Shown: piece after piece, positions 1 to 64,000 of the stretch
Layout: each line of letters starts with the position of its first letter
Numbering within the stretch: position 1 is the stretch's first letter
DNA from: Camelus dromedarius
Taxonomy: Eukaryota
Assembly: GCF_036321535.1 (NCBI RefSeq)
Contig: NC_087454.1
Coordinates: 27,156,001-27,220,000 of the forward strand
Length of the DNA stretch: 64,000 bases
Reading direction: 5' to 3'
The notes under the pieces: model-generated
What the model saw: the letters and a program-made list of their open reading frames with translations, nothing else
Database searches by the model: none
What the model was told of the DNA's origin: nothing
Position numbers and translations under genes: made by a program

Positions 1-949
1 CTCAGAGGAGTTAAGGAACTTGCTGAATGGTTCTTAGTAGGAGGCAAACTGGAAACTGGAAAACCCCTTCAGTTCAGCGTGCACGCCAGAGTCCGGGGAG
101 GCAGATCCCAATGGTGATCTGAATCCTAGGGTGAGTGTCTCCGACATGGCAGAGCAGGAAGGAGAAAAGGCGGAGCTTCCCAGGAGGAGGAACGTTCCAG
201 TGGCACTCCACGGCCAGGGCCGCCCCCCGGAGCCTCCCCTTCTATCTCATCACACCTGATGCCTGGACAGGGCCAGAGGGAGGGAGGGAGGTGGAGTGGG
301 CTCAGTTTGGGCTCTGCTCAGTCTTGGCTCCTAGACTGTGCCTCGGGTCTGCAGGAAGGAGACAACTTCCCCTGGGCCTGATGGGGAAGTTTCACGTGCC
401 ACTGAGTCAGGGAGGCCAAGGAAACAGACCCGAGCTGGGAGCAGAGGCCAGCAGAACAGCCTCAACAGGGAGTGGATGAAGCAGGGTGGGGCAGGCCTGC
501 AACTCGGGGAGTCACGAACAGACGTGTGGCTGGACCAAGGGGCTCCTTCCTAATGATTCAAAACCCCAAAGGCCTGGGTGTCCACACCCAGGTTAGGAGG
601 CAACACAGCCACGTGTGGCCATGGCCAGAGGGGCTCTGAGGCCCAGGACAGAGAGCCTGAGGACGTGGCCAGCTCGTGTCCTCCTCTTGGGGCAGCCCAC
701 CCTCCAGGAAGTCTCTGTCCAGTTTCCCCCTCACTCTTCACCCAGGTGGCATGTGTGTGTTGAAAGAACCAAGGTTCTCTGAGCTGCTCGGGCTGTTCCC
801 TCTGCTCCTCACATCTCTGTGGCTCACTTCCTCACCTCCTCCAAGTGTTTCTCAAGGGGTACCTTCTGGCTACTCTTTAGAATTGCAACATCTGCCTTCT
901 GCACTCAGCAGCTCCTAACCATCTGACTGACTTCTTTATTCTATTTGTC

Positions 950-1135
950 TGCTCTCTTCCCACTAGAACGTGGCTCTGTGTGGGCAGATACAGTTTTTTT
1001 CACTGTTGTGTCTCCAATGTCTAGACTATTTTTTTTTCACTGTTGTCTCCAATGCCTAGACTAGAACCTGGCACAGAAATTATTTGTAGAATAAATACAT
1101 GAATAAATGATTGAGCTACAGGGAAGGATAGCTTG
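950..1135 (+). mobile_element. L2 3' end with an internal ~35-nt tandem duplication
   Basis: cctggcacag...gaataaatacatgaataaatga terminus; ttttcactgttg(tg)tctccaatg(t/c)ctagacta occurs twice. Confidence 0.55.
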
Positions 1136-1707
1136 AATGCCAAGTGAAATCTGAATTTCCAGGCTCTACTGGGGACTTTGAATAAATCCTTTGCCTTTGA
1201 GCCTGTTTCCCATCTGTACAATGAGGGGCTTGGACCAGCAGTCCCCGGCTCTAGTACACTGCTCTCCACCACCCAAGCCCTTGTCATTTCTCCGGAGGGG
1301 AAGTAACAGGATGAAACCAAGCCTCTAGGGGGACCAGTGGATGAGTCAGCTGGGAATTGAGGGGGAGAGGGTACAGAGGGAGGGGCGGGGCCTGGGAAGG
1401 AAGGCTAGCAGTAATCCTAGGGAAGGATGCACAGGAGACAGGAAAAGAGAGAAAGCCTGGATGCTCGAGAAATTCCGTAGGAGGAGGCCGGACTTGGCAG
1501 TTAGGTCTCTGGAAGGGAGAGAGAAGAATAAAAAGATTGGCCAGTTTAGAGCCTGTGGGACTGGAGGAACACGGTATCCTAAGACCCTAGGCCCCAAGGA
1601 GCCAGACCTTTTATCTTTTCCTCATCCAAATTCACTCTCCTAGCCCCGTAGCAACAGAGTAGACCTTCGTGATGCCCTAAACCATCAGTTAAACATGAAG
1701 TCTTGGA

Positions 1708-1713
1708 TTTATT
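1708..1713 (-). terminator. TREM2 polyadenylation signal AATAAA
   Basis: tttatt on plus at 1708-1713, about 260 nt after the TREM2 stop. Confidence 0.75.
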
Positions 1714-1975
1714 TGTGAGAGTGTTTAATATCCGATGTGCAGAAGTTGGTAGATGTCCTTCCCACTTCCCATGCATGCACACGTGCGTGTGCGCGCGCAC
1801 ACACACACAAAACACCAATCCTTGCTTCCAGGGGCCAGGGAAGCAGGGCACAAGCAGAGTGGCCTTTTGCCATAGCAGAATCAGGAGACTTAATGGCCAA
1901 GGGAGTGAGTGTACAGGCTGGGGTGGTCTGTGCAGACCTTTCCCAGGCCTCTCCTCCAATGTGGGTCCTCTTCTG

Positions 1976-1992
1976 TCATGTGTCTCTCAGCC
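1976..1992 (-). CDS. TREM2: TREM2 exon 5 coding part (GLRDT*), 17 nt
   Basis: Acceptor tcttgcag| then G|GG CTG AGA GAC ACA TGA; total CDS 696 nt = 231 aa + stop. Confidence 0.93.
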
Positions 1993-2074
1993 CTGCAAGA
2001 GACAAAGTACTCATTTGGCCCCTCTCAGCCCCACCTTGCTATCCCCCAGCCACCACTGTGCTCTCTAAGCTCAC

Positions 2075-2271
2075 CTGTCAAGGTTTGGAGCTGGTAACCG
2101 GAGTCATGGCCACAGTCCAGCCTGCTGGTCTGCAGCCACCGCCTCCGTTTCTGCCCATGCCAGGCTGCAGCCCAGAGGGCGCTGGCTGCTAGAAGCTTGC
2201 TGAGAAAGATGCAGGCCAGGAGAAAAAGGATGGAAGTGGGTGGGAAGGGGGTCTCCTCGTCTGAAAGGCTC
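2075..2271 (-). CDS. TREM2: TREM2 exon 4 (transmembrane with Lys186, cytoplasmic tail), 197 nt
   Basis: [65 protein letters not shown]; acceptor ctccaag|, donor G|gtgagc. Confidence 0.96.
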
Positions 2272-2972
2272 CTTGGAGAAACAAAGAGGGCCTGTAGGAG
2301 GCTGTGAGGTGGCCCTCAGACTGGAATCTGTGCTCAGAGAAGGAACGGGGAGACGCCAGGAGCTCTGGGGACTCAGATCACCTCCCAACCCAGCGCACCC
2401 CTGGGTGAGGCTGTGTGGGGCTCGGGGAGGGATCTGCCAGCTTAGTGCTTTTAAATAGTCACTTCCCTTGCTGAGCAATTTCCTGCCTTACGATTGGTGT
2501 GGTATATGTGTGTGTGAGTGTTCACACATGTGTGTTCCATGGTTATACTAACATTGTTTAAACACCAGTACATAGTCAAGAACCAGTCAGAACTGATTCT
2601 GGTCCCACCAGGGAAGCAGGGATCTGGGATTCCCAGTTTTGTACTGAAATACTAAAACTTTCATTGTTGCTAAATTCTGGGGATGTCTGAGGGCTGCCGG
2701 GGAGGGGTGGGAGGTGGACCGTTCAGGAGTCTTGTAGCAGCAGCTATTCACGGGCTGTCAGAGAGGTACTGCGGCATTTTACCAGCCGGCACAGTCATAC
2801 CAACACACACTGGCTGTTTGAAGGGGTGTTTAGACAAGATCATAAGCAGACCCTTTCACGTTCTGATCACCTTGGAATTTGTAATTCTGGGACCCCTAAC
2901 CCACCACCCCATGCCTGTGCTCTGCAGGGTAGAAGACTGCCCAGGGACCTTAGGAAAGACTCGTCACTATAC

Positions 2973-3063
2973 CTGGAGATGCTATGCTCCACCTGGGTAC
3001 CCTCGAAGTTCTCAGACTCCTCGGGGATCCAGAGATCTCCAGGGTCCTGGTAATCAAGGGGGT
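2973..3063 (-). CDS. TREM2: TREM2 exon 3 (stalk, includes EH/SISR shedding site), 91 nt
   Basis: [31 protein letters not shown]; acceptor cccgcag|, donor AG|gtatag. Confidence 0.96.
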
Positions 3064-4438
3064 CTGCGGGAGACAGAGCCTGTGAGCTTGAGGCCATCTG
3101 CCACGGTGAAGAAAACCTCTCTGGGCGGGGTGAGGCCCCCTGGGCTCTGGCCCTACACAGATCAAGTTGTTAACCTTTCTGAGTCTCATTTTCCTAACCT
3201 GTAATGTGGGGCAATTAGGAACACCTCCTTAATAATAGTGTTGCAGGATTCGGTGAGAGCAGCCTGTGTAGCTGCCCACTGCAGCTCCCACCCTCCCATC
3301 ACGCTGGGTCTTTGGGAAGACCAAATGGAATAATGTATGTCTTTGAAAGGCCTGTGTGAACTGTCAAGCCGTCTACACCAGCTTTGGATTAGTGCTTTTA
3401 TTATTATTATTATTACTTTCCTGCCACACTCCTGAGAGTTGGCTGAGCCTTAGACCCTGTAGGGCTGAAAATTTGTGTCTCCTTGTCCCCTACTCCCCTT
3501 TCCCACTTAGAAAAGTGGTGGAGGTGGGGTTTGGGGTCTAGGACACGTGGTCTCCCCTACCCTCCCCACCTGAGACAAATGTTACTTTCGGCCTCCATTT
3601 CCATGATAAGGGAAAAGGAGAGAGTCAGAAAGTGGATATGTAACCCCAGATTTGTTCTTCTTTGGGACACAATCACATTCTGGAGACACAGGCAGAGGGC
3701 TTTCCTGGAGGGCATCCCCTGTGCAAGCTCAGGGATGGGGAGGACCCCCACCCCCACTGCCCAATCTCATCTAGTCAAGCCTGAAATGAGGACCCCAAGC
3801 AGTTAGCAGCAGGGGGCTGGGGCGAAGGCTGTCACTGACCCCAAGCGCTTTTAACTCTGTCAAGTATTTCGTGCCCTATGGGAGCCCTGTGGGGTCTGCA
3901 GCACAGAGACCATCACTGCAATTTAAAGATGGGGAAATGGAGGCCCAGAAAGGAGACACATGTTGTCTGGGGTCACAGCAGTGTGCCTTTCTACGGTTGT
4001 TTTTCTGTATCAGGCTGGTGCTTAATCTGTGTTGTTAGGTCCATTGGGTGGTTGGGTGAGGAAATAAATGAATGTCCTCCTACTCCTTGAGGACCACCTG
4101 CAATGCTCACATCCTAACAGAATGCCAAATGGATAAAGCTGCTTGGGGGAAGCAGGACCACAGCTAGCTCATATGGTGCTTTGGACAAATTAGAGACCTG
4201 TACCCTTCCTGCAAGTGATGCAGCCCTCCGCCAGGGAGCACAGCCTAAAGAGAGGCATCCCTTTTGCAGTCAGCAACCTGCAGAACCATCCACAGTGGTC
4301 CTGAGTCAGGAGGACAAGATCCACACTGTGGGAATTCCCAGGGTCCTGGAAAGCCCTCAGGGTGGTCCTGTACACAGACACCAAAGACATGAACCCCACC
4401 CCAAGAGCAAGTCAGGGTGCAGTCAGCTGCCCACTCAC

Positions 4439-4789
4439 CAGCCAGCACCTCCACCAGGACCTTCCTGAGGGTGTCAGCCTCGCTACCGTGGAGGCTCTGG
4501 CACTGGTAGAGGCCAGCATCATGGGCTTGAAGATTCCGCAGTGTAATGGTGAGTGTGCCACCCAGGGCATCATCCGTGATGGCCGTGCTCCCATTCCACC
4601 TCTTCAGGAAGGACAGCAGCCATGAGGGGTGGGTACTGACCACCTGCTGGCACAGACCCTCTTCACCCAGCTGGCGGCACCAGGCTTTGCGTCTCCCCCA
4701 GTGCTTCAAGGAGTTGTAGGGACAGAAGACACGCAGGGACCGGCCTGCCATGCCCTGGAATACTGTGGTGTTTTGGGCTCGGGACAGTT
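4439..4789 (-). CDS. TREM2: TREM2 exon 2 (Ig V-set domain), 351 nt
   Basis: Translates [13 protein letters not shown]...[17 protein letters not shown]...[27 protein letters not shown]; acceptor ccccag| and donor G|gtgagt. Confidence 0.98.
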
Positions 4790-6293
4790 CTGGGGAGAAG
4801 ACATTCATTCACTTACCAAATGTTAATTGAACACCTACCATTTGCAATGAACCAAAAAGACAGAAATTCTGCCCTTAAGGGACTCAGGTTCCTACACAAG
4901 TTGGGAGAAGGTGGCACAGCCAAGGTATGTGTTTACTGGAAACTGTAAACCAGGAAACCTGGGTCCTGGGTCTGGCTTTATCACCACTGGACTTGCTGGA
5001 CATCTTTGGAGAAGTAACTGACCTTCTCTGGGCCTATTTCCAGAGACACTTGGTCTTGAAGTTCCCTCTAGTTCTAGTCCACACTTCTCCCTGTCACATG
5101 GGACCAAGCCCTCTCCTCTTCCCCTCCATCTCAAGAGAGTAAGGCCAGTGGCCCTCTCAGGTCTGGGGCAAGTTCCACGGGGGGCTGGGTGCCCCTCCCT
5201 GCCCCCACCACGTTTGCTTCCCCTGCAGCTGCCCACGCTGGTGCCAGCCCCACATTCTCTTTCTGACCTTAAGCTTCCAGCTTCTCTGTTTCTGTGGCTT
5301 TGTTCCCCTTTCAGGAGGGACTCGTCTCAGAGCTATTTTGGAGGAGACATGAGATTGCTATTTTAGGGACCCTCCTTGGGGTTGGGGAGATGGGCTTAGA
5401 ACACCAGTCTACTGCCAGGGCAGGGGCTGCAGGAGACTCATCTGGAGCCCTCTGCCTCCACCTCCCCTCTCTTCCACCACATCTTCAAGCACATGGCGAC
5501 AGAAACGTGTAGGACAGGATTGGGGAGCTGGTAGCCTACCTTTTGGAAACAGAGAGACCTAGCAAGTGGTGCCCCCTGCTTACCACCCCATCCAGCCCTC
5601 TGCCGCTGGGCAGGCCCACACACCGCCACCCCCGTGCCCCGCTCCACCTCCAGCTAAGAAGCTCTAGCTCTGTTCGGAAAGTCTTTCCTCTCACCCAGGT
5701 GTGCCAGTTGTTCTGGGGGAGCAAGGGCCACCCTTCCCCCAGTGAGACAAGGCCCTTATGTACAAAAATGTGGGGTGTCAATCCCCACCCGTTCAATCAC
5801 AGAACCTTCAGCCCCTTCACCTCCCATCCAGGGCTGAGGACGAGAGGACCTTCAGAGCATGGGAGGGGCACCCCAAAGATGCAGATTCCCAGTACTGGCT
5901 CTTTTCTCCCTCCCACCTTGTCACTCCTCTGGGGCTAGTTTTATGTTTAGTGGTTCATAATTTTAGGGGCTCTTACCTGTGCCTCTCAAAACTTCCCCCA
6001 ACTACTAGCTAGTGCCTGAGATGCCACCATCAGAACTCCTTCCCTTTCCAGGTGGCTGAGTCCACCAGCCTCTGGTACCTTCACACGTGTGAAGAGTCTG
6101 ACAGTGGGTTCTGATACCAGGCAGGGAGGGAGAGCCTGGGGAATAAGGGGCACCGTGGGAGGAGAGGGGTGCAGAACGTGCCGAGGGTTTCAGCCGCCTT
6201 CTGTGTGGCTCAGCGCTCCCCACCCACCCACCCACCCTGCCCTACACTCAAGGAAGGGGAAGGAACGAAGTCAGCAGAAGGAGGGAATCCTAC

Positions 6294-6333
6294 CTGTGAC
6301 AGAGAGCAGGATGAGCAGCAGGAGAGCCTCCAT
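6294..6333 (-). CDS. TREM2: TREM2 exon 1 (signal peptide MEALLLLILLSVT), 40 nt coding
   Basis: ATG at 6333 on minus; hydrophobic leader; donor ACAG|gtagga at 6293; phase 1 joins exon 2 in frame. Confidence 0.95.
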
Positions 6334-6889
6334 GTCACCCTGCCCTTGTGAAGGACAGCCAGCCACAGAGTGCTTGGCGCAAGATCTTTCCCTTAAACTA
6401 CAGAAAGGGTCGGGCTTGTCAGGCGCTGCTCACAAGAACTGGCTCCTGGGGGTTGAGCAATCATCAGGACTGGGATCTGGCTTTATGATTCAGTGAGGGG
6501 AGTGGGGTCAGGGAGGAGCGGAGGGGAGGAGCCACCACTGCAGCCTAGCAGCACGATGCTGAGGATCCTAGACTGCCGAGAGGACAGCCCGCTGTCCTGC
6601 CCACACCAGCCAGGGTGACCTCACACGGCTGGGGCTGGTCAGAGCCCAGACCAGGGATCACTGCCCTCACTGCCATGTTCAGACCCTTCTCCACTTGTAG
6701 CGCCTGCCATTCTCTGGTTCCAGCCTTGCAAGGGATGGAGAACAGCTGCTCCTCTTGAAGGCCAGGACCCTCACCCAGGCCCTTCTAGCCCTTCCCTCCA
6801 GGTCAGCAACCCTGTAGTGGCAGCAGTGAAGATCATGGCCCTTGGCTTCAGGTCTCTCCGTCCTCACCGCCTGTGTGTGCAACCACTGC

Positions 6890-7060
6890 AAACACTGTCC
6901 ATAATCTTTCTGTGTCTCAGTTCCCGTATCTGTAAAACAGGAATAATAATAATAGTGTAGAGAGTAATTGGGAGGATAACGTGGATTTCTACAGGCAAAG
7001 TTCTTTAGACCAGGACCTGACATATAGTAAGCACTCAACAAAATTAACTAGTACTGTTAC
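6890..7060. mobile_element. MIR SINE
   Basis: tctgtgtctcagttcccgtatctgtaaaacaggaataataata core. Confidence 0.6.
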
Positions 7061-7619
7061 CCTGGTTATCATGGGAGAGGGAAAATTGGCCATCCAGGAG
7101 AGGGAGAACTTTCTCTCCAATTTGCTGCCCACGTTGAGACTCCTTTGCACAGTCGGGCACCTGTGTGCACATGCTCACACAGGCATTATCCTTGGCGCAC
7201 GCACACCTTGAACCCCTGACCATCCTATGAGCAAGACAGGACATGACATTTCCTGGAGTTCTAGGGCTGGGGTGTGTTTCCTCCACACGTGCAGATCCTG
7301 TGAAGGGTGATCCTGGCGCAGGGGCCTGGATGTAACGAGGCACAGAGGTGTGAAACGGCCAGGTGAGCCGCGGATGGGGGCAGGGAGGCGAAGCAACTCC
7401 CTTGGGCAGGAAATGGAGTTGCGCTGGGGGAAGCAGCAGGAGAGGCTGGAGGGGTCCATAGGTGCCTACAGATAATCAAAGTCTACTTTGGTTTCCTGAA
7501 AGCACTCATTGATTTGTTCTTTTATTCATTTATTTACCCATATTTACTGTGTATCTACCAAATGGACAAGGAATCTGGCTAGAGATGGGGAGTTAATGGT
7601 GAACGTAAAATAGCCCTTC

Positions 7620-8640
7620 ACTAAGAGAGCCAACAGCCCACATTTCTATCAGCCCCAAAAAGTTCCCTGGCGTCCCTTTTAGCCAATCCCTTCCTCTGTA
7701 ATCCTGGTCCTGGTAACTACTGATCTGACTTCAGTGCCTATAGCTTCCTGCCCTTTCTAGAATTACATGGAATCATACAGTATGTACCCTATGAGTCTGG
7801 CTTCTTTCACTTATCATATAATTCATGTAGCATGCATGAAGTTGTGCTTCTCAGTAATTCATCCCTTTTTAATTGCTGAATAGTATTTCATTGAATGGCT
7901 GAACCACAGGTAGTTTATTCACCAGCTGATGAACATTTGAGTTGTTTCAAGTTTGGGGAAACTATGAATAAAGCCACTAGAAGGATTCGTGTACATCTAT
8001 TTTGTGTGGACATATATTTTCACTTCCCTCAGATAAAATCTGAGCAGTGGAAGTGCTAGGTCATGTGATAAGTATATGTTCAACTTTATAAAAGCTGCCT
8101 GCCCCACAGTTTTGCAATGTGGCTGGAACATTTTTGCATCCCTGTCAAGACTTGATGTTGTCAAGTTTCTTTTTAAACCATTTCAATAGGTTTACAGTAA
8201 TATCTTACGATTTCGAGTTGTATTTTCCTAATGACGAGTGATGTGGAATATCTTTCATTATTTATTTGCCATTTGTACATCTTACTTGGTGAAGCATTAG
8301 TTCAAATCTCTTGTCCATTTTTCATTGTTTATTATTATTAAGTTGTGAGAATTCTTTATATACTCCAAATACAATTCCTTCATCAGACATGTGATTTACA
8401 AATATTTTTCCAGTTTGTAGCTTGTTTTTAAATCATTTCCTTAAATGTCTTCAAAGGGTAGATGATTTTAATGTTGATAAAGTCTAAATTATTGAGTTTT
8501 CATTTATGATTTGTGCTTTTTGTATTCTACTAAGAAAAATGTGCCTGTATCAAAGTCACAATGATTTTCTCCTATGTTTTCTGTTAGAAGGTTTATAGTT
8601 TTGGTCTATAAGCCATTTCAAGTTAATTTTTACATGTGGT
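7620..8640 (-). mobile_element. Old L1 (L1M-type) 3' fragment
   Basis: T-rich sequence with recognisable inverted L1 3' motifs; boundaries approximate. Confidence 0.7.
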
Positions 8641-9132
8641 ATGCTTCTCAGCAACTCCCCGCCCCTTCCCACCTGGGCCTCATGTCTGCCTCACTATCTG
8701 GCTGACTCCTATCTATCCACCTTTCTTGACACCCCCCGACTCGGTTACCTGTGACCCATCTCCAGCATAGCCCTCTGAGAGAAGGTTAGGGGTCAGGGTC
8801 AGGGGTAGGATGCCTGGGAACGGACCCATAAGCCAGTCTTGCTCAAGCCTGAAGAAGCCCCTGTGATCATTACAGATCTATGGAGGAGTCCTGTTGGTAG
8901 CAACAAAAATGTTCAGAGAAATGTGTGTGACAGGGAAGGAAGAACCCCCTGAAAGCCTGCTGGCCTGAATTCCGGTGCTGGTTCACCCCTAACCAGCCAG
9001 TGACCTTGGGGAAGGGCCCCAGTTTTCAGCTATGAGAGGGTTGAAGGAGGTAATTTTTAGTGTTCATTCCAGCTCTGACATCTTGTGATTCAGGATGTCT
9101 GAGAAACACACAAAAGAAGGAAAGAAACTCAC

Positions 9133-9455
9133 CCTGAGATATACCAGACGGATGGTCTGAGACCAGAGATCCTGGAAGACTCCTCGATTCCACACCAAGT
9201 CCTTTGCTCTGAGTTTAGCCACGATGAAGGGGCCTGAGTTGAGGTCATCCTGGCTGGAGATTAGAGGCTCCCAGGGCTTGTTGGGCTTGTCCAGAGCCTG
9301 GGATGTTGACTAATATAATTCAACCGTGTGCTGATTGTTTCCCTGCACTGGGTTTTCATCTTGAAGCCGTGCCAGGGGGGGCGGGTACCAGCATCTCACG
9401 GAGATTGTCTTGTCCTCCAGTTTACATAGCAGCTCTGGCTTCTATTCTCAGGAGC
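9133..9455 (-). pseudogene. psiA exon 2: degenerate Ig V-set exon of an unannotated TREM-like paralogue
   Basis: Acceptor ttctcag|GC TCC TGA GAA TAG (stops at 9450-9448 and 9444-9442); remnants ISVRCWYPP, KMKTQC, QDDLNSGPFIV, KLRAKD across frameshifts; donor |gtgagt at 9132. Confidence 0.8.
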
Positions 9456-9704
9456 CTGAGAATAAACCCTCAGGTCAGGGAGCCTCCCAGCTGCCAATGC
9501 AGGGCTGTGAGATGGGAGCCTCCCCGCTCAGGGAGCCACCGTCTTCATGTCTACACTCAGAATGCACCCCAGAGCCAGCCTCTGGCCATAGCACCACCCT
9601 GTCCCCTACCGTCCCCACCCCATAGCCCCTTTCACACCTACCTCACCTAGTCGTCTCCCCCTCCTCTTTCCCCATTCTCTCTGTCCTTCTCCCCTGCCCC
9701 TCAC

Positions 9705-9762
9705 CTGAGGCCAGAAGCACCAGCAGGACAGGTGGCAGCAGGTCTGTGGCCTCCCAGGCCAT
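9705..9762 (-). pseudogene. psiA exon 1: intact TREM/NCR2-family signal-peptide exon MAWEATDLLPPVLLVLLAS-G|
   Basis: ATG GCC TGG GAG GCC ACA GAC CTG CTG CCA CCT GTC CTG CTG GTG CTT CTG GCC TCA G|gtgagg; 58 nt, phase 1; begins MAW like the NCR2/TREML4 leaders. Confidence 0.85.
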
Positions 9763-9971
9763 GGATCCTCATCTTGAGCTGGGGTTGGGGGAGGGAAACC
9801 CCTGAGGAAAGAGAGTCCGAGCGGCGAGGATTCAGCCCCACCACCAAAGCCTGCCTCGGAAAGCTCTGGGAACTCTGGCGCTCTCATGCCCAGTTTCTTT
9901 CCCGTCAGCCTGTCTCCCTCCCACAGGGGTCGGAAGAGCTATGAAAGCCCAGGAGGAAATGATGGTGAAAC

Positions 9972-10426
9972 TGCAATAGGGAAGAACTAATCTGACTCCA
10001 TGTTGGATCTGTTTCTTTTCCTTTAACCTGTGTATTCTATTGCTTTTGCTACAAATTAAGAATGCTGCCTATAGCCTGAAATGTACAGGACAGCCTATTC
10101 TCAAGGCTCTGACCTTTAAAGATACAACATTTTCCCATTCATACAGAGATAAAAAGTTGCAGAACAGAGAATAACATTTGCCTTGTTGGAGGTTTGCAGG
10201 AACATTGTGACCTGACCTGACCTGACCTGACAGCTGCAAGAACAAAGGATTCTGACAAGAAGAAGTTTGCAACAACCAACCACACCCCTTGTTCTTTGGG
10301 ACACTAGTCTACCGTCTTGTCCACCTGCTGGCTTTCTGAAGAAAGTTGCTATCACTTGCCCCAACAACTCATCTCTATTTACAGGCCTCTCATGCAGGGA
10401 GCAGTAGGAGCTTGGACTCCATAACA
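9972..10426 (+). mobile_element. ERV1-type LTR remnant (right boundary approximate)
   Basis: Begins TGCAATAGGGAAGAAC-AATCTGACTCCAT, resembling recalled mammalian ERV1 LTR starts; contains a (TGACC)n array. Family not assigned. Confidence 0.55.
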
Positions 10427-10960
10427 AACTAAGAACCTGTTTCTCCTTCTTTCTCCCTTCTCTCCTACCATTTTCTCCTCCTCACCAAAGAAGCATGGAA
10501 GCAGAAAGTGAGTAACACAGTTAGGGGACCCTTCCGAGATCCCCAGCAGTCAGAGACTTCCCACCCAGGCCTGCCTGGGAATTGGAAAGTTCCATAAGGA
10601 CTGAGAGAAGAGGAGAAGGGAGATGGAGAGTTTTTCCAGGAAAGGAGGCCCAGGGAGGGTCCCTGGCAAGGGTTGGGGAGAACAAAGCTGGGGACAGGAA
10701 CACTGGAGGGGTGGGAGTGGGGTTGGCAGAGGGGAAGATGGGTGCAGAAGGAGGGGGAGGAAGAGAGGAGGAGAAAGAGGATCTCCTACCCCTCAGATCA
10801 TCCCTGTGCCCCAGCTCCCAGCCTGCCAGAGTCACTCTGCAGTATTTGCTCAAAGGCCACACTAATCAGGCACATTTTAAAAAATAATTAACATTAGATG
10901 AGCTACAGAAAAACAATCGTCACAGAACAACAATTGTTTATGGTTAATAGATAAAGGAAA

Positions 10961-11419
10961 TGTTGCAGCAAAGTGTGTTACAGCTCAGTTGTGACAGCAA
11001 CCTAGATTCAGGCGAGAGACCAAGCAGCACTCGGAGGGCTGGAGAATTTAGGCTTATTACACCAGTGGGCCCAGAGGAGTTAACATTCCAAGCTCTGGAC
11101 CCCATCTGTAGGGTTACACAGCCTTTTATAGGCTACAGTCTAGACTTCACAACATTTTGTGACATCATCTGCAAATAAGGTATAGCAAATGTGAATAATT
11201 AGGAACAAGCTTTGCAGAAATGGACCAATCAGGAGCGATTGAAATGGACCAATCAGGAGTTAGCTCAGGGAACCAATAGAATCTTAGGGGTAAGTTCCAC
11301 TTTCCTAGAAGTAAGCCCTTTCAGAGTTTAAAAAGCGAAGTAATGCCGCTGGACCAGGGAACTGGCTGGTGCTGGCAGGAGAGTAATGGCCTTGCCTGGG
11401 GGTCCTGCTGGTCTTTTCA
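10961..11419 (-). mobile_element. Solo ERV LTR, minus orientation, with CCAAT x3 and TATA box
   Basis: Minus strand starts TGAAAAGACC (11419) and ends GCAACA (10961); CCAAT at 11225, 11249, 11273; TATAAAA at 11130-11124; degenerate polyA AATAAG at 11058-11053. No TSD seen. Confidence 0.6.
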
Positions 11420-14295
11420 TGGGGCTTCCCACCTCAGAGATGACCCTGTAAACCTGCAGTGGGGCACATTAGGCTTGTAAGGAGCAGACTCTGAGGTGGT
11501 GGTTGGTACGGGAGGTTTAAAGTGCTTGGGACCAGGCTGGGGAAGAGAAGGAAGCAGGATGGGCAGGAGACCCTTCAGGACTCGCCGCGGAGGCAGGGAG
11601 TGCCAGGGCTTCAAACTCCTGCACCAATCAGTGGGAAAGGCGGGTGGCTGCCCTGGGAGGGGAATGCCTGGGGCGAGGCCGCCTTCTGCCCTCACTACTC
11701 CCAGCACCTGGGCAAGAAGCCTATCAGCCTGAAGTAGGAGCTGAGCAGCACAGCGCAGTGTCCGCCCACCCAGTATGATGCAGAATGAGAAGCACATTTG
11801 CAGCCATTTGGGACCATGAACCTCAGGCTGGCCTACTGGCCTCACAGTGAGAGCACGTGTGTCCTGTGCGGTTAGATCTGTGGCCAGGTTCACAGAGCAA
11901 ATGTCCTGTGAGGGCTGGGGTTTCTTTTTTGCTCATTCCCACGGCCACGACAGGAAGCAGCCCATTGTTCAGAAAGCCTCCTCATCTCATCCACCAAAGG
12001 CAGCAACAGCCCTGGCCTGTCTGATATCCACCCCTGCTCTGCACCTGCTTGCCGTGGATCTGCTGGGGATAAGGGTAAGAGCAGGAAGGAGGAATTGAGA
12101 AGCTGTGGTGTGGGGAAAATGTCCTGGGGGCCCGGAGGTCCAAACAGGCCGCCCAAGCCCATAAGAGCTGGGGAGCTGGGGCATGGGGTCTGCACCTCCT
12201 TCTTAGGGCTCTGTGTCCTTCCTTACCACAGGTTCACGTGGGGACAGCCTCCATGGGTGAGAGGTCTGCCTGGTCCCAGGAGCCCCATCATCCTGGGCAA
12301 ACAGGGATAGTCGGTGTCCCTAACAGCTACCGTTTGTAACATCAGAGGACAAAGGCCTCCGAGTCCAGCACCCACCACCTGGGGCCTAATCATGTTCCCC
12401 TCCACCCTCCCTGGCCCCTTTCAAACGAGGACAAAATAGAGAAATAGGGTCTGACAGTCTTAAAAATAGACTGTGACAAGCATTAGACCTGGAAAAAGAA
12501 CACGAGGGCCAGGCATCACGAGGCATTTACTCGTTTGTGTAAGGTTTGTGTTACTTCATTTTATCTTGAAAACAGTCCTGAGTAGGAATTAGGGTCCCCT
12601 TTCACAAGAGACGAAAAATGGGGCCTGATAGGGTTAGTGACTTGCACAGGTTCCCACAGGGACAGGTGGCATCACTGGGTCCCAGTCCTGAGCCTCTGCA
12701 GTGCTCTCCCACCGACATCCTGATGTCACCTGGGGCAGCGTGTGGTTTGAGTGGAGAATAAACCACCTCCTGTTTACACATCGGGTGATGGCCACACCCT
12801 CCTGATAGGGAGGATGGTTATCATCTTGTGTGTGTGTGCGTTTGTGTGTATGTGTGTCCTGGCACCAGGCCTGTCAGTTCCTCAGTCTGCCCTCTAGTGC
12901 CCCCTCCTGGATATAGGGAAAAAGTGCTGCCTCCCTGCTGCACCCCAGGATTGCCCCCTGCCCCTTCCTCTCTCCCTAGTTCCACCCTGGAGTGGCCCCG
13001 GCCGCCTCGCTGCCTATCAAGGCCCTGACTGTGTCACTCTCCTGACTATGATGTTTGCTCTCCCATCTGGTAGGGCTCTGACTCAGAGCTAAGAGTTGAG
13101 AGGCCACGGCTACCCCCAGGCTCTCATTCCAGTGGTTCCAGGCTGGTAGACCCCTCTTTCCAGGGAAGAAATCAGTCCATTTTCTTCAGCCTTCACTGCA
13201 GAAGAGGCAGAGTCTGAGCCGGGAGCTGTGAGGAAGGGCAGATCCTCTGGCCATTGGCCTCCTCGCCCAGGCTCCTTGACTCCGTCCTCCCTGCCCTAGC
13301 AGTCTTCCAGGCTGTGCTCAGCTCTGAGTTGTCTTTGCTGTATCACAGGGGGGTCCTCTCTTCCCAGGGGACAATGAGTCCCCACGGGGAGGTGATCTCC
13401 CCTTTTCTAAGCCATGGTCTCCCTTCCAGTGGTCTCTGGAGGGCCCTCCATCCACTCCAGGAGCCCAGAACCAGATCCCCGGTTTGGGAACTGGGGGAGA
13501 TAGCCCTGGTCAGCCTCTGCATGCCAGTCTGGGGACAGGCTGGTCCTGCAGCTGGAGGGCTCAGCTGGCAGGTCTCCGCTTTCCCTGGAGGGGGCGCCAG
13601 CAGGCAGCAGCAGTGGGAATATGGGGTCTGCTGGCTCCCAAGACGAGGGACAAGCAGTGCTGTCAGGCAGGCACATCCAGAGGCCCTGTAGAGAACACAT
13701 GGCCCAGGGGTGGGGGGCTTGGACAGCTCTGGGGTCCCCAACGCCTCTGTGGACCCCCAGCTCTTAGTCACCGTCCCTTCCTCTCCTCCAGGATGGGGCG
13801 CTTGGAACATGGGCTGCTTCTAGGAGTTTTTCTTCCCCCGAGGGCATGGGGAAGCTTGAGGAGAGCAGAGAGAAACTGAGGGCAGGGCCTGGGCAGGAAA
13901 AGGGCAGCCCTCCCCTTGTCAGCTTGCTAGTAAAGTGTTCCAAGGCCAACGGGATCTGAGGTTCTCTGTCTGCAAACAGCACCATCAGGGCTTCTCTGCC
14001 ATCCAGCTGGGGCCCAGGGGTCTGTGGCTCTGAGCAGAATTCCCTCGGTGCCTTCCCTGGGACTTCCTGCCTGGTACTCTCTGCTCAGCCTCCCTCTCTC
14101 CCTGCACCCTCCGGCCAGGTTCCTAGCAGCCCAGGGGAACTGAGCAGGTGCAGTGCAGTCTCCGGTTCTGTGAAGGCCTGAGTCCAGTGTTGCACAGTCC
14201 TCACCCCATCCTGGCTCCAATCCAGACAGATCCCCATCTTCATTCCTCCGCTGGCCTCCCAGAACCCCTCTGGGAGAAACTCCCCCTGACCCCAG

Positions 14296-14390
14296 TTAAG
14301 TGTCTTCAGACCAAGCAGCCTTCCACGGAGGCTCCAGACTTGTAGATGGGTCCCTCCAGGGTCTGGCAGGATCATGGCACATGCTGTAGC
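14296..14390 (-). CDS. TREML2: TREML2 exon 5 coding part (cytoplasmic tail), 95 nt
   Basis: SYSMCHDPARPWRDPSTSLEPPWKAAWSEDT*; acceptor cttgcag|; total CDS 978 nt = 325 aa + stop. Confidence 0.9.
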
Positions 14391-14692
14391 CTGCAAGGTT
14401 GGGGAGAGAGATAAAGAGGGCGAGGTCCTCCTGCTCACCACCCTATGCTCCTGAGCCAGCCCATCACCTTCGGCCTTCTGCCCTCCGCTTCCTGCCAGGT
14501 CAGCCCCAGAGGGTTATGCTGTGCTGTCCCTACCTGCCCACCCTCCTCCTTTGCCTGGGTGCCACACAGCCCTCCTGACTGGACGGGGGAGGACACACCA
14601 CCTGGGGATCAAGGGCAGTCAGGCACTTTGGAAAAGGTGTCAGATCCCCAGCGCTCTGTCCTTGGAATGCCAGGAGGGTGGGCTTTACTCAC

Positions 14693-14799
14693 TTCCCATG
14701 TGTCTCTTCTTCCAGAGCCCATAGACCACGATCAGCATCACAGGCACTGGGAGCAAGGCCAGCACCCCAACAAACACAATGAGATAAGAATCCTGGTGC
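14693..14799 (-). CDS. TREML2: TREML2 exon 4 (transmembrane), 107 nt
   Basis: HQDSYLIVFVGVLALLPVPVMLIVVYGLWKKRHMG; acceptor ccccag|, donor A|gtgagt. Confidence 0.95.
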
Positions 14800-15870
14800 C
14801 TGGGGAGAATGGACAGAGCAAGGAGGAGGTGAGCATCAGGGCGCCCCACCCTGGCCCACGTCTTTCTGCATGCCCCACAAGAAGAGTGGGACCAGGGGAA
14901 ACCTGCCAGCCTCGGTGGAGAGTGATGGCCTCTCTTCTTCAGGGCCCCAGCTGTGGGTGAAAGAAGTGAGGTGCTTAGAGGTCAGAAGACGAAGCACTTC
15001 CAACCCCAGCAGAGAGACCCATCTCTCCACTTTAGTACTTCTCCTCTATTATTCCCCCAAATCTGCCGAGGACAAGGATTCTAAGAGACCCCCATTTGTG
15101 ACGGAAGAGACCAAGATTCTTCCTCTCCTCACAGTGACTGACCTTTGTCCTCACCTTTGTCCTCTGTAACAGATGATGTGGGTGCCTGCCTGTGTCCCCT
15201 AGCTGTATCACTTCCACATACGACGGTCCTCAGCACCTCCATTAAAAAAATTTTTTGGCCTGAGGACTTTCTCTTGTCACTTGCTCCCTCTATGCCGCAC
15301 AGGGCAGGCAGCCCTCTACTAGTAACCAACAGGAGTGGTGTGTAAATACCCCAGCTCCCACCCCAGCCTCCAGGTGGCTGCTTGACACTGGACCCCAAAG
15401 TTTCCCCAGCGGGACTGAGCTCTTGCTCCTCACGGTGGTGGCAGCTTGAGTAAGGAGTCTGTCTGCTGCCTCCCCTGTCTCACTTCCCCACACTCTTTTC
15501 AGTGTCCCAAATATGACGTGAATCCTCATTTCAGAGTCTGCATCTGGGGGAACCCAAATCCAAGTGCCCCCCATTTCCCACTTCCTACACCCTGAGCTGG
15601 TCCCCTTGTCCATCCCTACCCTCTCCTCCTCATCCACAGACTTTTATGCTGACCCATCCCCTGCCCTCATTTCCTGCTGCCATCCTTTCTGTCACGCGTC
15701 CATCCCAGCATCCAGTTTCCCATTCAGCAACAGGCCAGACTGAGTTTCTGGGGGGGCGACAGGGGCTGCTCTGCTATAACATTTGCACCTTGAGGTCTGT
15801 TTAGTCCCAGGGACTGTTGCCATGTCTGGTAAAATGGCATTCGACCCAGGCCCCCCTCACCCCGGGGTAC

Positions 15871-16273
15871 CTGCTAGGGGATAATTGGTTGAGGAGAGAT
15901 CTGCTGGTGGTAGGCGATCTGGTGCACAGGTGACCAGCCTTGGTCGGGGTGGAAGCTGGGCCAGCAGAGGAGGCTCTGGCATTGCTGGGAAATGCAGTCA
16001 CTGTCTGGGGCCCCATGGTCCTCCTGGACCCTTCAGTGGAGGGGCTGGCGTCAGTGAAGCTGTAACCTGCCACGGAGGTCAGTCTGATGGTCCCTGGGGC
16101 CGGAGAGGGCAAGGGTCTGGCCAAGGTGAGGAGCCCAGGTGCGAAGAGCGTCGGACTGGTGGTGAAAGGGGCCGCAGGGCCCACAGCAGGGGCAGGGCCT
16201 GTTGTAACGACAATCCCACTCTTCAGGATGCTGGCCACCTCCGGAAGAGGAGTGTCTCTCTTGGTTGTGGATG
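15871..16273 (-). CDS. TREML2: TREML2 exon 3 (Ser/Thr/Pro-rich stalk), 403 nt
   Basis: ASTTKRDTPLPEVASILKSGIVVTTG...RRTMGPQTVTAFPSNAR...SRSLLNQLSPSR; acceptor ccctcag|; donor AG|gtaccc gives the phase exon 4 needs. Confidence 0.93.
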
Positions 16274-17651
16274 CTGAGGGATCAGAGAGGGAGGAATGTA
16301 AGACTGAGTAGATCCTGGCCACCCACACACTTGTCGGGGTGCTTGGGTGGGGCCAGTCCCCGTCTCCCATCCTTGACCTTGGGCCTAGGATTCTACTCTG
16401 CTGGGGAACCAGGTGTGTGTTTGTTCAGAGGGTGAGGTTCAGGGAGGAGGAAGTAGGCACAGGAAAGAAAGAAGAGTCTTTCACAAATTTTCTAGTGTCC
16501 CCTATCAGGCAACCTGGGCCCAGAGGACACTCCCCTCCTTACGCCTATCTCTCTCATCTCCTCCTGGACTCTGCTCTTTCCTGTAAGTCAGAGATTGCTC
16601 TGCTTTGATGTTGAACACAAACTTTCCCAGTTGCTCCATGATTGGCAACTGGGATCCAGAGATGAGGACAAGGAAGCATCCAGGGCCAGATTCCAAAGAA
16701 CACCACCAGCAGCGGGGTCAGATGTCTTCCCTGGGGGCTTATTAAGAGACACTCAGACCGGTCCTGCCACCCTCATCCATCAATTCAGGGCTGTACCATC
16801 CCGTTTTCTAGAGGAAGGCTGGTGTTTGAATGGTGGAAGAGGCTGTGAGGTCTCAGTCTAGGGGGCAACGCTGAGTCTCCCTCACCAAGGAACAGGAAAA
16901 CGGAGAGAGATGGAAGGGGAGGGAGGGCTGCTGCTGCATCCCACTGCTGTGCACGCCAAGGATGTGCTCCTGAGGGCCCGCGATGAAGGAGGGGGTTGGA
17001 CAGCAGCAGTCCCCGACTTCCCCACTTCAGGTGCCTGGGGCCATAAAGCCTGGTCTTCAAGGGGGAGTAGAAGAGCATATATTGCTGGAAAACTTGAGTT
17101 TTTAATCAGGCTGAGGGCTTCTCTGATCCCCAGTATTTTAGTAGCTCCCCCCACCCCTGAGTTACTTTCTAGTTCATCACATTGTTTTATCTTCTTAAGA
17201 ACATCTGCTGTTATCTGAGGTTGTTTGTCTGATGATGTGCTATTGCCTGTCATGTCCCGTAGGGCAGGAACGTGTCTGGTTTTGCTCCCCACTGTATCCT
17301 CAGAGCCTAGAAGAGTGCCTGGCACAGAATCAGGGCTCAGTGAATATATATTGAACAGATGGCTGAATAACACAAAGCACAGAGCATCCTGAGTTCAAAT
17401 CTTACCCCGGCCACTGACTAGCTCTGTGACCCTGGACAAGGTCAGAGCTGCAGAGGACTTTTTGGAGCTCATTTCCTTCATCTGGAAGATGGTGACAAGA
17501 ATGCCCATGAAAGTGTCCGTTAAAGAACTGAAAACCCCACTATATGTCATGCCCATTGATGGATGATTATTCTTATCACATTTGATGTCGGTGGAGTGCA
17601 GGGTGGGGAAGACATGCTACAGCATCCCAGTGCCCCAGGGGACCTGCTCAC

Positions 17652-17972
17652 CTGGAGACACTTCCAGCAGGAAGCCCATCAGAGGGTAGAGGATGCCGGA
17701 GCTGTTGCGCATGCACCAGTACCGGCCTGAGTCCTGGCGCCTCAGGGCCGCCATGGTGATGTTGACCACCTTGGCCTGGGTATCGTCCTGCAGCAAGTAG
17801 CGTGGCCCCTGCACCCAGACACGGGTGAACCCAGTCTCACACTTCCTCCTCCTGATTTTGCACCAAACCTTGCCCTCTACGTGGTTTTTGCGGTTCTTGT
17901 AGGAGCACTGCACGGACAGAGTCTCCCCTTCAAAGTGCTGCACTTTGGAGTACACACTCCCAACAGGGTCAC
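17652..17972 (-). CDS. TREML2: TREML2 exon 2 (Ig V-set), 321 nt
   Basis: VYSKVQHFEGETLSVQCSYKNRKNHVEGKVWCKIRRRKCETGF...QDSGRYWCMRNSSGILYPLMGFLLEVSP; canonical splice sites. Confidence 0.97.
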
Positions 17973-19921
17973 CTGGGGAGACACAACTGGTTGAGAAAAC
18001 AGGAAGGAAGCATCTTGAAATTCAAAACTCGTGGTGAAGGGAGATGAGGTAGATATTGCTCTGCTGTCATGGAACTCAAAGTTTGAAGGAGAAACACAGC
18101 CTGACTCTGAGGGAGCTGTCCGATGGGGGAGACACAAGCATAGCCCGCAGGGAGCCCTTAGTCTGATGGAGGAAACTCAGCCCTTGACACTCAGGGAGCT
18201 CCAGCAGACACGGCCCTTTTCTTTGTGGCGTTTTCTAGTCTTATGGGAGAGTAAGTCTCATCTTCAGGGTCTTGTGGGAAAGAGTCAGTCCTGCCTTCAG
18301 TGAGACAGGCACAGTTAGAGGCACAGATAGAGGCACAGTCATTGTTATGAAATTCCAGAGCACAGTCAATTTAGGTAGATAAGAAAATCCATTCTTTGAA
18401 AAAATTGAGTGTAGTTGTTTATTTCACAAACAGGTTCACTATCATCATCTTTTAAATAGCAAGCTGTCTGAGTTCATTCTAGGTGATGTTTCATTTTTAA
18501 ATATTCTAGTTACAAACCCCTCATAGATTCAATATGCCCAAACATGCCTATAAACTCCCAATGGAGTGTAAACCAAAGAATTTTACAGCTATTCACTATT
18601 CATCTAAAATATGTTGTCCTCAATGCCCAGGAATAAGATGTGGTCCGTGAGCTACATAATCCACGGTCGGATGGCGAGAGAGCAGAACGAGGGCTGGGGG
18701 TCATGAACCGGGGGCAGGGAGAAAGAGGAAGCCGCAGCAGGGTCCCTCCACTGCTCCACCCACCTTAAGCTCAGCGCTTGCTCCTCTAATACCCTCAGAG
18801 CCTCCTCCAAATACACACACACATTTCTCCCCAGTGGGACAGAGGAGAGAGCACACATTTTGGAGTCTAGATAAACATGAATTAAACTCTGGTTCTGCTA
18901 CTGACTAACCTCTTAATGTCTCTGTTTCTAACCTGTACAGGTGGCTGTGAGAACTGCGCCCCAGCACGGTGCCTTAAATGTAGTACGCGCTCAGCGCGTG
19001 TCTTCTTTTCCCAGATGCAGGTTGTTCCAGACTTCTCCAGTGGGACCCAGAGCTGCGAAAGCCAAGGGCCCGGCACCCAAGACATCCACCTCAGTTTCCA
19101 ACCCCGTTGCCACCAAAGTTGAGGCTCAGAGTAAGGTAACACCCTCTCTGCTTATCACTTTGTCCCACACAAGTTAAAAAGAATAATCCAACTCGCTTAT
19201 TTGGCAGGTGGCAGGTTTGGGAGATCTCCAGGAGACACTCTCCAGCCCTGGCAGAGATGGGCCTCTCTAGGGTTGGTGCATGAGTGGGGCAATCTTGGAA
19301 AGGGTCTCCAGGGCACGGTGTTCCTTTGTGCCCACCATCCACCCCTCTCACAAGGCGGTGCCCAGAACTGAACAGAAAGTGGTAACTCAGTTGCCATGGC
19401 AGCGAGGGAAACAGGATTGGGTGAGGCCCCATCAGGGAGCATTGAGGAGCTGTGGGGTGGGAGAGAGACCTTCAGGGGTTGCTTCCTCCGCAGGACAGAG
19501 GGTAGGCACAGGGGTTGTGGCATCAGCATTCCAAGAAAAAGCAAGTTCAAAGCGCACATACATTAGGTAATGTTTCCCATAACAGGGTAAAGTTAACCAA
19601 ACAGGGCTTAAGCTGAGGGAGGAGGGCTTGTGGTATGAGGGAATGGAGTGGCCCTGGTCTAGGTCCTGAGGAAGCCAGCCAGATAAAGGGGCTGGTGCAG
19701 GGAGGGTCCAGAGCTTTATCTCACTTTGTGAGGCCTGGGCTAGCTTTGCCTGGGGCTAGGCACTAGGATGGAACCTTCTCACTGGTCTCTGGTAAGGAGC
19801 TACTGGTCAGCCAGACCTCCTCCTCCTCCAATGCCACAGGATTGCTGGGCAAGGAAAAGCAAGAAGGGGGTCCAGGAACAGGCCATCCCCTCCCCCCTAG
19901 ACCACCCACCCACCCTCTCAC

Positions 19922-19973
19922 CTGAGATGGGGCCCTGGAGCCACAGCAGCAGCAGCAGGAAGATGGGAGCCAT
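19922..19973 (-). CDS. TREML2: TREML2 exon 1 (signal peptide MAPIFLLLLLWLQGPIS), 52 nt
   Basis: gccATGG start; donor TCAG|gtgaga; resembles human MAPAFLLLLLLWPQGCVSG. Confidence 0.93.
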
Positions 19974-20102
19974 GGCTCCAAGCAGTGAGGACCACCCAGC
20001 GGGGGCAGGAATCCCAGGCTAGGGCCTAGGCCTATGCTGGATCCGCCACTTGGGTCAGCCCGGGACGACCTAGGCTTCTAAAACTGAAGCTGCCCATTTA
20101 GG

Positions 20103-20120
20103 AAAATGAGGAAGTTGTGG
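20103..20120. promoter_or_regulatory. PU.1/ETS motif (AAAATGAGGAAGT) with adjacent TGTGG, about 130 nt upstream of TREML2 ATG
   Basis: Motif match only; plausible for a leukocyte promoter. Confidence 0.4.
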
Positions 20121-22189
20121 GACCCACTGCCATCAGCAGACCACAAGGGGAGAGGGCGGCGCTGGTGCAGTTTACGCCCTCTTCCTCGAAACTTCAGGCA
20201 GGTGTGGCCACCCCACCCAGTTTGGGGCCTCACGGCTCAGGGAGGGTCAGAAGACTCCTCACCCACTTCCGATTCCGTCCCGGAATCTGGTCCAATAGGG
20301 GTGCCTCCTCATCTGAAGTCGGTTATTCATCTAGGGGGCTGGTGTGAGGTTTCTAGAACCCTGTCAGGTACAGACTTCCCTGGAATCCTCTGGGCTCAGA
20401 GACCCAGGGGTAAGGCTATGGGGCTGAGGCGGCGCACCTTGGGCCCTACATGTGAAAAACAAACACACGTTCACAAGGAGCTTTATCTGAACTCCCACTC
20501 ATGTATTCGTTCATTCATTTGTGCATGCAGGCATTCATTCTGGCCCCTGCCTCTCTCTCCCAGGCTCCTAGCTGGTCAGATCAGTCCCTCATACTCACAC
20601 TTGTGAATAACCCCCTCCATGCTCAAACAGAGCTTATTTTTGTCACGGTTAAAGTGACGGGGAAAAAAGATGCAAATTGTGAGACTCAGAGCATAAAGTT
20701 TGGGTTCAGGGAGGAGCACCTATGCTCTCACATGTGGGGGCGTTCACACACACAGACACATGCACACTCAGACTCCACACTCACACACACCCAAACACAA
20801 ACAGAAGCTGCCTCTTTGTTTCAATACTTACATGTCTTCTTATCTTCATCCCTCTCTCTGCCTCTCCTACCATCACCTCTAATCACCCACCAGCTCTCTC
20901 CAGACTCCTGCTCCCTCCTGCATTCTTCCTAGTGCAAACCCAATGCTTCCCCTCCCCCACCTCGCCTCCAGAAACCACGCCCCCCCCTCCGGCTCTGGCC
21001 CCCAGCCAGCACACAGGCATGCCCACTCAGCTTCCTCTCAGCCAACCCTATCTCTCCTAGACAGCCGTCCGGCTCCAGCTAAAGTGACCCAGCATCAGGC
21101 CCAAGACCCCACCCTTCACTTGGTCTCCAGGGCTGAGAATCAGAAGGGCAGGCTTCTGGCATCCAGGAGCGGTATCTTGGGCTCCTTCAGGGTGTGGGGA
21201 CCCAGGTGGGCGCCCATGACTATCTGTGCCCCCTCTAGTCACCTGTGCCAACTTTCTTCTCCTCAGATGGGACTCATAGCAAAATGTCCTCAAGTTTGCA
21301 TGGCCGCAGACTTACGCTGAGCGGAACCCCCAGGTCCTGAACCAAGACAAGGAAGTCTTATCTTTGCTGACTCCAAACGTTTAGTCTCCTGACTTTGTTC
21401 ATTCATTCATTCATTCATTCCTTTGTTCTTACAGTCTTATGTGCTATGTGTGGTGCTGGGCATTCGAGGTATATGAATGAGATACAGTTGTCGCTTCAGA
21501 CCTCTCAGCCCCCACGAGACACAGTCTACTTTCCTTATTCACCCTTCATTTGTAATATTCGCCCCCGGTTTAATACTTCTTCTCAGACCCCTGAGTGCAG
21601 AGGCTGTCTCTCCTCCCAACACATGTGGTATCTTCCTTCTCCTCTTCCCTCCACCAGAAGAGTAAATGGCTTTAGGTCTGGGGGAATCTCATTTATCTCT
21701 CGGGACTTCAGGTGCCTGGAATCAATGCTTCTACTAAACCCCCACAGCATTCCTGGCTCTGAGTGAGGCCTTGTGAAAAGTGCAGTCGCTGTGAGAGCTA
21801 CCTGATAAGGATATAAAAACCCAAACAGGTCACAAAGGGCGAGGCCATCAGGCTGGACCATCAGCAGGAGGCTGCTGAGGCCAGACCAGGTGTGAGAGCC
21901 ACACAGAAGGGCCCGGGGAGGGTTCTCAGGACCCAGCAGTCAGGAGGAGCCTGAGTCTTTGCCCTGTCTCTGCTCCTAAGTGGCTAGACCAGCCCCATGT
22001 AATCTCTGGGCCACATGCTATGATGTCTTGGATAGCCCCTAAGATTCTTTTGGCTCTGACTTCCGAGAGGCTCCTCCTCATATCTGTGGGGCTGTCAGGG
22101 AAGGAGGAACGACTGTGACCGCCTACACTCTCATCAGGTTTCCTATGTGCCACATCCCTAACGATACTGAGCACTTTACAGCATCCTCA

Positions 22190-25100
22190 TTTTGCCAGTT
22201 GAACAGGTATAAAGTTTTTTAATTGACATTTCTTTGATCAATAACAAGTGAGAACTTCACTTGTATGCCTTTTGGATTTCCTCTTCTATAAACTGCCTTT
22301 CTTATTGCTTTACCCATTTTCTACTGAGATTCCTGTCTTTTTCTTGTTGACTACCATTAACTCTTTGTATATTATGGATCATATTGCTGTGTTAGTTTTA
22401 GACATTTTCAGTTAATTTCCCCCAGTCTGTCATCTGCTTGATAACTTTTCCCATAGTTTTATTCATGGAGTAGAACTCCTCCATCTTGATGTAATCCAAT
22501 TAATGATTTCTTGCCACGTGATTTGTGCTCTTGAAGCTTTGTATAAGAAGTCCTTCCTCATCCTTAGGCAACACAGATATTCATCTGCAGGTTTTCTTCC
22601 TATTAACTTAATAATTTTATTTTTTACATATATATCTTGAATCCATCTGGAGTTCATCTTTGGATATAGTGTTAGGGAGGGATCCAGGTTTTTTGTTGTT
22701 GATTTTTTTTTTAATGCTCTGCCAGCTTTCCCAAGGATGTCCAACAAATGATGGGCCTTTGCCCCCTTGGTTCATGGTTCTACCTTATCATAAGATACGT
22801 TCCTATCTATACACAGATCTCCTGGAACTCTTTAGCTTGTCCTGTGATTCACTGATCAATTCTTGCCCCCCCCCCCCACTGCCATCAGTTGTGTTACTTA
22901 GTAGTGTATTTGGTTGGACATATCTTCCCTTTTTATTTTTACTTTCTCATGGTTGACATAGCTATTCATGCATCTTGGTGTTTCCATATGATTTCAGAGT
23001 AAGTTTATCAAGGGCTTTAAAAAGTTAAACTCAAATTGTGTTTGGGATTACATTTAGAAATTTTAACTGGGGGGAAATTGACATTTTTATAATATTATAG
23101 TCTCATCCAAGATCATAAATTATTTCTGTTTATGTATTTCACTAATTGGTATTCTAAAGTTTTCTCCAGAGAGACCTTGGTTAAATTAATTCCTCCTGGA
23201 CACCTTATAGACTTTGTTTTTATTATGTATAGTGTCTTATTTTGATTAGCTTTGCTAAGTGATTATTCCTAGTGTACAGAGGTACTTCTGATGTTTGCCA
23301 GTTGATATTGTACCCAGCAGCCTTGAGAAACGCTCCTGTGAGATCTAACCATTTACAGATTTTCTGCTTATTTTTTTCTAGGCAGATGATCCCATCATGT
23401 GTAAATTGTGACAGTTTTCACTCTTCCAGTCAAATCTTCTTTCCTCTTACCTGTTTTGCTTTTCTTATAGCATCTTATAAAGGCCAGGATCTCTAATACT
23501 GTATTAAGCATTAGTGGTAGCTTTGGAAATACTTGATTTGAATTTATACTTTCTCCTCTAGGTTTACTGTAGTCATTAGTATGCAGTCTTTACCAAGTCA
23601 TTTCTTCCTATTTCTATTTTATTAAGAGGTTTTCCTTGTAATAATAACCGTGTTGAACTGTTTTCAAATGTTTTTTCTGTATCAGTTAACTTTCCCCCTG
23701 TAGTTTATTAATTTGGTTAATTTACAATGACAGATTTTCTGAAGTCGACAATCCTGGTCCTGGGATAAACCCCACATGATTGTAATATTCTTTTTTTTTT
23801 TTTGGTATACTGTTGAATTCAGTTAGCTAATATTTATTTTGGGTTTTAACTCTATGTTCATCTGAGAAATAAACCTATCATTTAATTCTCTTGTATTATC
23901 CTTAGCTGGTTTTGAGATTAAGATGACACCAGCCTCTTAAAACAAGCTGGGTAGCTGTTGCTGGTTTTCTCTTTTCTGCATCATCTTGTATAAAATATGA
24001 ATCAAATATTTCTTTAAATATTGGAAATGCCTATAAAACCACCTAAGCCTTGAAATTTTTATGAGGATAGGTCTTTATCTAACATTTCAATTTCTTTAAC
24101 ATTTATTAATCTATTCCAATCTATTTCTTCTTGTGGTAATTTGGGTATTTTAAGATTTTTTTAAGGAATTTTATGCATTCTTGGATTATCAAAAAAGAAT
24201 TTGTTTAGGATTTATTTATTTATAGGTTATTTTATTCTTTTCTTTCAATTGACTATATCTTCTTTTATCTTCATCAATCTTGACAGAAGCAGGTCTATCT
24301 TATTAAATTTTTGAAAGAATGAATTATGACTTTTCTTAATCCCCATGTTTGTAATTCATTTAATTAATTTCAGGCCACCACTATTATGATTTTTTTCCTT
24401 TATATTTCTTTATGTACGCTCTCTGCTCACTTTCTGTCTTCCAGAGCCTACTTAGATCATTTGCTTTTAACGTTTTATGTGTCTGACAAATGTATTTAAT
24501 ACTATTAATTTCCCCTCTAAATATTAGCTATGCCCCATAAATTTGATATGTAGTGTTTATATTATCATAATATATTTTATTATATACTTAAATATTTATA
24601 TAATAATCTAGTAATATATTTATATAATATATAATAGACTTATATAATAATATATTAATAACTATTATTTCATTTCAAAACTTTTTTTTAGCTTTGCTTC
24701 TATGCATTCTTAATTTTATTGCATTATGTATGGAGAATATAGTCCTCCTCTTATTAATTAAAAAGCTTCTTTTATTTCCTCATGCGAGATTTGCTTTTGT
24801 AAATATTCTCTGCATGTTTGAAAGAATGTATATTAGTATATTATCTTTTTCTATTCATGTACAGTGTTTTATATATGTGTGTGCATATGTATACTTTATA
24901 TATATTTATACATATGTTTTATAAATATTCATAATACATTTATACAGTTGAAAACACTTAAAACATGTAAATATACTTTATATGTTTGTAAATATTATTT
25001 ATTTTAAAATACAGCTTCTTATAGTTTAATATTTTATAATATTTCATATTATATTTATTATAAAATAATATGTAACATATTTGAAAATATTATGTAAATA

Positions 25101-25780
25101 TGTATGATGTTTGGAACTTATCTCATTTAGAACTTGGATTCTTCTCTCTATTTTTTATTTATTGATCTATAGTCTTTTGAGAGGGATGTGACTCTCCAAT
25201 TACAAGTATTAATTATTTACTTCTCCTTGCATTTCTGATAATGTTACTTGATATATTTTATGGCCACATACTTAGGTTCATGTATGTTATGATGGTTTTT
25301 TTCTTATCAATTATGCCTTTCACAAGTATATATTATCTATACTTGTATTTTAATTTTTTTTACCTTAAATTCAACTGTTTATATAACANNNNNNNNNNNN
25401 NNNNNNNNNNNNNNNNNNNNNNNNNNNNNNNNNNNNNNNNNNNNNNNNNNNNNNNNNNNNNNNNNNNNNNNNNNNNNNNNNNNNNNNNNNNNNNNNNNNN
25501 NNNNNNNNNNNNNNNNNNNNNNNNNNNNNNNNNNNNNNNNNNNNNNNCACCAAGGGGCAACTAACTGTATTGTGCTATCAGTTCCGTCAGTTCTGCTTCA
25601 GAGGATTTCTATTGCTTGGTGTGTTGTCATTCTTTTAAGATAGTAGTTCTCCTAAAATGCCAAGTTATTTTGGCTTCTGAATTCAGATTCCCCTGGGGTC
25701 ATCATATACAGTCTGATGATAGGTAATGGGAAAGAATAAAGCCCAAATCCTGCTGCCTATGGACTTTTAAAAGTGGAAGG
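22190..25780 (-). mobile_element. Degenerate L1 ORF2/3' region with AT-rich low-complexity stretch and an assembly gap
   Basis: T-rich L1 motifs (e.g. ccatctggagttcatctttggatatagtgt); boundaries approximate. Confidence 0.7.
25389..25547. other. Assembly gap (N run); further gaps at 49123-49259, 53358-53543, 62860-63028
   Basis: Runs of N; true lengths unknown. Confidence 0.99.
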
Positions 25781-26488
25781 GCTAAGCCTCACAGCATGAG
25801 GGGTTCCCTCTTGTGTCCCGTCATTGGCTGCCGTTTCACCTTTAAACTGGTCAGGGTTTCCCCTTTAAACTCTTTGGGAGATATTCCTTACTTTGTAATC
25901 CACCTGCCTTGGAGTTTGGAGGAGGAAGGGGTTAGGTGGTGAATGCCTACTGGCAGTTGGCCAACTATATTCATCCATACTCCACTGCCTTTGCCGTGCC
26001 TTATGGTCCCCTTGAGCACCTGTGACATGGGGTGTTGCAGCCTGTTTCTGTGCTGAAGGGACGCGATGATGACGCAAGGCCCTTGACTGCAAGAGTCAAG
26101 AGCTGAAATCACAGTTTCCTCTCACCTGTTTCTTGCTATGTCTCCAGCCACCATCTGCCCCAGGCTGTGGTCCCTCTCTCCACACCCACCGTTTAACCCT
26201 CGCAGCACAGCCTCCAACTCCCACCTTGTTTTGGTTCCCTCTGGTCTCAACCCAGAAAACCCTGTCTCACTGTCCTTTCCCCAGTTCCTCCAAAGTGAAT
26301 GACCTTATCCTCCTCCCCACTCCTCTCTCCCCAAATCTGTGTCTGAGCCCTGAGGGCTCCTCTGCAGCACCCTGTGCCTCACTCACCTTGGAAAGAATCC
26401 TTGGGTCCTGTCTTCCTGATTCTGAGGCTGCATAAGCTACCCAGCCATCCTTCCCAGGCCCCTCCCTCCTGGTGAGACCCTGACCTAC

Positions 26489-26549
26489 CTGTGCTCAGAA
26501 CCATTGATGGGAGATGGGCCAGAGATCCCCTCTGGAGAAGTGGTCATAA
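26489..26549 (-). pseudogene. psiB: TREML4-like second stalk exon (MTTSPEGISGPSPINGSEHR), 61 nt
   Basis: Acceptor ttcctcag|, donor AG|gtaggt; matches human TREML4 VLITSPEGTSGHPSINGSETR. Confidence 0.78.
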
Positions 26550-27038
26550 CTGAGGAAGACACAAAGGCGACAGGGGCTGCCCAGGAGACCAGAATAGAGA
26601 ATGGGATTGGCCCCCAAAAATCCTTGAGGGGAAGTAAAGAGGGGACAGAGCCTTAAGGGTCCCTCAAGCCAAAGGGGACTGAAGCCTGGGATTTTATAAC
26701 CAGAAGAAATCCAGGCCCAAAGAGGAGGAGTTTCTCCCTGGGTTGGGGGGTGTGGAGGGGCAGGGCGGGACACACAGGTCCTGGATCTTCCAGGACAGAC
26801 TTGCCTCTTGAGATGCCTACCCTATCCGTGGCTGCCTTTGTTATCACATCAGATAGTACATGTTTCTCTCCCTGGGTCTTAAACCCAGCAAGCCCTGAAT
26901 GTAGCTTCCCTCCAGCCCAGGCCCCAAGGACTCAGCCCCCAGAAGCAGGCCTCCCTGGTCCCTCCCTCCCTGAATCTGAAGTCACTCAAGCTGCCTGGCC
27001 CTTCTTCCTCCCTCCCTGCGCTGAAACCCCAGACTCAC

Positions 27039-27088
27039 CTGCACTTGTAGAAGCCGAGTGGAGGTCCACATGGGAGAAGTGGTCAGAG
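27039..27088 (-). pseudogene. psiB: TREML4-like stalk exon (ALTTSPMWT...), 50 nt, frameshifted
   Basis: Acceptor tctttag|CT CTG ACC ACT TCT CCC ATG TGG ACC..., donor CAG|gtgagt; matches human TREML4 APTTSPMWTLPWLPTS but is 50 nt, not a multiple of 3. Confidence 0.75.
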
Positions 27089-27419
27089 CTAAAGAGAAGA
27101 GAAAGCAATGATGGTCCAGAGGCCTAGAAGACAGAATGAGGTCTGGCCCCAAAGCTGTGAGAGGAAGTAGGGGACCCAGAGGTAGTCCCTTAGCCCTAGG
27201 GGCTGGGGAGCAGAGTTTTAATTCCAGGAATTGTAAGAATGGTCCCTGGGAAAGGTGGGGGCTGGGGAAGGGTGGCAGAAAGAGAGCTGAGCGGGGATTA
27301 TGGGAAAGGAAGGTGAGAGGGAGTGGATCTGTGGGAGGAGAGAGCAGGAAGGGCTCTCAGCATCGTCATTTCCGAATCTCCAGTCCTCTCTCCCTAGTGG
27401 AGCTCAACCAGCATTACTT

Positions 27420-28340
27420 GGAGGAATACACGAGTGGGTAAAAAGACGAAAAAGCCTTTCGTTTTAACAATGTGTGTGGAAAACAATGTGAGGGGAAATA
27501 TGGCCAACACTGGAATAATCTGAGCAACAAAATAAAGTGGTGTTGGATTATAACCTACAGTAGAAAATAAATGTCCAGGTGTCTGCACGAATACAAAGAA
27601 ATCATTGAATAAATAAACAAATGGGGAAGAATAGGTAAATCTCCCCTGCAGAAGAATTCCAAATAATTCATGTAGATTACTCTGCCCTCAAGAAGGGGAA
27701 GCTCACCCACTAAGTGTGGGCCATCCCTAGTGCTGTCCTTCCAAAGAGGACAGTATGAAAACGGCGGGGAAGGGGAACTTTGTGGTGGACAAATCTGACA
27801 ATCACCACCTCAGAATCACCGGAAATCGACAGTGATAATCATGTTGATAGCATGTACCCCCGGCATTGTGTGATGAGCATGGAACTTGACCTCTGTGGTC
27901 TTCTTCCCCCAGACTCCATGAGAAAAAAACATCAGACAATGCTCCCATGAAAGACTCTACAAAATATCTGACCAGTATTCCTCAAAACTGTCAAAGCCAC
28001 CAAAAAAAGAAGAAGAGGAAATTCTGAGAAATGGTCATAGCTGAAAAGAGCTTAAGGAGACACGAAGACTAAATGTAATGAGTTGTCCTGGGTGGGATCC
28101 TGGAACAGAAAAAAAGACATCAGGTGAGAGCTAAGGAAACCTGAATGAAGTGTGACTTCAGCCAATTATAATATATCATTACTGGTTCAGTAGTTACGAC
28201 AACTGCGCCATACTCACGTAAGGGACGTCAATGAGGGAAACTGGGCGTGGGGGATGTGGGAGCTCTCTGTGATGGCCTCACTTTTCTGAAATCTAAAACT
28301 ACTCTAAAACAAATAAAAATTCACTTAAAAAGTTGAGAGA
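27420..28340 (+). mobile_element. Old L1 (L1MC/MD-like) 3' UTR fragment
   Basis: Motifs such as gaagaattccaaataattcatgtagat and ggatcctggaacagaaaaaagacat; boundaries approximate. Confidence 0.65.
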
Positions 28341-29819
28341 CCATTTGTACAAAATCTGTAAGTACTTGATAGCAAACAAAGAAAATATTTTTTAAACATT
28401 TTGGTTAGACGTAAACAATGCCGACGGTGGTCGTTTAAGTGACCAGTCTGTCAGGTGGGCTCGCTGCACCGCACGCGGGTCCTGTATTCATCCCGGCGGG
28501 TGCTGGTTCACAGGGCTGGTTTTCCCAGATGGTCGTAACCCAGCTTTCCCTGGGTGTGTTCTCCCAGCGTCCTGTTCAGGTGGCGTGATGTTCACACCTC
28601 CCTAAAATGAGCAGAAATCTCCCTGTCCTCGTCCTGCTGTGGATCCGGGCCCTCGGGAGCCCCAGGGAGAAGGGGGACAACAGGAGAGAAGAGTGGGAAG
28701 CTGGAGTTTCTGAGGAAATGTAGGGGAGGCCTGAAGCCCACGCTGTCACTAGGCAGCCGGAGGCAGCCCAGAGAAGAAGGGAGAGTAGGGAGGGGTCTAC
28801 AGACGCTTCCTGCCCCGGACCGCCTGTCCTCACCACGGGTCTCATGAGAGCACTCAGCTGCCCTGCATTAACTGGACTTCTTGGCTCAGTTAGAGGTGTG
28901 GGCCTGCGTTAAGCCCCCATAATCTGTGCCCACCCTGTCTCTATCCCCCAGTGTGACTGTGCTGGGGCTTGTCCCCTTCCCCAGCCCCTGGAATGAAAAT
29001 GCCTCCCAGGGCTGCTCCCCAACTAGCCTCACTTGTGTGGGATCACAAGGGGGCCCTCTCGCAAGAAGCTGGTGCAGAGGACTCCAGCCTGCAGCCTTCA
29101 TGAGCCCCCTGGAGCATCCTGGGCCCTGCTCCTGGGCTGTGTTCTGTCACTATCCTGTTGTGGACATTCTTCCATCCTCTCCAGACAGCCTGTGAGACCC
29201 CTCAGGGCCAAGCCAGCCTCTCTCACTGAACTGTGTGAGCCCTGCTTTGCTCAACCTTGCATCAGCGTCACGAACACGCTTGATCAGATGGGGAGGGGAC
29301 CACACAGCATGTCTCCAGCCTCCTGCCTTTTTCCTCGTGGAGGCTGAGATGCCAAGCAGGCCAGTGACTTGCCCATGTTTCCAGACATCACAGACAGATG
29401 TCACAGCCGAGCTGGGCATTTGAACCCTGTTCTCCAACACACACCCAGCGCTTTGCCCAGCACTGAGCAGCCTGCAGTGCACCCTGGCCTCTGGCAGTGT
29501 GTCCCTGTCATCCATCCAAGTAGACATGCAGGGACAGGGGGACTTTGGAGGAGACTTGGGAGGAATAGGCCAAAAGGACTGAAGCAGCAACATAATATAA
29601 ACACTTTCTTTGAGAAAGGAAAATAAAAAATCAGATGTATGATTCTCTCTTTAAGAGGAAAATCTGCTTTTGTTAAATGGAAACTATAAATCGAACTGCT
29701 CAGGTGTGAAAGTGCCATGTGCTATAAAAAGTTTTAATCTGTATTAATAAGAAGCTAAATTTATAACAAGGAACTGAAAGCTCTGTTAGCCGGATAGTTA
29801 TGTTGAAACAGAAATATAG

Positions 29820-29990
29820 AAAGCAGTGCTGTCCCACAGAATTTCCTATGATGATGGAGATGTTCTGTATCTTTCTGTCCAACACAATAGCCACTCGCCA
29901 CGTGGGGCTGTTCAGCTCTGTGGCAAGTGCAACTGAGGAAACAGATTCTTATTTTTCATCTGCTTTTAATTAACTTCATGTGCAGATAGG
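29820..29990. mobile_element. MER3-like hAT DNA transposon
   Basis: cagtgctgtcc...gatgatggagatgttctgtatct...gtccaa...tagccact...gcaactgagg pattern. Confidence 0.65.
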
Positions 29991-30116
29991 CACGTGTGTT
30001 TAAAGGCTAGAGAACTAGCACAGGTCTAGATGGAGGTGGATTTTAACAAGACCCTGCCTCCTCCTAAGGGCTGGATTTCTTGGTTGTGCCCTGTGTGTGT
30101 CAACACTGTAAAGCTA

Positions 30117-30238
30117 GGTAGGAAGGTATAGTTCCTGGGTTCAGTCCCCAGGACTTCCATTAAAATAAATAAATATACCTCATTACCTCCCCCTCCAAAA
30201 AAAAAACCCCAAAACAGATAAATAAAATATTTTTTAAA
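30117..30238 (+). mobile_element. tRNA-derived SINE with internal deletion in its head
   Basis: GGAAGGTATAG joined directly to TTCCTGGGTTCAGTCCCCAG; near-identical 12-nt flanks ACTGTAAAGCTA / ACTGTCAAGCTA. Confidence 0.7.
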
Positions 30239-31920
30239 ACTGTCAAGCTAATAGAAGATAATGTGTGAGAATATCTCCATACATTGTCTGAAAGACAATA
30301 TTTAGAATACTATTGTGCTTCAGATTGGGAAAAACATCCCAAAACCTTAAGTCATGAAGGGGAAATGGATGGACTTAATGACATTGCTGAACACTGGCTT
30401 CCCGAGCATCGCCCACACAACCTGAGTTTATTGCTCGTGGTGGTCAGGGAGGATGCCTCCGGCAGAGCTGTGTGCCTTAGAGGGAGGCAAGGTCACAACG
30501 TACTGTGAGGTTTGGTTCAAGGCAAGTCTTTCAAAGAAGGGGCTGGAGTAAGACTGAAGAAGGGTCACAACACAATAGTCCAGGATTGGTAGAAACAGCA
30601 GGATTCTGAGGAAGGGATTCGAAGAATCTTAGGGTGCAAACTATCCCTTGATGCTTTCCTTTGAAGAGGTAGTGAGTCTTCCAGGAAGTTTTTATAGTGA
30701 ACCATCTAACCACTTGCCGGGGCAAGAAAACTCCAGGAAAAGTAAAGTGACACCAACAAGGACGGGGCACTAGCAACGCCATGTTAATACAGACAGTGAC
30801 GTGTGGTTTCAGTTCTCAGGGTCAAGACGGATGGTGGTTAGAGATGGTTTCAGTTCATGACATAAATTTATTTTTCAAACAAAGGATACTGGGGACAAAA
30901 GTGCCACAAGGACCACCTGGCCATCTTGCGTGCACAGAAGCCACACAGGTGAAGGCTTGAACTACAGCTAATCTGAGTCATGGCAAGAAAGCCCTTTGAT
31001 TTTCCTGGAATGACAGAGACTGAGAGGCCTGTGCGAGCACCTCCCACTCACCTCCCCATCTTCCCTGGGAGATGGTTTCTCACCCCCTCCCGTGTTGGGC
31101 CAGATCTCAGGACGGAGCTGCAGCCTCTACGACCACTGAGCAGCGGTCGGGACCGGGTCCTCAGCCGGGGGTGTTGCACAACTCCCGGCGCAGTTGTCTG
31201 GCCGCTGCTGTTCCGGCGTGTGGGACGAGGACCACGGAAGCCAGCACCTTTGGTTGATCTGCCCATCGCTGCCTATGTAAGTAACAAACTGTCTAAATCT
31301 GAAAGCGGCTGATTGTATCTTTCTTGGGAGAATCAGTCAGGCCTTGGCCTTGCCTTTGTCTTGTGTGCGCTTGACAAGTAACAGATGAGAGACTGAGAGA
31401 AATGTCTAAAACTGACCATAGATTAACATCTAAGCGAACCAAGGGGTTATTAAAAGTCAGCCAGCAGGAGAAAGGAAAGCCAGCAGGAAAATGGACAGAA
31501 GTAGGCGATACAGTGCAGTAAAGATCCAGATACCTAGTAAGCCCATGAATAGAGGTTTGGCCTCATTAGGTACCAGAGAAATACTGATTTTAAAACGTTG
31601 AGATGTCTCTTTGTACTCATCAGATTGGCAGGAATGGAAAAGTTGGATAAGACTCAGTTTCGATGAGAATGTGGGAAAGAACGAATCCTCAAATTCTGCT
31701 GGGAGGAGTGATCTTAAAGATTTTATTTAATTCATACTCAGCGAGTGAACCAGGCAGATGCTAGACCCGGTCAGAAGGGCGAGTCTGCTACTTGCCTGGG
31801 TGTGTCCTGTCCTGGGGACCCCTCGGGAGGCTGCCTCACCTGAGGAGTGGGAAATGAAAGGTCAGGAACTGAAAATGATCTGTCCACGTCAGCCCCAGTT
31901 CCATGTGTGTATATTGCCCA

Positions 31921-31922
<2 letters not shown>

Positions 31923-31960
<38 letters not shown>
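31923..31960. repeat. (CA)19 microsatellite
   Basis: Perfect dinucleotide run read directly. Confidence 0.95.
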
Positions 31961-31962
<2 letters not shown>

Positions 31963-34900
31963 ACACCATGACCACCCCCAGAGCCCCTCTCCTCCGCTCT
32001 ATCCCGTTCCCTGGACCCAAACGTGCCAGCCACTCCAGCACTTCTTCCACTGGCTAGAGGATGTTGCCCCACTTGGATGTTTTCCGTCTTCCCTGAGAGG
32101 CGTGGTTGTCACTTGGCAATTGAGAAACCCTGAGGGAAATGTAGTGAGAGGGAGCAGCTCAGGAAAATGCAGAAAAAGAAGGAAGAGAAAAGGGAGATCA
32201 CTGCCCTTGTGACATCTTCCTTCCTGATTTTGTTAAGTCACAGCCCCATTGGGCAACGCTCGGAAGCTCCCCATTCTCCACCGGAGTGAGCCTTGACCCA
32301 GCCACCCGATGTCCCACCCCTGCTCCACTCAGTTCCTTGGGTCACCAAGACATTCTCGTCACTGGCCACTGACCACTACCTCCCACAACCCCTCCTGCCG
32401 TTCTCCCTGCCTGCCTGACACTGTGCCCCGCAGATCTGACGTGCCCTTCGAGGCCCAGGGTAAACCTTCCTGATGGCCCGCCATCTCTCATCTTCCTCCA
32501 CACCACAGTTCTCGAGGATGGGCGTGTGGCTGAATCACTCAGGAAGCCTGGCAAGCGTACACGTGCCTGGGCTCCACCCCCAAAGATTCTGCACTTTAAC
32601 AAGCAGCCTAGGTGATTCTGAGGCAAATGGGCCAAACAGACAACACCTGTGAAAGCTCTGTGTGAATCAGGTGGGCCTGAAGCGTTCCTCAGGGGTGCCG
32701 CCTGTGCGTGAGGGCTGTGCTTCCCCGAGCTCCCAGTCCGGGCCTGAGCCTGGAGACCACGGTTAGAACAGTACCAGGAGTGACTGCCACGGATTGAGGT
32801 CCTACTGTGCGCCAGATGCTTTACTTGGGTTATCTCATTTAATTCTATCAGTTTGGGGATTGGGTAATGGATATTCATCATCCTTTGGCTCTCTGGTACC
32901 CAATACCTTTTCCATCTGGGCATGTGCCCCAATGTGCGGGTGTCCTGAGGACACAGAGCTCTACTTCCCCTTCTATTGAGCACGGAGGCAGAATTTCTTC
33001 AGCCCCTTCTCCCAGGCATCTATGGTATGGGCCAGTGACTTGACCTAAGCTTGGCCAAATGCATGATTCTGCCTCTGATTCTGGATCCTAAGGGTGTGGT
33101 ACAAGATGAAGGGCCAGTTAATGATGACTTCCCCAGAGGCAGTTTAAGTCCTGAGAGTCCAGGAATAGTATGGTGACAAAGTACTTGGTGGCTTCCAGTG
33201 GGCAGGGGCAGTGACTGCGGCACCATCACTGGACGTCTCAAGCTATAACTTGGTGTCTGCTGTTTTCTAAACCTGGTCCTTCAGCACTGCCATCAGCTCT
33301 GTGAGCTACTGATAGTCTTCTAAATTCCTCTGCAGTTAAGATGCCAGAACTGGATTCAGTTGGTAGCATCAAGAATCATGACTGGTGCTGACTATTCTGC
33401 CCTTTAAGGCAGTGAGGAATCTCTCTCGGCTGAGGTCTAGCGGGATTAACTGAACTTACTCAAGATCAGACGTATTTCAAGGATGTTGCAGAGCTGGGAT
33501 TCAAACCTGGGCGCTGTTTAATTCCAAGTCCTGTGTAACTAACCACATGACACTGTTGTATAGGGAAAGGTCCCAGCAAGAAACAGACGGCTCACTGGAA
33601 CAGGTAACTGAGAAGCGTTTAATGAAAGCACAAGTGGAACTGGGGGAACCAGGAAGGCATGCTGCAGGCCCCTGGAGACAGCGGTGAGGCATTACCGCCT
33701 GTAGGCGTCATGGAGCAAGGGACTGGAGCGGCTGCCTGAACTTGGAGATAGCAGCGCTTTGGTGAGGGGCTTGGAGGGGCCTTGAGTAGAGGAATGCAGC
33801 CCCTCATGCTGCCCCAGTGAGGGAGCCCGGAGGATAAAATCTCTGATCTCATTCTCTTCCCATCCCCGCTCTTCTTTCATGCTGCCCACTGGCTAAGCCC
33901 CAGAAGCTGGTGGGCAAGGAAGCCTGTTGACTTAGCCCACGTTGGTCAGGTTCCCAGCTACAGATCAGGGAGGAGAAGGATGGAGAGTGGGCCTGCAGGT
34001 GCAAACGGGAGAGCATCCAGCACAACCGTCTGTCTTCCACTTTACTTTATCTAAGTCCTCAGGCAAGCTTAATATATTGGACTTGTGTTACTTCATCTGT
34101 AATTAAATTTAGCACACAAGCCCGCCAAATCACGCAGTTGGTTAACTCAGGATAAATATAGCAATGTGTCATGGTGTTTGGAAAGGAGCATAATGGCCTC
34201 TTGGAATCTTGTCTCCCAAACAAGCTTGAGAACCACCAAGAGACAGCTGCAGGCTATGATTAAGTAGATCTGGAGGGGCCCCAGGCATCTGCATTTTAAA
34301 CAAACGCCCCAGAGAATCTGATGCGGCTGGTCTGAGGGCTACAGTTTGGGAAACACTGCCCATTCAACTGCGGTCCCTCCCTTGCCCTGGCCTTTTGGGT
34401 CAACTTCACAAACAAGGGCAGCTTTGGAAGTGCTAAAGTGCAGGTCCCCAACGAGCAACCTCAGAAAGCAAACCCTGCGCGCAGTGCACTTACTGCCTCC
34501 ACGCGGCTGGGTTCTCCTGGGCAGGAAGAAGATGCACTGAGATGAACAGCTTCCGGATCAGTGCTTCTCAGAAGTCTCTCCCCAGGGTGCCGGGATGACA
34601 TGAATTCCCTTGACCACCTTCTAATGGACTCAGCTGGGCGATCAGACACAATGTCTCTGGGGTCAGCGCCAACCTCCCGGAGGGCTGAGCCCGAGAGGTC
34701 CTCGGGTTGACAGGGAAGTCCTTGGATGATGGCAGTGGACTCAGGGAGGGGAGGGCTGTACCTCAGCACTCAGGGCACTTGTTCCACAGGAGTTGAAGAA
34801 GGGCATGCCGATTGTAGAAACATGTTTTCCTATCACAAAATGGATTGTGGGTGGTAGAGTGTGTTTGCTCTTGGAGAATTTAGGATGAAATTGGCCTTGG

Positions 34901-35762
34901 CCATCATCTCTTCCCACTAATGGGACCCCTTCCCCTTTAGAGCCAAAAGAGGTAGAAACTCAGAAACCACTGATTTAAATCTGTCGGTGGGCCTTGGACA
35001 CATTTCATGGGTGAGCTTGGGAGCGAAAGGGGAGTCGTAGGGGCAGAGAGAGAGGAGGAGGAAGGCAGCGCACAGAACTAGCAGTGCACATAGGGGACAG
35101 CCTCCAGGAGCCTGACTGGTGAGACCTGGGCACGCACCGTCCCTGCCCCTCGTGTGATACAGCAAAGAGGCATTTGCGTAGAGGCGAACTCCTTGCTATC
35201 TGTTCTGTAGGGCTTTGAGGGACTTGGTCTTCAGTAAAGGAGCTCCAGTGTTTCTTCCTGCCAGTAGAGGTGACTTACTCCCAGTTGCACACTTCTCTGC
35301 CTTCATGGGGTTGTCCTAAGGACCCAGTGACAAGACGCACCCCGGTGATGCACACGATAAATGCACACGGTAGATAAATGATGCTCTCTGTCAGTCCTAT
35401 GCCTTGGATCCTAGCTCATCCTCCCAGTATTTTCCCAAGACACAACGTTCTGGTTATCTCAGTTCCTCTTTCCCAAATATGGATTCTCACCGTAGCATCT
35501 TATCTTCTCCTGGTTCCATGATTTTCAACACTCTGTTCTGGGAGTGTCGGAAAGGGCCATAAACGAAGGGGAGAAACCTGAACGTCTGATTCTAGAGAAG
35601 AGGACGGTCCTGGCAGCCAGGAGAACAGGATGCTTCTGTGGTGGGAACTCGGGCCAAAATGTTGTGGTCCAGAGCGAGGACCCGGGCAGAGTTAGCAGCT
35701 GCGCCCTCTGTGCCTCACGACCCCGCACAAGACAGCGACAGTGCATAGCATCCTGAAGTGTC

Positions 35763-35768
35763 TTTATT
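35763..35768 (-). terminator. TREM1 polyadenylation signal AATAAA
   Basis: tttatt on plus, about 275 nt after the TREM1 stop. Confidence 0.7.
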
Positions 35769-36042
35769 GAATGCAAACCCTGAGCCGCTGGAGGAATGGA
35801 CATGTTTGTGGCTGTCTTTTCTCCTCTGAGGGGGCCAAGCACACACTCAAGGTTATCGGTGATATGAGGGGAGTTAGCAGTGCCAAGAAGGTAGGATCCC
35901 AAGCCTTAGAAATCACCTGTGTTACAGATTCAACGCATGACATGGTGCACCGCCCCCCCACCCCACACACATACTCCTCTTCGGGCACAACTGCCAGATG
36001 GATGTGGATCAGGTCCCAGGTCATTCTCGTGGAGTCCTGGGC

Positions 36043-36148
36043 CTAGGGTGCAAATGACCTCTGCGTGACAGCAAACAGAACAATGAAGACCAGGCTCTTA
36101 CTCAGGAGTCCACACACCACGGGAATGACAATGCTGATCCTGGAGACC
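36043..36148 (-). CDS. TREM1: TREM1 exon 4 coding part (transmembrane with Lys, short tail), 106 nt
   Basis: VSRISIVIPVVCGLLSKSLVFIVLFAVTQRSFAP*; total CDS 714 nt = 237 aa + stop. Confidence 0.96.
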
Positions 36149-37263
36149 CTGGGAGAGAGAGGAGACTCAGTGCCGCTGCCAGCTTGGGTGCTCCGCACAC
36201 CTGTTTGCAAAAGTCCTTCACGCCCCTTAGCTCCTCTGCTCTCGTCCTTCATTTCCCTGTACTAACTGGCCCTGTGCACTTAGTTTGTCCCATCGCCTAA
36301 AAATACTGATTAGAAATCTTCTCCATAAAGAGCATGGGGTGCAGGTCTAGAAGAGGCATCGGGGAGAAAGAAGTTCTCCAGCTCCCCAGCCCCTGATACA
36401 GAAGACGCCTGTGGTTCCCAGAACCCCCCACAGGACTGAGTCAGACTGCTCCCTGGGGGACTCGCTTTGGTTACCACATCCTTTGTTGGGTTTCCTTCCC
36501 TCCCCGGTCCCACTTCCCGAATGGTTTTGCCTTCAATCACTTCCTAAAACATCTGCACAAGATTTTCCCCACAGCCTGTGTCAGAAGACGCCACACTAAG
36601 ACAGGGTGACAGTGGCTTCCTTGGAGATGCCTCACCCTCCATCCCCAAATTGGCATCTCAGCTCTTCTGTCACCCAGATGAACTGCTCCCTCCACTCAAT
36701 TACCTCTTTTCCAGACAGCTCAGTGGCTTCTGCTTTGCTTTCCCGATGGGACTCTGACTCATAGACTAGTTCATGTTAGTTAACAGATGAAGCGGCCAGG
36801 TGAAGGGAGTGCAGCCTTTAGTAGGAATGTGGGCAAAGATGATGGACTCTTGGTTTACATGCAGAAAAATAAAAGTAGTGGGAAAAAGAAACAAGCTGAC
36901 TTTCACCAGATTGTTTGTTTTATTTAGCTAGTCCATAAAGATTTAAGGAGCACCTACTGTGTGCCAGGCACTTAGGCACAGCATAAGGGGGCAAGGGCAC
37001 TGCCTCTACCCTTACAGAGCTCAGAGTCCACTGTAATAGAGAGAGTAAAGCAGTTCCCAGCTCACATCTGTTTTAGCAGGAATATTTTTAAAGTAGTAAA
37101 TCCTGGTAGGCAGGCCGACAGTGACACTGTCCCCTCCTTAAGTATTACAAATCCCACTGCAAACGGTTTCCCATCTTTGAGAGACCATGTGGCAGTATGT
37201 ACACAGAGCAATGTAAGTGTTCAAATTCTCTTCAGGGAATTTCTTTTGAATAAACTGTTTGGT

Positions 37264-37405
37264 GGAGAGGGTGTAGCTCAGTGGTAGAGCGTGTGCTTAG
37301 CACGCACAAGATCCTGGGTTCAATCCCCAGTACCTCCATTCAACAAACAAACAAATGTTAGCTACCTACCCCCCATCAAAATGAACCATTTAAAAGAAAA
37401 AAAAG
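37264..37405 (+). mobile_element. tRNA-derived SINE (camelid Vic-1-like)
   Basis: GGAGAGGGTGTAGCTCAGTGGTAGAGCG...GGTTCAATCCCCAGTACCTCC (A and B boxes) followed by an A-rich tail; not a tRNA gene. Confidence 0.8.
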
Positions 37406-38436
37406 ACATCTGAAAAAATATGTCCATCTCAGAGTTATCAGTACTGTCCAAAAATGAACATAATCTCAATGTCTAAAAACAGACAAATGATTATGCGAGC
37501 TATGGCTTTCTAGTGATAGAAAAGTATGCATTTGTTGAAGTCAGAATTACAAAGACTAGGCGGTAACACTGAAGAATAATTTTAGCATAGAAAAATAGTG
37601 CAAATGTGTACACTTAGAATTACTGCCATGTTAAAATATGTATAAACATACAGAAAGACTAAAAGAGAGGACAGAAGAAAAAGACTTGTTAGATTTGCAA
37701 GGATATGGAAGAATATTTCTTTTTCTGTTAATTCAATATTTAATGATAAACACATTCTAAGATAAATCAACATTTAATAATGAGCTATATAGAGGAGTAT
37801 GCATGCGGAGTTAGTGGTTCTTAGCTTTGCTTGCACATTAAGAAATCCGAAGATCTTATAAAGTAATAAAACATACTGAGACTGGCCCCGCCTCCCGAAA
37901 CTCTCATTCTGTTGGCCGGTAGTAGGGCACACGTATCAGTATTAAGAATAAACCAAACGAAGCAGAAGCTAACACACCAGGTAACCCTAACGTGCTGCAG
38001 CTGCTGAGAGCTGCTGGGCTAGATTATCGCTCCCAGCTCTGGTTTTTCTAGCCCCTCCTACTGCACAGACAAGGAAACTGCAGCCTGAAAGGGTTTCTAA
38101 CTCGCCAAATTCCACTTTCAGTCTGGCTGGCATTAAAATCCAGGATCCCTTTTTCCAGAAAACCGTTAGGGGTCGTCCGAGGGCCCTTGGAATTCAACCA
38201 AGATGCCATCTTCCTCTCCTGCCTCCACCGGCCGGCAAGAGCAAACACAGAGGGGAACTGGGGAGAGTCATAGCCTCATCAGGGCCTCCAAGAGTGTCCT
38301 CCTCACTCCAGCACTACCTCCTTCCTCCCCTGGGAAGGTCCACCAGATGGAGGTGACTCCAGTCCACCCCTGCCCTCCCCCTCCCTCACTCCCCATATTC
38401 TTTATCCTTTTGGGTGTCCAAACCAGGGGCCCATAC

Positions 38437-38638
38437 CTGGGGACATCTGTCACATTTGTGAGGGTGACTCCGAGGCCAGGAGAGGAGAGGCTGGCAGTTG
38501 ACAACGAGGGGAGACGGGTCACGGCCGTGGGGCTGGTGGGGAGCTTACTCCAGGCCTCGGTGATGAAAGGAGGACGGGTGGGAGTCGGAGTCACGATCTG
38601 GGTAGTTCTGTCATCTGAGGCAGGAGTGCCAGAGGGAT
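38437..38638 (-). CDS. TREM1: TREM1 exon 3 (stalk), 202 nt
   Basis: PSGTPASDDRTTQIVTPTP...SSPGLGVTLTNVTDVPR; acceptor cttacag|, donor AG|gtatgg. Confidence 0.93.
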
Positions 38639-39379
38639 CTGTAAGAAGGCACATTGGATGAAGGGACAGAAGGATGGATGGTTGAGCGGTAGGGTGAATG
38701 GGACTGAGGAGGGAAATGAACATGGCCATTCATGAAGCAAGGTTTTCTTTTGCCAATTTGAAAGAAATAATGTGGTGTCCACCTGGGTCAAAGACAGGAA
38801 AAAGGAAACAAGGAAGGGAGAGAGGGAAGAAAGGAAGAAGGGTGGGAAGGAGGGAGAGAGGGAGGGAAAGAGGGAAGCAGACAGGAATTTCTAGGCTTTT
38901 TGTGTCGCTGGAAATGCACTTGCCTGCTATTTTTTACCTACTCTAACCCACATGCCCCTCCTCCTTCCAGAATAATTCCCTGATTACCGTACCTTACTGC
39001 TTTCTCTCTGCCTTGCACTCACCGGTACCTGTGGCATATTGCTTTACAGGTTACCTTTTATTAATATATTGCATATGTATCTTGTCTTCCTTAGGCATTG
39101 AATTCCACAGGTGCTAGGAACCTTAACCTGCCTGCCTCCACTCTGCCTTCCTTAATTCATCCAGTCAATATCTAGGGAGGCCCTACTATGTGCCAGGCAC
39201 CTCATTAATTGCTAGGGATACAGAGCCGAGCAAGGCACAGGCCTTTCCCTCAAGATTCTCAGGGACGAGCAGGGGAGACAGATAAGAAAACTGGCCACTA
39301 CTTAACCCAGGGAGTTAGTGTTGTCCATGAAAGGGATACAAAGTGAGCTCTGGAGCTCTGCTACCCAAAACGGAGCCAT

Positions 39380-39530
39380 GGACCCACGGCATCTGCATCA
39401 CCTGTGAACAGATCAGAAACGCAGAATCTAGGTCCCACGCTAGACCTGCTCCATCGGAGTCTGCATTTGAAGTAAGATCCCAGGTGGTTCTTGCCCACAG
39501 TGGGGTCTGAGGGGCACTGCTTTGGATGCA
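39380..39530. mobile_element. MER5A-like hAT DNA transposon (similar pieces near 32570, 34260, 37810)
   Basis: gcatctgcatcacctg...gcagaatctaggtccca...agacctgct...ctgcattt pattern. Confidence 0.65.
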
Positions 39531-39894
39531 CACAGGAGGCCAGCAAATGCCTCCTTGGGGGCAGGGAGAGTGAATCCCAGAGGCTTCCCAAGGAAATGAC
39601 TTGGGACACTAAATTGTCCCAAGTCTACCTCTCACCTTTCACTGTACCCCACTTCCTACGACAGCACAACACAGTAGGCTCTGCTCCCCAAGAGGAATCC
39701 CATACAAAGAAGCCACTTCTTACTGTTGGACCAAATGACTCTCAAGGACCTCCAATGAGGGACAAGGAGCTTCTGGAAGAGCACAGGCTTCTAGAAGTCC
39801 TGAGCCACAGCCCTGTCGGTGTCACCACCACTGCTCCACCCCTCCCTGGCCTGGTTCTCCCTACCCTCTACCCCCGAGCCCCCAGGTCACTCAC

Positions 39895-40251
39895 TCTTGG
39901 TCACCACCAGGCGGATAGGGTGGAACAACGTGATGGAGTTCTCGGAATTTAGGTAGATCACACATCGATACAGTCCTGAGTCCTCCACTCGAAGGTCGGT
40001 CATTCGGACATGCAGTATGCCCTCAGAGGGGATGTCTTTTAGGAAGTAACGCCCATTCTGGACTTCACTGAATTCCCCCGAGACCCTCTGTGTGAGTGCC
40101 AGCGTCTGGACCTCCCCTTTATCTTTCACCCTTTGCCAGGCCTTCCGGCTGTTGGAATATGTGTGCAAGGTGACAGGACAGCTCACTTCCAGGGTCTGGC
40201 CCTCTGCCAGGATAAACTCTTCCTCGTCTGGTACAGTTGCAGCTTGGATTT
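39895..40251 (-). CDS. TREM1: TREM1 exon 2 (Ig V-set), 357 nt
   Basis: EIQAATVPDEEEFILAEGQTLEVSCP...RKAWQ...LHVRMTDLRVEDSGLYRCVIY...FHPIRLVVTK; canonical splice sites. Confidence 0.97.
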
Positions 40252-42167
40252 CTGTATGCAGAGAATCAGAGTTATTGCTCTGTGAGGAATAGCTTTCCTC
40301 TCTTTGGAAAAAAGAGAGAAGAGAGAGCTACCTCTTCTTCTTGTTCAATCACCCATTTTTCAGACAAGATCCTCAAGGTCTCCAGAGAAGATGCAACTTT
40401 CCCTGCAAGCCAGCACTGGACCCCAGATCCTTGCACTGTGGGTAGTTTTTTGTTTGTTTGTTTTTTGGTTTGGGGTTATTATTTTTTTTAACCACAACAG
40501 CTAGACAGCATATGGTTTGTGCATATCAACTTTTATAAATGATTGTTTTTGAGAGAAGGGTACCCTGACCTTGAACATGCAGCCTCCAAAACTGGAAGAA
40601 GTAAATTTCTGTCATTCATAAGACACCCAGTCTGTGGAGTTTTGTTACAGCTGCCCGGATGCATAAGACAGTAGGAGTTGAAGGAGACTGCGATTGCTTA
40701 CAAACCTGCCTGTTTCTTATGAAAGGAGACGGTAAGAGGTGAAGGCAGAAGTGCTTTCTATGCATCATATTTTGCACCATTGCAAGAAAGGGATTCCTTA
40801 TCATATGCTAATAAAAAAAAGAGCAACAAATACCTTTTATTGCTAAGTGTTTAAAAATCCTATCTCATTTAATCATTATAACTTAGAAGGTTGATACTGC
40901 TATTATTCCTAGTGTAGAGATAACGAAATTGGGGCACAGAAAGGTTATTTAATAACCCAGAGGTTATCCAGTGATCTGCCCAAGGTCCCACAGTAGAAAG
41001 TGGTGGAGTCAAGACTCAAACCTGGGTAGTCTGACCCTAGAGTCAGCGCTGAGCCTCTGAGCTAGCTTGTCCAAGGCAGCTGTCTGGTGGGACAGCCCAA
41101 GTGTGACGAAGTGCCTAACGATCTGTTCCCTGCGACACAGGAGCTAGAAGGAGCTTTCAGGTTACCCTCTCGTTTACGTCCAGAAGACATAGTGAAAAAC
41201 AACCCCAAACCACTGGTTTTCTCTCAGTCTTCAACCTTCCACCTTCTCCCAGTTCTCCTTTGGAAAAACATGAATAGGACACAAGGAAGTGCATGGGTCC
41301 ATGAGAACCAAACTCCCATGTGCCCATCTGGATCATCACCCCAAGTCCAAGAAAACCCAAAGTGACATTGGTGTGTGGGCTATGCCAGGCGATTGTCCGT
41401 GAACTTGCTCAAAGCAGTAGGTTCCCAGAAAACACCCTCTCCCTGGGCCTTTCCACGTTTTTCCAAGGCATATCTTTCTCTTAACTCACTGTTGACATTT
41501 TCCCTTTCTCTGCTCATTTTCCCAATGTATCCCTAAGGATTGGGAGCAGGAGCAAGTAAAGCACCAGAAGCATCCATTTTGGGGGAAGGTGTGAGCTACG
41601 GCTTGGAGCCGGGGCAGTTCCGCGGAGCCTAAGCGACAGGCCCTCAAGGGCAGCAGACAGGGGAGCCTTGGGCCACGGCCTCCATGAAAATGGGCACTTT
41701 TCTTCTGTTCACTTCTGTGTCCTCGGCAACAGCATATTTCCTGGCCCATGGTTGGCCCCTGGGAAATATTTGTTGAATGAGCTATGTCTTTGGGGTTTAA
41801 TAGACTGTCAGCGTCCAAAGCACCATGATGGAATATAAGAGGAAAAAAATCCTTCAAACTCATAAAATCCTTTTAGGTCATGTCAAGTTGAGATTTACTC
41901 TCTCCTTATTCCCACCCCCCAGCCCCAGGTTTTGCAAGTCCCTGACAACATCAAAGGCACAGACATCTTGTTTCCCTCACTTCCCCCTCTTTAGGTCTGT
42001 TCTCAAGCCCTGGGAGTTCTCTTAATTCTGCCCAGTCTGGCATCTCTTCTGGGTGGCTCTGTCTTGGGTGACCACATCCCCCAGAGCTTCAGAAGAAAAC
42101 GGAAACCTCCCTTGGGATGGGACCCCCCTCCAGCTCCAGGTCCTGGGCAGAGGCCTCACCGTCTTAC

Positions 42168-42216
42168 CTGCGACGAAGAGCACCCAGAGGAGCCCCCGGA
42201 GCCTGGTCCTCCTCAT
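42168..42216 (-). CDS. TREM1: TREM1 exon 1 (MRRTRLRGLLWVLFVA), 49 nt
   Basis: ATG at 42216; donor GCAG|gtaaga; resembles human MRKTRLWGLLWMLFVS. Confidence 0.95.
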
Positions 42217-42297
42217 CCTTCATGGGCACCCACGCCAACCACCCTGGGGCTCCTGGGACCGCTACAGGGGACACTCTAACCTAGAGGCTCCAGAAAG

Positions 42298-42383
42298 TTG
42301 CACAACAGGATGTTGGGCCATTGCTGGGAGGTGCCGAGCCTGATGCTGTGTTTCATCACTGGTTGTCTTGGCTCCGGACGTCA
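42298..42383. promoter_or_regulatory. TREM1 proximal promoter motifs: C/EBP-like TTGCACAA (42298-42305) and CRE-like TGACGTCC (minus, 42376-42383)
   Basis: Motif matches within 170 nt upstream of the TREM1 ATG. Confidence 0.4.
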
Positions 42384-43509
42384 GAGACGACACAGGAATC
42401 CAAGACAGGGCTCACGTCTCCACGCAGCTGCTCCAAACCCCAGCTTCCTGCTCTCTGGAGACAATGACAGTTAGCTTTTCAACCAACCTCACAACATTTT
42501 AGTGAGATACTTTTGTGTAAACAAAATAAGGTGTTAATATGATCCAGGGAGGAGAAGCCCACCTGGCTCTCCTGAGGCGATGCCCAGAGGGGCAGGTTGG
42601 GATAAAAATACCGTGCTCCTAGGGTTCTTGTGAGAGCTCGGTGCGGTCCCTACGGTAAGTACCCAACACGCACGTCTCTCTGCCCCACCTCTCTGTCCCT
42701 CCTCACCCCAGCCTGCTTCCCTGGGCTTCTTCTGACCTGAGACCCAGCCCCTCTTCACCACCAGGACGGCCCACACCCTGTGTCCTGTCACAGACACGGC
42801 AGGGAGCTCACAGAAGGGCAGGAAGCCCCAGAAATGATTTGAGAGGACATGGTCACCACTGAACAAGAACAGACTATGAAAGAAAGGACACAGGATGATG
42901 TAGAACAAGACAGTGAGGGGGGAAGAGACAAATCTAACAGGTTCCATGCTAGAAGCAATAAAAAGCACATATGAGTGTGAAAAGTCAAATCAGTAACAGA
43001 AGTTTCACTTCAGAGATACTCCCAAATGTGAAATGAACAAGGGCATTTTAAAGCGCTTAGGAGGATACTGGAGGGCAAGTAATAGAAACCCTACCTACAA
43101 GTAATCTACGGCTAAGGGATGCTGAAGTGTAACGTGGAACAGTGGCTCATAAACACGGGTAAAAATGTATATTTAAAAAATAACACTTTCCAGACCTGAA
43201 AAGAAATCTGAAATTGGAGGTGGAGAGAATTCAACATGGGCAAGGAAAAATTCATGCAGTGAAACCAAGAGTTGGAATTTCCCAGTGAAAAAATTTTACT
43301 TTAAATAAAAATTCCTGCTGCTAAACAAACAGGAAAAAAGAAAAGAAAAGAAAAGAAAAAACTTGATTCCTTCAAAAGAGTTGAATTGGACAAAACTCAG
43401 ATTTCTTCTCTGAGTAACAAACAGTGAGAGACAGTGGGATGATGTGGGGGAAAAACTTCTGACTCTGGAATTTTATACCCAAGGTGATTACTGTTCAAGG
43501 TGCTATCAT

Positions 43510-43660
43510 GGGAGTTGGGGTATAGCTCAGGGGCAGACCATGCTTGGCATATACAAGGTCCTAGGTTCAATCCCCAGTGTCTCCCTTAGGGGAAGGGGGG
43601 AAGGTGTTACCGTGCCTACAAATTAAGAACAAAAAATAAAAACAAAACCAAAAAACTTCT
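43510..43660 (+). mobile_element. tRNA-derived SINE (Vic-1-like), diverged
   Basis: GGGGTATAGCTCAGGGGCAGA...GGTTCAATCCCCAG plus an A-rich tail. Confidence 0.72.
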
Positions 43661-44110
43661 AAAGTTAACCTACAATTTTAACTTAAAATTGTTGAATGCA
43701 GCAATTTATAAAATATAGTTAATAATGAAGAAATATAATCCCACTCTTACACCTTGCAGAGAACATGTAGTTAAGATTTTACTAAAGTTTCTTCTATCCT
43801 TTGTTCTACAAATAATATCCGAAACCAGGCTTCCAATCGTGCTTGGACTGAAATCTGCCAGGCCCACTGTTTTATTCGTTTGGCCCACAGGGAGGAAAAG
43901 CAGACAGAGAGGTTTTGAAAGTTTCTGACTCAGAGAGGAATCTACATGATTTTTAGAAGGATGAGTCAGATTAGCACAAATCACTCAACAAAGCCCTCTT
44001 CTTACCACGTGTGTCTACCACACCTAAATGATTAGTGCAGCACATGCTAATCTTTTGTGTCTTTGCCTCCTTTGTGTTAAGGGTCAAATTCCTGGAAGAT
44101 TTAAGAGGAA

Positions 44111-44460
44111 TTTTTTTTAACATTTTTTATTGATTTATAATCATTTTACAATGTTGTGTCAAATTCCAGTGCAGAGCACAATTTTTCAGTTATACATGAA
44201 CATATATATATTCATTGTCACATTTTTTTCTCTGTGAGCTACCGTAAGATCTTTCCCTATTAAAGTATAATATTGTTTACCTATTCTACATTTTGAAATC
44301 CCAATCTGTCCCTTCCCACCCACCGCCCCCTTGGCAACCACAAGACATATTCTATGTCTATGAGCCTGTTTCTTTTTGTATTTATGTTTTGTTTGCTTGT
44401 GTTTTTTTTTTTTATTTTAGATTCCACATATGAGCGATCTCATATGGTATTTTTCTTTCA
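44111..44460 (-). mobile_element. Young 5'-truncated L1 3' end with TSD TAAGAGGAA, nested in an older L1
   Basis: polyT start on plus, L1 3'UTR-like sequence, identical flanks at 44102-44110 and 44461-44469. Confidence 0.8.
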
Positions 44461-45022
44461 TAAGAGGAACTTTTTTTTTTTCATTAGTGTTTGCTCCGCG
44501 TCCTTTGAGGCTCTTGTTTGTTGCGTACTTATATAGGAGCACTAAGTCTTCTGGGTGGACTGATGCTTTTGTCATTATTATAATGTCCCTCTTTGTCTCT
44601 CTATTGTGTTTGCTCTGAAGTCTACTTGAATCAGAAATTAATATGGCCACTCCTGCTTTTAAAAAAATTCATATTTCTATGAGATAACTTTCCCCACCCC
44701 TTTTCTTTCCACTTGCCTAATTCCGAGCTGTGAAGTGAGTTTCGTAAACAGCATTTACTTGGACTGTGGTGTTTTCTTCACTCGGTCTCTGTCTTTTGGG
44801 TAGCGGTGTTGAGATGATTTATATCTAAGGTGATTATTGATAGTTTAGCATTTTGATCTGCCATTCCACTCCTGGTTTTCTGTTTCTTTCCTCTGGTTCT
44901 CAGCCCTCTGTTTCTCCTTGGGGAGCTTTTAATTAAATAGCCCGAGAAGGCTTTCTAGCTAGACTTGAACATCACAGGAAGGCGCCTGCGGCTGCACCCT
45001 GCCTAACTGGAGGTGCCCTGAG

Positions 45023-45042
45023 AGCGCCCACCAGGGGGCAGT
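45023..45042 (+). promoter_or_regulatory. CTCF motif CCACCAGGGGGCAG
   Basis: Near-perfect match to the CTCF core at 45028-45041. Confidence 0.6.
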
Positions 45043-48000
45043 CTTTCTCCACCTGCCTGATGGCTTCGTGTACTTGAAGGAAACAGAATGTAAAATGTTC
45101 TTTCATCTTTTATCCGTTGTTTTTCTGAGGAGTTCAGTGACCCATTCAGTATTTTGAATTCTCAAACTACGTCTCCCAACCAGCCGTCATCTTTTACGGC
45201 TTCTCATTAAATAGTCTTCGGACTCGCGACCTAGGCTCTCTTTTCGTTTTATTGAGGCTCAGTTGAAAGTTCCATTCTCACGCTTCTTCTTTTGGCGACT
45301 TCAGCACCAGGAAAGCTCATTTTTAAGGTACTATGCATCTTTTTTGTATTTATTAGTCAAACATTATTTCCAGTACTATTATGAAAGCCTGTGTAAATAT
45401 TATTCTGGGTTTTTTTTTTCCTTCGTCCTCTTCCTCCTCCTCCTTCTTGTCACTGGCCGGTGTCAGTAGGTCCCAATCTTCATGATGGGGCCACATAGCA
45501 GTTTCCTTCTTAATATGGATTGGTAAATCACATATCCGTTCTAACCTAGCTGGAATATATGTGATGTGGAACTTTTTTTTACCATTGAGAATGTGTATAT
45601 CTTCTTTACTGACTAAAGGAGGGCCGTATGGGTCTGAGACCCAGATCTCTGAATTCTGGTGCTACTATCTCTCAAGAGGCCCAAGAAAGCTGTTACTAGG
45701 AGTAGGAAAAACTGCAAACTGGAACCAAGTGCTGCCACTGAGAACCGTGGCCCTTGCCCCAGCCATGCAGTGCCACAGCAGCTGTCACAGGAACAGAATA
45801 CAAACAGGAAGGGCTACATCCTGCCCCCCTCCTCCAGCCCCCAGTCTCCCTCTAGTGCCCCTGTTGACAGCATACAGCAGGGAACCAGTTAGCAAAAGAA
45901 AGATCTGGTTTCAGAATCTCGACTCAGACCAGGGTAGAGAAGTGTTAATCAGAGTGACAGGTGAATAACCAGCTCACTCACAGTCAATAAACAAGGCCCC
46001 TCCAGCTGTGGGATGGGACCCTTTTGTGACCCTTGCTCATACACTGTAGCCTTTGGCCATGGAAGCGCTTCTGTTCACTCTTAATGTAAATACAATTAAA
46101 TGTGAACATTTTTTTAATCTGGGGGAGAAAACCCCAACCTATATTAACACTCATTATTTGCAAAGAAAAAGGCACTCTTCTCTTCCTTTTAAAAATATAA
46201 TTACATACTCCTAACTTTTCAAGACTCAATTTATCTTAATAGACTGACCTCTGTTTCATTTCTGATGCCCATATAGTCACAATTTGGACAGGGAGTCCTT
46301 TTAGCTGATTGCTGTGTTCTTTCACTACCACCCAGAATTACTGAAAGCATCTTCACTCCACAGCAACGAGATGCCCCAGGCGGTCTTGTGTCCTCCCGTC
46401 CCAAATTTGGAATCAGTCACCCTCCAAAAAGCCAAGGACACGAACAACTCAACAATAGAAAGAAAAATAACCTGATTTTAAAATGGGCAGCTTTCTCTAA
46501 AGAAGATAAAACGAATGTCCAATGTGCATCGTTCTTGGGTCACCTAAGTTCAGTGATGTCCTGGTAAATGTTTAATACCCAGCTCTCTGAGAAGTGGCTT
46601 GCTTTGTAGTGATTGCCAATTTCTGTGGTATAAATACTCTCATCATGGTTAATTTCAAGCTACTAACATGACATCACTGATGTGGAACTGGAAAGAGATG
46701 CTTACGATCAGCTGTCAAGAGCTGGTGCAAACTGGCTCCATTACACAATGTATAACATATATTATAGAATATAATTATTGAGTAATTACAGCATATAGTT
46801 ATATTAACAATTATAATAATTCTTAATTCTGTTTTGGTTATATAAACTCTTCCTAATGCCCATTGTTGTTAATTTTCAGTTCAGGAGAGTTAGTGCTCTA
46901 TTAGCTGACATTTCTTACTTGGGGGTCTGCTTCATATCGGCATTTTGCTACTGCAGAATAGTAAGGTTGACTCTATAAAGTTCAGATTGTGAGCCAACGG
47001 GAGAAAGTGAGCAGTTTAGTCTAGAAACCTTACGTTTAGCTGTAACAGGTCCACCACCGATTACACAATGCGTGGTTTTCTGTACACGTGAATAAGTGGG
47101 AGCCCCCACTGAACAAACTCATTCTGCATTAACTATCCACAGCAAGAGAAATTCTAGTGATGTGATTGAAATATAAAATAAATGTGTAAGTGAAACTTCA
47201 AAATTACTGGTTATTAACTTTGACACAGCTGCAAATTGGCATCATGGTTAATGGCAAAGACCAAACCAACCAAACAAAAAACAGAATATATGCTCTTCAA
47301 ATGCCCTTTTAGAGGTACCCAATTCAATTTTAACTTTACTGTGTATCATCTTCTATTGAATCTTGATATGAAAGCATATTAATTAGATTTCCCTCTTTTA
47401 TTAACTTTTTTCTTTCTTGTCAAAAACATTTTCTTAATGTTAAGCCATGTCGTATATTGTCTTACCGTTTCATACTTGCGTGGAGCACGTGGTGACTTTA
47501 GGACAGTTCATAGATGCTCAGTTTCTCCCCTGTCACCGCACCTGGAGGGATTGCACCGGCCTTATACCCTTTGAAGTAAGGGATGGCCGTGCGATTTGCT
47601 TTGGCCAATAAATTATGAGCAGAAATACATGCCAGTTGGAGTGAGGCTTTAAGAGTCAGCACAGAATTCACATTTCCTCTTCCTCTGGAGTGGCTGTAGA
47701 AGCTTGAGTCTCTAAGTGACTTTGATGAGCAGAGCTTTGTTGGCTCGTTTATGTCAGAAACTAGGTAGAGGGAGAAGTTTCTGTGGGTTAAACCACTGCA
47801 ATTGGGGGAGGAAGAGGGAGATGTTTGCACAACCTAGCCCACTCTGGCTAGTACAGTAATTCAGTCTTATCCAAAAATTTGATGAGATAATGTCAGCAAT
47901 AGATTTCTTTCCTTTTGCACTTTGGGTTTTAGGAAGAAGCAGCATGTTCTACAGTCTGACAAGTAAACATAGGTGTAGACTCATGGGAATTGGGTGAGGG

Positions 48001-48956
48001 CTATACTTACTCTTCCTAATTCTTAGCCCAAATATGAGCATTTATTTTACATGGCATTTGCCCACAGTATCCTCTGTTAGTGTGACCTTAGCACAGTATC
48101 CACAAACTGAAAAGAATCCCTTCCATTCTAGCCTCAGGAAGAGATTAGGGAGGGTAATGACTTTAGGGAGAATTTCATATGCTAAATGAAAGGGATAGTA
48201 CAGACAAGAACAAGGTTTTAACGCTTTATCTAAAATCCTCTTGGCTCCTTATTCCATTGTTCAAAACTACATGTGTGTGTGTCTGTGTGTATGTACATCA
48301 GATATAGGCAAGTATGAATGATACATATTAAATATTTAATTTAGATTCAGTCCATGATATATACTAGTATTACTTTTTGACTACAATTCCTTTAAATTTT
48401 GAACTCATTTCTCAAAAATATTAATATAGAATTATTCACTGCCCAGTACTGTATTAGTCCAAAGTTTATTAATAATCTCATAAAATATGATTAGATTATT
48501 ATCAATAATCAATTAAATTATGTGAAGAATTCTAGAAATATTACGCTTTTAAAACTTTATCAATATGTCTTAGTTGGAATGGTAGCACTGGTTCACACAA
48601 TTTACAATTTTATATGGGTTACAAGAAGCAGTTTATATAGACACCAGCTATTTATACAATAATCAGTGTGATAATGGCAACTTTAAAATCTTTTATAAAA
48701 TAATTACATCAGAAACCCTTAGCCATGTAAATTTTTTTTGCCATATAAGTTTTAATGGGGAAAAAAATGTCATTCATTCGACAATAACTGCACTATTATC
48801 AAGTAGAAGAAACACAAACTCACTTTTTAAAGGAAAAATCGTTTTTAAAAGTTAGTTTAAAATTTTCCACACTCAGACATTTGTGTATGTGTGTGTGAGA
48901 CAAAATAAAACCAAATAAAACCCCTCCAGTCTCAACCTTGTATAAATCCAAAGTCA

Positions 48957-48970
48957 CCACTAGAGGGAGC
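48957..48970 (+). promoter_or_regulatory. CTCF motif CCACTAGAGGGAGC
   Basis: Good match to the CTCF core consensus. Confidence 0.5.
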
Positions 48971-51900
48971 AATTTACCTGGTTTATCTTTGGATAAGCGT
49001 CTAACTTCTTTGGCCTATTAAGTTGGGGTGGCATTCTAAAGGGCAGTAGTTTTTAGACTCCGTATCTTCAGCCTTCGACACTCAAAAAGTTTTATCGTAG
49101 TAATATTTTTCACACTAAAATANNNNNNNNNNNNNNNNNNNNNNNNNNNNNNNNNNNNNNNNNNNNNNNNNNNNNNNNNNNNNNNNNNNNNNNNNNNNNN
49201 NNNNNNNNNNNNNNNNNNNNNNNNNNNNNNNNNNNNNNNNNNNNNNNNNNNNNNNNNNNCAAGGAGGTCTACTTATGGAAGCACAAGGTTGCCCTGTGGC
49301 CTGGCTGAATCTTGGTCTACATGTAGGGTTTATGGTGTAGGGGGGTCCCAGGGACATGAGGTTCCTCTATAAATGAGTTGTAGGTCTGGTTCTGATTCAT
49401 TTAGAACTAGCAGGCTGAATTTAACAGATAATGCCAATAAGAGTAGCTTAAACAAAATAATAGTTTGTTATCTCTTACAAAAAAGTTCAGAGATTAGGCA
49501 CCTCAGGCTGGTAGGGTAGTTTTACATCATCAGGGACTTTGGTTTCTTCTCTCTGCCCTATTATCCTAGTTCATGGCCTCCAAATTCTATCATCTTGTGG
49601 CCATAGTGACTGCTGGAGCTCCAGCCATCACATTTGTGTTCTAGGCAGCCAGAAAGTTTTTCCTATATACTTCCTTAGCTTCAGTGGGTCTTCATCTCTT
49701 CCCTGGGGATGGCAGGACTTGGTGTTCCTACCCCAGTGGCTTGAGGCTCTTGTACCATAGAGGATAAGGGTCTGCTTTCCCACTCCCTTGCTCCAGGTCC
49801 TCACCACGAAGGGAGAGATTCACTGCCTTCCGTCTTTCTCATAAGCTCCTGGAAAAGAGGTTGCAAGTGGGTATGAACACTTCTTTTGTGTCTTGGGATC
49901 CTGGAGTTCTACACTGTCATGCTAGCCTGCACGTGACCTTTGATAACTTGTTAAAATCTTAGCTGATCTGCTCTGACCCACATGTCCGGTACTGTGCATC
50001 TCTTCTTTCTGTTCTATGGACGGCTGAGCAGGTGACCCCGTCTCAAATCTACGTGGAGTGGCCTGTCCTCCCTTGGATTTTAGGTTATTTGGTTGCCTTG
50101 TAACTTCAACTCTCTTGTAGGAAAAGTTATGACTTTGTAGTTTACCTGGTTTTTCCTTCTTGTTCAGACGGGAGCAGTTCTCGCTTGAGCGCTCTACCTC
50201 TTAGGCATAACTAAACTTGAGAGGCAATATGTGAAGATGTAATGGCTGAGAATCTTCCAGAGCTGTGAAAAGTCATCCAGTCACAGACACAAGTCATCAT
50301 AAACCAAGCAACGTAAACAAAAAGAAATCCTCACTGCGGCATATTGTCGAGAAACTGCAGAAGACAAAACAGAGAGGAAGCAGCCATCGCCTATGAAGGA
50401 CTTTAAACAGCAGGCTTCCCATCTTCAGCAGTGCAAACCAGGAGGCACTGGGATCGTGTCATCAAAATGCTTAGGAAGGATAATGGTTACACTGAAATGT
50501 ATGCCTAATGAAACGCTCCATAGTGACAGCTGTCTGTGTTAAGATTGGGTTCAGCTCTAAAGAACAGACAAACTCCAAATGATGGTGCTTAACACAGCTC
50601 AGAGGTTTATCTCCATCTCGTGTAAAACCCAGCCGTGTCGTCTAAAAGGTGGGTGAGGGCTGTGTTGCACGATGTTCTCAGGTCTCTGGTTTCCTCCGGC
50701 TCCGTATGTTTCCATTGCCAGATGTGGTTCTTATACTCATGGTCCAAGGCAACATTCCCAAGTCAAAGTGCCTTTTCTTTAGAGAAAATTATGGTCATAG
50801 AAGATGGAAGTTGTCTTTTTGTAAAATAAAAATTTGGCCTTATGTCAGCATGTAAACATACTTTGTGAAATGCTGTTGATCTGAGGCATCCACATTTCTG
50901 AGAGCTGTGGTTCAATGTCTAGAGGGACGACCTGGCCTTGAACGTACATCCCGCTGGTGGTGGGAGTAGGACAAGGACCTCTACTCTCCTCTTTAGGCCA
51001 TAGTGCGTCTGAAAGGATATCAAAGCAGTTGTTGCCTGCTCGTCCTCCCAGGCTTGGAGTCAGTACTTCAGCCATCATCACTACTGTCATCCCTCTAAAC
51101 TCATGCAAAGCCTTCCCCAGTGCTCCTAACTGCTCTGCTCCATATTTCAGTTGTCTGGAAAGTCCTCAGCACAGGCCAAAGGAACTCCCACTGCTCCCAG
51201 CATGGAGGGCTGACTGCCCAGGACTTCCCGAGGCTCCCACCATCAGATTCATTCTGGGACGAAGGTCAGGAATGCCTTTAAACATTGTCATGACTGGTGT
51301 TCTCAGGGGGCATCTCTGGACGGTGGGCAAGCACCCTGAAAACACGGGAGACAGTGACAAGAGTTCTGGGAGGACAGTGCGGTGGCTGGTCACAGAAAGA
51401 TAGATTTCCTCTCACTGTCTCTGCTCCTGGACCTGAGCTGAAAGATGGGGAAAGAGGCAGAATAGGAGTGAGAAATGCCAGGAAATAGGGACAGAGACAG
51501 AGGAAAGGTGCAGGCTTGGTGGGGACTGAGGGGCTCAAGGGACAGAGTCAGGGAATGGATTCATTCCACGTTCCGAACTTTCTCCTCCTCATTTCTCCTC
51601 TGGTCATGCAGAAATAAAAGAGAACATCCTGGCATTGCCTCCAGTTCAGTCTGGACCTCATGGTCCAAGAGCATCTCCATCCTGGAAGCCCAGGATGCAT
51701 ACTCGCTCCCCTCCCATGTATGTTTACTGGGAGGCCCCCGCCAATGAGCCACACAGCTCCCAGGAAGGGGAAGACCTTGACCTTCTGTGTGTAAAGAACA
51801 CCGCCTAACACCTGTGGTGCATTCCTCGCCCAGACCGAGGGGCCTCAGTCCGACCTCCTCTCCTCCAGGGTCTCCCTCTACTGTCACTGGCCCCATAAAT

Positions 51901-52149
51901 CTGCCAGTCACTCCAGCTGCTGCTCCAGGTTTTCTCCCTCACCTCCCACATCCTGTTTCTGCCAAGACCAGTCAATTCTATCTTAACCCAATGCTCCTGC
52001 ATCTCCTGCCACTTCCCTGCTCCCATCTCCCAGGACTCCCATGTCAGCTCTCACCAGACCACTGCCAGAGCCTTCAGAAGCTGATCTTGCTTCACATCTT
52101 GTCTGCTCCAGGTCTCAGACTGCTCTTCCTGGAGCACATCTCTTTGCAT

Positions 52150-53640
52150 AACTTAGTTTTTTGAAACCATTCATGGTTCAGAGAGGTCAATAAGAAAAAG
52201 GCCAATAGCCTAATGAAAATGCACAAAGATCGTGAATCAGCAGGTCACAGAAAAAAGCAATGCAAATAGTCCAGCTACATTCAAAAAGACCATCACCCTT
52301 CCTTACAGTTTGTGAAAAGGTGCAAACCAAAACAGCAACAAAATATAATCTGGACCCATCAGATTGACAAGAACTGAAAAGATCAGTAACTTCGATCCAG
52401 CATTAGCATGAGCGTAGGCACCCTAGTTAGTGTACTGCTGATTGTGGAATCCAAGTTCAACCTCAGCGGTCCGAGTGCAACCTTGAAGAGGACACTTTTG
52501 ACAGCATCGGTAGAAATGCGTGTACCCATCACCCCAGCAATTCCGCCGCTAGAAATCTGCCTATAGATGTGCCACAAAATTACCACTATATGTACAAGGA
52601 AGTTGATTGTGGTGCTGTTGGTAAGATCCCTTCTAAACTTTCACAATCATTAGGGAAGTGGTCAAATAAATTGTAATAAAACACCCTGCTGCTCTTAGAA
52701 AGACTGCATGGACTCTCAGTATGTAGAGAAAGAACAATCTTCAAGATCAAGTTCCAATTAAAAAAAAGGTGCAGGACTGTATTCGTTACATGGAGCCTTT
52801 TGTGTAAAAAAAAAAAAAAAAACTTAAAGATGGAAATATGTGCTCTTATAAATATATAACATTTTCTGGAAGGATTCATAAAGATCAGTTAATGTTGGTT
52901 ATCTTTGAGGAGAGAAACTGGGGGTGAAGGAAGGACAAGAACGATTTTTACTTTTAATTTTGTACTTCTAAACTGCTTGCAATTTTTTGTTACTATGTGC
53001 ATGTATTTTTTAATAGACTTTATTTTTAAGGTTCACAATGAAATTTGGAATAAGACACAGACAGTTCCCTTTGCCCCCACCCCCTACATGCACAGCCTCC
53101 CTCACTATCAATATCCCTCACCAGAGTGGTACGTGCGTTACAACCAACGAACCCACAGTGATACATCATAACCACCCAAAGTCCATGGTTTACATTAGAA
53201 TCCACTCTTGGTGTTGTACGCTCTGTGGGTTTGGACAAATGTGTAATGGCATGCAGCTACTGTTACAGTGTCACACACAATAGTTTCACTGCTCTAAAAA
53301 TCTCTAGGCTCCCTCCCTCCCCGCCTAACCCCTGGCAACCCCTGATCGTTTTTACTGNNNNNNNNNNNNNNNNNNNNNNNNNNNNNNNNNNNNNNNNNNN
53401 NNNNNNNNNNNNNNNNNNNNNNNNNNNNNNNNNNNNNNNNNNNNNNNNNNNNNNNNNNNNNNNNNNNNNNNNNNNNNNNNNNNNNNNNNNNNNNNNNNNN
53501 NNNNNNNNNNNNNNNNNNNNNNNNNNNNNNNNNNNNNNNNNNNTTATTTATCACCTACCCAAGGACATCTTGGTTGCGTCCAAGTTTTGGCAATTATAAA
53601 TAAAGCTGCTATAAGCATCCATGTGGAGGTTTTTGTACAA
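52150..53640. mobile_element. Two old L1 fragments (plus 52150-52900, minus 52980-53640), gap-interrupted
   Basis: L1 3' motifs in both orientations; boundaries approximate. Confidence 0.6.
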
Positions 53641-56600
53641 AAAACTGAACAGAGAGTGGGGAAAGGGACCCCTCTCTGTGCCCTTTTGGGAACAAAGGAA
53701 ATTCAGAGGAAACAGGGATCATCTAGGGAGCCAGGAATAAAACAGAAAACCTGTTTAAAAGAGACATTCATAGACCCAAAATAGCCCTTGAAAATTTAAA
53801 AATATATATCATAGCAGAAATTTAATTTCCAAGAAAGAATTAGAAAATAAAGTTGAAGAGACCTCCCAGATAATAAGAATAAGAGAGAAGGAGAGAGGGA
53901 GGTAGAGAGAATGAGCTCAGCAGAGAAACAGGAGAGAAAAAGTAAGTCAACTAGTCCACGAGGTTAGTATTTGAATAAAAGGAGTTCTAGAAAGAGAGAA
54001 CAGAAATGGGGAATCATCCCTGATTTAAATGAAGAAATTCTACCATGAATTTCTAGATTGAAAAATTTACTCACTGCACTGAACAAATGGGTGGGAACAG
54101 ACACACTCTGAGCCTCACCCCTATGGCGCTCTGGGGTGCTGGGAGCTCAGAGAAGGCAACGTGACGGCAACAGGACACAGGTCACCACACTTATCCTAAT
54201 GGCTTCAGACCGTGCAACAGTGGTGGAAGCTCAAAGGTAACAGAGCAATGCCTGCAGGATTCTGAGGACAAATGGTTTTCAACTCAAAAGATTGTGTCAG
54301 TCAAACTACCGGTGTCAAAATAAAAGAGAGGCATTTTTGCATGTAAAAGATCTCAGAATGTATTTTCCACTTCGCCTTTCTCAGGTAGTTGCTGAAGGAT
54401 GTGCTTCACTCATGCAAAGTAAACAAAGATACAAGAAACAGGAAAAGGAGAATGGCATGGGGGAGACGCAGGGAAGCCCCCGGATCGTGGAAAAGAGAGA
54501 CCCCAAATGATGGCTGTGGACCAGGTATGGAGGGCAGTGAGTTCACACTGGGGCAACAGGAGTTGCAGGAGTGAGTTTTTAGGACATCAATCAGCAGCAT
54601 CCCCAGTGGGTTGGAATGTCTTAGGAGGACATTCGGACAGATGGCCAAGAATTTGGGGCTGAATTATATCAGAACATGAAAAGTTAAAAATTTAAGAAGA
54701 CGATTTAGATTTCAGTTAAAACCAATTATTATACAGGAAAGGAAAGAATAATGGTTGACGACATGGGAGAAAACTGCACAAAGAGCGAGCCAAAGCTTCT
54801 TGAGTTTGCCTGGAATTCACACTAACCACCGGGCTTCTGTCACCCAACAGAGCTGAGTGAAATGACCAGCTGTCCCCGCGAGGGAATCCGGGCTCCACAG
54901 ACTGCGCACACTGCACCCCAGAATATGGTCCACATTCTGTGACCATAGTGAAATTAAATTAGAGATAAGTGACCAAAATAGAACTAAAAGTAAATATTTG
55001 AAAAATTAAAACCGCATTGCAAAGTAATACACAGTTAAAATTTGCAGAGGAACAGGCAGCCGGAGTGCTTTCCTCTTGCCTGGGAGTGGTGCATATCGTA
55101 CAATAAGATACCTGACCCTGGAAATGTGAGCGCCTTCCCTTCAAATTCAGGAGCAAGACAGGCACAACCATTATCACCTCTTCCTGTCGGCAATGCCTTA
55201 AGGCCAGAAAAAAGGAAGTCAGCCATAAGGATGCGAAGCAAGTGATAGAACTAACGTTTCCAGTGATGTGATAATCTATGTAGACGTTCCAAATGTATAT
55301 ACAATAAATGACTAGAGATATAATAGGAGAAATTATCAAGGCACCAAATAGAAGATCAAACTATAAAACTCAATTACATTTCTATGCACAGTGACAAACG
55401 TTGTTTTGTTTATCTTTAAAACAGAATTAAAGGCAGCTGTTACTGATTAACTCTATATTTGTAAACCCAGCTTGCTCGTTTGTCATTTTGTTTTTTCACT
55501 TTTTACCTCAGTGAACTGAAGTAAAATTTCAATCTCGAGTTTAAAGAAAGGTACCTGGGTTCTTCCGTATGAAAACTCTTTGGGCTGTCTTTACAAAATG
55601 AGGACACTTTAATGAGGCATAAAATTACTGAATCATAATATATTTCCCCCATTCTCGAGAAGGAATAATTTGTTATCTTCTAGCATTTAGTGCAGCAGCA
55701 GTAAACTCTGAAACCAAGATTTTTTAAATTAAGTCCTTTGGAAGTAACCTTTTCTTCCCTCCAACATTGATGCTTGTAGAATTTTTTTTCTTAGTTATCA
55801 CAGAAAAAATTTTTTTTGCTAGATATGCCTACAGGTATGTGGTTGACGTGACTACTATTCAGCATTATTTAGTTTATTTTTATTTCTATCTAGACGAATT
55901 TGGGAGAATCATAATTCTTAGCTCTCCTGAAATTGGGCAAGGCCATATTATTGTTTTGTCCAAAGAACTGTAAATGGAAGTGTCACTTCCTGATTATTTA
56001 CCCCTCTGGCACTTGAAACCCCTCCCCACCCTCAAGGGAATGGCTCCAGTTGATGGCTTAATGTGTTTGAATGTCTGAGATGAAATTTACACTTTGGATA
56101 GAGAGTTGAGAAATGAATTAGTGCTAAATACTTGGCAAATAAAACAAATGACAAATATGGCAATGACAGGGGAAAATTAAAGAATTATATTGAAAAGAAA
56201 AAATATCACAGTACATTCATTCCATGGCTAGGCTATAAAAAATATTTACAGGGTCAGAAAATGTAAAATCTGAATATCTATCTTTTATGACAGTTGTGAT
56301 TTGACAGTACTGTGTGGGTTTAGGGACAGAGGAAGTGGGGTGGATGGAAACGTGATGTGCTAAATGATTCAATCCTCACCTTCATTAACAGGAGATTAAT
56401 GGATAATATGTAAAACTGGAAAATCAACAAATGGCAGTATAAGCTTTATTTTTCCTCTCCCCAAAATACAGAGGTAAATATCAGAATAAATAGATAAAAG
56501 ACTGGAAGTGGATTCCTTCCAGGGAATGGAAGCTGGGACTCAGAATGGTGGAGGAGTTTTTTGTTATTTTGAGTCTTGTGTATTTATCTTTTTAAACAGA

Positions 56601-57974
56601 AAAGCAATCAGCACACACATCAAATTACTTAGAAAAATTTTTAGAATTGCTGCTTCACAAGCTAGGTGCGTCTGTTTTCCTTTTTCTGTTTTTTAAAAAA
56701 AATGTTCATTGCAGCTTTATTCACAACAGCCAAAAATTAGAAACAGCTCAAATGTCCATCAATAGTTGAATGGATGAATAAATTACTTTTTCTGCCTTTT
56801 CATTCATCACCAGATTGCCCTCCAGGAAGAGGCTATCAATTACGTCCTTCCAGCAGCTCCCCAGAATTCCCTTTTCCCGACACTTCTCAAGCACAGAAGA
56901 TGATTATCATTTATTTTAATCTTCTTTGAATGAATGGGCCAAGCGTGGGGTCTCACTTCATTTCTCATTTCATTATCAGCCATTTTGAATACATGTTTGT
57001 ACATATTGTTTGTTCTTTATTCTTTAATAAGTTACTTGTCCATATCCTTAGCCCTTTTAAAAATGGCAATGTTTGCCTGATTCTTATTTATTTAAAAGAA
57101 AAAGACATTTAGGTACCAAAGCCATTAACCCCTTTGTCTGGCATATAGGATGGGAATATCTTCCCTTCATTGCCGTATACTTTTAAAACGCATGCCAATT
57201 TTGAAAATATCAAACACTACATTTTGTATATGGTATGAACTAAGGATATTCCCTTTAACTGGAAAAAGGGGAACCAAAGCTGACAGCAATGGACAGTGGT
57301 GACCTGGGTGACCTGATGGAGAAACACGAGGCCCTGGAGGGAGGGAGAGGTGCAGGGAAGGGGAGGATGCCAGCCAGTTGGGTTTGGTCCCATTGAGGGG
57401 AGCTGGGTGGGAGGGGCAGCCTAGATGCTCAAGGAGAGTCTCGCAGGTGGTGGACCCATGATTTGGGCATGGAGTTGGAGAAAGCAGTCTGGTGGTTGGT
57501 CCTCAGCTCTGGAGGAAGAGGCGCCACCATAGCAGTGGGTCACGTGCTGGGTGGCCTCTTCCAGAGACACAGGAGTGCCTTGTCCTCAGAGGCCCCAGAC
57601 CTCAGTGGTCATGGAGGAGCAAGAGGAGGTGGGAGGACCCCCGGCTCAGCGGGGAGTGAGCTCCATGGGCCCTGGGGCCTTGGCCAGGCTCGGGGCAGAC
57701 GACACCACTGCCCCCACTATATTGGTACACAGCCCTGAGAAGTGAGGAGGAGGAATTCAGAACATGAAGTTCCTTCACTGACTGTTCCACACCTTCTCTT
57801 CCATCCAGCCCTCTTCCCGGACCTCGGCCCCTAGCTCTTTTCAGTCCTTGAAATCTCTCCTTCCCACTGGAGTCAGTGTGGGAGGAAGCAGGGAACAGGT
57901 GGGATCTGGGGTGAGGGCAGCTGGGGAAGGGGGTGACACTCCAGAAACCCCCCTGCCCTCAGCAAAGAGCTCAC

Positions 57975-58308
57975 CTGGGGACACCAGCAGGTGGATTTTC
58001 TTGTACAGAATGGTGCCACCTTTGGAATTCTTGGCTGCACGCCAATAGTTTCCTGAATCCACCTCTTTGAGTTCTGCCATGGAGATATTTGTGAACCCAG
58101 AGTCAGATCGTGTACAGAGAGTCCTGGGCCAATGTCCTGGGCTTGGAAATGGAGACTAAGCACTTATACTTTGATGATTTCCTCCTACACCAGATTTTGG
58201 CTTTATATGAATTTCCTTCTTTGTTTGAGTACCTGCAGCTCTCGGAGAGCATCTGCCCCACCTTCCTGTGCCAAAGCTCCTCCATCTTTTGTCTTTGTAT
58301 CCAGGAAC
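57975..58308 (-). pseudogene. psiC exon 2: broken TREM/TREML4-like Ig V-set exon, 334 nt
   Basis: GSWIQRQKMEELWHRKVGQMLSESCRY...AKIWCRR...YTI* (TGA 58105-58103), then a new frame SGFTNISMAELKEVDSGNYWR...IHLLVSP|gtgag; second Ig Cys is Arg. Confidence 0.88.
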
Positions 58309-58470
58309 CTGCAGAAGTCCTCAGGTCAGGCTGAGCGTTGGGACATGCCCTCACTCTAAACCTGACCCCACGTGGCCCTCCAGCCCTAGCGCCACACCTG
58401 CTCACCTGATTTCCCCACTCTGGTCACACCTGTCCTTCCCTCCCTGTGCCCCTCCAACCTGTTCCCTCAC

Positions 58471-58569
58471 CTGAGGCCAGCAGAACCAGCAGGACCAACA
58501 GCAGGACCAGCAGCAGGACCAGCAGGACCAGCAGCAGGACCAGCAGCAGTGTGAGGCTTCCAGAGACAT
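58471..58569 (-). pseudogene. psiC exon 1: frameshifted leader with tandem-repeat-expanded Leu/Val tract, 99 nt
   Basis: ATG TCT CTG GAA GCC TCA CAC ... ends CTGCTGGCCTCAG|gtgagg like psiA; phase 0, so the ATG frame is out of register with the (LLV)n-LLASG signal frame. Confidence 0.8.
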
Positions 58570-61542
58570 GGTGCCTTCTCCCTGGACTGGGGTGTGTAGG
58601 GTCAAGTATGATGTGACTGCCCAGATGCCCCAACACATCGAGGGCTAAGACTGAGAAAAGAAAGGCCTTAATTGGGTGAGTTTGAGGCCTGCAGGGCAGG
58701 TTCTGTGGGCAGTAGGGAGGGGAGGGTCCTCTAGGGGAGTCTCCAGCTGCTGAGAGCACCTCTGCCCTGCAGGGGCAGCCCTGGTACTGTGGCTGCCTTC
58801 CCGATCCACCTGCCCACCAGCACCCCCCCCCAACACATACTTCCTCTCTTCTCTCCACACTCCCTTTTTCCCTACTCCTGGCTTTCCTCCTACCCTCAAC
58901 ACCCTACTAAAAGGACAGGTTCAAGGCTGGTTAGGGCTCAGGGGGCCTGACCAGCCCCTAAGCCCCTCTAGTCTCCAGGCCTGGAGGGTGCCTGGTAGTT
59001 GAAATGATGCAGTCATACCTCACGCCCTGGCTATCTCTGTTCCTGAGAATGAGTCTCATGGTGATTTTCAGATATCATGAGTCTGGATTTGTCATGACAA
59101 GTAAGAAGCATAGTAAAGCATTCCCAGGCCACCCAACCCCCCAGATCAATTCTCCAACTTATCACCGCTATAACCCACCCCAAGATGTAGGACACAATAT
59201 TACACACCACAATACTAACTACTGTATGATTTAATTGTTAAGAGTCTACTTAGTGGTTCGGGCTGTGGGCAGTAGCAGAGGCTCTATGCGGTGCTGGATA
59301 CAAATTACACCTCCCTTCCACACGGTAGTGAGCACTGACTGTGGTAGGAAAAAACATGGAACAATGTGTTAAAGCTGCTAAGGATTTTGTCCACGTTAGA
59401 CTGGGTTGGTCGTGCCCCCAGGAAACACAGTGGGAACCCCAGAATCCCCACCCATCCCCTTGGAGAACATCCGAGCCCCACGCCTCTGACAGGACTTCTG
59501 GCTGCATCCTGCCCTGACAGTGTGAGAGTGGCTCCTTCCCCCACCTCCTGAGGACACTTCTGCAGGAGCCCCAGATCCCACCACATGCCCGGTCCCTCTT
59601 GCAAAACTTCAAACTGTGCCAGGGGCTGTTGTGAACACCTGGGAGCAGGGCCAGGCTCACCCGAAGCCCAGGCTCCCCTCACTCCAGCTCCCATACCTGG
59701 AGCTCCAGGTCCCAGCTGCCAGAGGAGAGCCAGGATCCAGACGGTTCCGGCAGAGTCCTCCGCTGGGGTGCCTGAGTCCCCCATTATCTGCGGACAGTGC
59801 TCTCCCCACTCATACTGGTGGGGAGGCTGCAGTCCAGAGAAAGGGGCAGATCCCACCCTGAGAGAGCTTCCTGTTTTGGGAAGCGAGGACCCACGCTGAC
59901 ACAGCAGAGATCAGCTCGGAGATGACCACAGGTTGGAGGAACACAGAGACAGGGGATCATGGACAGAGTGACCTCGAGGCTGCGGAAGGTGGTGTCCCTG
60001 CCGAGTGGTTCCAGTGGCCAGACAAGGGGAAAATCAGCGTGGGAAAGGGTTGCTACACACCCCGACACACGGTGACACACCTTTATGCCAGCTAGGCCAC
60101 CTTCCTCTCCTCAGGAGGCTGCCTCTCCCATGTGGTATGTAATTAGGTTCAGAGAGGAGGCTCTGAGCTCAGCTGAGGGCCAGGACACCCCCTCCCCACC
60201 CCAGAGCTGCCTCTGCCTGTGCCATGCAATCATTTCCTGTCCTGTCCATGGGTCAGACTTCAGCTGAAGGTGGCCGGAAGTCAGGGGCCTGGTCTGGTTA
60301 CACCACTACCTCACCGACCCACTTTGAGCAGGTCACTGGCGTTTCTGGGCCTCAGATATGAGAAAGAAAAGCAATACTACCCTCACAAACCCGTTGTGGC
60401 GATTACAGGAGAGGGCCCGGGAACACATTTTGTAAACTAGCATTGTGCGAGAGGGCGGTTGGCGTTGTTCCCAGGCTTTCTTCTGGTTCTAAAGCTCCAT
60501 CCTGCTTTCCCACCTGTGGACCCTCGGGTACTCACAGCCGATGTCCCCACTGTGTTCTCCTTTTGTCTGTCTCTTTGCCCTTATCCTCAGTCTCTGCTCA
60601 CTGCACCGAGGCAGAGTGGGGAGCAGGGAAGTAGGAGTCAAGGGGGCGGAGCAAAGCAGTGGACTTAGAATCAATTCCCCTTGATGGATTCAAATTCCCG
60701 TGTCAATCATTGATTCTTTACACGGAGCTCCCAGGGCAGGGGTTGGACTGCAGAGCCACCAGTGGCCACAACTGGAATTACACCTCCACATAGTGCTGGC
60801 GGATGGTCCGAATCCATCTCTCTCTTTCTCTAATTTCTTACTCTTTGTAAATTGCATCTTTTTAAAATTAAATCTTAAAAGTGCTAACATTCTTGAAAGA
60901 AATATGTTAGGCCCTTTCATCTCTTTATGTATTAGTTACACAAATGTTTCTAATATCCGCAGGTGGACAGTTACGGGTGCAGAGATGATGCCGGGTCCAG
61001 GCTCCTCTGCTCCCCTCTCTCCCCACCCATGACCACTGACCCACCAGGCAGGCCCAACTGATCAGCCTGGGGACCAGTGGGGCTTCTGGCTCCTGCTCAG
61101 ACCCCTAAGTGCTCCTGAGCCTGTCACCCACCTTTGGCATGGCTTTCCCCGGAGAGGAAGGCAGAGCCAGGGTGCTGGGAAGAAGAGGCAGTACACAAAG
61201 AGAGGAAGAAGAGAAAGCATGGGCGCCTGACCACAGCTTCCTCCTGGCCTGCTCAGCTCCTCCCCCAGGGGCAGGTCACAGTGGGGAAGGGGCAGCCGGG
61301 CACAGAGGAGAGGAACCGCTTCTTCATGGACTCGGGACTGCGGGCCGAGCAGGGCTGCATCCTCCGGGTCCGGAGTCCCAGCTGCAGCTAGAGAGCCCCA
61401 CTTCCCCATAGAATCTGGCCTCACCGGTCTCCCCCTCCCCCACCCAGGCCAGGCCTTTCTCATTTTGTCCATCACAGAGGTGCTGGAAGAGCCAAGGAGA
61501 ATTGGGCCATCTTTTGTTTCCGTCTCCCGGGTGCCCCCCGCC

Positions 61543-61630
61543 ATGTCCTTTCCCGCCGGCACACTGAGCAGGGTCCCTGTGGCCTGGAGAGCCCCACTCC
61601 CACTGCTGCTGCTGCTGCTGCCATTCCCAG
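61543..61630 (+). CDS. NCR2: NCR2 (NKp44) exon 1; ancestral start position reads GTG (61579), upstream in-frame ATG at 61543
   Basis: MSFPAGTLSRVP-VAWRAPLPLLLLLLPFP-G|gtgagg; from 61579 it matches human MAWRALHPLLLLLLLFPG. The actual start codon is uncertain. Confidence 0.8.
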
Positions 61631-61773
61631 GTGAGGAGGGAGGGAGGGATGAGCACAGGGAGGGGAGGGTGTGACTCAGGGTCAGAGGGGGCGCCGAGCA
61701 AGTGGCTCTGTGGCCAGGGTGCTGGGGGTCAAGCCCACCCTGGCATGGCCCTGACTGGCAGCCTCTTCTCCAG

Positions 61774-62115
61774 GCTCGTGGGCACTCCCAGGGGCTCAGC
61801 ACCTCCAAAGCGTGGCAGGGCAGACCCTCTCCGTGAGGTGCCAGTACCCGCCCAAGAGCTGGCCCTACGAGAAGAAAGGCTGGTGTAAGGAGGTGTCTCC
61901 ACTCAAGTGCATGAGGCTGGTCACTAGCTCCAGTCCCCACACACTGGTTCAGGCCTCTCGGTTCTCAATCTGGGACAACCCGGATGAAGGCTTCTTCATC
62001 GTCACCATGACTGGTCTGAGGGAGGAAGACTCGGGACACTACTGGTGTCGAAACTACCACGCTTCCAGCCACTCTGTCTCCAAGTCCTTAAAGTTCTATC
62101 TGGCTGTGTCTCCAG
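61774..62115 (+). CDS. NCR2: NCR2 exon 2 (Ig V-set), 342 nt, open; later exons not found in the window
   Basis: LQSVAGQTLSVRCQYPPKSWPYEKKGWCKEVSPLKCMRLVTSS...REEDSGHYWCRNY...KFYLAVSP; four Ig cysteines; acceptor tctccag|, donor |gtgagc. Confidence 0.95.
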
Positions 62116-62545
62116 GTGAGCCCCTTCCCCTGGGATCCCCTCACTCCCTTTTGGTGACCCCTGGTTGCCTAGTCGTGGAAGCAAGGCTGCCCGTCCCCAG
62201 CCCAGGAGTCCTGGGAAGGCTGTTGGGAACACAGACCTTGAGGACCTGAGTGTGTGCCCACACATGCATACCAACATGATACCAACACATGCACCCACTT
62301 CACCCACTGTCTTCTTGATGATTTGCAAATCTCAGAGATGCTCAAACAGATCAGTGGAGCATGTTGACCAGACGGAGCCTGAATGACTTGGCTACAGGGG
62401 AGCCCAAGCCAGTTGGCATCTCTGAAGAAGGTATCCGTACCTAGCACATAGGAGGTGCTGATTAAGTGTGTGTCCACTGGCCACAAAACCACCCCCCACC
62501 TCCATGTTGGTATCATGTTGGTCTGTCCATTCCTTTTGGCCCAGG

Positions 62546-62838
62546 TCAGGGGCCAATGAACTATAGTCTAAAAGCTAAGGATGTTTTTTAAATGACTGGG
62601 AAAAGTTGTCAGAAAACAAAATATTTCTTGACACATGAAAATTATAGGAAATTCAAATTTTAGTGTCTGTAAATAAAAGTTTGGGGGACACAGCCACACC
62701 TGTGTGTTTATGTATTGTCCATGGCTGCTCTCATGCTACAGTAGGAAAGTTGAGTGGTTCAGACTGAGGACCGTATGGTCACAAAGCCTAGAGTCGTTAC
62801 TCTGTGGTCTCTGCAAAAACGTTTGCCCACCTCAGTCT
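62546..62838. mobile_element. MER58-like hAT DNA transposon in NCR2 intron 2
   Basis: aaattcaaattttagtgtctgtaaataaaagttt...gacacagccacacc...tgtccatggctgc pattern. Confidence 0.7.
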
Positions 62839-63029
62839 AGATCAGAGCTTCTCAGAGTGNNNNNNNNNNNNNNNNNNNNNNNNNNNNNNNNNNNNNNNNN
62901 NNNNNNNNNNNNNNNNNNNNNNNNNNNNNNNNNNNNNNNNNNNNNNNNNNNNNNNNNNNNNNNNNNNNNNNNNNNNNNNNNNNNNNNNNNNNNNNNNNNN
63001 NNNNNNNNNNNNNNNNNNNNNNNNNNNNC

Positions 63030-63210
63030 CCCTCTCATCCTCTGTGCCATGTGAGGATACACCCTGAAAGAGGCCTCACCAGAACCCCACCACACTGGGA
63101 CACTCATCTCCAACTCCCAGCCTCTGGCCGGGACTGTGAGAAATAAATCTCTGTTGTTTACAAGTCCAGTCTGTGGTGCTTTGTTACAGCAGCCTAAGCG
63201 GACTAAGACA
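63030..63210 (+). mobile_element. MaLR (MLT1) LTR 3' part; similar ends at 40540-40671 and 47520-47860
   Basis: gactgtgagaaataaatctctgttgttt...gtctgtggtgctttgttacagcagcc...gactaagaca terminus. Confidence 0.72.
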
Positions 63211-63286
63211 GATTTAAAAAACAAAACTCTCCCATCCATCAATGACTATTTTTTTTTTGTAAAATACAATAAAAATTAATTACTAG

Positions 63287-63437
63287 GAGGGAGGGTATAG
63301 CTCAGTGGTAGAATGCATGCTTAGCATGCACAAGGTCCTGGGTTCAATCCTCAGTACTTCCATTAAAATAAATTAGTAAATAAATAAACCTAATTACCCC
63401 CCCAACAAAATATAAATAAATAAATATATTTTAAATG
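63287..63437 (+). mobile_element. tRNA-derived SINE (Vic-1-like) with TSD AATTACTAG
   Basis: tRNA-like head and A-rich tail; identical 9-nt flanks at 63278-63286 and 63438-63446. Confidence 0.88.
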
Positions 63438-64000
63438 AATTACTAGAAAAATAAAATGAGAAAAAAATGAAGTACAAACCCAAAATGCTTATTAGATCTA
63501 ACAGACATAAAATTACATTTCAGTAAATACAATCAGAGACAAACAAACAAACAAATACAACCAGAACAAACACAGGGAGGAAAAGTTCATTTGTAAAAAC
63601 TGCACACCTTGTTCACTGAAAGTGTGCACTAGGAGACTGAGATAGTGGCTTCACGTTATACCTGAAACGTTTTGTTGTTCCTCAGTCATAACTAAAAAAA
63701 AAGTTAGAAGTGAAATAGCTATTTTCATATTAAATGCCAATATTCACACTTTGAACAAGCACCTTGTTTATCCCTATTTAAAGATTTTAATGTGACAAAT
63801 GAGCATTCTTCTTGCTTATTAACTTACCTAATTTGAGTAATATTAATGACCTGATAACTCTTAGGGGAAAATATATAAAGAAATTGTTTTGAGGCTTTGT
63901 TTTAATAGCATTCAGAGTTGAAAACTGGTTTCACAGAGGTAAGTTGACAGAAATACAAAAAAGGAATTTTACAGCAATTTCAACAAGCTCAATATTTTTA

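Follow-up and report, generated by a model that had tools for sequence, protein, structure and literature searches.

A putative deletion-truncated TREML4-like pseudogene with a well-preserved leader exon upstream of TREM2 in camelids

The DNA analysed here is a stretch of 64,000 nucleotides from the dromedary, Camelus dromedarius (GCF_036321535.1, NC_087454.1, positions 27,156,001 to 27,220,000; hereafter the window). It carries the five exons of TREM2, the 3' part of TREML2 as the next gene upstream and, between the two, a pair of exons that we refer to as psiA (Table 1). The native TREM2 product assembled from the window has 231 aa and is identical to the dromedary protein XP_010975616 (P0129). 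The initial annotation had described psiA as co-oriented with TREM2 and situated 3.4 kb upstream of it, a position borne out by the exon coordinates, both genes being on the minus strand.

Table 1 Position of TREM2, psiA, TREML2 and associated features in the window.
Feature	Position	Strand	Remarks
TREM2 exon 5	1992 to stop at 1976	minus	part of the assembled product P0129
TREM2 exon 4	2271-2075	minus	part of the assembled product P0129
TREM2 exon 3	3063-2973	minus	part of the assembled product P0129
TREM2 exon 2 (Ig-V)	4789-4439	minus	acceptor entered in phase 1 (G/AA)
TREM2 canonical exon 1	6463-6294	minus	5'UTR to at least 6463; ATG 6333; coding part 6333-6294; donor after 6294
Old sequence upstream of TREM2, with an ancient repeat	6620-8640		shared with rhino and dog
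Junction of the deletion that took psiA exons 3 onward	8640-8679		homology switch
psiA exon 2, decayed Ig-V exon	9455-9133	minus	323 nt, not a multiple of 3; acceptor and donor intact
Splice donor GT and G-run-rich start of intron 1	9685-9704	minus	conserved together with psiA exon 1
psiA exon 1	9762-9705	minus	58 nt; leader exon of the dead TREML4-like gene; 19 codons open from the ATG; phase 1
Upstream ATG	9772-9770	minus	10 nt 5' of the leader ATG, out of its frame; A at -3
TREML2, 3' part	14296-17955	minus	stop ~14296; stalk exon inside 15804-16370; Ig exon inside 17617-17955

The first exon of psiA had been credited with an intact ATG, an open leader of 19 codons and a G/gtgagg donor in phase 1, and all of these are present. 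Its start codon occupies 9762-9760 on the minus strand, its coding content is MAWEATDLLPPVLLVLLAS plus one base, and its donor, CAG/GTGAGG with the GT at 9704-9703, matches the consensus at 8 of 9 positions, compared with 7 of 9 for the donor of TREM2 exon 1 (CAG/GTAGGA). The two reservations attached to this exon, a T at position -3 of the leader ATG and an out-of-frame ATG shortly upstream, are equally visible in the sequence. The upstream ATG is carried by the dromedary, by assemblies L001 and L002 and by the alpaca, and is missing in the rhino; it is a camelid gain in good context.

Rhinos, carnivores and bats have an intact counterpart of psiA, flanked by TREML2 and TREM2. Camel positions 16978-8679 align collinearly with the rhino sequence downstream of TREML2, where the leader exon (L013 21980-22037) and the Ig exon are both open and the Ig exon is intact (VRCPY..KIWCR..DSGTYWCG). 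We collected 17 homologues of ~300 aa from three orders (P0167-P0183), annotated as 'trem-like transcript 4 protein' or 'CMRF35-like molecule 5'; the working receptor gene had no cetartiodactyl match. These genes share with camel psiA their location, after TREML2 and before TREM2, the leader MAWEAT.LLPPVLLVLLAS, in which 14 of 19 residues recur in 80% or more of the orthologues, and the exon 1/exon 2 structure and phases. Unlike the working genes, psiA has stops and frameshifts in its Ig exon and is without the stalk, transmembrane and tyrosine-motif tail exons of the receptor. Judged by these alignments, psiA is what is left, leader and decayed Ig exon, of a gene for a TREML4-like receptor: an unannotated, unitary pseudogene truncated by a deletion. 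In cattle and beaked whale, the 10 kb upstream of TREM2 aligned in the proximal promoter (6611-6294) alone and gave no trace of the Ig exon.

The Ig exon had been called ruined, and indeed its in-frame stops begin at codon 3, and it carries several frameshifting indels (-11, -1, -1 and +22) relative to the rhino orthologue. The stops and frameshifts are common to dromedary, Bactrian/ferus and alpaca. With lesions common to camel and alpaca, and with 13 residues changed and 5 deleted out of 48 conserved Ig residues, the death of the gene appears to be old. The acceptor and donor of the exon are the same as the working rhino sites, so that inclusion is expected normally and skipping is not the default; a transcript of psiA would probably include this stop-bearing exon.

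The later exons were lost by deletion. The match to the rhino sequence downstream of TREML2 stops at 8679, and the match to the rhino and dog sequence upstream of TREM2 begins at 8640. Exons 3-5 of the rhino TREML4-like gene lie at 23.9-27.8 kb of L013, and none of exons 3-5 was found within 10 kb upstream of TREM2 in rhino or dog. For psiA, residues 126-300 of two homologues (P0168/P0169) gave no tblastn match anywhere in the window, the local BLAST subjects being the window from 4800 on, or with 4427-4484 masked. These alignments show that camelids lost at least 12.7 kb, including the later exons of psiA, and that this deletion set the stump beside TREM2.

The canonical first exon of TREM2 is in use in camel: 6463-6294 is matched collinearly, with a contiguous 5'UTR, by three Logan RNA contigs (L003-L005), which then run into exon 2. 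The longest annotated TREM2 product in four camelid assemblies (L001, L002, L006, L008) is likewise the 231-aa form from the canonical ATG. The alpaca isoform X3, a product of 205 aa that begins at Met27 in exon 2 and has two transcript accessions, shows that some non-canonical 5' exons feed TREM2 exon 2 in that species. Skipping of exon 4, known elsewhere to give soluble forms of TREM2, also occurs in camelids (P0001, 194 aa). None of the described TREM2 isoforms swaps its signal-peptide exon for that of a neighbouring pseudogene. Among the isoforms readable, none starts with the MAWEA leader, and a TREM2 of 237 aa was absent among the 15 of 39 cluster members listed. TREM2 models of 248-306 aa from other species were considered as leader swaps and rejected; they are 5'UTR read-ins or 3' read-throughs, and none has the MAWEA leader. 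In mouse, long-read data contain rare novel upstream exons joined to Trem2 (PMC11297290).

The initial annotation had proposed comparing the substitution rates of the two psiA exons. Relative to the rhino, the leader differs at 2/58 positions, the Ig exon at 71/306 and intron 1 at 51/215 (Fisher p ~0.0002), and the flanks of psiA together with the dead Ig exon are ~76% identical. The leader exon is thus 56/58 identical to a working exon, well below the neutral rate of change, and it is 100% identical in alpaca and Camelus ferus/bactrianus; disruption of the exon at the neutral rate in relatives was not what we found. The start of intron 1 (9685-9704) is identical at 19/20 positions, compared with 164/215 for the remainder of the intron. 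In the camel-rhino alignment the leader is the best-conserved window of 58, 80 and 100 nt within 5.6 kb. Residues conserved among 12 working orthologues are changed at 0/14 sites in the leader and at 18/48 in the Ig exon (p 0.006). The edge of conservation is sharp at the leader ATG: the 14 nt directly upstream have 4 changes, and identity in the adjoining upstream sequence is ~65%, interrupted by large gaps. Conservation is above average, at 83-90%, in intron 2 and at the beginning of exon 2. Overall, the leader is preserved far better than a long-dead exon should be.

How significant this preservation is depends on the date of gene death, with p ranging from 0.006 to 0.07 across tests and dates. 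Taking the old TREM2 upstream region as the neutral yardstick, 7.75 changes would be expected in the leader if it had been neutral along the whole camel branch, and at most 2 are present (P 0.017); P rises to 0.07 when neutrality is assumed for just 75% of the branch and to 0.26 for 50%. The exon was also picked out for looking intact, a form of selection bias. Within camelids there is no conservation signal, since neutral camel-alpaca divergence is 2.9% and the 127-nt perfect run round the exon ranks 7th of 243. The earlier caution that 58 nt can stay intact by chance therefore stands for the camel-alpaca comparison, whereas against the rhino the leader is suggestively beyond chance. Constraint on the leader is suggestive and unproven.

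We consider it probable that psiA is a truncated unitary pseudogene, that TREM2 relies on its own promoter and exon 1 for its expression, and that joining psiA exon 1 to TREM2 exon 2 (9705^4789) is not a productive route to TREM2. This reading builds on the anatomy, orthology, deletion and canonical exon use documented above. The source gene would have been a TREML4-like single-Ig receptor bearing a tyrosine motif, and the deletion would date to the camelid ancestor, leaving the stump co-oriented with TREM2 and the 9705^4789 join possible on paper only. If the stump promoter fires, its transcript would take in the dead Ig exon with its intact splice sites, would contain the upstream out-of-frame ATG, and would have a leader frame that ends after 21 codons, so that it could be at most a non-coding 5' variant. 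The preservation of the leader would then reflect chance, a later death of the gene than estimated, or a residual non-coding role.

The last of these can be taken further, namely that the constraint is real and non-coding. The stump would still be active, either as a myeloid promoter with its first exon or as an enhancer, giving transcripts of psiA exon 1, psiA exon 2 and TREM2 exon 2, or acting at the DNA level on the expression of TREM2 or TREML2. We hold this to be unlikely. Such transcripts would appear in annotation as a product of 205 aa starting at Met27, like the alpaca X3 form with its two accessions. The intact splice sites of psiA exon 2 and the raised conservation of its start and of intron 2 fit this possibility. 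So does a TTTCCTCAGGGG element conserved in camel and rhino ~50 nt upstream of the ATG, which may, on the opposite strand, be a core of ETS/PU.1 type. Positions 9300-10200 are covered to 66-74% in ten small contig sets from three studies, and to 66-92% across small contig sets, which may be RNA, ATAC or capture libraries; this suggests that the region is transcribed or in open chromatin in some tissue. Exact look-up of two ORFs of the window that overlie psiA, one of 93 aa (minus strand) and one of 115 aa (plus strand), gave no Logan contig match. However, the edge of conservation falls at the ATG and not at a promoter or 5'UTR, and the sequence just upstream is poorly conserved and heavily gapped.

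The co-option put forward by the initial annotation goes beyond this. It holds that selection has preserved the psiA promoter and leader to serve TREM2 as an alternative first exon, with both the dead Ig exon and the canonical exon 1 skipped, and we regard it as distinctly improbable. The join does work on paper as had been claimed: phase, donor and open frame are all compatible with TREM2 exon 2, the product is an in-frame TREM2 of 237 aa, and the native transcript has the identical codon, GAA, at its junction. The conservation edge at the ATG resembles coding constraint, and because the later psiA exons were deleted, TREM2 exon 2 is the sole in-frame partner left to the leader in camelids. 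The leader also has a hydrophobic core like that of the working orthologue, with a predicted small-residue cleavage site after residue 24; since this site, after ELSRA, falls in exon 2, the mature protein would equal native TREM2. Yet the 237-aa product is absent from the four camelid annotations, and the three RNA contigs are canonical. Camelids have fixed an out-of-frame ATG with A at -3 ahead of a leader ATG with T at -3, and skipping of psiA exon 2 would have to be achieved at sites that match working ones. The shift of the conservation statistics with the date of gene death and the choice of the exon for its intact look weigh against co-option as well. In its full form, this scenario has the deletion fusing the promoter and signal-peptide exon of an inhibitory TREML4-like receptor gene to TREM2. 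Purifying selection would then have maintained the leader over tens of millions of years, since it gave TREM2 another in-frame first exon under different regulation; we see a slim chance for this. Taken together, the indirect evidence leans against a productive leader swap. Gene conversion as the source of the preservation was rejected, the sole similar leader in the window, psiC at ~58.5 kb, being too divergent (82% over 56 nt) to be a recent donor.

Capture of promoters and first exons by deletion or repeat insertion is a known process, for example in LTR-driven alternative first exons. The camelid locus resembles such cases in that the donor exon lies upstream in the same orientation and TREM2 exon 2 offers an acceptor of compatible phase. 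Unlike in those cases, the donor would be the coding leader of a pseudogene, and the chimeric transcript is a hypothetical one. We found no paper on a pseudogene-donated first exon of TREM2 or on the camelid pseudogene psiA. The human TREM cluster contains pseudogenes of its own, TREML3P and TREML5P, which are dead TREM-like paralogues. They are like psiA in being dead TREM-like genes inside the cluster and are placed elsewhere in it; unlike them, psiA would be the lineage-specific loss of a gene still alive in other orders, with a truncating deletion that abuts TREM2.

TREM2 is a much-studied receptor of myeloid cells and microglia, and the control of its expression is of wide interest. Even on the ordinary reading, the analysis identifies an unannotated pseudogene as the remnant of a receptor gene alive in rhinos, carnivores and bats and pins the loss of the TREML4-like gene in camelids to the deletion described above. 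The preservation of the leader poses a minor puzzle that lends itself to a clean test. Should the stump prove to work as a second promoter and leader, camelids would offer a natural experiment in which a dated deletion placed TREM2 under the control region of an inhibitory neighbour.

The window comes from dromedary. Assembling TREM2 from its exons here gives a protein of 231 aa, identical to XP_010975616 (P0129), and two other Camelus assemblies match the region at 99.4-99.6% identity. An exon-4-skipped TREM2 (P0001, 194 aa; exon 3 to 5 join 2973^1992) is also annotated in camelids and corresponds to the soluble isoform of human. For psiA, the TREM-like stump upstream of TREM2, the initial annotation had described exon 1 accurately, and two of its caveats, the T at -3 and the out-of-frame upstream ATG (9772-9770), are present in the sequence. 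It had proposed this exon as an alternative first exon of TREM2, and the required join from 9705 to 4789 does keep the frame: the codon at the junction is GAA, as in the native splice, and the product has 237 aa. The Ig exon is indeed ruined, and its true span is tabulated. Within this exon, a Camelus-specific one-base insertion near 9335 (AAACAATC versus AAAC-ATC) is absent from alpaca and rhino, and is thus a post-split lesion in a dead exon.

Coordinates of TREM2, psiA and other TREM-like features in the window
Feature	Position	Strand	Remarks
TREM2 exon 1	ATG 6333, donor after 6294	minus	
TREM2 exon 2	4789-4439	minus	
TREM2 exon 3	3063-2973	minus	
TREM2 exon 4	2271-2075	minus	
TREM2 exon 5	1992 to stop at 1976	minus	
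psiA exon 1 (leader)	9762-9705	minus	encodes MAWEATDLLPPVLLVLLAS plus one base; donor CAG/GTGAGG
psiA exon 2 (Ig exon)	9455-9133	minus	in-frame stops from third codon; length not a multiple of three
psiC, second TREM-like stump	57980-58569	minus	leader with expanded CTG/GTC leucine run, then Ig-like exon
Ig-V exon	61755-62048	plus	tblastn match to TREML4-like query, E 1e-15
Ig-V exon	39896-40204	minus	tblastn match to TREML4-like query, E 6e-9

The 3' half of the psiC leader, with its donor, is 82% alike to the psiA leader, and one of the two Ig-V exons probably belongs to NCR2 or a TREM-like gene. Three protein models are annotation artefacts, namely a yak run-on of TREM1, TREML2 and TREM2 (P0132, 1039 aa) and two dromedary KAB models of TREM2 and TREML2 that read through introns (P0136 and P0164).

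Camel 16978-8679 is collinear with the region that follows TREML2 in white rhino (L013), with 76% identity across psiA. The rhino has this leader exon at the matching site too, together with an Ig-V exon that is intact and keeps the canonical cysteines and tryptophan. When the rhino exon was used as a protein query, 17 homologues came back, most of about 300 aa; their sources are rhinos, canids, mustelids, cats and bats, their names are trem-like transcript 4 protein or CMRF35-like molecule 5, and their tails bear the tyrosine motifs ICYASL, SIYVNT and VEYASI; no cetartiodactyl protein was among the matches. On this evidence, psiA is the dead orthologue, in camelids, of a gene alive in other orders. 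In rhinos, carnivores and bats, TREML2 and TREM2 flank an intact single-Ig receptor of about 300 aa (in white rhino, L013 21980 to beyond 28120; proteins P0167-P0183).

Homology to the rhino gene ends at camel 8679, 450 bp past the Ig exon, and the stretch between 8640 and the TREM2 ATG aligns with sequence directly upstream of TREM2 in black rhino and a canid. The stalk, transmembrane and first tail exons of the rhino gene follow its Ig exon at a distance of 2-6 kb, and its later exons are absent from the camel window and from the 10 kb upstream of rhino and dog TREM2. Since the ATG-to-ATG distance is 3.43 kb in camel versus >16.1 kb in rhino, camelids lack at least 12.7 kb. Alpaca has the same arrangement and shares all the lesions in common with camel, and no trace of psiA was found within 10 kb of TREM2 in cattle and a beaked whale. 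The juxtaposition of psiA and TREM2 was made by a dated deletion, a geometry beyond what the initial annotation knew.

The leader exon is unexpectedly well preserved: between camel and rhino, it differs at only 2/58 positions and the first 20 intron bases at 1/20, versus 51/215 in the rest of intron 1, 71/306 plus 8 gap events in the Ig exon (Fisher p ~0.0002 for the leader against either), and 4/14 directly before the ATG. No other 58-, 80- or 100-nt window in the 5.6 kb from TREML2 to the deletion junction is as well conserved as the leader. We polarised changes with 12 working orthologues and considered only residues that at least 80% of these retain; 0/14 are changed in the camel leader, whereas of 48 in the camel Ig exon 13 are changed and 5 are deleted (p 0.006; substitutions only, p 0.025). 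A three-taxon estimate over 1851 ungapped columns of shared old sequence put the neutral length of the camel branch at 0.134 substitutions per site, so that 7.75 leader changes would be expected over 58 nt under neutrality throughout, versus two at most observed. The probability of two or fewer changes is 0.017, 0.07 and 0.26 when 100%, 75% and 50% of the branch is neutral, respectively, for an exon that has no CpG and was singled out for its intact look. Decay of the Ig exon fits a branch that was neutral for most or all of its length. Conservation of the leader within camelids gives no signal (neutral divergence 2.9%; the perfect run of 127 nt is 7th among 243).

Two leads speak for some activity of the stump. 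Alpaca TREM2 isoform X3 (P0134; XP_072801146.1 and XP_072801147.1; 205 aa) starts from Met27 inside exon 2 and thus lacks a signal peptide, the call expected of an annotator when no in-frame start is present in the 5' exons; the two transcripts that encode it have non-canonical 5' exons. Ten small contig sets (X5-X14; three studies; 38-87 million letters) contain 66-74% of 9300-10200, more than random low-coverage DNA would give. This interval spans psiA from its promoter through the leader into the intron; contig set X45 (same study) has almost none of TREM2 exon 2. A non-coding role of the stump as promoter or first exon, to which both leads point, is unlikely. In three Logan RNA contigs of camel TREM2 (L003-L005), exon 2 follows canonical exon 1 with a 5'UTR collinear with 6463-6294; the longest product in four annotated camelid assemblies is 231 aa from the canonical ATG, and none of the readable TREM2 isoforms starts with the psiA leader. 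An in-frame leader swap is quite improbable: preservation of the leader hints at constraint, and coding use would agree with the sharp boundary at the ATG, yet the constraint is unproven because of the date of death, selection bias and the out-of-frame upstream ATG (A at -3) gained in camelids and lacking in rhino, and the acceptor and donor of psiA exon 2 are identical to working rhino sites, so the dead exon would normally be retained in a stump transcript, whose reading frame would then end after 21 codons. The best-supported reading is that psiA is probably a truncated pseudogene of camelids and not a productive source of TREM2.
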